Below are positions 1-14,731 of a stretch of DNA of 14,731 nucleotides, one piece after another; the stretch's first letter is position 1, and each line of letters starts with the position of its first letter. The position numbers and the translations under genes were made by a program. Location of the stretch: the NCBI GenBank assembly GCA_964534625.1, contig CAZHRF010000059.1, forward strand, positions 1 to 14,731. Direction: 5' to 3'. This stretch comes from an uncultured archaeon. Lineage in GTDB: Archaea > Asgardarchaeota > Heimdallarchaeia > Heimdallarchaeales > Heimdallarchaeaceae. Under the pieces are notes generated by a model that saw nothing but the letters and a program-made list of their open reading frames with translations, did no database searches and had not been told where the DNA came from.

Positions 1-12
1 CAGTAATTATAC

Positions 13-20
13 TTATATTA
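13..20 (+). promoter_or_regulatory. Putative TATA box for the dcyD-like gene
   Basis: TTATATTA about 27-34 nt upstream of the GTG at 47, consistent with a leaderless archaeal transcript. AT-rich context lowers specificity. Confidence 0.35.
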
Positions 21-46
21 AGGGATAATAATATACTGATTAAGGA

Positions 47-1078
47 GTGATACATCTGGAAATAGATCAATTACCTAAGTTAACCATTGGTATCTGGCCT
101 ACACCAATAACCAAATTAGAAAATCTTTCAGAAAAGTATAACACGAATTTATATATTAAGAGAGATGATTTAACAGGTGTACTATTGGGAGGAAACAAAG
201 TTAGAAAACTAGAATATTTTTTTGCTGATGCCCTATCGCAGAATAAACAAACAATTATAACTACTGGTTCAGCTCATTCTAACCACAACAGTCTAACTGT
301 GGCTATTGCTAATATGCTTGGATTATCAACCTATTTAGTCGTTGCATTGGATGAAAATGAAACTATCTCCGAGAATAAAGACATTAACGGCAATTTACTT
401 TTACAGAACCTTTCAGAAGCTAACTTTGTATTCACTAAAAAAGACGAAACTAGTAAAACAATACATACACTCTTAAAAAAATTAGAAGAAGAAGGCAAAA
501 AGCCTTATTTTATACCTGTCGGAGGGCACGCTCCTTTGGGTTTATGTGGATACATTACTGCTATGAAAGAGATACAAGCACAAAGTCAAACTTTAGGTAT
601 TAACTTTGATTATATGGCAGTTTGTGTAGGAACAGGAACAACTGCAGTAGGGTTATATTTGGGCAAAATCATCTATAACTATCCTACTGATTTAATTGGT
701 ATCAACGTCTTAAAAGACAATGAGTGCATTCTTGTTGATAGTCAACAGATAATAGCTGAATTCAATGAAAAATATAACACCAAGTATGATTTTAAAGAAG
801 CTTCCATTAGATTTGTGGATGATTACTTGACTGGAGGATATGGTAAACATGACAAATCGATTTTTGATACAATTGAACTTTTAGTGAAGGAAGAAGGAAT
901 ATTAATGGATCCCATCTATACAGCCAAATCTTTCATGGGCTTATTAAAAATGATTGAAACCGATAAAGGTATGCAAAATAAGAGTATTCTTTATATTCAT
1001 ACTGGAGGGCTTCCTATACTATTTGAAAAAGGTTCACGGGATTTCTTAGTTGATAACCTTGCAGATTTAAGACTTTAA
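47..1078 (+). CDS. dcyD: D-cysteine desulfhydrase / ACC deaminase family PLP-dependent enzyme (D-Cys desulfhydrase-type residues)
   Basis: PTPI..L, LYIKRDDLTG..LGGNKVRKLEY (PLP lysine), SNH, IPVGG, VGTGTTAVGL, DPIYTAK and IHTGG motifs. GTG start is uncertain. Confidence 0.85.
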   Translation: MIHLEIDQLPKLTIGIWPTPITKLENLSEKYNTNLYIKRDDLTGVLLGGNKVRKLEYFFADALSQNKQTIITTGSAHSNHNSLTVAIANMLGLSTYLVVALDENETISENKDINGNLLLQNLSEANFVFTKKDETSKTIHTLLKKLEEEGKKPYFIPVGGHAPLGLCGYITAMKEIQAQSQTLGINFDYMAVCVGTGTTAVGLYLGKIIYNYPTDLIGINVLKDNECILVDSQQIIAEFNEKYNTKYDFKEASIRFVDDYLTGGYGKHDKSIFDTIELLVKEEGILMDPIYTAKSFMGLLKMIETDKGMQNKSILYIHTGGLPILFEKGSRDFLVDNLADLRL

Positions 1079-1178
1079 AAAGTTACTACAGAAGATAATT
1101 ACAGAAATCCTCCATCTTACATTTTCTTTAAAATTAGTGTTACTTCCTATTTTTATTAATCCCTTTTTTACTAGCTTT

Positions 1179-3296
1179 TTAACTTTTACTTGGACATTTA
1201 GGATTTAGACATAATATCCAAGGTTGTGAATGTTTTTTATTAAATACTTTAATTACTGGCCATCCATCATGCTTACAGGTGACTTGAGTTGTCACAATTT
1301 TACCTCTTTGTGGTAAGGGAAATGTTGTTCCACACGCATTTTTTGTGCCATATGTTGAACAACTCGCAAATCTTTTCTTTGTTCTTGGATTAATAACTAC
1401 TTGGATTTCACCTTTTCCACATAAACACTTACCTAAAATTTGTTTATCTTCTGCTTTTTTATCAGCTGTTTTCTTACTTGTTTTTGAACTCACTCTATTT
1501 ATTGGGAATTCATCCAATATAGGAGTTAACAATTGTTCTACCTCTTTTCTATGTTCTTTAGTTGTTCGTTTTCCCTTTTTGATTTCCTCCAAATGATCTT
1601 CTAGTTCCCTTGTAAACTCTGGAACTACTACTTGAGGACATTTGTCTTTCATCATTTGTAATACTTTTACTCCTAATTCGGTAATCGCTATTTTATAGCC
1701 TGTCAAATATTTTTTGCCAAATAATTGTTCAATTATATCAGCTCTTGTTGCTTTAGTTCCCAAATCCAATTTTTCCATCTGTTTCAAAAGAGCGATTTTT
1801 GTGTAGCGTTTGGGAGGTTTAGTTTCTTTTTCCAATAACTGTATTCTAGCTAAGTATGCATCTTGCCCTTCTTTCAGGGGAGGGAGAGTTTTTTTTATTC
1901 TAGGAGGATAAGGATAAACATCAAACCATCCTGCATTAATCACTTTTTCTCCTTCTGAAACATATGGATGACCTCCGAAAAGGAATTCTACTAAAACATG
2001 TTTGATAAGTGCTGCAGGACAAAATGTTGCCAAATATCTCCATACAATCACACTATAAACTTTGAATTCATCTATGGGTAATTTTCCTGGAAAGTTTCCT
2101 GTGGGGTAGATAGCTGGATGCGCTTCATCGGTTTTCTTTCCTTCCTTCGGTTTTAACCATTTGTTAGCTAGAATTTTTTTAGCTGCTTTTGTAAAAGTAT
2201 TTTGTTTTTCAATAGAAGACAGAATATCTACGTGTTTTAACCCCGGGGGATACTTTTCACTATCTGTTCTAGGATAAGAAATTAAGGCTTTCAAATAGAG
2301 TTTTTCTGCTACTGCTAAGGTTTTTTTAGGGGTAAATTTGAATATTTTACTTGCTTCTTTTTGAAGTGCGCCGAGATTAAAAGGTGCGGGAGGAGGAACT
2401 TTTCTTTTTCTCTCTTTTATCGTGTTAACTTTACCCTCTCTATTATTCTTCGATTCTGCATAGACTTTTTCTGCTTGTTCCTTCTTGTCAAATTTTTCTG
2501 GAACAGAGTGTGCAGGAATAGTTTTCTCATATTCCTCCACTTTTACTCTAGCTTTAATTTGCCAGTAAGGGATTGGATTATGATTAGTTATCTCCTCTTC
2601 CCTTTCATTAACTAAATTTAATACTGGTCCTTGTACTCTCCCAAAAGACAAAGCTCCTTTAGGTCGTTCTGTTTTAGGTATAGCTAAGGTTAATGCTCTA
2701 GAAAAGTTAATTCCAACTAGCCAATCAGTCAAAGATCGTGATATGCCTGATTCAAAATAGTTAAACAGCGGGGTAGGTTTCCTATTATTATATGATTTTC
2801 TTAACTCACTTTTTTGAAGGGTTGAATAGATCATCCTTGCAGTATTTTGTTTATATTTTGTTATTCCTGCCAATTTTTGAATCAATAACCCCCCAATAAC
2901 TTCACCTTCTTGATCATAATCTGTCATAATGACATACCTGTCTGCATTTTTGACCAATTTATTTAAGCCTGCAAAATAATCTCTATAAACACTCTTAGGA
3001 ATACCTCCTCTAGAAAACTTAATTTTATCTTTACGTTCCCAATCACAGCTGTAATCAGGATACGTCCATCCGCCTTTCTGAGATTCTAATCCATATAGAT
3101 GCCCTAGTGCTGGTCCAATAACTATAGGTAATTCGTTTTTTCTTGGACAAACATAATAAGTCATTTTACCATATTTTTTTGATTGGGTTTGCCCATCACT
3201 TAACGCATAGGCTAATTGTTTGGCTGCAGAAGGTTTTTCTGCTATGCCAAAAACATATTTAGGTGGGGTATAAATGGTTTTTTTTCTTCTGGGCAT
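1179..3296 (-). CDS. topA: DNA topoisomerase type IA (archaeal TopA/Topo III-like) with C-terminal zinc ribbons
   Basis: TOPRIM motifs AEKPSAA, GHL and TDYDQEGEVIG; GRVQ; catalytic ISYPRTDS; AHPAIYPT; LGTKATRADII; C-terminal Cys clusters (CLC..C..C, C...CLNPKC). The ORF is open to 3317, but ATG 3296 (MPRRKK) fits a TTTTTAAG box at 3327-3334 better. Confidence 0.93.
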   Translation of the reverse strand: MPRRKKTIYTPPKYVFGIAEKPSAAKQLAYALSDGQTQSKKYGKMTYYVCPRKNELPIVIGPALGHLYGLESQKGGWTYPDYSCDWERKDKIKFSRGGIPKSVYRDYFAGLNKLVKNADRYVIMTDYDQEGEVIGGLLIQKLAGITKYKQNTARMIYSTLQKSELRKSYNNRKPTPLFNYFESGISRSLTDWLVGINFSRALTLAIPKTERPKGALSFGRVQGPVLNLVNEREEEITNHNPIPYWQIKARVKVEEYEKTIPAHSVPEKFDKKEQAEKVYAESKNNREGKVNTIKERKRKVPPPAPFNLGALQKEASKIFKFTPKKTLAVAEKLYLKALISYPRTDSEKYPPGLKHVDILSSIEKQNTFTKAAKKILANKWLKPKEGKKTDEAHPAIYPTGNFPGKLPIDEFKVYSVIVWRYLATFCPAALIKHVLVEFLFGGHPYVSEGEKVINAGWFDVYPYPPRIKKTLPPLKEGQDAYLARIQLLEKETKPPKRYTKIALLKQMEKLDLGTKATRADIIEQLFGKKYLTGYKIAITELGVKVLQMMKDKCPQVVVPEFTRELEDHLEEIKKGKRTTKEHRKEVEQLLTPILDEFPINRVSSKTSKKTADKKAEDKQILGKCLCGKGEIQVVINPRTKKRFASCSTYGTKNACGTTFPLPQRGKIVTTQVTCKHDGWPVIKVFNKKHSQPWILCLNPKCPSKS

Positions 3297-3618
3297 AATC
3301 TCAGTAAATAATAACATAGATTTTACCTTAAAAAGCCGTCGTTTTATGGTGTAACAAAAAACACAAAAAAATAATTACAAGTAAAATGGTTTTTTCTTTT
3401 GAGATTATGAGGTCTTCTTACACCTTTATATATCCTTCATTTTTGATTAGAAAGGTGAATCAACAAGAGGATGTGGGAGAAAAAATCATAGTACAAAAAA
3501 AGAAAAAGACCATAAACCTTAGAGTTAATCTTCCCTAATAAAAAATGGTCAACTAAGTATGATTAGCAGAATGATAAAATGTATACTGAGATGAACTTTG
3601 AAGTTCATAAAAAAATGC

Positions 3619-3654
3619 AAAGAAAGAAAAAGAAAAAGAAAAAGAAAAGAAAAA
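3619..3654 (-). terminator. 36-nt pure pyrimidine (TTTTTC-repeat) tract right after the pilin stop codon; probable archaeal oligo-U terminator
   Basis: The + strand has only A/G from 3619 to 3654 with GAAAAA repeats. It starts a few nt after the stop at 3659. Confidence 0.6.
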
Positions 3655-3658
3655 TACT

Positions 3659-4804
3659 TTATACCCCTTCCCAAACAAAAATATTATCAAATAGTGCTCC
3701 TTGTATCGCCCCTGACATTAATCCAATGTATCCTGATTCTAGTTTGTCATCGATAGTTTGTAACATTAAGTTCCCATCTATATATATCTCTATAGTTGAT
3801 CCACTGGCAACAACAGTATAGTCGTACCATGCGTTATCATCTCTTGTCCATTGGGTCGTATGCAATGTTATCAAGGTACCTCTGTCTTCTTGACTTACAG
3901 GATCATCTGGATGACCTGGATATCCATGTCCTTCTACATAGAATAAAGTAAGTTTTCCTGATTCCATAGTCCCATCATAATGTGGTCCATTTCTACCATC
4001 CGTTAGGGTGTGATCATTAGAATAGGTGATCATATAAAATCTAGGTATACCTTCTTCATCTGTGTTAAATCTAAATATTATACCCATTATATCGTCATCA
4101 CCATTAGCATTCAAAGAAAAGGAAATGTTCACATCTCTAAAATTGTGTTCTTCTGCATCTAAAATGGCATATTGACAATTGTTCGGTCCATATTGAAGGA
4201 CTTTATTCCCATCGTCATCTACTATCTGCCAATCAGCTATACTTATAGTTCCAATAGGATCATGGTTAGCCACATGATAATATGTCCATTTTGTATCATC
4301 AAGGTTGTCACCTATTGAATAACTTTCAAAATCTTCACTATATCTTACAATAATAGGTGAATATTCTGCAGGGATGGTTATATCAGATGTTAAAACCAAA
4401 TCTGTATAATAAATTTTTATTCTTATTTCATCGCCATATTTTATTAAATCACGTTCTATGTTCAAAGGTTCAATGCTTACCACTTTAGAGATACCTATAC
4501 CAACCTCAACAGGTGCATTTGGGCATAACCATTCCGTCAATTCTGTGTTCTTTAGTACTTCAACTTTTTCTATACTAGTCTTAGCGCTACCTATGTTTCT
4601 AACGCTTAAATCCATTTTGTCTACATATTTATTACCCTCTCTGTCATAGAAAGTGGTTTTTTCATGTAGTAATTGAGGATTCCCTGTTAACAGTGGAATA
4701 ACTGCAAAGTATACTACTGCTGAAGCTGCTACAACTAGAGCAATAAGTAATATTGTGGCTATAACTGGAGAAACAGCTTTTTTCTTAATCTTTAACATTT
4801 TCAT
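3659..4804 (-). CDS. Archaeal type IV pilin-like protein (class III signal peptide) with Ig-like domain and C-terminal ConA/L-type-lectin (TSP_C-like) domain
   Basis: N-terminus KKKA|VSPVIATILLIALVVAASAVVY is a PibD/FlaK-type cleavage site plus hydrophobic helix. aa ~45-145 are beta-rich (VRNIGS). aa ~153-381 contain YSEDFE, GDDDIMGIIFRF, WYDYTV...IEIYIDG and SGYIGL...FDNIFV. Confidence 0.8.
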   Translation of the reverse strand: MKMLKIKKKAVSPVIATILLIALVVAASAVVYFAVIPLLTGNPQLLHEKTTFYDREGNKYVDKMDLSVRNIGSAKTSIEKVEVLKNTELTEWLCPNAPVEVGIGISKVVSIEPLNIERDLIKYGDEIRIKIYYTDLVLTSDITIPAEYSPIIVRYSEDFESYSIGDNLDDTKWTYYHVANHDPIGTISIADWQIVDDDGNKVLQYGPNNCQYAILDAEEHNFRDVNISFSLNANGDDDIMGIIFRFNTDEEGIPRFYMITYSNDHTLTDGRNGPHYDGTMESGKLTLFYVEGHGYPGHPDDPVSQEDRGTLITLHTTQWTRDDNAWYDYTVVASGSTIEIYIDGNLMLQTIDDKLESGYIGLMSGAIQGALFDNIFVWEGV

Positions 4805-4820
4805 GGTATATTACGATGTA

Positions 4821-4836
4821 TTATAAAATTATAAAA
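4821..4836 (-). promoter_or_regulatory. Tandem TTTTATAA TATA boxes upstream of the pilin gene
   Basis: + strand ttataaaa occurs twice (4821-4828 and 4829-4836). The distal copy is 25-32 nt upstream of ATG 4804. Confidence 0.5.
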
Positions 4837-5030
4837 GTATTGCCAATAACTTAAATTATTATCTAAATAGTAATATGTTATAGTTATGTCTTTTGACTAA
4901 ATACTGAATGTACCTTTATATTACATTGAGCTTGAGTTTTTAGAACCTAGAACCTTGATTTGAACTTGGATATTAGGTGCCAATGAACTTAAACTAATAA
5001 TGTTTGATCATTCAAATAATAGAATCTTTG

Positions 5031-5045
5031 AGAAAAAAGAAAAAA
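5031..5045 (-). terminator. Oligo-T tract after phoU, likely the end of the pst operon
   Basis: The minus strand reads TTTTTTCTTTTTTCT about 14 nt after the phoU stop. Confidence 0.5.
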
Positions 5046-5058
5046 TCTTGACTGCAAA

Positions 5059-5730
5059 CTATTTGATAATTACATTTTCTCCTGTTTTTGAGTAATACCA
5101 TCTTTCAGCTATGTTACAGATATGATCACCTACACGCTCAAGATGTCGCGCAATTTGGGCTACAGCCACAATCTGTTTTATTGTCATTCCCTCTAGACAA
5201 TTTTTATCATCAAATGTTTGAAATATTTCATCATATATTTTATCAATTATTGTATCAGCGTCTATCAGTTGTTGAGGATCTGGTGTCGAATCTGTTTCAA
5301 AAGCCATTTCCAAGGTATCCATCATAAAATCTATACTATTGTATATTTTTTTTATTGGGACACGATACTCTTCTGTTGTTGGAAAAAGCATATGAAGATT
5401 CTCGATAGAGTGATAAGTATCTCTTGAAACACGTTCATAGTTTCTAATTATTTTTAGAATAGACAGAATAAAACGGAGATCACCAGCGAGCGGAGATTGT
5501 AACAAAAGTAATTCTATACAATTCCCTTCTATTTGATTGGTAAGTTGCCTTACGCTCCAGTCAATTTCTTGCGCTTTTTCAATCTTGATTTTTTCTTTCT
5601 TTCCTTCCTTTAGTTCTACAAACGCTTCGATTATTTCAATATTCTTTTTTACTAAATTGTTTAAATGTAATAGGTCTTGTTTAAGGCCTTTAAGCTTATC
5701 AGCATATTTTTTGCGTGTTGTTTTTATCAT
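5059..5730 (-). CDS. phoU: Phosphate signalling/transport accessory protein PhoU
   Basis: LQSPLAGDLRFI...YERVSRD, DTIIDKIY and ARHLERVGDHICNIAE motifs; lies directly downstream of pstB. The start is set at ATG 5730 because the upstream GTG (5739) is part of an AGGTGA SD. Confidence 0.92.
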   Translation of the reverse strand: MIKTTRKKYADKLKGLKQDLLHLNNLVKKNIEIIEAFVELKEGKKEKIKIEKAQEIDWSVRQLTNQIEGNCIELLLLQSPLAGDLRFILSILKIIRNYERVSRDTYHSIENLHMLFPTTEEYRVPIKKIYNSIDFMMDTLEMAFETDSTPDPQQLIDADTIIDKIYDEIFQTFDDKNCLEGMTIKQIVAVAQIARHLERVGDHICNIAERWYYSKTGENVIIK

Positions 5731-5744
5731 TATTTTCACCTGTA

Positions 5745-6560
5745 TTAACCAAATCTACCTGTAATATACTGTTCGGTTAAGTCTTTATCTGGTTTTTCAA
5801 AAATTTTCTCTGTATAATTATATTCTATCAATTCACCAAGATACATGAAAGCGGTTTTGTAGCTTATACGAGCAGCTTGATGCATACTATGTGTGGCAAT
5901 AACTACTGTATAATCTTTTGCTAAATCAATAAGCAAGTCCTCTATTACAGCTGCTGAAATAGGATCTAAACTCGCACACGGTTCATCAAACAGCAATATT
6001 TTGGGGAAGACTGCAAGGGTTCTCGCAATACAGAGTCTTTGTTGTTGTCCTCCCGATAGCGCAATAGCTGAATCTTCCAGACGGTCATGTATCTCATCCC
6101 ATAATCCAGCTCGCTTAAGACTAAATTCGACTATTTGATCTAACCTATCTTTATTTTTAATTCCCCGTATACGTGGTCCATAGGCTATATTATTATAGAT
6201 AGACTGAGGAAAAGGTGTAGGACGCTGAAATACCATTCCCACTTTTGTTCTCAGTTGAAAAAGATCAATTTTATTTGATAAAACATTTTTACCATCTATG
6301 ATGACCTCTCCCTTATAATTTACTATTGGCGACCTTTCATCGTTCATTCTATTAAATGTTCGTAGAAAAGTAGATTTTCCACAGCCAGAAGGACCAATCA
6401 ACGCCGTGATTTTATTCTTCTCAATATTGAGAGAGACACCTTTAACAGCGTGAAAATCTCCATAAAAAACATCCAAATCTTGTACAGAGAAGGCTATATC
6501 TTTAGGTAGGTTATTCTTTGTTACTGTTTTTTGTTTTTGAGTAGATTTTAAATTAAACAT
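5745..6560 (-). CDS. pstB: Phosphate ABC transporter ATP-binding protein PstB
   Basis: Walker [49 protein letters not shown]...QAARIS and YITGRFG. ATG 6560 follows an AAGGTGA SD; the ORF track's GTG is at 6569. Confidence 0.97.
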
Positions 6561-6584
6561 TTTTTTCACCTTATTTTTTATTGT

Positions 6585-9044
6585 TTATTCATATTTTACT
6601 TTAAATTTAGCTCGAAATATTTGCCCTATAATAAAGAGTACCATCGTCATAACAAGTAAGATCATTGCACCAGTCATCGCCCAACTTTTGGATGGATGAT
6701 TAAACCCAGGATCTTCTATAGCCAAATACCAAATTGTAAAAGGTAGCATAGCAATACCTTCTCCTCTTAATCGTGATGGATAGGCACGTGAGCTTATTTT
6801 TAGTACTGCTACAGTGAGCATAATAGGGGCTGTTTCACCTATTACCCTACTGATAGACATCAAATAACCCGTAATAATTGATGGAATAGCATAGCGTAAA
6901 TTTTGCCCTTTAATAGCTTCCCACTTCGTTGCTCCTAAAGATAGAGCGTTAAGTCTATAATGTTCTGGAACTTGTTCCAAGGCTTGAATACTAGTAGATG
7001 TAGCAATTGGGATCATCATGATAGCCAGAGTACACGCTCCTGAAAGGAAACCATGTCCCCATTTAAATATTAAGACAAACATTCCCCAGCCAAATAATCC
7101 AACTACTACACTTGGTACAGAAGCTATGTTTTGAATAGAATCTTTTACGAATTGTCCGAATTTATTTGTGGGTTTTACATAAAAGAATAAGTAAATACCA
7201 GCAAATGTACAAATGGGTAGTGCAATAAGAGCAGCAGCGCCAACAACAATAATAGACCCGAGAATTGAAGGTAACCAACCATAATTATTACCACTCCTTC
7301 TGATGGAAAAAAGATCACGTAAAGCAAAATCTTTGAATCCTTCAATAAATAAAACGATAGTTATTGCTGTTATAATCGCCAATACCCCCAGCGTAATCAA
7401 ACGGAAAAGAGTAAAAGTTATAGCTTGACGCACATGTTTGTGTTTCGATGATGTAGAGGCATTGGAAAGAAAATATTCTTGGATAAACTGTTTTTCTTCT
7501 TCAGTATTATATAGCTCGTTGTTTTTTAAACTATTATCTGTTTCATGTTGTTTTGGATGCTTCTCTTTTGAGTTCTGATTTGAACGCATGTTTTTAGTAT
7601 TATTAATGTTGGTTTTCGTAGTGATCGATTCCGCATCTAATGGCTCATTCATCCGCCTTTTTTCAATTATATTATTATGTGCATGAGGAGTGGAATAGAA
7701 CACACCTATTCCAAATATAAAAAGAAAGAACATTGAGAAGGCAGGATTAATCTCACTTAGGCTTCCATATATAATTTGTTCAATAAAAATAAGAATAATA
7801 GGAACTGTTGATAAATAAATTGATAATTTGTTTCGATTATCTGCTATTTTATGACTGAAAAAGAATAGTCCAATTGATACAAAAATTAAGATATCCAATA
7901 TAAGGATCCCTATTAAAGCTGCATGGGCAGACAGATACGTTATTGTTTCAATTATATCCCAAATTGTTGCTAATAATAGAAAGAACCACAAAATTACCGT
8001 TACTTTACCATATTTTTGATTAAACAAGTCTTTAATGCTAATCTCTTCACTTTTGATAATCTTTCTATATGATGGGAGGAAAATTTTCTTTTTAGCGATA
8101 GATCTTCCTATTCCTGTGACTAGAAATGATAAAAGTAGAAGTTCTAATGCTATAACATATAATGCAAAATACTCTGCAGTAAATAAAGCCACATTTTTGT
8201 ATTCAACAGCTATTTTAGCAGGAATAGGCGCACCTCCTTGTAGGGGGTTAAAGACACTTTTACGTAGATACCACGTTTTTGCACTAACCATAGCAACAAC
8301 CATTGTTTCTCCTATAACACGAGCGAAGGCAAGTATACAGGATGAAACAATACCTTTGATAGCATAAGGAATACTGACTTTCCAAATAACCTCTAACTTA
8401 GAGGCTCCTAGGGCTGTACCTGAATGCTTGATATCAGTTGGAACAGAATCTAGAGCTTCATCTGTAAGAGTGGCAATAAAAGGGATTGTCATAAAAGCTA
8501 ACGCGATTGACGAAGTTATCAGCACTTTCCCCGAATTTAATCCAAAAAAGTTTCGTACAAATTCTGTCAAATAAAATATGGCTAATAAACCTACAACAAC
8601 ACTTGGAATAGCATTAATTAGTTCAATTGCTGGTTTGATGATATTTTTGATATGCTTGGGGCAAATTTCTGCAAGGAATATACCAACAGATATACCAATA
8701 GGTATTACCAAAATCATCGCATAACTAGTTACAATCAGACTACTGATAAGAAGATTTTTACTCCCAAAATATCCTTCTTCGTATTCTGCTTCAGGTATCC
8801 ACTTTTCCGTAGTTATGATTTCTTTGAACAATTTAAAATCAATAAGAAATCTGCCTGTATTCGTAATAATAAATACTGTTATAAATATGACAAATAAACT
8901 CGCGAAAATAGCACAAAAAGCACTAAAATATTTAATGAATAGATCTTTTTTTTGTCTTGTCGATCGAAATCCGATGGTTTCTTGCTCAAAAAATTCTGAA
9001 CTCATAGGAGAAGTAGAATCTATATCATCATAAGATTGAGACAT
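6585..9044 (-). CDS. pstC: Fused phosphate ABC permease PstC-PstA with an extra central 4-TM segment and polar linker
   Basis: Two complete permease modules: IPSVVVGL / ALGAS / ARVIGETMVV (PstC, aa ~35-320) and VPSVVVGLFG / LSLGAT / SRVIGETAPI (PstA, aa ~540-822), in one uninterrupted frame. ATG 9044 follows an AGGTG SD; the ORF track's GTG is at 9053. Confidence 0.9.
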   Translation of the reverse strand: MSQSYDDIDSTSPMSSEFFEQETIGFRSTRQKKDLFIKYFSAFCAIFASLFVIFITVFIITNTGRFLIDFKLFKEIITTEKWIPEAEYEEGYFGSKNLLISSLIVTSYAMILVIPIGISVGIFLAEICPKHIKNIIKPAIELINAIPSVVVGLLAIFYLTEFVRNFFGLNSGKVLITSSIALAFMTIPFIATLTDEALDSVPTDIKHSGTALGASKLEVIWKVSIPYAIKGIVSSCILAFARVIGETMVVAMVSAKTWYLRKSVFNPLQGGAPIPAKIAVEYKNVALFTAEYFALYVIALELLLLSFLVTGIGRSIAKKKIFLPSYRKIIKSEEISIKDLFNQKYGKVTVILWFFLLLATIWDIIETITYLSAHAALIGILILDILIFVSIGLFFFSHKIADNRNKLSIYLSTVPIILIFIEQIIYGSLSEINPAFSMFFLFIFGIGVFYSTPHAHNNIIEKRRMNEPLDAESITTKTNINNTKNMRSNQNSKEKHPKQHETDNSLKNNELYNTEEEKQFIQEYFLSNASTSSKHKHVRQAITFTLFRLITLGVLAIITAITIVLFIEGFKDFALRDLFSIRRSGNNYGWLPSILGSIIVVGAAALIALPICTFAGIYLFFYVKPTNKFGQFVKDSIQNIASVPSVVVGLFGWGMFVLIFKWGHGFLSGACTLAIMMIPIATSTSIQALEQVPEHYRLNALSLGATKWEAIKGQNLRYAIPSIITGYLMSISRVIGETAPIMLTVAVLKISSRAYPSRLRGEGIAMLPFTIWYLAIEDPGFNHPSKSWAMTGAMILLVMTMVLFIIGQIFRAKFKVKYE

Positions 9045-9080
9045 AATTGACACCTAGTATAGTAGTTTATGAGTAATTAC

Positions 9081-9101
9081 AAAGAAAAAAACAAGAGAAA
9101 A
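9081..9101 (-). terminator. Oligo-T tract between pstS and pstCA (possible partial terminator)
   Basis: The minus strand reads TTTTCTCTTGTTTTTTTCTTT directly after the pstS stop. Confidence 0.45.
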
Positions 9102-9106
9102 GGTTT

Positions 9107-10096
9107 TTACCTTTTACTCCTAACAATTTTGCTTGAGATACCCGCTGTAGCAATCACAGCTACAATTATAGCTATCATATTCATTGGAGAGGGAGACACA
9201 TCACCCACTGTCCATCTTAAGGGATCTTCTGGAGAATAATCAGTATAATAATTAATTCCTACAGGTATATAGCCCACATAATAAACAATGCTTTGACCTT
9301 CAATACCTAAAAGGAAATCAATAAACCGACCAGCTAATCCATTAGGAACACCATCTGTAACCAAATAGAGATCTCTTGCTACGGGATAAGTTCCATCGAT
9401 AATAGTACTTACTGAAGGAGAAACTCCATTAACAGCTACATCTTTCATTGTATCATCTAAATAGGCTAATCCTATATAACCAATGGCATTTTCTTCCGTT
9501 CTTATAATATTAACAGTTTCAGGGTGTGAGGCAGTCTGAGCATGATCAGCTACTTCACCTTGAGGTACATCTCCACCATCAAGGAAAAACTCATTAAAGA
9601 AATCATGAGTACCACTATTTGCATCTCTTTCTACAACTTTTATATCTTGATCATCTCCTCCTACATCTTGCCAATTTGTATAAGTACCATTATAGATCCC
9701 AGTAATCTGCTCTATAGTTAATTCACTAACAGGATTATCAAGATGTACAACAATTACTATTCCATCAACACCTACAACGGTGATGTAAACATCAACACCA
9801 GCATCATCGGCTTGATCAAGTTCTGAACTTTTGGGTAATCGGCTCATTGCACCTATATCAGTATCACCACTAATTAGCATGGCAATACCTGTTCCACTAC
9901 CTGCTGCACCAAGATCAAAACTGATGTGAGGATAGTATTCATTATATCTTCTAGATCCTTCTTCAATAACTGGATAGACAGTACTGCTTCCATGTATTCG
10001 CAAGGTTTCTTCTGTATTTGCACTTACAGCTGTACTGAAATACGCTATTGCGAAGGTCAATATTATTATCGTTGTTACGAATGACTTTTTGTTCAT
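9107..10096 (-). CDS. pstS: Phosphate ABC transporter substrate-binding protein PstS, with signal peptide and C-terminal TM anchor
   Basis: GSSTVYP, GSGTGI, DIGAMSR, DGIVIVVH, IYNG..TNWQDVGG, RDANSGT, AIGYIG and YPVARDLY motifs. The signal peptide starts at MNKK (10096); the ORF is open to 10114. Confidence 0.95.
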   Translation of the reverse strand: MNKKSFVTTIIILTFAIAYFSTAVSANTEETLRIHGSSTVYPVIEEGSRRYNEYYPHISFDLGAAGSGTGIAMLISGDTDIGAMSRLPKSSELDQADDAGVDVYITVVGVDGIVIVVHLDNPVSELTIEQITGIYNGTYTNWQDVGGDDQDIKVVERDANSGTHDFFNEFFLDGGDVPQGEVADHAQTASHPETVNIIRTEENAIGYIGLAYLDDTMKDVAVNGVSPSVSTIIDGTYPVARDLYLVTDGVPNGLAGRFIDFLLGIEGQSIVYYVGYIPVGINYYTDYSPEDPLRWTVGDVSPSPMNMIAIIVAVIATAGISSKIVRSKR

Positions 10097-10180
10097 CTGT
10101 AATCGAGTCAACATTTATTTTCCATTTTAATATAAAATAATTCCACATATCCTCTATTAGGTTATTGTGCGCAATTAGCT

Positions 10181-10210
10181 ACTATATAGCACTATTTTTA
10201 CTATATAGTT
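10181..10210. promoter_or_regulatory. Tandem palindromic operator (ACTATATAGC-N9-ACTATATAGTT) upstream of pstS
   Basis: CTATATAG palindromes inside the copies at 10181-10190 and 10200-10210, with a 19-bp period. The same architecture occurs at 11477-11506. Confidence 0.75.
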
Positions 10211-10384
10211 ATGGTTATCTTTAATTTGTGAAATAGATAAAATCAGCACCAGCATTATCAAGAGGGAGTATGTCAGACTTCAAAAAATATAATGAAGTCC
10301 TAACAATTACCAAATAGTTGCAAACCATATATAGTAACTACTTAGAAGTTTCTTTTAATCTCAATCAATTTTAAAAAACGTAAA

Positions 10385-11407
10385 TTAATCTCTATCACTG
10401 TTTATTACAGCCTCAGCTATATCTGCAGCATAACTATTTATTCTCTCAAAACTCCTGATAAGTAATATTATCGATAGCAAATGTTCATGTTCAATCTTAG
10501 TAATCTTGTGATAAAGAGCTTGAATGTCTTTTTGTAAAACGGGTTTATTATTAGCTATATCATTAGCCTCTAGAACTTTGGTGTTAAAAAAACAACCCAT
10601 TGCATTATTATAACTATCTCTAACTTTAGAACCAATGCTTTTAATCTCATTTAAAAGAGTCTTATTTTCAATCAAAGTATCCATTTCCATAACAGCTTGG
10701 GCTATACCATAAGCGTGATCCCCAATAGCTTCAAGTCGTTTGATAACTAATTTATAATCCATCACTTGAACCATTTTTATACCCAAGTATGAACAGTATG
10801 AAAGGTCAGATAAAATAGCATTAAGCTGCCGAGATACAAGAAAATATAAGCGGTCAACAGAAGGTTCTTGAAGTGAAACAAGACGAGCTGATTCTTTGTT
10901 AAGAGTAAAAAAGGATTCTAAAGCATTTTTAAACATCTTATCAGCAAGAACGTGTGTTCGATGAATCAGTTGATTGAGATCTAAAGATTCTAAACTAGTC
11001 AGATCTTTCAGTTGAATCCAGTGATTGGACTCTTCAACAATTTCAACTCCCATAAGATTAGCGGTAAATTGTTCAATTTTAGTACGAAACTCAAAATCTA
11101 TCCCGTCCTTATCAAATAGTTTTATCAAACGATAGCCTGAAAGATATTTACTAACAATTTTCCTTAATACTAGGTTGATGTCAAGAATTTCATTAATATT
11201 TATTTCTACTTCCTTAGTACTAGCTTCTCTTTTTTTATCTTCTGACATCACAAGAAGATTGCCCTCTTGTTGAGGATAAATGACTACTGTATCACCTTTT
11301 TCTAAATCACTCATGCGAATCCAATCGATGGGAAGGGCTATAGTATATGTGCTTCCACCAGTCTTTTGGATTTTTCGTGAATAAAATTCTTCGTCTAACA
11401 TATTCAT
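10385..11407 (-). CDS. Archaeal phosphate uptake regulator (N-terminal AbrB/SpoVT DNA-binding domain + two PhoU domains)
   Basis: RKIQKTGGSTYTIALPIDW..LEKGD.V (AbrB-like), SKYLSGY, LMGVEIVEES, VDRLYFL, KRLEAIGDHA and FERINSYAADIAE. The true start is probably 11407 or 11401; the extension to 11545 looks non-coding and overlaps the operator. Confidence 0.9.
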   Translation of the reverse strand: MNMLDEEFYSRKIQKTGGSTYTIALPIDWIRMSDLEKGDTVVIYPQQEGNLLVMSEDKKREASTKEVEININEILDINLVLRKIVSKYLSGYRLIKLFDKDGIDFEFRTKIEQFTANLMGVEIVEESNHWIQLKDLTSLESLDLNQLIHRTHVLADKMFKNALESFFTLNKESARLVSLQEPSVDRLYFLVSRQLNAILSDLSYCSYLGIKMVQVMDYKLVIKRLEAIGDHAYGIAQAVMEMDTLIENKTLLNEIKSIGSKVRDSYNNAMGCFFNTKVLEANDIANNKPVLQKDIQALYHKITKIEHEHLLSIILLIRSFERINSYAADIAEAVINSDRD

Positions 11408-11476
11408 AATGCGTTTAAAATACATCAATATATAGTTTATTGAATTGCACAATATTATTAGCAAAAAATAAATACA

Positions 11477-11507
11477 ACTATATAGCAACAATAGAACTAT
11501 ATAGTTC
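11477..11507. promoter_or_regulatory. Tandem palindromic operator (ACTATATAGC-N9-ACTATATAGTT) upstream of the AbrB-PhoU regulator
   Basis: Copies at 11477-11486 and 11496-11506. The second copy lies within the perfect 14-bp palindrome GAACTATATAGTTC (11494-11507). Confidence 0.75.
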
Positions 11508-11776
11508 ACTATTGTTTTCAGTAAAGAGTTGATAATGAATTTCATAAAGGGAAAAAAAACAATACATATTTGTTACGTATTCTCTGATTTCCCTTGTATT
11601 TCCTTTGTTTTTTTCACTGTTTAACCATCCTTTCTTGTTCTGTTCTACATAAACCAGACGGAGTGTGATAAGATGGAGTAGACTGTCATTCCTCTGTTAC
11701 TAACTGTTTATTTGTTTTTTTGTTCCTCTCCAGTACAGAATCATTCAAAGACTTTTAATATAAAAAGAGGAAAATT

Positions 11777-12835
11777 ATGGACGAGAAAAAAAAAATGACT
11801 GAAAAGATATGTTCTGTTCTCACAAAAAATCAAACCATTCTTGCTCAAAAAATAATGGATAAACACTATGAAAAAAACCTTGACATGAAAATTAACTATT
11901 CTAATAAAGAGAAAAAAGCTGCACTAGAAGATACAGAGTTTCATCTAAAATATTTAATAGAAGCACTTAGATTTGAAGAATCAAAATTATTTAGATACTA
12001 CATTTCTTGGGTGAAAGAGTTATTTATAGGCTTAAATTTGAATATAGAAGGACTGAAAGAGAACTTACAGATCATGCAATCAGTGATCAGAGAGACTTTC
12101 CCTAAATATTATGAAACGATTAATGAATATTTGAACGAAGGCATAAGAGAAACAGAGCAAAAAATTGTTTTAACTCAAACATATATAACAGAAAATCAAC
12201 CATACGCCGAGCTTACACAAGAGTATGTTAATGCCTTATTAGAGAGAGATAAACAAAAGGCACTTAAACTTATTCTGGGTGAAATAGACAAAGGTACGGC
12301 TATAAAAGACTTGTATTTACATGTTTTTCAGCTATCCCAATGGGAAATTGGCCGTTTATGGCAAAACAACGAGATATCTGTAGCTCAAGAACACTATTGT
12401 ACATCAGCGACCCAACTAATTATGGGGCAATTATATCAACATTTAATATCTTCAGAAAGAAAAAATAAAATACTTATTGCTACTTGTGTTGGCAAAGAAT
12501 TACATGAACTGGGTATACGTATGGTATCCAACCTATTTGAGCTAGATGGATGGGATACTTATTACTTAGGTGCCAATATGCCTTCAGGGGAGATTATAAC
12601 TATAATAAAGGACATACAACCAGATCTTATTGCATTATCAACAACTATTGTATATCATCTTTCTGAAATGAAAAATTTGGTTTCAACTATAAAACAAGAT
12701 TATACAACAACAAAAGTTGTGGTTGGCGGATACCCTTTTAATTTAATAAAAAATCTATGGAAAAAGATAGGAGCTGATGGATATGCGCCAGATGCTGAAA
12801 AAGCAGTTAAATTAGGGAATGAATTAGTAGGATAA
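11777..12835 (+). CDS. Cobalamin-binding sensor protein: N-terminal globin/phycobiliprotein-like helical domain + B12 cap + Rossmann B12-binding domain (photocobilin/CarH-like)
   Basis: W195-x9-E205H206 (WQNNEISVAQEH), E241-x-H243-xx-G246, YLGANMP, DLIALSTT, VVVGGYP and GADGYAPDA. GAGG SD at 11767-11770. Confidence 0.85.
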   Translation: MDEKKKMTEKICSVLTKNQTILAQKIMDKHYEKNLDMKINYSNKEKKAALEDTEFHLKYLIEALRFEESKLFRYYISWVKELFIGLNLNIEGLKENLQIMQSVIRETFPKYYETINEYLNEGIRETEQKIVLTQTYITENQPYAELTQEYVNALLERDKQKALKLILGEIDKGTAIKDLYLHVFQLSQWEIGRLWQNNEISVAQEHYCTSATQLIMGQLYQHLISSERKNKILIATCVGKELHELGIRMVSNLFELDGWDTYYLGANMPSGEIITIIKDIQPDLIALSTTIVYHLSEMKNLVSTIKQDYTTTKVVVGGYPFNLIKNLWKKIGADGYAPDAEKAVKLGNELVG

Positions 12836-12841
12836 ATATTT

Positions 12842-14341
12842 ATGGTTATAAAAACAGGCATTATTGTTTTAACTACAATAAATGGCAAAATCATTGAAAT
12901 AGTTAATACTGGAACTATTTCAGAATTAAACAATTATTCAAGTTTAGATACGATACCACACGATAATAAAAAATTTAGAGAATTACTAACTGAGATAGAA
13001 AAAAAAGGATATTCTTTCTCAAAAGAAGTGAAATTAAAGCTAAATGGAGTTCATACATACTATTTTGCAGGATCTAAAAGCGCGAATAAAATAGTACTTT
13101 TTGGTTGTAAGTCGAAATTGAACTTACTAAGGATGTTTGACAGATTGAGTAGTTTAAAGCCATTTTCTAAGTATTTAGAACCTTTATCACCAATCATTCA
13201 AAAAGAATTTGAAAAAATTGATGACCAATATGCCTTTTTAGACGAGCAAAGTTCTATAGTTAATGAACTTATCAACACGCAAAGGGAGTTATCATTAAAA
13301 AATATTAAAATAGAAAAAGAACGATTAAGATATGAAGTTACACTAAAAAATATTGAAGAAGCAGTTATATCAACCGATAGAAATTTCTGTATCCGTTTTA
13401 TTAATCAAAGAGCTGAGTTATTAATGGGGATTTCGCAAAGTAATGTTTTAAATAAGCAAGTGCAAAAAGTCCTACAACTTTATGATGAAAATTCAACAGA
13501 AGTTGGGTTTGATTGGTTTATAGAAAGAAAAAGGATTATATTTCAAGATTATATTGCATTGATTCATAAAGATGGAATCCGCATACCAATCGTAGGCGCG
13601 ATTTCAATATTAAAACATCAAAATACGGTTTTTGGCTATTTAATTGCTCTTTCCGATATAAGCGAAAGGAAGGAGATGATTGAAGAAAAAGAGAGAATTA
13701 ATCAATTATTAGAGATATTAAACCAAATTTTAAGACATGACATTAATAACAAAATTATCATCCTCAATTATGTTTTATCTGAATTAGAGGATAAGGAATC
13801 AATTTTATATCAACAAGGAGCCAAAGCATTAAAATCCATAGAAAAAATAATTGAAAGAGTCAAAAATATTGAAGAAGCAGTAAAAGAACAAGTTAAATTA
13901 GAAGTGTATCCATTGACAAAGATTATACAAGAGATTATGGGATCATATGATATCAGTTACCAAATAGAAGGGAAAGGAAAAGTCTGGGGTGATGGTGCTA
14001 TTTACTCTGTTGTACAAAACATTGTAAATAATGCTGTTTTACATGGAAAAGCAGAAAGTATCAAATTCATTATCGAGCAAGAAGAAGAGCACGTGATCTT
14101 GAATATAATAGATGATGGTAAAGGGATTAAACCAAATATAAAGAAACAAATATTCGAAAAAGGATTTAAATACGGAGAAACAGGAAATACGGGATTAGGA
14201 TTATACATTGTACAACAAATTATGCTCCGTTATAAAGGAAGTGTGTCTGTAGAACCAATTAAGCCAAAAGGTACAAATTTTAAATTGTATTTCTATAATG
14301 CTGAAGGTATTTCAAAAAAAGAATTAAACAAAAGAATATGA
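12842..14341 (+). CDS. Soluble PAS-domain sensor histidine kinase
   Basis: PAS (TLKNIEEAVISTD...FINQRAELLMG...DISERK), H-box ILRHDINN, N-box NIVNNAVLHG, G1 DDGKGI, F-box IFEKGF and G2 GNTGLGLYIV. No TM segments are evident. It starts 6 nt after the B12 gene. Confidence 0.92.
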   Translation: MVIKTGIIVLTTINGKIIEIVNTGTISELNNYSSLDTIPHDNKKFRELLTEIEKKGYSFSKEVKLKLNGVHTYYFAGSKSANKIVLFGCKSKLNLLRMFDRLSSLKPFSKYLEPLSPIIQKEFEKIDDQYAFLDEQSSIVNELINTQRELSLKNIKIEKERLRYEVTLKNIEEAVISTDRNFCIRFINQRAELLMGISQSNVLNKQVQKVLQLYDENSTEVGFDWFIERKRIIFQDYIALIHKDGIRIPIVGAISILKHQNTVFGYLIALSDISERKEMIEEKERINQLLEILNQILRHDINNKIIILNYVLSELEDKESILYQQGAKALKSIEKIIERVKNIEEAVKEQVKLEVYPLTKIIQEIMGSYDISYQIEGKGKVWGDGAIYSVVQNIVNNAVLHGKAESIKFIIEQEEEHVILNIIDDGKGIKPNIKKQIFEKGFKYGETGNTGLGLYIVQQIMLRYKGSVSVEPIKPKGTNFKLYFYNAEGISKKELNKRI

Positions 14342-14731
14342 AAACTAATAAAATTAAAGAACCAATATCGCTGTCAGACAGATCTAAAATATTCTTATAA
14401 TCATCGAAAATTATCTTATTGTTCAATTAATACCTCACCATTCGTGTGATATTGATTTATTTACCTGTTTTTTCTTCTTTCCGTAGTATCTGTTAATGGG
14501 TGTATTCAATAAAGATCATATATCAAGTATTACATTTTTGTCCCCCCCTACTAATGTTTAGGAAACTCAAAAACAGCACATGGAATAAACAAAAGTAGAA
14601 TAATACCATTTGCCATGAAATAAACGATTAAAAAGTATCCCCCCTCTCTTCTTGGAAGAAGTCATCTTTTTATATATTCTATTGTTCTTGTAAGGAGACA
14701 GATACAAGAAGGTCACCTTAACATATAGTCC

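Follow-up and report, generated by a model that had tools for sequence, protein, structure and literature searches.

A palindromic box shared by pstS and AbrB-PhoU promoters is very probably a DNA switch of archaeal phosphate control

The E. coli-type Pho box is built of 7-bp direct repeats with an 11-bp period that replace the -35 element, and its protein, PhoB, is a response regulator of the OmpR family. Swapped-hairpin regulators (AbrB, SpoVT, antitoxins of the MazE/VapB type, and MraZ) bind as dimers to short symmetric or phased repeats; they are mostly repressors and are often autoregulatory. Among archaea, the phosphate response of the Methanococcus maripaludis pst promoter, studied by Akinyemi et al. 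in 2021, reportedly depends on a conserved AT-rich stretch located 5' of the BRE and TATA box. To our knowledge, no factor and no defined box have been reported for this promoter. Furtwangler et al. are likewise said to have described, in 2010, "Pho boxes" in the pst1 and pst2 promoters of Halobacterium salinarum, which are under phosphate control. A phosphate-starvation response has been documented in Methanosarcina mazei (PMC6864096), and a phosphate-regulated pst promoter serves as a tool in Methanococcus (PMC11373211). A Thermococcus protein of the AbrB-PhoU type, annotated as a SpoVT/AbrB regulator carrying a PhoU domain, was found on chromatin (PMC7325993). Our full-text literature search, with the 2021 and 2010 promoter studies outside the comparison, returned no operator for AbrB-PhoU and no description of the box presented here, and it found no paper defining an archaeal phosphate regulator or the site of such a regulator. 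The only archaeal paper found to contain the box word, on Sso7c4 (PMC5222340), has it within a generic 10-bp oligonucleotide, which we regard as a coincidence.

The window that we analysed is a 14,731-nt stretch of contig CAZHRF010000059.1 from an uncultured archaeon of the Heimdallarchaeaceae (assembly GCA_964534625.1); its nearest named relatives in an alignment-based search were Candidatus Heimdallarchaeota MAGs, including Ca. Heimdallarchaeum endolithica PR6. All genes considered here lie on the minus strand. An operon running from pstS to phoU (5059..10096) comprises pstS (9107-10096), a fused pstC-pstA (6585-9053), pstB (5745-6569), and a stand-alone phoU (5059-5739), and is the putative target of the boxes found upstream of pstS. 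The gene preceding it (10385..11407) encodes AbrB-PhoU, a regulator of 340 aa with an AbrB/MazE-type domain at the N-terminus, an alpha/beta domain in the middle, and a six-helix PhoU bundle at the C-terminus. The longest frame of this gene would start at 11545, encode 386 aa, and run over the boxes. We took the 340-aa protein as the real product because the AbrB match of Pfam does not start until residue 60 of the longer frame and the starts of the orthologs align with the ATG at 11407. A run of six T residues on the minus strand (T6; 10373..10378), 7 nt past the AbrB-PhoU stop codon, is a likely archaeal terminator, and pstS should therefore need its own promoter.

The usual TATA box of this genome is TTTATATA, and TATA-like words are most frequent at -32 to -29 relative to unambiguous start codons, which implies that many mRNAs are probably leaderless. 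A second class of genes in the same genome shows a Shine-Dalgarno peak at -16 to -9. No Shine-Dalgarno word precedes the AbrB-PhoU gene, and a box-like TATA element, CTATATAT (11428..11435, minus strand), lies at -28 from its ATG at 11407 and matches the box described below at 7/8 positions. This element is probably the core promoter of a leaderless AbrB-PhoU mRNA. A box-like TATA element is present upstream of 4/5 of the Heimdall-family orthologs. Genome-wide, a box-like 8-mer occupies the TATA position of 1.3% of the genes. For pstS, the putative TATA box is TTTTATAT (10130..10137, minus strand), 34-41 nt before the ATG at 10096. A scan for sigma-70 promoters and intrinsic terminators gave no excess, but these are bacterial models and are irrelevant to an archaeon.

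Two copies of a 30-bp element, ACTATATAGC-N9-ACTATATAGTT, are present on the plus strand at 10181-10210 and 11477-11506. The initial annotation had described them as two tandem palindromes in the same orientation with unlike 9-nt spacers, 70-115 nt from their genes, and this description holds in full: the arms are identical at 21/21 positions, the spacers agree at 3/9, and the elements lie 85-114 nt upstream of the pstS ATG and 70-99 nt upstream of the AbrB-PhoU ATG. If the copies had drifted neutrally, the probability that all 6/6 mismatches would be confined to the 9 spacer columns of the 30 is 1.4e-4. The core of each element is the 8-bp palindrome CTATATAG, present twice at 19 bp from start to start, and the boxes read along the minus strand of the genes. 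In the pstS promoter, the distal box (10200..10210) has its core at 10201-10208 within a 10-bp palindrome (10200-10209), and the proximal box (10181..10190) has its core at 10182-10189. The AbrB-PhoU promoter has its distal box at 11497..11506 (core 11497-11504) and its proximal box at 11477..11486 (core 11478-11485). Measured between centres, the proximal box is 50 bp upstream of the TATA-like box for the regulator and ~52 bp upstream of the putative TATA box for pstS, which indicates a single architecture at both promoters. An isolated box-like 8-mer, CTATATAT, is also found on the minus strand at 10327..10334, past the stop codon of AbrB-PhoU and before the boxes of pstS. A further candidate for a shared motif (ATTG..CAAT, or GCTAAT following the proximal box) was considered and rejected, its frequency being within chance.

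We searched for the pair in the window and in the whole assembly (3.37 Mb, 32.3% GC, 89.8% complete). Within the window, CTATATAG-N11-CTATATAG was matched twice with up to 3 mismatches allowed, against 0.20 matches expected. Genome-wide, the exact pair occurs only twice, 5' of pstS and 5' of the AbrB-PhoU gene, so that it is not common upstream of unrelated genes, a point on which the initial annotation had proposed such a scan. The single 8-mer is present in 72 copies, from which 0.0015 pairs are expected for any given spacing (P of at least two pairs = 1.2e-6). The sole other exact box pair with a spacing of 8-32 bp (C42:11713, spacing 15) is inside an ORF of 1075 aa and was rejected. Relaxing the search to pairs with at most 2 mismatches in total and spacings of 8-32 yielded 35 pairs genome-wide, compared with 22-82 for control palindromes, and thus no excess. 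No tandem box was detected at phoA (which lies beside a divergent ArsR-type gene), at pit with its PhoU_div gene, or at a TrkA_C-PhoU gene, whose upstream regions contain at most one imperfect box, far upstream. Since phoA and pit have no box, the regulon in this genome appears limited to the pst/AbrB-PhoU cassette. The genome-wide phosphate regulon anticipated in the initial annotation thus does not emerge here.

We then compared 31 genomes of the same family (~95 Mb). pstS was found in 5/31 of them, and the same five carry AbrB-PhoU, with 55-58% identity. The pst cassette is accessory, being present in one closed genome and absent from another of the same genus. Because pstS and AbrB-PhoU always co-occur in the family, regulator and transporter are inseparable by presence/absence. 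All four other carriers possess the motif CTATATA-N3-TATATAG, i.e., two boxes 9 bp apart, at 75-120 nt upstream of pstS. This 17-mer has 5 exact matches across the 31 genomes, and 4 of them are located just upstream of pstS. The fifth (in genome G001) is intergenic and adjoins an ABC ATPase gene without any apparent connection to phosphate, and two near-matches are inside genes. The AbrB-PhoU promoters of the four other carriers present one or two upstream boxes plus a box-like TATA element. Conservation at ortholog promoters, which had been suggested as a check, was therefore found upstream of both pstS and AbrB-PhoU in all four, and relatives with a different gene order retain the boxes.

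The search was extended to more distant archaea. A single-protein search of named genomes found no relatives. An alignment-based search identified 80 AbrB-PhoU loci (81 with the window) from Heimdall archaea, Borrarchaeum, Methanomassiliicoccales, other Thermoplasmata, Methanosarcinales, other Halobacteriota, Nitrososphaerota, Bathyarchaeia, Archaeoglobi, and others, and many of the 80 adjoin pst genes. Across the 81 loci, exact boxes are found at 1.76 per kb within 250 nt upstream of AbrB-PhoU or pstS, compared with 0.033 per kb in the remaining intergenic DNA and 0.014 per kb within coding sequence. The ratio of the first two densities is ~54, a value dominated by Methanosarcina loci that are not independent. 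An unbiased ranking of all 8-mers at these loci placed variants of the box at the top. Allowing one mismatch at most, the box was detected in 5/5 loci of the Heimdall family, 2/2 of Borrarchaeum, 3/3 of Methanomassiliicoccus, and 29/30 of Methanosarcinales, and in a minority of the loci of Nitrososphaerota, Bathyarchaeia, Archaeoglobi, and other Heimdall archaea. The divergent pstS/AbrB-PhoU spacer of Borrarchaeum contains the same 17-mer frame, CTATATA-N3-TATATAG, as the Heimdall family, and the corresponding spacers of Methanomassiliicoccus and of an Archaeoglobaceae MAG contain boxes 13 bp and 29 bp apart, respectively.

We also conducted a blind scan for the exact 27-mer of the window in one genome per GTDB species, which returned at least 80 places (66 bacterial and 14 archaeal). 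Among the matches listed, a pst, pit, or AbrB-PhoU gene lies immediately downstream of 9/14 archaeal places versus 0/66 bacterial ones (Fisher 8.6e-9), so that enrichment upstream of phosphate genes, proposed as a check in the initial annotation, is observed across archaea. The archaeal matches listed include a box pair 68-103 nt before the pit-PhoU_div operon of three Methanolobus genomes and of another genome of the Methanosarcinales, an exact pair with 19-bp spacing located 76-102 nt ahead of the pstS ATG of Halorubrum, and the 27-mer upstream of AbrB-PhoU in two Nitrososphaeria and in Ignisphaera and, in a contig of the Thermoproteota, upstream of pstB. Among those listed, a further two archaeal places are near ppk1 (Bathyarchaeia) and near a pit gene. 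These matches indicate that the 19-bp arrangement recurs in other archaea, where the box marks a wider phosphate regulon. Taken together, the two elements of the window are very probably a genuine and conserved control site of phosphate genes, and these comparisons make it highly likely that the CTATATAG box is the DNA switch by which archaea control such genes.

The protein encoded between the two elements is the best-supported candidate for reading them. The AbrB/MazE domain (PF04014) reaches 27.6 bits, above the cut-off of 24.7, and its motif is kept in the orthologs. Pfam PhoU matches the protein in two stretches, corresponding to two PhoU repeats, and the predicted model has a confident C-terminal six-helix bundle that Foldseek aligned to Pseudomonas PhoU (4q25) with a target TM-score of 0.82-0.83. 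An unannotated alpha/beta domain spans residues 64-135 of the model. The N-terminal 60 residues of the monomer model have a pLDDT below 55, in line with a domain that would fold only as an interleaved dimer. In an alignment of 8 AbrB-PhoU sequences, E226, D230, D329, and E332 are invariant; they form the acidic E/D-xxx-D motifs of both repeats, which we take to be the conserved PhoU motifs. TIGR02135, the equivalog model of stand-alone PhoU, scores 50.5 bits on AbrB-PhoU, far under its cut-off of 130, and 126.8 on the stand-alone phoU at 5059-5739, slightly under the same cut-off. AbrB-PhoU is a distinct fused family.

Our results suggest that AbrB-PhoU is probably the protein that reads the boxes. 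It is the gene most consistently preceded by a box across phyla, which fits an autoregulated factor, and no other regulator gene recurs in the loci examined. Alternatively, the boxes could be a real phosphate-gene operator that is read by a different transcription factor encoded elsewhere. The link between box and protein is one of association, about half of the more distant AbrB-PhoU loci have no box within 250 nt, and some boxes precede pit and ppk1 genes away from any AbrB-PhoU gene. The box is also AT-rich and TATA-like, so that TBP or another factor could be the reader. Nor does a signature of the DNA-binding domain follow the box cleanly: an N-terminal "TG-x-ST" signature seemed suggestive of co-variation and was contradicted by Nitrososphaeria and Ignisphaera loci with perfect boxes. 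A separate factor would, however, have to account for the position of the box before AbrB-PhoU in several phyla and for the lack of any other recurrent regulator gene in these loci, and we consider it rather unlikely.

The distinct box pairs of the loci are separated by 9 bp (six cases), 19 bp (the window), and 29 bp (three cases), and also by 13 and ~31, and at one Bathyarchaeia site the three boxes at 0, 10, and 19 are all perfect. The middle 8-mer of phosphate-linked 19-bp pairs matches the box at 5.3/8 positions on average, compared with 3.5/8 for bacterial chance matches (p 3e-5), a difference to which base composition may contribute. In the window, degenerate middle boxes with 5/8 matches can be placed at 10192..10199 in the pstS spacer (with a CTAT half-box) and at 11489..11496 in the AbrB-PhoU spacer (with an ATAG half-box). 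We read the two elements as three-box arrays (10+9) with a phasing of ~9.5 bp whose middle box appears to have decayed, which would explain why the unlike spacers each hold half a box. Against this reading, spacings as variable as 9, 13, 19, and 29 bp are unusual for a rigid oligomer.

It is likely, though somewhat less so than the identity of the box as a control site, that the elements are phased operator arrays for AbrB-PhoU that control the pst operon and the regulator's own gene. Such an operator common to pstS and AbrB-PhoU, giving autoregulation together with pst control, was the central proposal of the initial annotation, and the comparisons within the family, across phyla, and in the blind scan lend it strong support. 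We propose that the N-terminal AbrB-type domains would pair into a two-fold-symmetric DNA-binding module reading the 8-bp palindrome CTATATAG, and that several dimers would line up on boxes phased every 9-10 bp; in the window, the outer two boxes of such an array are strong and lie 19 bp apart, and the middle one would have decayed. The PhoU bundle at the C-terminus, with its conserved acidic motifs, would report phosphate status and thereby shift the occupancy of the boxes. Because the same array lies ~50 bp upstream of both likely TATA boxes, pstSCAB-phoU and the regulator gene would be switched together. AbrB-PhoU would thus act as a one-component phosphate regulator.

The sign of this control is less clear. 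Activation had been hinted at in the initial annotation from the position of the boxes, and in the window they do stand ~50 bp 5' of the likely TATA boxes, yet they are found downstream of or over the TATA box in other archaea. In Methanosarcina, the box stands between a canonical TATA box, 9-10 nt before it, and the start site. This is the classical position of an archaeal repressor. A second box variant is present 87 nt further upstream in Methanosarcina. In the Nitrososphaeria, Ignisphaera, and the Thermoproteota contig, the box covers the TATA position. We lean slightly toward repression under phosphate excess over activation from an upstream position, since the fold family consists mostly of repressors, PhoU has a negative effect in bacteria, and in several lineages the box is found on or after the TATA box. 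In the window, repression would run via cooperative contact with the box-like TATA element.

The same observations raise the possibility that the boxes are core-promoter elements, i.e., special TATA boxes for TBP/TFB that would define phosphate-responsive or alternative upstream promoters with long leaders. The box contains TATATA and stands at the TATA position in some archaea, the TATA box of AbrB-PhoU in the family is box-like, and some relatives' pstS promoters have no other clear TATA box. Several features make this reading quite improbable. The box-like word is rare at the position where this genome places its usual TATA box, the pairs of the window lie 70-114 nt upstream with separate TATA-like elements at the expected place, Methanosarcina has its canonical TATA box in addition to the box, and neither the flanking C/G nor the apparently phased tandem layout is a feature of TATA boxes. 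A broader version of the operator reading makes use of the same resemblance: because the box mimics a TATA box, AbrB-PhoU may compete with TBP. In this version, CTATATAG would be an ancestral operator of all archaea, Asgard archaea included, on whose 9-10 bp-phased boxes the AbrB-PhoU sensor would polymerise in competition with TBP, unrelated to PhoB/PhoR. We regard this pan-archaeal scenario as tentative and, as a whole, doubtful.

The palindrome might instead act as RNA, namely a hairpin in the 5' leader serving as an attenuator or a processing site. Each element could fold as an 11-bp stem (-10.8 and -11.1 kcal/mol, which is modest, with z about -2.2). Across phyla, conservation applies to the sequence and not to the pairing, and no compensatory changes are seen; boxes also occur singly and as direct 9-bp repeats, the elements have no Rfam match, and no obvious promoter lies upstream of the AbrB-PhoU element, all of which renders a hairpin very improbable. 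Finally, that the elements are a chance match or a functionless remnant of a local duplication or insertion, as their layout as direct repeats flanking a 1.3-kb regulator gene might suggest, is effectively refuted by the comparative data, given arms that are perfect while spacers and flanks are unrelated, boxes kept in relatives despite rearranged genes, and an enrichment that spans phyla.

The operator favoured here for AbrB-PhoU supplies an exact and mutable DNA sequence along with a named candidate protein for archaeal phosphate control. In genetically tractable lineages, namely Methanosarcinales and haloarchaea, pst, pit, ppk, and regulator genes are marked by this word as well, which makes the model testable there for archaea generally, including the uncultured Asgard lineage. 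The box is also a potential compact, phosphate-responsive promoter part for archaeal genetics.

Compared with the described archaeal systems, the pstS promoter of the window resembles that of M. maripaludis, by description, as an archaeal pst promoter with an AT-rich upstream element. The H. salinarum pst promoters find their parallel in the Halorubrum pstS promoter with its exact 19-bp pair, a likeness of promoter type, box words aside. Like the E. coli Pho box with PhoB/PhoR, the site is a short, repeated, and putatively helically phased word 5' of pstS and other phosphate genes, and the regulator gene is predicted to be under the same control. In contrast to the Pho box, it consists of 8-bp palindromes 19 bp apart that lie upstream of the TATA box rather than of 7-bp direct repeats, and it is set in an archaeal TATA/TFB promoter context. 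Its candidate reader also differs from that of the PhoB regulon, being an AbrB-PhoU fusion: PF00486 (Trans_reg_C), the output domain of the OmpR/PhoB type, was not found in this 89.8%-complete genome, whereas it was found in 10/10 bacterial control genomes. Like AbrB, SpoVT, MazE, and MraZ, AbrB-PhoU belongs by Pfam to the swapped-hairpin family of DNA-binding folds, and unlike these regulators, it adds an alpha/beta domain and a full PhoU sensor bundle.

The pstSCAB-phoU operon and the AbrB-PhoU regulator gene form a cassette that occupies 5059-11545 of the window and was found in five of the 31 genomes of this Heimdall family (the window's own genome, G000, and G002, G007, G014 and G017). 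Its distribution is patchy even within one genus, where one of two closed genomes carries the cassette and the other lacks it. Gene order also varies, being co-directional in the window and convergent in the relatives. The cassette looks like an accessory module with its own operators, and it is possibly a transferred one.

The longest open reading frame of the regulator gene (386 aa, start 11545; window 10385-11545) extends too far, running over the gene's own candidate operator, and automatic annotation may conceal boxes within the coding region. The 340-aa protein is confidently predicted to hold a beta-alpha-beta-alpha-beta-beta domain (residues 64-135; window 11005-11218), which separates its AbrB part from its PhoU part. 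This middle domain has no Pfam match and could serve in dimerisation or ligand binding.

In the same genome, the alkaline phosphatase gene phoA, which neighbours a divergently transcribed ArsR-family HTH gene (both in G000:C8:56997-59115), has no tandem box and may be under separate control. A third PhoU-domain protein is a TrkA_C-PhoU fusion of 385 aa (G000:C84:4143-5300), with no box upstream of its gene. Across the family, only one exact 17-mer box pair lies outside pst promoters (locus L038 1501-1517; G001:C36:52955); it is flanked by a divergent ABC ATPase gene on one side and by an unannotated gene of 397 aa on the other. Neither pstS nor AbrB-PhoU was detected in that genome, G001, with the queries used.

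In other Heimdall-group families, GGAGAAAT-like direct repeats with a period of ~10 bp stand in place of the CTATATAG box in the spacer upstream of AbrB-PhoU (loci L068, about 5790-5960, and L069, about 2550-2720). The regulators of these families are 30-34% identical and have a different N-terminal motif. These repeats could be a diverged operator or merely ribosome-binding-like words.

Boxes also occur near phosphate genes in more distant archaea. Among the matches listed, Methanolobus and another Methanosarcinales genome present the exact box pair with 19-bp spacing 68-103 nt upstream of the pit start, where a pit-PhoU_div operon adjoins an Nre-family gene (locus L210 3996-4022; also L151, L163 and L184). 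In a Bathyarchaeia contig, a spacer ~490 nt upstream of the polyphosphate kinase gene ppk1 holds perfect boxes at three offsets, 0, 10 and 19 (L182 5190-5216).

Follow-up and report, generated by a model that had tools for sequence, protein, structure and literature searches.

A photoglobin-B12 sensor gene and its histidine kinase neighbour in a Heimdallarchaeaceae genome

The locus and its genes

The window, by which we refer to the whole 14,731-nt stretch of contig CAZHRF010000059.1 (assembly GCA_964534625.1) analysed here, belongs to an uncultured archaeon of the Heimdallarchaeaceae (Asgardarchaeota). Close to its end it carries two genes on the forward strand, encoding a sensor-type protein and a histidine kinase, whose features are collected in Table 1. 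The first gene had been singled out in an earlier note drawn up from the letters alone, and every position given there is correct: 11777-12835 (+) translates to 352 aa, the W-x9-EH motif lies at 12359-12394 (W195 at 12359-12361, E205-H206 at 12389-12394), the histidine of ExHxxG at 12503-12505 is His243 inside E241-L-H-E-L-G246, and the quoted N-terminal strings are found at aa 41-64 and 78-88. Pfam recognizes B12-binding_2 (aa 148-219, E 1e-12) and B12-binding (aa 233-344, E 2e-21) in this protein, and no MerR/HTH or other DNA-binding domain, as had also been claimed. The AlphaFold2 (AF2) model is confident (pLDDT 94, pTM 0.89), and contains seven helices within aa 2-127.

Table 1. Position of the features of the gene pair and its upstream region within the window.
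Feature	Position (nt)	Strand	Basis
Sensor gene, 352 aa (P0001): photoglobin + B12-binding_2 + B12-binding	11777..12835	+	ORF list, translation, Pfam, AF2
Photoglobin (phycobiliprotein-like globin) domain, aa 1-130	11777..12166	+	Profile search, PF00502, helices aa 2-127
A48-A-L-E-D52, counterpart of the phycobiliprotein C-x-R-D bilin motif	11918..11932	+	Alignments; motif per PMC10151467, PMC10979010
Trp78, invariant, counterpart of SasPcob Trp296	12008..12010	+	Alignment, conservation; PMC10979010
Four-helix-bundle cap (B12-binding_2), aa 144-219	12206..12433	+	Pfam PF02607 E 1e-12; model helices 144-218
G192-x-x-W195 ... E205-H206 (GxxW + W-x9-EH), adenosyl-pocket signature of light-responsive B12 domains	12350..12394	+	Sequence; invariant in 32 relatives; PMC11796333
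Rossmann-type B12-binding domain, aa 229-352	12461..12832	+	Pfam PF02310 E 2e-21; Foldseek to 8J2W, 8JBS
E241-L-H243-E-L-G246, lower axial His ligand motif	12497..12514 (His 12503-12505)	+	Sequence; H243 invariant
G265-A-N-M-P269, GxxxP element of the light-responsive signature	12569..12583	+	Sequence, conservation
Divergent intergenic region, PhoU-type regulator gene / sensor, 231 nt	11546..11776	.	AT-rich TATA-like stretch; GAGG just 5' of ATG
Partner histidine kinase, 499 aa (P0121)	12842..14341	+	Pfam PAS + HATPase_c; synteny 83/99 loci
Kinase N-domain aa 1-105, divergent PAS fold, conserved element downstream of sensors	12842..13156	+	Loci-built HMM, AF2, Foldseek
Long helix with conserved NNEL-x-N-x-QREL-x-KKN	13157..13327	+	Alignment; model helix 106-162
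Window version of the helix motif: N-E-L-I-N-T-Q-R-E-L	13262-13291	+	Alignment
Canonical PAS domain, aa 163-275	13328..13666	+	Pfam PAS/PAS_9, TIGR00229
Putative phospho-acceptor H-box L-R-H299-D-I-N-N	13730..13750	+	Position between PAS and HATPase_c
HATPase_c catalytic domain, aa 387-484	14000..14293	+	Pfam PF02518 E 7e-20

Only 6 nt separate the sensor stop codon from the kinase start codon. On the opposite side, the divergent neighbours (an AbrB/PhoU-type regulator, PstS, a PstC-PstA fusion, PstB, and PhoU) make up a complete pst-phoU cluster, and the 231 nt between this cluster and the sensor gene may act as a promoter region; a sigma-70 promoter scan gave background level, this model not being meaningful for an archaeon. 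Given the adjoining cluster, a PhoR-like kinase tying phosphate uptake to light or B12 status could be envisaged. We consider this quite improbable, since the PhoR model covers the catalytic domain only (59 bits versus a cut-off of 334) and, besides sensor and kinase, the sole recurrent family with a gene in the window is an unannotated one of ~237 aa (9 loci; median distance to the sensor ~5.7 kb); the visible context is also limited, as the contig ends 390 nt past the kinase. Across related loci, the sole conserved neighbour family besides the kinase is an IsdG-like ABM gene, which in 16 bacterial loci immediately precedes the sensor gene, an arrangement consistent with a tetrapyrrole ligand. 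An opposite-strand "family" near the sensors of 12 loci was rejected as a set of spurious frames, several of them overlapping the sensor gene.

Cobalamin and globin halves of the sensor

Light-responsive B12 domains are set apart from other cobalamin-binding domains by a four-element signature, GxxW, EH, GxxH, and GxxxP (PMC11796333). Three of the four elements (GxxW, EH, and GxxxP) are exact in the sensor; the fourth is inexact, as G-K-E-L-H is one residue too long, and its position varies among the relatives too. Throughout 32 relatives (~42% identity), D52, H56, Y75, W78, W195, E205, H206, H243, G265, and P269 are invariant, and so is L60. In a sequence search, the B12 half has its best solved relatives in the photocobilins 8J2W/8J2X (E 1.5e-22); sensor aa 41-97 additionally align, weakly, with the photocobilin globin. 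By Foldseek, the B12 half superposes on 8J2W (SasPcob) with an rmsd of 1.7 Å over 205 columns and ~29-30% identity, and it also matches the light-responsive CtMerR domain 8JBS. The residue after Trp195 is Gln196, as in SasPcob, whereas CarH has at this position a His used for bis-His ligation.

These features weigh heavily against a corrinoid carrier of a methyltransferase system (MtaC/MtbC/MtgC type). The top NCBIfam matches by E-value are indeed the MtgC and MtbC models, and JGI calls several relatives "methanogenic corrinoid protein MtbC1"; nonetheless, the scores are far under the cut-offs (65.9 versus 370 and 56 versus 350 bits), the protein has W-x9-EH and a globin domain, and its conserved neighbour is a kinase, no methyltransferase gene adjoining it. 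It is moreover the single protein of its type in the genome, the other PF02310 matches lying in open frames of 440-475 aa. A methyltransferase corrinoid identity is thus effectively refuted, and the mis-annotation anticipated in the earlier note does occur among close relatives, which are also named "MerR family ... light-induced transcriptional regulator" or "methylmalonyl-CoA mutase cobalamin-binding domain."

Since the globin sits on the opposite side of the B12 module with respect to the solved photocobilins, Foldseek aligned only the B12 half of the whole sensor, and the globin was therefore examined by profile search. Pfam Phycobilisome (PF00502) matches with E 0.0027 on the whole sensor and 3.4e-4 on aa 1-135, scoring 18.1-21.1 bits, just below the gathering score of 22.2; the match begins at profile position 33-34, so that the first (assembly) helix pair is absent. 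A profile of 32 family N-domains retrieved allophycocyanin/phycocyanin chains from the PDB with E-values as low as 7e-9; for photocobilin globin domains the E-values were 6e-4 to 1e-3 (8J2Y, E 6e-4). The phycobiliprotein resemblance of the N-domain pointed out in the earlier note is consequently more than chance, and the sub-threshold PF00502 score, the missing N-terminal helix pair, and the missing motif Cys separate this domain from true phycobiliproteins.

With regard to the pocket, the sequence alignment to photocobilin (numbering offset 6) matches the invariant Asp52 to Asp270 of SasPcob (D49 of photoglobins) and Trp78 to Trp296. In SasPcob, Trp296 touches both the bilin D ring and the corrin, and Asp270 holds biliverdin; the weak bilin binder AbPcob has His in place of this Asp (PMC10979010). 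Ala49 of the sensor occupies the phycobiliprotein Cys position, so a covalent bilin link is not expected; many relatives have Cys, Ser, or Thr at this distal position.

The family and its partner kinase

Taken together, the sensor is almost certainly, as judged from its sequence, a member of the photoglobin-B12 (photocobilin-type) family with the globin placed ahead of the B12 module. The "photocobilin-like" reading of the earlier note stands as far as the B12 half (nearest to 8J2W/8J2X), the phycobiliprotein-like N-domain, and the retained D52 and W78 are concerned, its bilin part being putative for this organism. The family has already been published, so that the gene adds an uncharacterised member to it and does not constitute a new system: Schneider et al. 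[quoted passage not shown] These authors also reported that the pocket combines a conserved Asp with a hydrophobic residue, that the distal position varies (Cys, Ser, or Thr), and that the neighbourhoods are rich in histidine kinases, with PAS as one of the sensor domains encoded nearby. In that purely computational paper, Asgard archaea such as the window host are unmentioned, PAS is listed generally without singling out the specific, Pfam-invisible PAS that opens the partner gene (83/99 loci), and the distal residue differs from the Ala of the window sensor.

The experimental background comes from the globin-last photocobilins, which bind AdoCbl and biliverdin and change their quaternary state in light; AbDPcob reached only ~20% biliverdin occupancy, and another role was proposed for its globin (Zhang et al., 2024; PMC10979010). 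SasPcob and AbPcob/AbDPcob (8J2W, 8J2X, 8J2Y) resemble the window sensor in the four-helix cap and Rossmann B12 domain, in W-x9-EH, the His lower ligand, and a Gln instead of a His after the Trp, and in having a phycobiliprotein-like globin in the same chain, in neither case with a Cys for covalent bilin. They differ in that the globin comes last in the solved proteins and first in the window sensor, and in the output: SasPcob is a stand-alone protein and AbDPcob a diguanylate cyclase fusion, whereas the predicted output of the window sensor is a separate histidine kinase. Furthermore, the window host is, unlike theirs, an archaeon without a recognisable bilin-making enzyme. No experiment on the globin-first order was found in the literature searched, and this form is far commoner than the globin-last form, the only one tested: the query found thousands of matching database proteins, and the two-gene layout with a dedicated kinase was found at ~80 genome loci.

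Other B12-dependent systems are comparable in part. CarH/LitR proteins (TtCarH, PDB 5C8D and others) have in common with the sensor the B12 module, the adenosyl-pocket signature (GxxW, EH, GxxxP), and light-driven adenosyl loss as the presumed trigger. The sensor is devoid of their MerR DNA-binding domain (53 bits for the CarH equivalog versus a cut-off of 400), having instead Gln196, an extra globin, and a predicted signalling route via a kinase. The BBAG-2 globins belong to the same larger clade as photoglobins, are encoded beside B12-binding proteins, and have been shown to bind bilins (Rockwell et al., 2023; PMC10151467); unlike the fused globin of the window, they are separate proteins with an RGMC motif, encoded with pre-PcyA reductases and heme oxygenases, neither of which was found here. 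In a tree of 97 sensors, the window protein falls on a long branch within an unresolved group containing other Asgard copies and a few from Bacteroidota, Spirochaetota, and Cloacimonadota; its composition is deviant, and the tree allows no conclusion on a donor or on a single Asgard origin.

At 83 of the 99 loci with a full-length sensor, the next gene on the same strand, usually 3-30 nt past the sensor end, opens with the same ~165-aa domain, which folds as a PAS followed by a long helix and in most cases continues into a kinase core; the pairing is near-obligate. Pfam has no match for aa 1-105 of the window kinase, which are recognised by an HMM built from the loci (E 2.8e-26); their AF2 model (pLDDT 91) has PAS domains as best Foldseek matches (TM 0.60-0.66 by target), including those of PpsR (4L9G, 4HH2). 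The canonical PAS at aa 163-275 is an extra insert, absent from most partner kinases (~400 aa). HisKA was not matched by Pfam in this kinase, and the putative H-box was assigned solely by position. A complex prediction for the sensor and the kinase N-domain scored 0.01 (mark 0.32), a value that counts neither for nor against contact, and no response regulator gene adjoins the pair, either in the window or in the related loci.

A functional analogy is provided by AerR-CrtJ/PpsR, where a stand-alone B12-binding protein is presumed to bind the PAS domain of its partner, as proposed here for the sensor. The B12-binding antirepressor AerR acts on CrtJ, a homologue of PpsR. The output is there a DNA-binding repressor and at the window locus a kinase, and the likeness drawn here is a functional one.

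Host, cofactors and proposed mechanism

The host genome contains archaeal markers and an ESCRT-II EAP30 protein scoring above its cut-off; searches for profilin (PF00235) and bacteriorhodopsin (PF01036) gave no match, and their controls gave none either. It encodes a CobA/CobO-type adenosyltransferase (the PduO type was not found) and a heliorhodopsin. The only sequencing runs with the window DNA, among which no RNA run is listed, are labelled microbial mat metagenome and are probably the source sample itself. As for bilin supply, heme oxygenase (PF01126) was found neither in the host genome (89.8% complete) nor in any of the 400 Asgard genomes searched, the best HutW score in the host genome was 30 bits versus a cut-off of 400, and the sensor-linked ABM (IsdG-like) family had no match in its six-frame translation.

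The best explanation, to which we assign a probability of roughly 0.6, is a stand-alone photoglobin-B12 light sensor signalling through its co-transcribed histidine kinase. Adenosylcobalamin would be bound base-off/His-on via His243, with the adenosyl group beneath the four-helix cap, kept there by Trp195 and Glu205-His206. The globin would pack on the corrin edge via Trp78, offering an Asp52-centred pocket to a linear tetrapyrrole. Light would then cleave the Co-C bond and shift the Glu-His helix, altering the oligomeric state or the surface of the sensor; the divergent N-terminal PAS of the kinase would read this change, its autophosphorylation would be altered, and the signal would pass to a response regulator encoded elsewhere. 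Among the parts of this proposal, AdoCbl-based light sensing is somewhat more likely than not, whereas a bilin actually bound by the sensor in this archaeon has somewhat less than an even chance.

A sub-variant of this explanation, which we can put forward only tentatively, is a light sensor using AdoCbl alone, with the globin mainly shielding the corrin and shaping the interface, and its pocket either empty or filled solely by bilins of cyanobacterial neighbours. The missing heme oxygenase, HutW, and linked ABM genes speak in its favour, as do Ala49 at the covalent-attachment position and the low biliverdin occupancy and suggested alternative globin role of AbDPcob (PMC10979010). Against it, Asp52 and Trp78, which match the residues touching biliverdin and the corrin in SasPcob, show no variation, nor do H56, L60, and Y75, and it is a weak binder, AbPcob, that has His instead of Asp (PMC10979010), which argues that the pocket is still selected for a ligand.

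A dark cobalamin sensor has also been considered, in which the kinase would be gated by how much B12 is available, by its upper ligand, or by its redox state, light having no physiological role and the globin serving as a cap or second ligand site; AerR and PpaA-type antirepressors, responding to the cobalamin form, are a precedent. Many carriers of the module live as strict anaerobes in the dark, for example in digesters and sediments (Methanotrichaceae, Syntrophaceae, Cloacimonadaceae, Anaerolineae), an uneasy fit with a light-only role. The failure to find a bilin-making enzyme in the host or in the 400 Asgard genomes searched, as well as the PpsR PAS domains among the Foldseek matches of the kinase N-domain, point the same way, and B12 riboswitches are not known from archaea. 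Heliorhodopsin is not enriched among Asgard carriers (8/18 versus 123/382 in the others; Fisher p 0.31, the genomes not being independent), and no association can be claimed. On the other hand, the host itself has a heliorhodopsin and the only runs with its DNA, probably the source sample, are labelled microbial mat, the nearest characterised relatives are photoreceptors, and the adenosyl-pocket signature (GxxW, W-x9-EH, GxxxP), invariant in the family, marks light-responsive domains (PMC11796333). AdoCbl in such a pocket is, moreover, intrinsically photolabile, so light would act regardless. For these reasons we regard a purely dark role as unlikely, and retain the light sensor signalling through its kinase as the preferred reading.

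That B12 photoreceptors can have a bilin-type pigment as a second chromophore is a recent discovery, and the present copy extends the module to Asgard archaea, apparently of a light-stratified microbial mat, alongside a heliorhodopsin. As a more speculative idea, and an unlikely one on present evidence, the Asgard photoglobin pocket might be filled by a pigment that is not self-made (phycocyanobilin or biliverdin from mat cyanobacteria, or another tetrapyrrole breakdown product), the pair reporting light together with phototrophic neighbours, or the pair might sense B12 status, as a protein-based, B12-gated two-component system without a described archaeal precedent. The sensor and the N-terminal 160 aa of its kinase form a defined candidate pair of domains for signal transfer, and the locus sharpens the question of which molecule occupies a conserved globin pocket in organisms without a recognised bilin-making route.

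The sensor gene and its domains

The gene at 11777-12835 adds a new member, as yet uncharacterised, to the published photoglobin-B12 (photocobilin) family, here in an Asgard archaeon. The photoglobin family was defined computationally by Schneider et al. 2021 (PMC8717448), and is described in many bacteria and also in archaea (Methanoregula is in the alignment), fused to B12-binding_2 and B12-binding “either before or after”, with a mutual arrangement of the three domains that is the same in AlphaFold models whatever their order, and with two-component genes dominating its neighbourhoods (PMC8717448). Photoglobins have been assigned to a larger bilin-binding globin clade (Rockwell et al. 2023, PMC10151467), and two members with the globin last have been shown by experiment to bind AdoCbl and biliverdin (Zhang et al. 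2024, PMC10979010), responding across the visible spectrum with a change of quaternary state (PMC10979010). The photocobilin-like reading of the earlier note is thus supported as an interpretation, its novelty being lost to the prior publication of the family.

The positions first proposed for the reading frame, its W-x9-EH signature (12359-12394) and the histidine of its ExHxxG motif are all correct upon translation (see table), and the proposed B12 module free of a DNA-binding domain is borne out by Pfam, which finds B12-binding_2, B12-binding and no DNA-binding domain. Among solved structures, the photocobilins 8J2W/8J2X come closest by sequence, with E 1.5e-22 across the B12 half. The AlphaFold2 model, made from 32 relatives (pLDDT 94, pTM 0.89), runs from seven helices within aa 2-127 to a four-helix bundle and a Rossmann domain; its B12 half superposes on 8J2W (Foldseek; rmsd 1.7 Å, 205 columns) and also matches the light-responsive CtMerR domain 8JBS, with methionine synthase, corrinoid proteins and CarH ranking below both. 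Light-responsive cobalamin domains carry four signature elements, GxxW, EH, GxxH and GxxxP (PMC11796333); three are exact in the sensor and GxxH is one residue off. W195, E205, H206, H243, G265 and P269 are invariant in the alignment of relatives. The residue after Trp195 is Gln, as in the characterised photocobilin SasPcob, and not the His to which CarH owes its bis-His light state. At the 5' end (region 11746-11797), an AT-rich TATA-like stretch lies only ~10-20 nt upstream of the annotated ATG (11777), with GAGG at -9, and another in-frame Met follows as codon 7 (11795); the start assigned here is provisional, and the transcript may be leaderless.

Features of the sensor, its partner kinase and neighbouring genes (window coordinates unless a locus or aa is given)
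Feature	Position	Strand	Basis or remark
Sensor ORF	11777-12835	+	translation, 352 aa
Trp195	12359-12361	+	translation
Glu205-His206	12389-12394	+	translation
His243	12503-12505	+	inside E-L-H-E-L-G
B12-binding_2	sensor aa 148-219		Pfam
B12-binding	sensor aa 233-344		Pfam
PAS	kinase aa 163-275		Pfam
HATPase_c	kinase aa 387-484		Pfam
Regulator, AbrB/MazE-type N-domain fused to two PhoU domains	10385-11545	-	386 aa
PstS	9107-10114	-	
PstC-PstA fusion permease	6585-9053	-	single 822-aa protein
PstB	5745-6569	-	
PhoU	5059-5739	-	
ABM genes of bacterial relatives	L075:5695-5991, L013:5663-5959, L058:867-1169		examples; 13 more loci

The globin pocket and its possible bilin supply

Pfam gives a below-threshold Phycobilisome match at aa 11-121, and HMMER a weak second stretch (aa 41-97) against the photocobilin globin domain. 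Foldseek is a sequential aligner and the globin, first in the sensor, is last in the solved proteins, so that both halves could not be aligned at once; the N-domain was therefore tested by profile. The profile, an HMM made from the N-domains of 32 family members, finds the photocobilin globins of 8J2Y, 8J2X and 8J2W at E 6e-4 to 1e-3 and, with E-values as low as 7e-9, chains of allophycocyanin and phycocyanin, upholding the phycobiliprotein likeness that the sequence alone had suggested. Asp52 aligns with the Asp of the phycobiliprotein C-x-R-D motif, the Cys position being Ala49. Allowing for the offset of six between the deposited SasPcob chain and the paper, Asp52 and Trp78 correspond to SasPcob Asp270 and Trp296, which bind biliverdin and bridge to the corrin (PMC10979010). 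Asp52, H56, L60, Y75 and Trp78 are invariant across the family.

Canonical heme oxygenase (PF01126) was found neither in the host genome nor in any of the 400 Asgard genomes searched, the control genomes being positive; 18 of these 400 carry a full-length sensor with its pocket intact. The anaerobic heme-opening HutW is not present in the host genome (best score 30 bits, cut-off 400). In 16 bacterial loci the gene immediately preceding the sensor encodes a ~100-aa ABM (IsdG/MhuD-like) protein, a candidate non-canonical heme-cleaving enzyme supplying the globin's ligand; the HMM of this sensor-linked family has no match in the six-frame translation of the host genome. Since the pocket residues are invariant and no bilin-making enzyme is recognised, there are three alternatives: the pocket is filled by a tetrapyrrole of outside origin or of unknown kind, the enzyme supplying the bilin escapes recognition, or the globin has a role without bilin, as suggested for AbDPcob by those who described it (PMC10979010).

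The partner kinase and the locus

The partner is a 499-aa histidine kinase that starts 6 nt after the sensor stop codon; no Pfam family covers its first 160 aa. Sampling one genome per species (best 80 genome loci) plus the host's own phylum gave 99 loci whose sensor is full-length. A homologue of this 160-aa region opens the following same-strand gene in 83 of the 99, usually with a gap of 3-30 nt after the sensor. Most such genes encode ~400 aa (domain and kinase core), a few the domain alone or inside larger proteins; compared with most partners, the kinase studied here has one additional canonical PAS domain. The N-domain alignment displays a beta-rich core and then a helix with the motif NNEL-x-N-x-QREL-x-KKN, modelled by AlphaFold2 (pLDDT 91) as a five-stranded PAS-type core with a 57-residue helix; its top Foldseek matches are PAS domains, including PpsR (TM 0.60-0.66 by target, E ~2e-3). 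Complex prediction for sensor and kinase gave no verdict.

Apart from the ABM gene, sensor and kinase are the only families recurring across loci. The window is the entire 14,731-bp contig; no response regulator is adjacent to the pair within it, the contig ending 390 nt past the kinase. A complete pst-phoU phosphate-uptake cluster (5059-11545, -) is divergent from the sensor, and no gene on this side recurs beside it elsewhere. Further away, a 381-aa protein (3659-4804, -) with an archaeal type IV pilin/archaellin N-terminal signal and a 3-keto-disaccharide-hydrolase/lectin-like domain resembles a cell-surface sugar-binding protein or hydrolase anchored as a pilin. The PLP enzyme at 47-1078 (+), of the D-cysteine desulfhydrase/ACC-deaminase family, is below all equivalog cut-offs, D-cysteate sulfo-lyase CuyA and the coenzyme M enzyme XcbE being about equally close.

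Host, distribution and proposed function

An archaeal pilin signal and a topoisomerase I of archaeal type, scoring past its equivalog cut-off, identify the contig as archaeal. The genome bin (3.37 Mb, 89.8% complete, ~32% G+C) holds an ESCRT-II EAP30 protein above a cut-off reached by 0 control archaea, which fits the Asgard assignment. This DNA is present in four public runs only; all belong to a single study, are labelled microbial mat metagenome and probably represent the source sample. The sensor is found in 1/40 other genomes of the order and, at full length, in 18/400 of the phylum across seven families; in a tree of 97 sensors the Asgard copies form several groups near each other, with their relations left without resolution. 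The only methanogen copy among the best 80 genome loci, from a Methanotrichaceae MAG (DATMZB010000636.1), falls within a clade of Chloroflexota sensors, a placement suggestive of acquisition from bacteria; the 251-aa frame downstream of it begins 287 nt past the sensor. Several Asgard genomes also encode ~220-aa stand-alone B12-binding proteins (L105-L115, e.g., G307:C7:150920-151549) with cap and Rossmann domain, without globin (E ~1e-22 to the B12 half), which could be the module in split form, or else corrinoid proteins unrelated to it.

The genome encodes a CobA/CobO-type adenosyltransferase. By homology, we propose that the sensor would bind AdoCbl His-on through His243, that Trp195 and Glu205-His206 would keep the adenosyl group in place, and that the globin would pack on the corrin edge; Co-C photolysis would move the helix bearing Glu-His and alter the oligomeric state, as happens in SasPcob. 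The near-obligate gene pairing suggests that the N-terminal PAS domain of the kinase would sense this change and relay it along the conserved helix into the kinase core. A dark role, the sensor reporting cobalamin status, remains a real rival, since many bacterial carriers are dark-habitat anaerobes and heliorhodopsin is not enriched among Asgard carriers (8/18 vs 123/382 non-carriers, p 0.31); the host itself has one (C5:5729-6484, E 4e-85), a family present in 131/400 genomes of the phylum. With no visible bilin source, the sensor of this archaeon sits beside the usual partner kinase of its family.

Follow-up and report, generated by a model that had tools for sequence, protein, structure and literature searches.

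The photocobilins form the most recent class of B12 photoreceptors, of which only a stand-alone protein (SasPcob) and a diguanylate-cyclase fusion (AbDPcob) have been characterised so far (PDB 8J2W/8J2X/8J2Y), both combining a CarH-like cobalamin domain with a globin-like bilin domain. Photocobilins fall into three architecture groups, one of which has a swapped order with the globin at the N-terminus (PMC10979010), and light was found to activate the fused diguanylate cyclase of a photocobilin through a quaternary change (Zhang et al. 2024, Nat Commun, PMC10979010). The available text of Schneider et al. (2021/22, Comput Struct Biotechnol J, PMC8717448) describes, for both bacteria and archaea, operons in which photoglobin-B12 genes are accompanied by genes for sensor kinases, receivers and GGDEF proteins, and it predicts a light-sensing 'regulatory bundle'.

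Here we analysed a window of 14,731 bp, which is the entire contig C59 of a 120-contig MAG (genome 90% complete) from a Heimdall-group Asgard archaeon, and in which a photocobilin-type sensor gene (P0001) and a soluble histidine kinase gene (P0002) lie adjacent to each other, both on the plus strand. This locus very probably belongs to the photocobilin-plus-partner-kinase cassette, a sensor-kinase pair that is common in bacteria, already known computationally (Schneider 2021, in its available text) and partly characterised (Zhang 2024). The locus itself is therefore a further instance of a cassette already published computationally.

Locus layout and sensor protein

The preliminary description had given the span of the two genes and the 6-nt gap between them exactly (Table 1), and this short gap implies that the sensor and kinase genes are co-transcribed. 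The sensor gene terminates in TAA (12833-12835), and 7 nt ahead of its ATG there is a GAGG motif resembling a ribosome-binding site. A PhoU/AbrB-type gene (10385-11545, minus strand) is divergent from the sensor gene, and the promoter of the cassette is presumably located in the intergenic region that separates the two. A scan for bacterial promoter and terminator consensus sequences returned sites no more numerous than in shuffles, the bacterial consensus being uninformative for an archaeon, and an Rfam scan of the window returned zero RNA families and no riboswitch.

As the preliminary description had noted, the window contains no receiver gene; the contig ends 390 bp past the kinase gene, so that its downstream neighbours lie beyond the contig. 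All 15 Response_reg matches in the genome were located on other contigs, and in other loci, 28 of the 61 next genes encode a receiver domain. DUF3369, a domain of the hybrid kinase found after the pair in Thiotrichaceae, was not found in the host genome.

Table 1 Features of the sensor-kinase locus, with positions in the 14,731-bp window.
Feature	Position	Strand	Basis or remark
AT-rich intergenic region, 231 bp, between PhoU/AbrB-type and sensor genes	11546..11776		
Photocobilin-type sensor gene P0001 (352 aa)	11777..12835	+	photoglobin + B12-binding_2 + B12-binding
Photoglobin (globin-like, putative bilin-binding) domain, aa 1-~145	11777..12211	+	PF00502 weak match, AF2, invariant columns
B12-binding_2 four-helix bundle, aa 148-219	12218..12433	+	PF02607 E 9.7e-13
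B12-binding Rossmann domain, aa 233-344	12473..12808	+	PF02310 E 2.3e-21
Intergenic gap, 6 nt, 'atattt'	12836..12841		ORF coordinates
Soluble histidine kinase gene P0002 (499 aa)	12842..14341	+	ORF and domain matches
Divergent PAS-fold domain, aa 1-~104	12842..13153	+	no Pfam match; fold prediction
Long continuous helix, aa 106-167, pLDDT >89	13157..13342	+	AF2
Conserved helix motif S138-E160, SIVNELINTQRELSLKNIKIEKE	13253-13321	+	family alignment
Second, canonical PAS domain, aa 163-280	13328..13681	+	Pfam; missing from most bacterial partner kinases
DHp region, H-box ILRH299DINN (His codon 13736-13738)	13694..13891	+	RHDxxN type
HATPase_c domain, aa 387-484, N, G1 and G2 boxes	14000..14293	+	HATPase_c E 7e-20
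Tail without credible ORF, 390 bp, up to contig end	14342..14731		

P0001 had been described as a stand-alone B12 sensor, and it is indeed a stand-alone protein with B12-binding domains, in which a Pfam domain search found no DNA-binding (HTH) or enzyme domain; however, it is not a plain B12 sensor, as its N-terminal region is a photoglobin domain. This region matched PF00502 at aa 11-121 with an E-value of 0.0027 and 18.1 bits, under the Pfam cut-off of 22.2, and a PF00502 match is also precomputed in most full-length homologues of the sensor. In the AF2 model, the globin region is all-helical, with seven helices at aa 3-127 predicted at high confidence. Its alignment with the SasPcob globin is statistically weak alone, but motif-consistent, with D52 and W78, both invariant in 32 homologues, aligning with Asp270 and Trp296 of SasPcob, which contact biliverdin.

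The four-helix-bundle cap contains G192xxW195 and E205-H206, which form the W-x9-EH light-sensor motif, and residues W195, E205 and H206 are invariant in the 32 homologues and map to Trp61 and Glu71-His72 of SasPcob. In the Rossmann domain, which also carries G265xxxP269, the sequence E241-L-H243-E-L-G246 conforms to the lower axial ligand motif (D/E)xHxxG, with H243, again invariant in the 32 homologues and aligned to SasPcob His108, as the candidate His ligand. Three elements of the light-responsive SignatureFinder signature (GxxW, EH, GxxH and GxxxP, PMC11796333; other motif definitions were taken from PMC10979010) are present in the sensor, namely GxxW (G192-W195), EH (205-206) and GxxxP (G265-P269), while at GxxH the sensor reads G239-K-E-L-H243, a GxxxH that is one residue longer, whereas GGELH, the consensus of the family, fits the element.

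Among solved structures in the PDB, the best homologue of the sensor was SasPcob 8J2W/8J2X (E 1.5e-22); the AF2 model (pLDDT 93.9) superimposed onto 8J2W with 1.7 Å over 205 columns, and the next-best folds were B12 light-sensor domains (CtMerR, CarH). The NCBIfam model for CarH scored 53 bits against a cut-off of 400. Methyltransferase corrinoid proteins (MtbC/MtgC/MtaC) were rejected as an assignment: the NCBIfam models gave 66, 56 and 30 bits, where the cut-offs are 370, 350 and 420, and the window contains no methyltransferase gene.

Judged by its sequence features, the sensor is a domain-swapped photocobilin that retains both the residues for AdoCbl-based light sensing and the Asp and Trp that contact bilin. 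It most likely binds adenosylcobalamin in a base-off/His-on mode via H243, W195/E205-H206 forming a cap over the adenosyl group, and a bilin may also be bound in the globin pocket with D52 and W78. A CobA-type corrinoid adenosyltransferase is encoded in the host genome, in which, at 90% completeness, a PduO-type adenosyltransferase was not found; nor was heme oxygenase (PF01126), so that a source of biliverdin is not evident in the host.

Input module and catalytic core of the kinase

The preliminary description had noted that the kinase lacks TM segments and starts with a degenerate PAS-like region, followed by a helix ahead of the PAS domain and the catalytic core, and each of these features was recovered. 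By sequence, the N-terminus had no meaningful match in the PDB and PAS was recognised by fold search only, the AF2 model (pLDDT 90.9) matching solved PAS domains in Foldseek with a probability of 1.0 and TM 0.6-0.7. The conserved segment S138-E160 of the following helix precedes the second PAS domain, and the best 19-residue Kyte-Doolittle mean of the protein was 1.37, consistent with the absence of a TM helix. Across the family, the helix motif NNELxxxQRELxKKN is near-invariant; the near-invariant residues of P0002 are N141, L143, Q147, R148 and N154, and position 140 is V versus the consensus N of the module.

The divergent PAS-fold domain is specific to genes located after photocobilin genes, and together with the helix it constitutes an input module that is always N-terminal, corresponds to no Pfam family, comprises ~1,940 clusters at 50% identity and is present once in the host genome. 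Residues 2-165 of P0002 match the module seed profile, as do 75 independent partners, and because P0002 is one of the 4 seeds, these 75 matches provide the stronger test of the module. Against the 58-row module profile, P0002 gave an E-value of 6.7e-32, though it is the first row of that alignment. The conserved helix could also be an ordinary signalling helix instead of a docking surface.

Downstream of the module, P0002 has the hallmarks of a class I (HisKA-type) histidine kinase, with H299 in a DHp region that gave no Pfam HisKA match and with intact N (N396/N397), G1 (D425-G-K-G) and G2 (G448-N-T-G-L-G-L; G448..G451-L-G) boxes. Its RHDxxN H-box is typical of kinases in the archaeal family of the host, and its PAS-DHp-ATPase core scored 124-150 bits with module-free kinases of that family, versus at most 37 bits with 74 of the 75 photocobilin partner kinases. 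By contrast, the N-terminal module resembles those of the bacterial partner kinases. These comparisons support a chimeric make-up of P0002, in which an imported-type input module precedes a lineage-typical PAS-RHDxxN core, in agreement with the earlier proposal of a bacterial input module grafted onto an archaeal-type RHDINN core. The cassette was probably acquired from bacteria, with the module joined to a lineage-typical core in the Heimdall family. One partner kinase from Cloacimonadaceae (L062) also has an RHD core, and its lineage may be a donor.

Conservation of the pair and its possible signal

The preliminary description mentioned a NEL...QREL..KN helix in kinases and GGDEF proteins encoded beside B12-binding genes, which proved correct, and the pairing that it proposed to examine by gene neighbourhood is conserved: a module-bearing gene is next on the same strand in 75 of 80 sensor loci, which span >15 bacterial phyla, Methanotrichaceae and Promethearchaeota. 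Among 68 partners, 58 were HATPase kinases and 8 were GGDEF proteins, the outputs varying (HisKA, HisKA_2, HisKA_3, GGDEF) while the module stays constant. In a reciprocal sample, the sensor gene was directly upstream for 3/4 of the module-bearing proteins and missing for the other 1/4. One natural fusion (L088, n=1) unites the photocobilin, both conserved helices and HisKA-HATPase in a single protein.

Photocobilin-type sensors were found in 18 of 400 Asgard genomes, and the only family relative with the sensor, a member of a different genus (G002), has the same pair with zero gap between the genes. The module was not next door in 5 of the 80 loci overall and in 7 of 20 Asgard photocobilin loci, suggesting that the sensor can have other outputs. 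Given that the sensor-kinase cassette is tightly conserved, a split receptor acting in trans is the best reading, and the proposed control of the kinase by the sensor is well supported by gene context.

Taking these observations together, we consider it probable on balance that a photocobilin-type photoreceptor and its cognate soluble kinase form a system that is light-switched in trans. By analogy with SasPcob and AbDPcob, light would cleave the Co-C bond of the sensor and alter its quaternary structure, and the partner-specific module of the kinase (the divergent PAS domain plus the NNELxxxQRELxKKN helix) would read this change in trans, presumably through physical contact. The conserved helix would then run through the second PAS domain into the DHp helix, and H299 autophosphorylation and transfer to a response regulator would be switched, up or down. 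A more general reading, in which the module is a dedicated 'photocobilin receiver', a universal plug that docks the stand-alone B12/bilin photoreceptor onto kinases or cyclases and switches them in trans, is more tentative, and we place it slightly below an even chance.

The cassette could also be the same with a signal other than light, such as cobalamin availability, upper-ligand form or redox, the kinase tuning B12 metabolism or uptake. AerR/PpaA-type proteins offer a parallel to this, AerR of Rhodobacter binding cobalamin and acting on the PAS-containing partner CrtJ. A non-light signal would also suit the many hosts of the family that are sediment or digester anaerobes (e.g. Anaerolineae, Syntrophaceae, Cloacimonadaceae, Methanotrichaceae), the failure to find heme oxygenase in the 90%-complete genome, and the statement, in the available text of Schneider et al. 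(PMC8717448), that the hosts have no known use of light as an energy source. We nevertheless regard it as unlikely, because every element of the CarH-type light signature (GxxW, W-x9-EH, His ligand, GxxxP) is kept without variation in the family, the closest solved relatives of the sensor are all photoreceptors, and exposure of the host to light is implied by the heliorhodopsin and the photolyase that its genome encodes.

It is less probable still that the genes are co-transcribed without contact between their products, the kinase sensing a ligand of its own via its two PAS domains and the photocobilin targeting something else. Consistent with this, some photocobilin loci lack the module, 1/4 of the sampled module kinases lack an upstream sensor gene, and no direct evidence of sensor-kinase contact was obtained; a complex prediction of the sensor with kinase residues 1-168, run without controls, scored 0.00 in both runs and speaks neither for nor against binding. 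However, it would be difficult to account for a genome-unique module that follows the sensor gene in 3/4 of sampled cases, or for the natural sensor-helix-kinase fusion, if sensor and kinase were not functionally linked in a direct way, and the constancy of the module across changing output domains argues in the same direction. Finally, it is extremely improbable that the first gene encodes a corrinoid methyl-carrier (MtbC/MtgC-like) beside an unrelated kinase. JGI labels many homologues 'methanogenic corrinoid protein MtbC1' and NCBIfam gives weak matches to MtgC and MtbC, but the W-x9-EH motif and the photoglobin domain of the sensor speak against this reading, as do the short corrinoid proteins (210-230 aa) found in relatives, which match it at E 1e-12 to 1e-16 only.

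Comparison with known systems

The comparative data point to a specific receiver element on the partners of photocobilins and to the histidine kinase as the commonest natural output. If the module is indeed a receiver for the light-switched sensor, this Heimdall-group Asgard archaeon would possess a natural two-component system gated by green light, with a kinase built from an imported plug and a native kinase core. The searchable literature yielded no experiment on any photocobilin-kinase pair; if demonstrated, the system would be the first natural B12-gated two-component system and would offer optogenetics a modular green-light switch. For Asgard biology, the locus adds a candidate cytoplasmic light sensor to the heliorhodopsin and photolyase that the host also encodes, consistent with proposals of lit niches for Heimdall-group archaea.

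The preliminary description had suggested that such a pathway might be undescribed in archaea, a view that gives way to the photoglobin-B12 operons with sensor kinases reported there in the available text of Schneider et al. (PMC8717448), where the same photoglobin, B12-binding_2 and B12-binding family stands beside sensor kinases. That text treats the PAS domain and S-helix as generic, does not single out the partner-specific PAS and NNELxxxQREL module, and does not mention Asgard archaea. What sets the locus apart from the photocobilins of Zhang et al. (2024) is its output, a separate histidine kinase, and its archaeal host, the term 'histidine kinase' occurring 0 times in PMC10979010. P0001 is a stand-alone protein like SasPcob and shares its cobalamin- and bilin-site residues, but its globin is N-terminal, the order thus being swapped, and identity over the B12 part is ~29%.

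P0001 also shares its cobalamin module and the W-x9-EH/His-ligand signature with CarH/LitR (Thermus thermophilus CarH, PDB 5C8A-5C8F), which work through a light-driven change of oligomeric state. Unlike CarH/LitR, P0001 has no MerR DNA-binding domain and has an extra photoglobin, and its output presumably runs through a separate kinase rather than DNA. Purple bacteria have the AerR/PpaA-CrtJ(PpsR) system, in which a cobalamin-binding protein, likewise stand-alone, works in trans on a partner with PAS domains; this partner is a transcription repressor rather than a kinase, and AerR has no photoglobin domain. The likeness to our pair lies in the proposed action of a cobalamin protein in trans on a PAS partner; our analysis showed no sequence relationship to the kinase module, but the fold search with the kinase N-terminus returned the PpsR PAS structures 4HH2/4L9G among its matches.

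Sensor and genomic setting

The window is a complete contig, C59, of a 3.37-Mb MAG (120 contigs, 32% GC, 89.8% complete). The MAG comes from an Asgard archaeon of the Heimdall group, and the topoisomerase IA of the window has Ca. Heimdallarchaeota MAGs as its closest named relatives (35-38% identity). The preliminary description had placed the open reading frames of the sensor (P0001) and the kinase (P0002) exactly, on a common strand with 6 nt between them. Its absent response regulator holds for the contig, all 15 receiver domains of the genome lying on other contigs, but the downstream side cannot be judged, because 390 bp without a credible open reading frame separate the kinase from the contig end. 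The window neighbours are not conserved beside the pair in G002, a family relative of a different genus and the sole relative with the pair.

Among these neighbours, the fused permease has its halves joined by a long Asn/Lys-rich linker of low complexity, for which additional membrane segments are predicted. In the pilin-like protein, a 3-keto-disaccharide hydrolase / LamG-like domain comes after an archaeal signal peptide of class III (pilin-like); the protein is probably displayed on the cell surface, where it would bind glycans or act as a hydrolase. The regulator gene, divergent from the sensor gene and heading the pst operon side, encodes an AbrB/MazE-type DNA-binding domain and PhoU repeats, with a hydrophobic extension of ~45 residues at the N-terminus.

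Features of the window, the encoded pair, the host genome (G000) and the compared loci
Feature	Location	Strand	Size or evidence
Sensor gene, P0001	window 11777-12835	+	352 aa
Kinase gene, P0002	window 12842-14341	+	499 aa
Pilin-like surface protein	window 3659-4804	-	381 aa
Fused PstC-PstA-type permease	window 6585-9053	-	822 aa
PhoU/AbrB regulator	window 10385-11545	-	386 aa
pstS-pstCA-pstB-phoU operon	window	-	
PLP enzyme; topoisomerase IA	window		
Globin-like domain	P0001 first ~145 residues		sub-threshold Pfam Phycobilisome match, E 0.0027
B12-binding_2	P0001 aa 148-219		Pfam
B12-binding	P0001 aa 233-344		Pfam
Five-stranded PAS-type fold	P0002 aa 7-89		AF2 model
Short helix	P0002 aa 92-104		AF2 model
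Single long helix	P0002 aa 106-167		AF2 model
Helix SIVNELINTQRELSLKNIKIEKE	P0002 residues 138-160		
PAS	P0002 aa 163-280		Pfam
H-box ILRH299DINN	P0002		
HATPase_c	P0002 aa 387-484		Pfam
Heliorhodopsin	G000 C5:5729-6484	+	285 bits
DNA photolyase	G000 C49:535-1002	+	141 bits
CobA-type corrinoid adenosyltransferase	G000 C1:202327-202830	-	130 bits
Sensor-kinase fusion, Thermoanaerobaculia MAG	L088:775-2724	+	649 aa
Partner kinase, Cloacimonadaceae MAG	L062:6046-7155	+	
DUF3369 hybrids, Thiotrichaceae and relatives	L024:7131-8912; L026:6512-8260		
Small helix proteins, Asgard G137 and G132	L134:1070-1429; L129:2591-2974	-; +	119-127 aa

The sensor had been described as a B12 sensor; the B12 domains are there, but the globin-like domain preceding them had been overlooked. 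A Phycobilisome match is precomputed for most of the >4,500 full-length P0001 homologues. This "photoglobin + B12-binding_2 + B12-binding" architecture is that of the protein in Schneider et al. 2021 (PMC8717448), which Zhang et al. 2024 (PMC10979010) call "photocobilin". The closest solved homologue by sequence was the stand-alone photocobilin SasPcob (8J2W/8J2X, E 1.5e-22), on which the AF2 model of P0001 (pLDDT 93.9) superposed at 1.7 Å over 205 columns, with the B12 photoreceptor domains of CtMerR and CarH as further top folds. Relative to SasPcob, P0001 has its domains in swapped order, an arrangement that forms one of three architecture groups in PMC10979010. With PDB sequence numbering equal to the paper's minus six, W195, E205-H206 and H243 of P0001 correspond to Trp61, Glu71-His72 and the cobalt ligand His108 of SasPcob, and D52 and W78 to its biliverdin contacts Asp270 and Trp296; all six residues were invariant in a 32-homologue alignment. 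The D52 position holds the D of CXRD in phycobiliproteins and of CXQD in photoglobins (PMC10151467), but the Cys is missing in P0001, a feature shared with the solved photocobilins. Of the four SignatureFinder elements, three fitted P0001, with GxxH reading GKELH. An identity as MtbC/MtgC, names some sources give homologues, fell far under the NCBIfam cut-offs.

A conserved sensor-partner cassette

Residues 1-168 of P0002 had no Pfam match and no PDB sequence match. The alignment-based AF2 model of this segment (pLDDT 90.9) showed a PAS-type fold, and Foldseek matched it to solved PAS domains (probability 1.0, TM 0.6-0.7), so the earlier "degenerate PAS-like" reading was right. The N, G1 and G2 boxes were intact. 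No 19-residue window was hydrophobic enough for a membrane helix, in line with the preliminary description, which saw no TM segment.

A profile of this module, a divergent PAS fold followed by an NNELxxxQRELxKKN helix, was built from four partner N-termini and searched against 80 loci encoding P0001 relatives (>15 bacterial phyla, one Methanotrichaceae MAG and one Promethearchaeota MAG). The module occurred in the next same-strand gene at 75/80 loci, and 58/68 partners contained HATPase_c, 54/68 HisKA, 8/68 a receiver domain, while 8/68 were GGDEF cyclases, bearing out both the pairing and the NEL...QREL..KN helix that the preliminary description had placed in kinases and GGDEF proteins beside B12 genes. 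Conversely, a photocobilin gene lay immediately upstream of 3/4 sampled module-bearing proteins. The module forms ~1,940 clusters at 50% identity, is nearly always N-terminal and has a single copy in the window's genome. Near-invariant columns in a 58-row alignment were G15, G77, N140, N141, L143, Q147, R148, N154 and L157 (P0002 numbering), column 140 being V in P0002 itself.

The L088 fusion, a Rosetta-stone link from sensor to kinase, joins photoglobin-B12_2-B12 to HisKA-HATPase in one protein, with the conserved helices IDNERTNALR... and LSRLNNELATAQRELARKNAEL between them and without the PAS-like fold. Because L088 keeps both helices without PAS and Paenibacillus partners begin directly with the helix, it is the helix that stays constant. 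A covalently attached sensor makes the PAS fold dispensable; the fold may help docking, a role under which such dispensability would be expected.

The gene after the kinase encoded a receiver domain at 28/61 loci, so the cassette usually feeds a phosphorelay. At L024 and L026, a Response_reg/DUF3369-HisKA-HATPase hybrid follows the pair, which points to a relay of several kinases; a search of the window's genome found no DUF3369.

Distribution and origin of the kinase core

The sensor was found in 18/400 genomes of the phylum (12/85 genera). At 20 Asgard loci, the full module lay next door in nine, the helix only in four and neither in seven. At L134 (G137, 6.0 Mb, single contig) and L129 the only photocobilin neighbour is a small protein with an NNELVNxQRxLHKKN helix and a Cys-rich tail (ICSNCK...FSHGxCxxC) that may bind zinc, which looks like a minimal partner with non-kinase output.

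Among 60 relatives from the same class, G002 alone carried a full-length P0001 homologue (40% identity); directly after it, without a gap, comes a kinase with the same domain layout (helix LGELTTIQRQLVNANRE, H-box IRHDITNA). The backbone of the sensor tree was unresolved, with archaeal rows scattered among bacterial ones. Forcing the window and G002 together gained 62.9 lnL over the free quick search (p-AU 0.958), a result limited by long branches and biased composition in both rows; the data are thus compatible with a single acquisition by the common ancestor of the two.

P0002 is a chimeric kinase. Its core (aa 280-499) scored 124-150 bits against same-family kinases without the module and 109 bits against a paralogue in the same genome, but ≤37 bits against 74/75 partner kinases. 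The [RK]HD[ILVM]xN H-box occurred in four paralogues of the genome (three of them core paralogues in this comparison), in eight kinases of relatives and in the G002 partner, whereas every other Asgard partner had the bacterial-type SHELKNPL or AHDLRNPL. Core scores and H-box distribution thus support the earlier idea of a bacterial module grafted onto an archaeal core. The exception was the L062 partner (119.9 bits), the only one of the 80 loci with this H-box, so an origin of the junction within the archaea is not required. This sole bacterial partner of the 80-locus set with a core like that of P0002 (H-box ILRHDLAN, no inserted PAS) could mark a donor lineage or archaeal-to-bacterial transfer.

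Proposed signalling and comparison with known systems

In SasPcob, the diguanylate-cyclase fusion AbDPcob and CarH, illumination breaks the Co-C bond of AdoCbl and the quaternary state shifts; in AbDPcob this activates the fused cyclase (PMC10979010). By analogy with these three, light would cleave this bond in P0001 and alter its quaternary state; the only plausible candidate to receive the change would be the partner-specific PAS-helix module, whose helix is predicted to run into the second PAS domain and DHp of P0002. The genome can adenosylate corrinoids, since CobA is encoded; a PduO-type adenosyltransferase was not found in it. Heliorhodopsin and photolyase genes are consistent with light exposure of the host. 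Bilin use by P0001 is uncertain, because heme oxygenase was not found in this 89.8% complete genome.

The preliminary description knew of no account of this pathway in archaea, but PMC8717448 already associates sensor kinases, by prediction, with photoglobin-B12 proteins "in both bacteria and archaea". Histidine kinases are unmentioned in the photocobilin paper (PMC10979010), and no photocobilin-kinase experiment was found in the published literature searched. Added here for this locus are the Heimdall-family instance of the cassette, its chimeric kinase, in which an additional PAS domain accompanies the RHDxxN core, and quantified evidence that the sensor goes together with a specific input module that is unannotated. 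The family-level question, that of a first B12-gated two-component system, can be tested.
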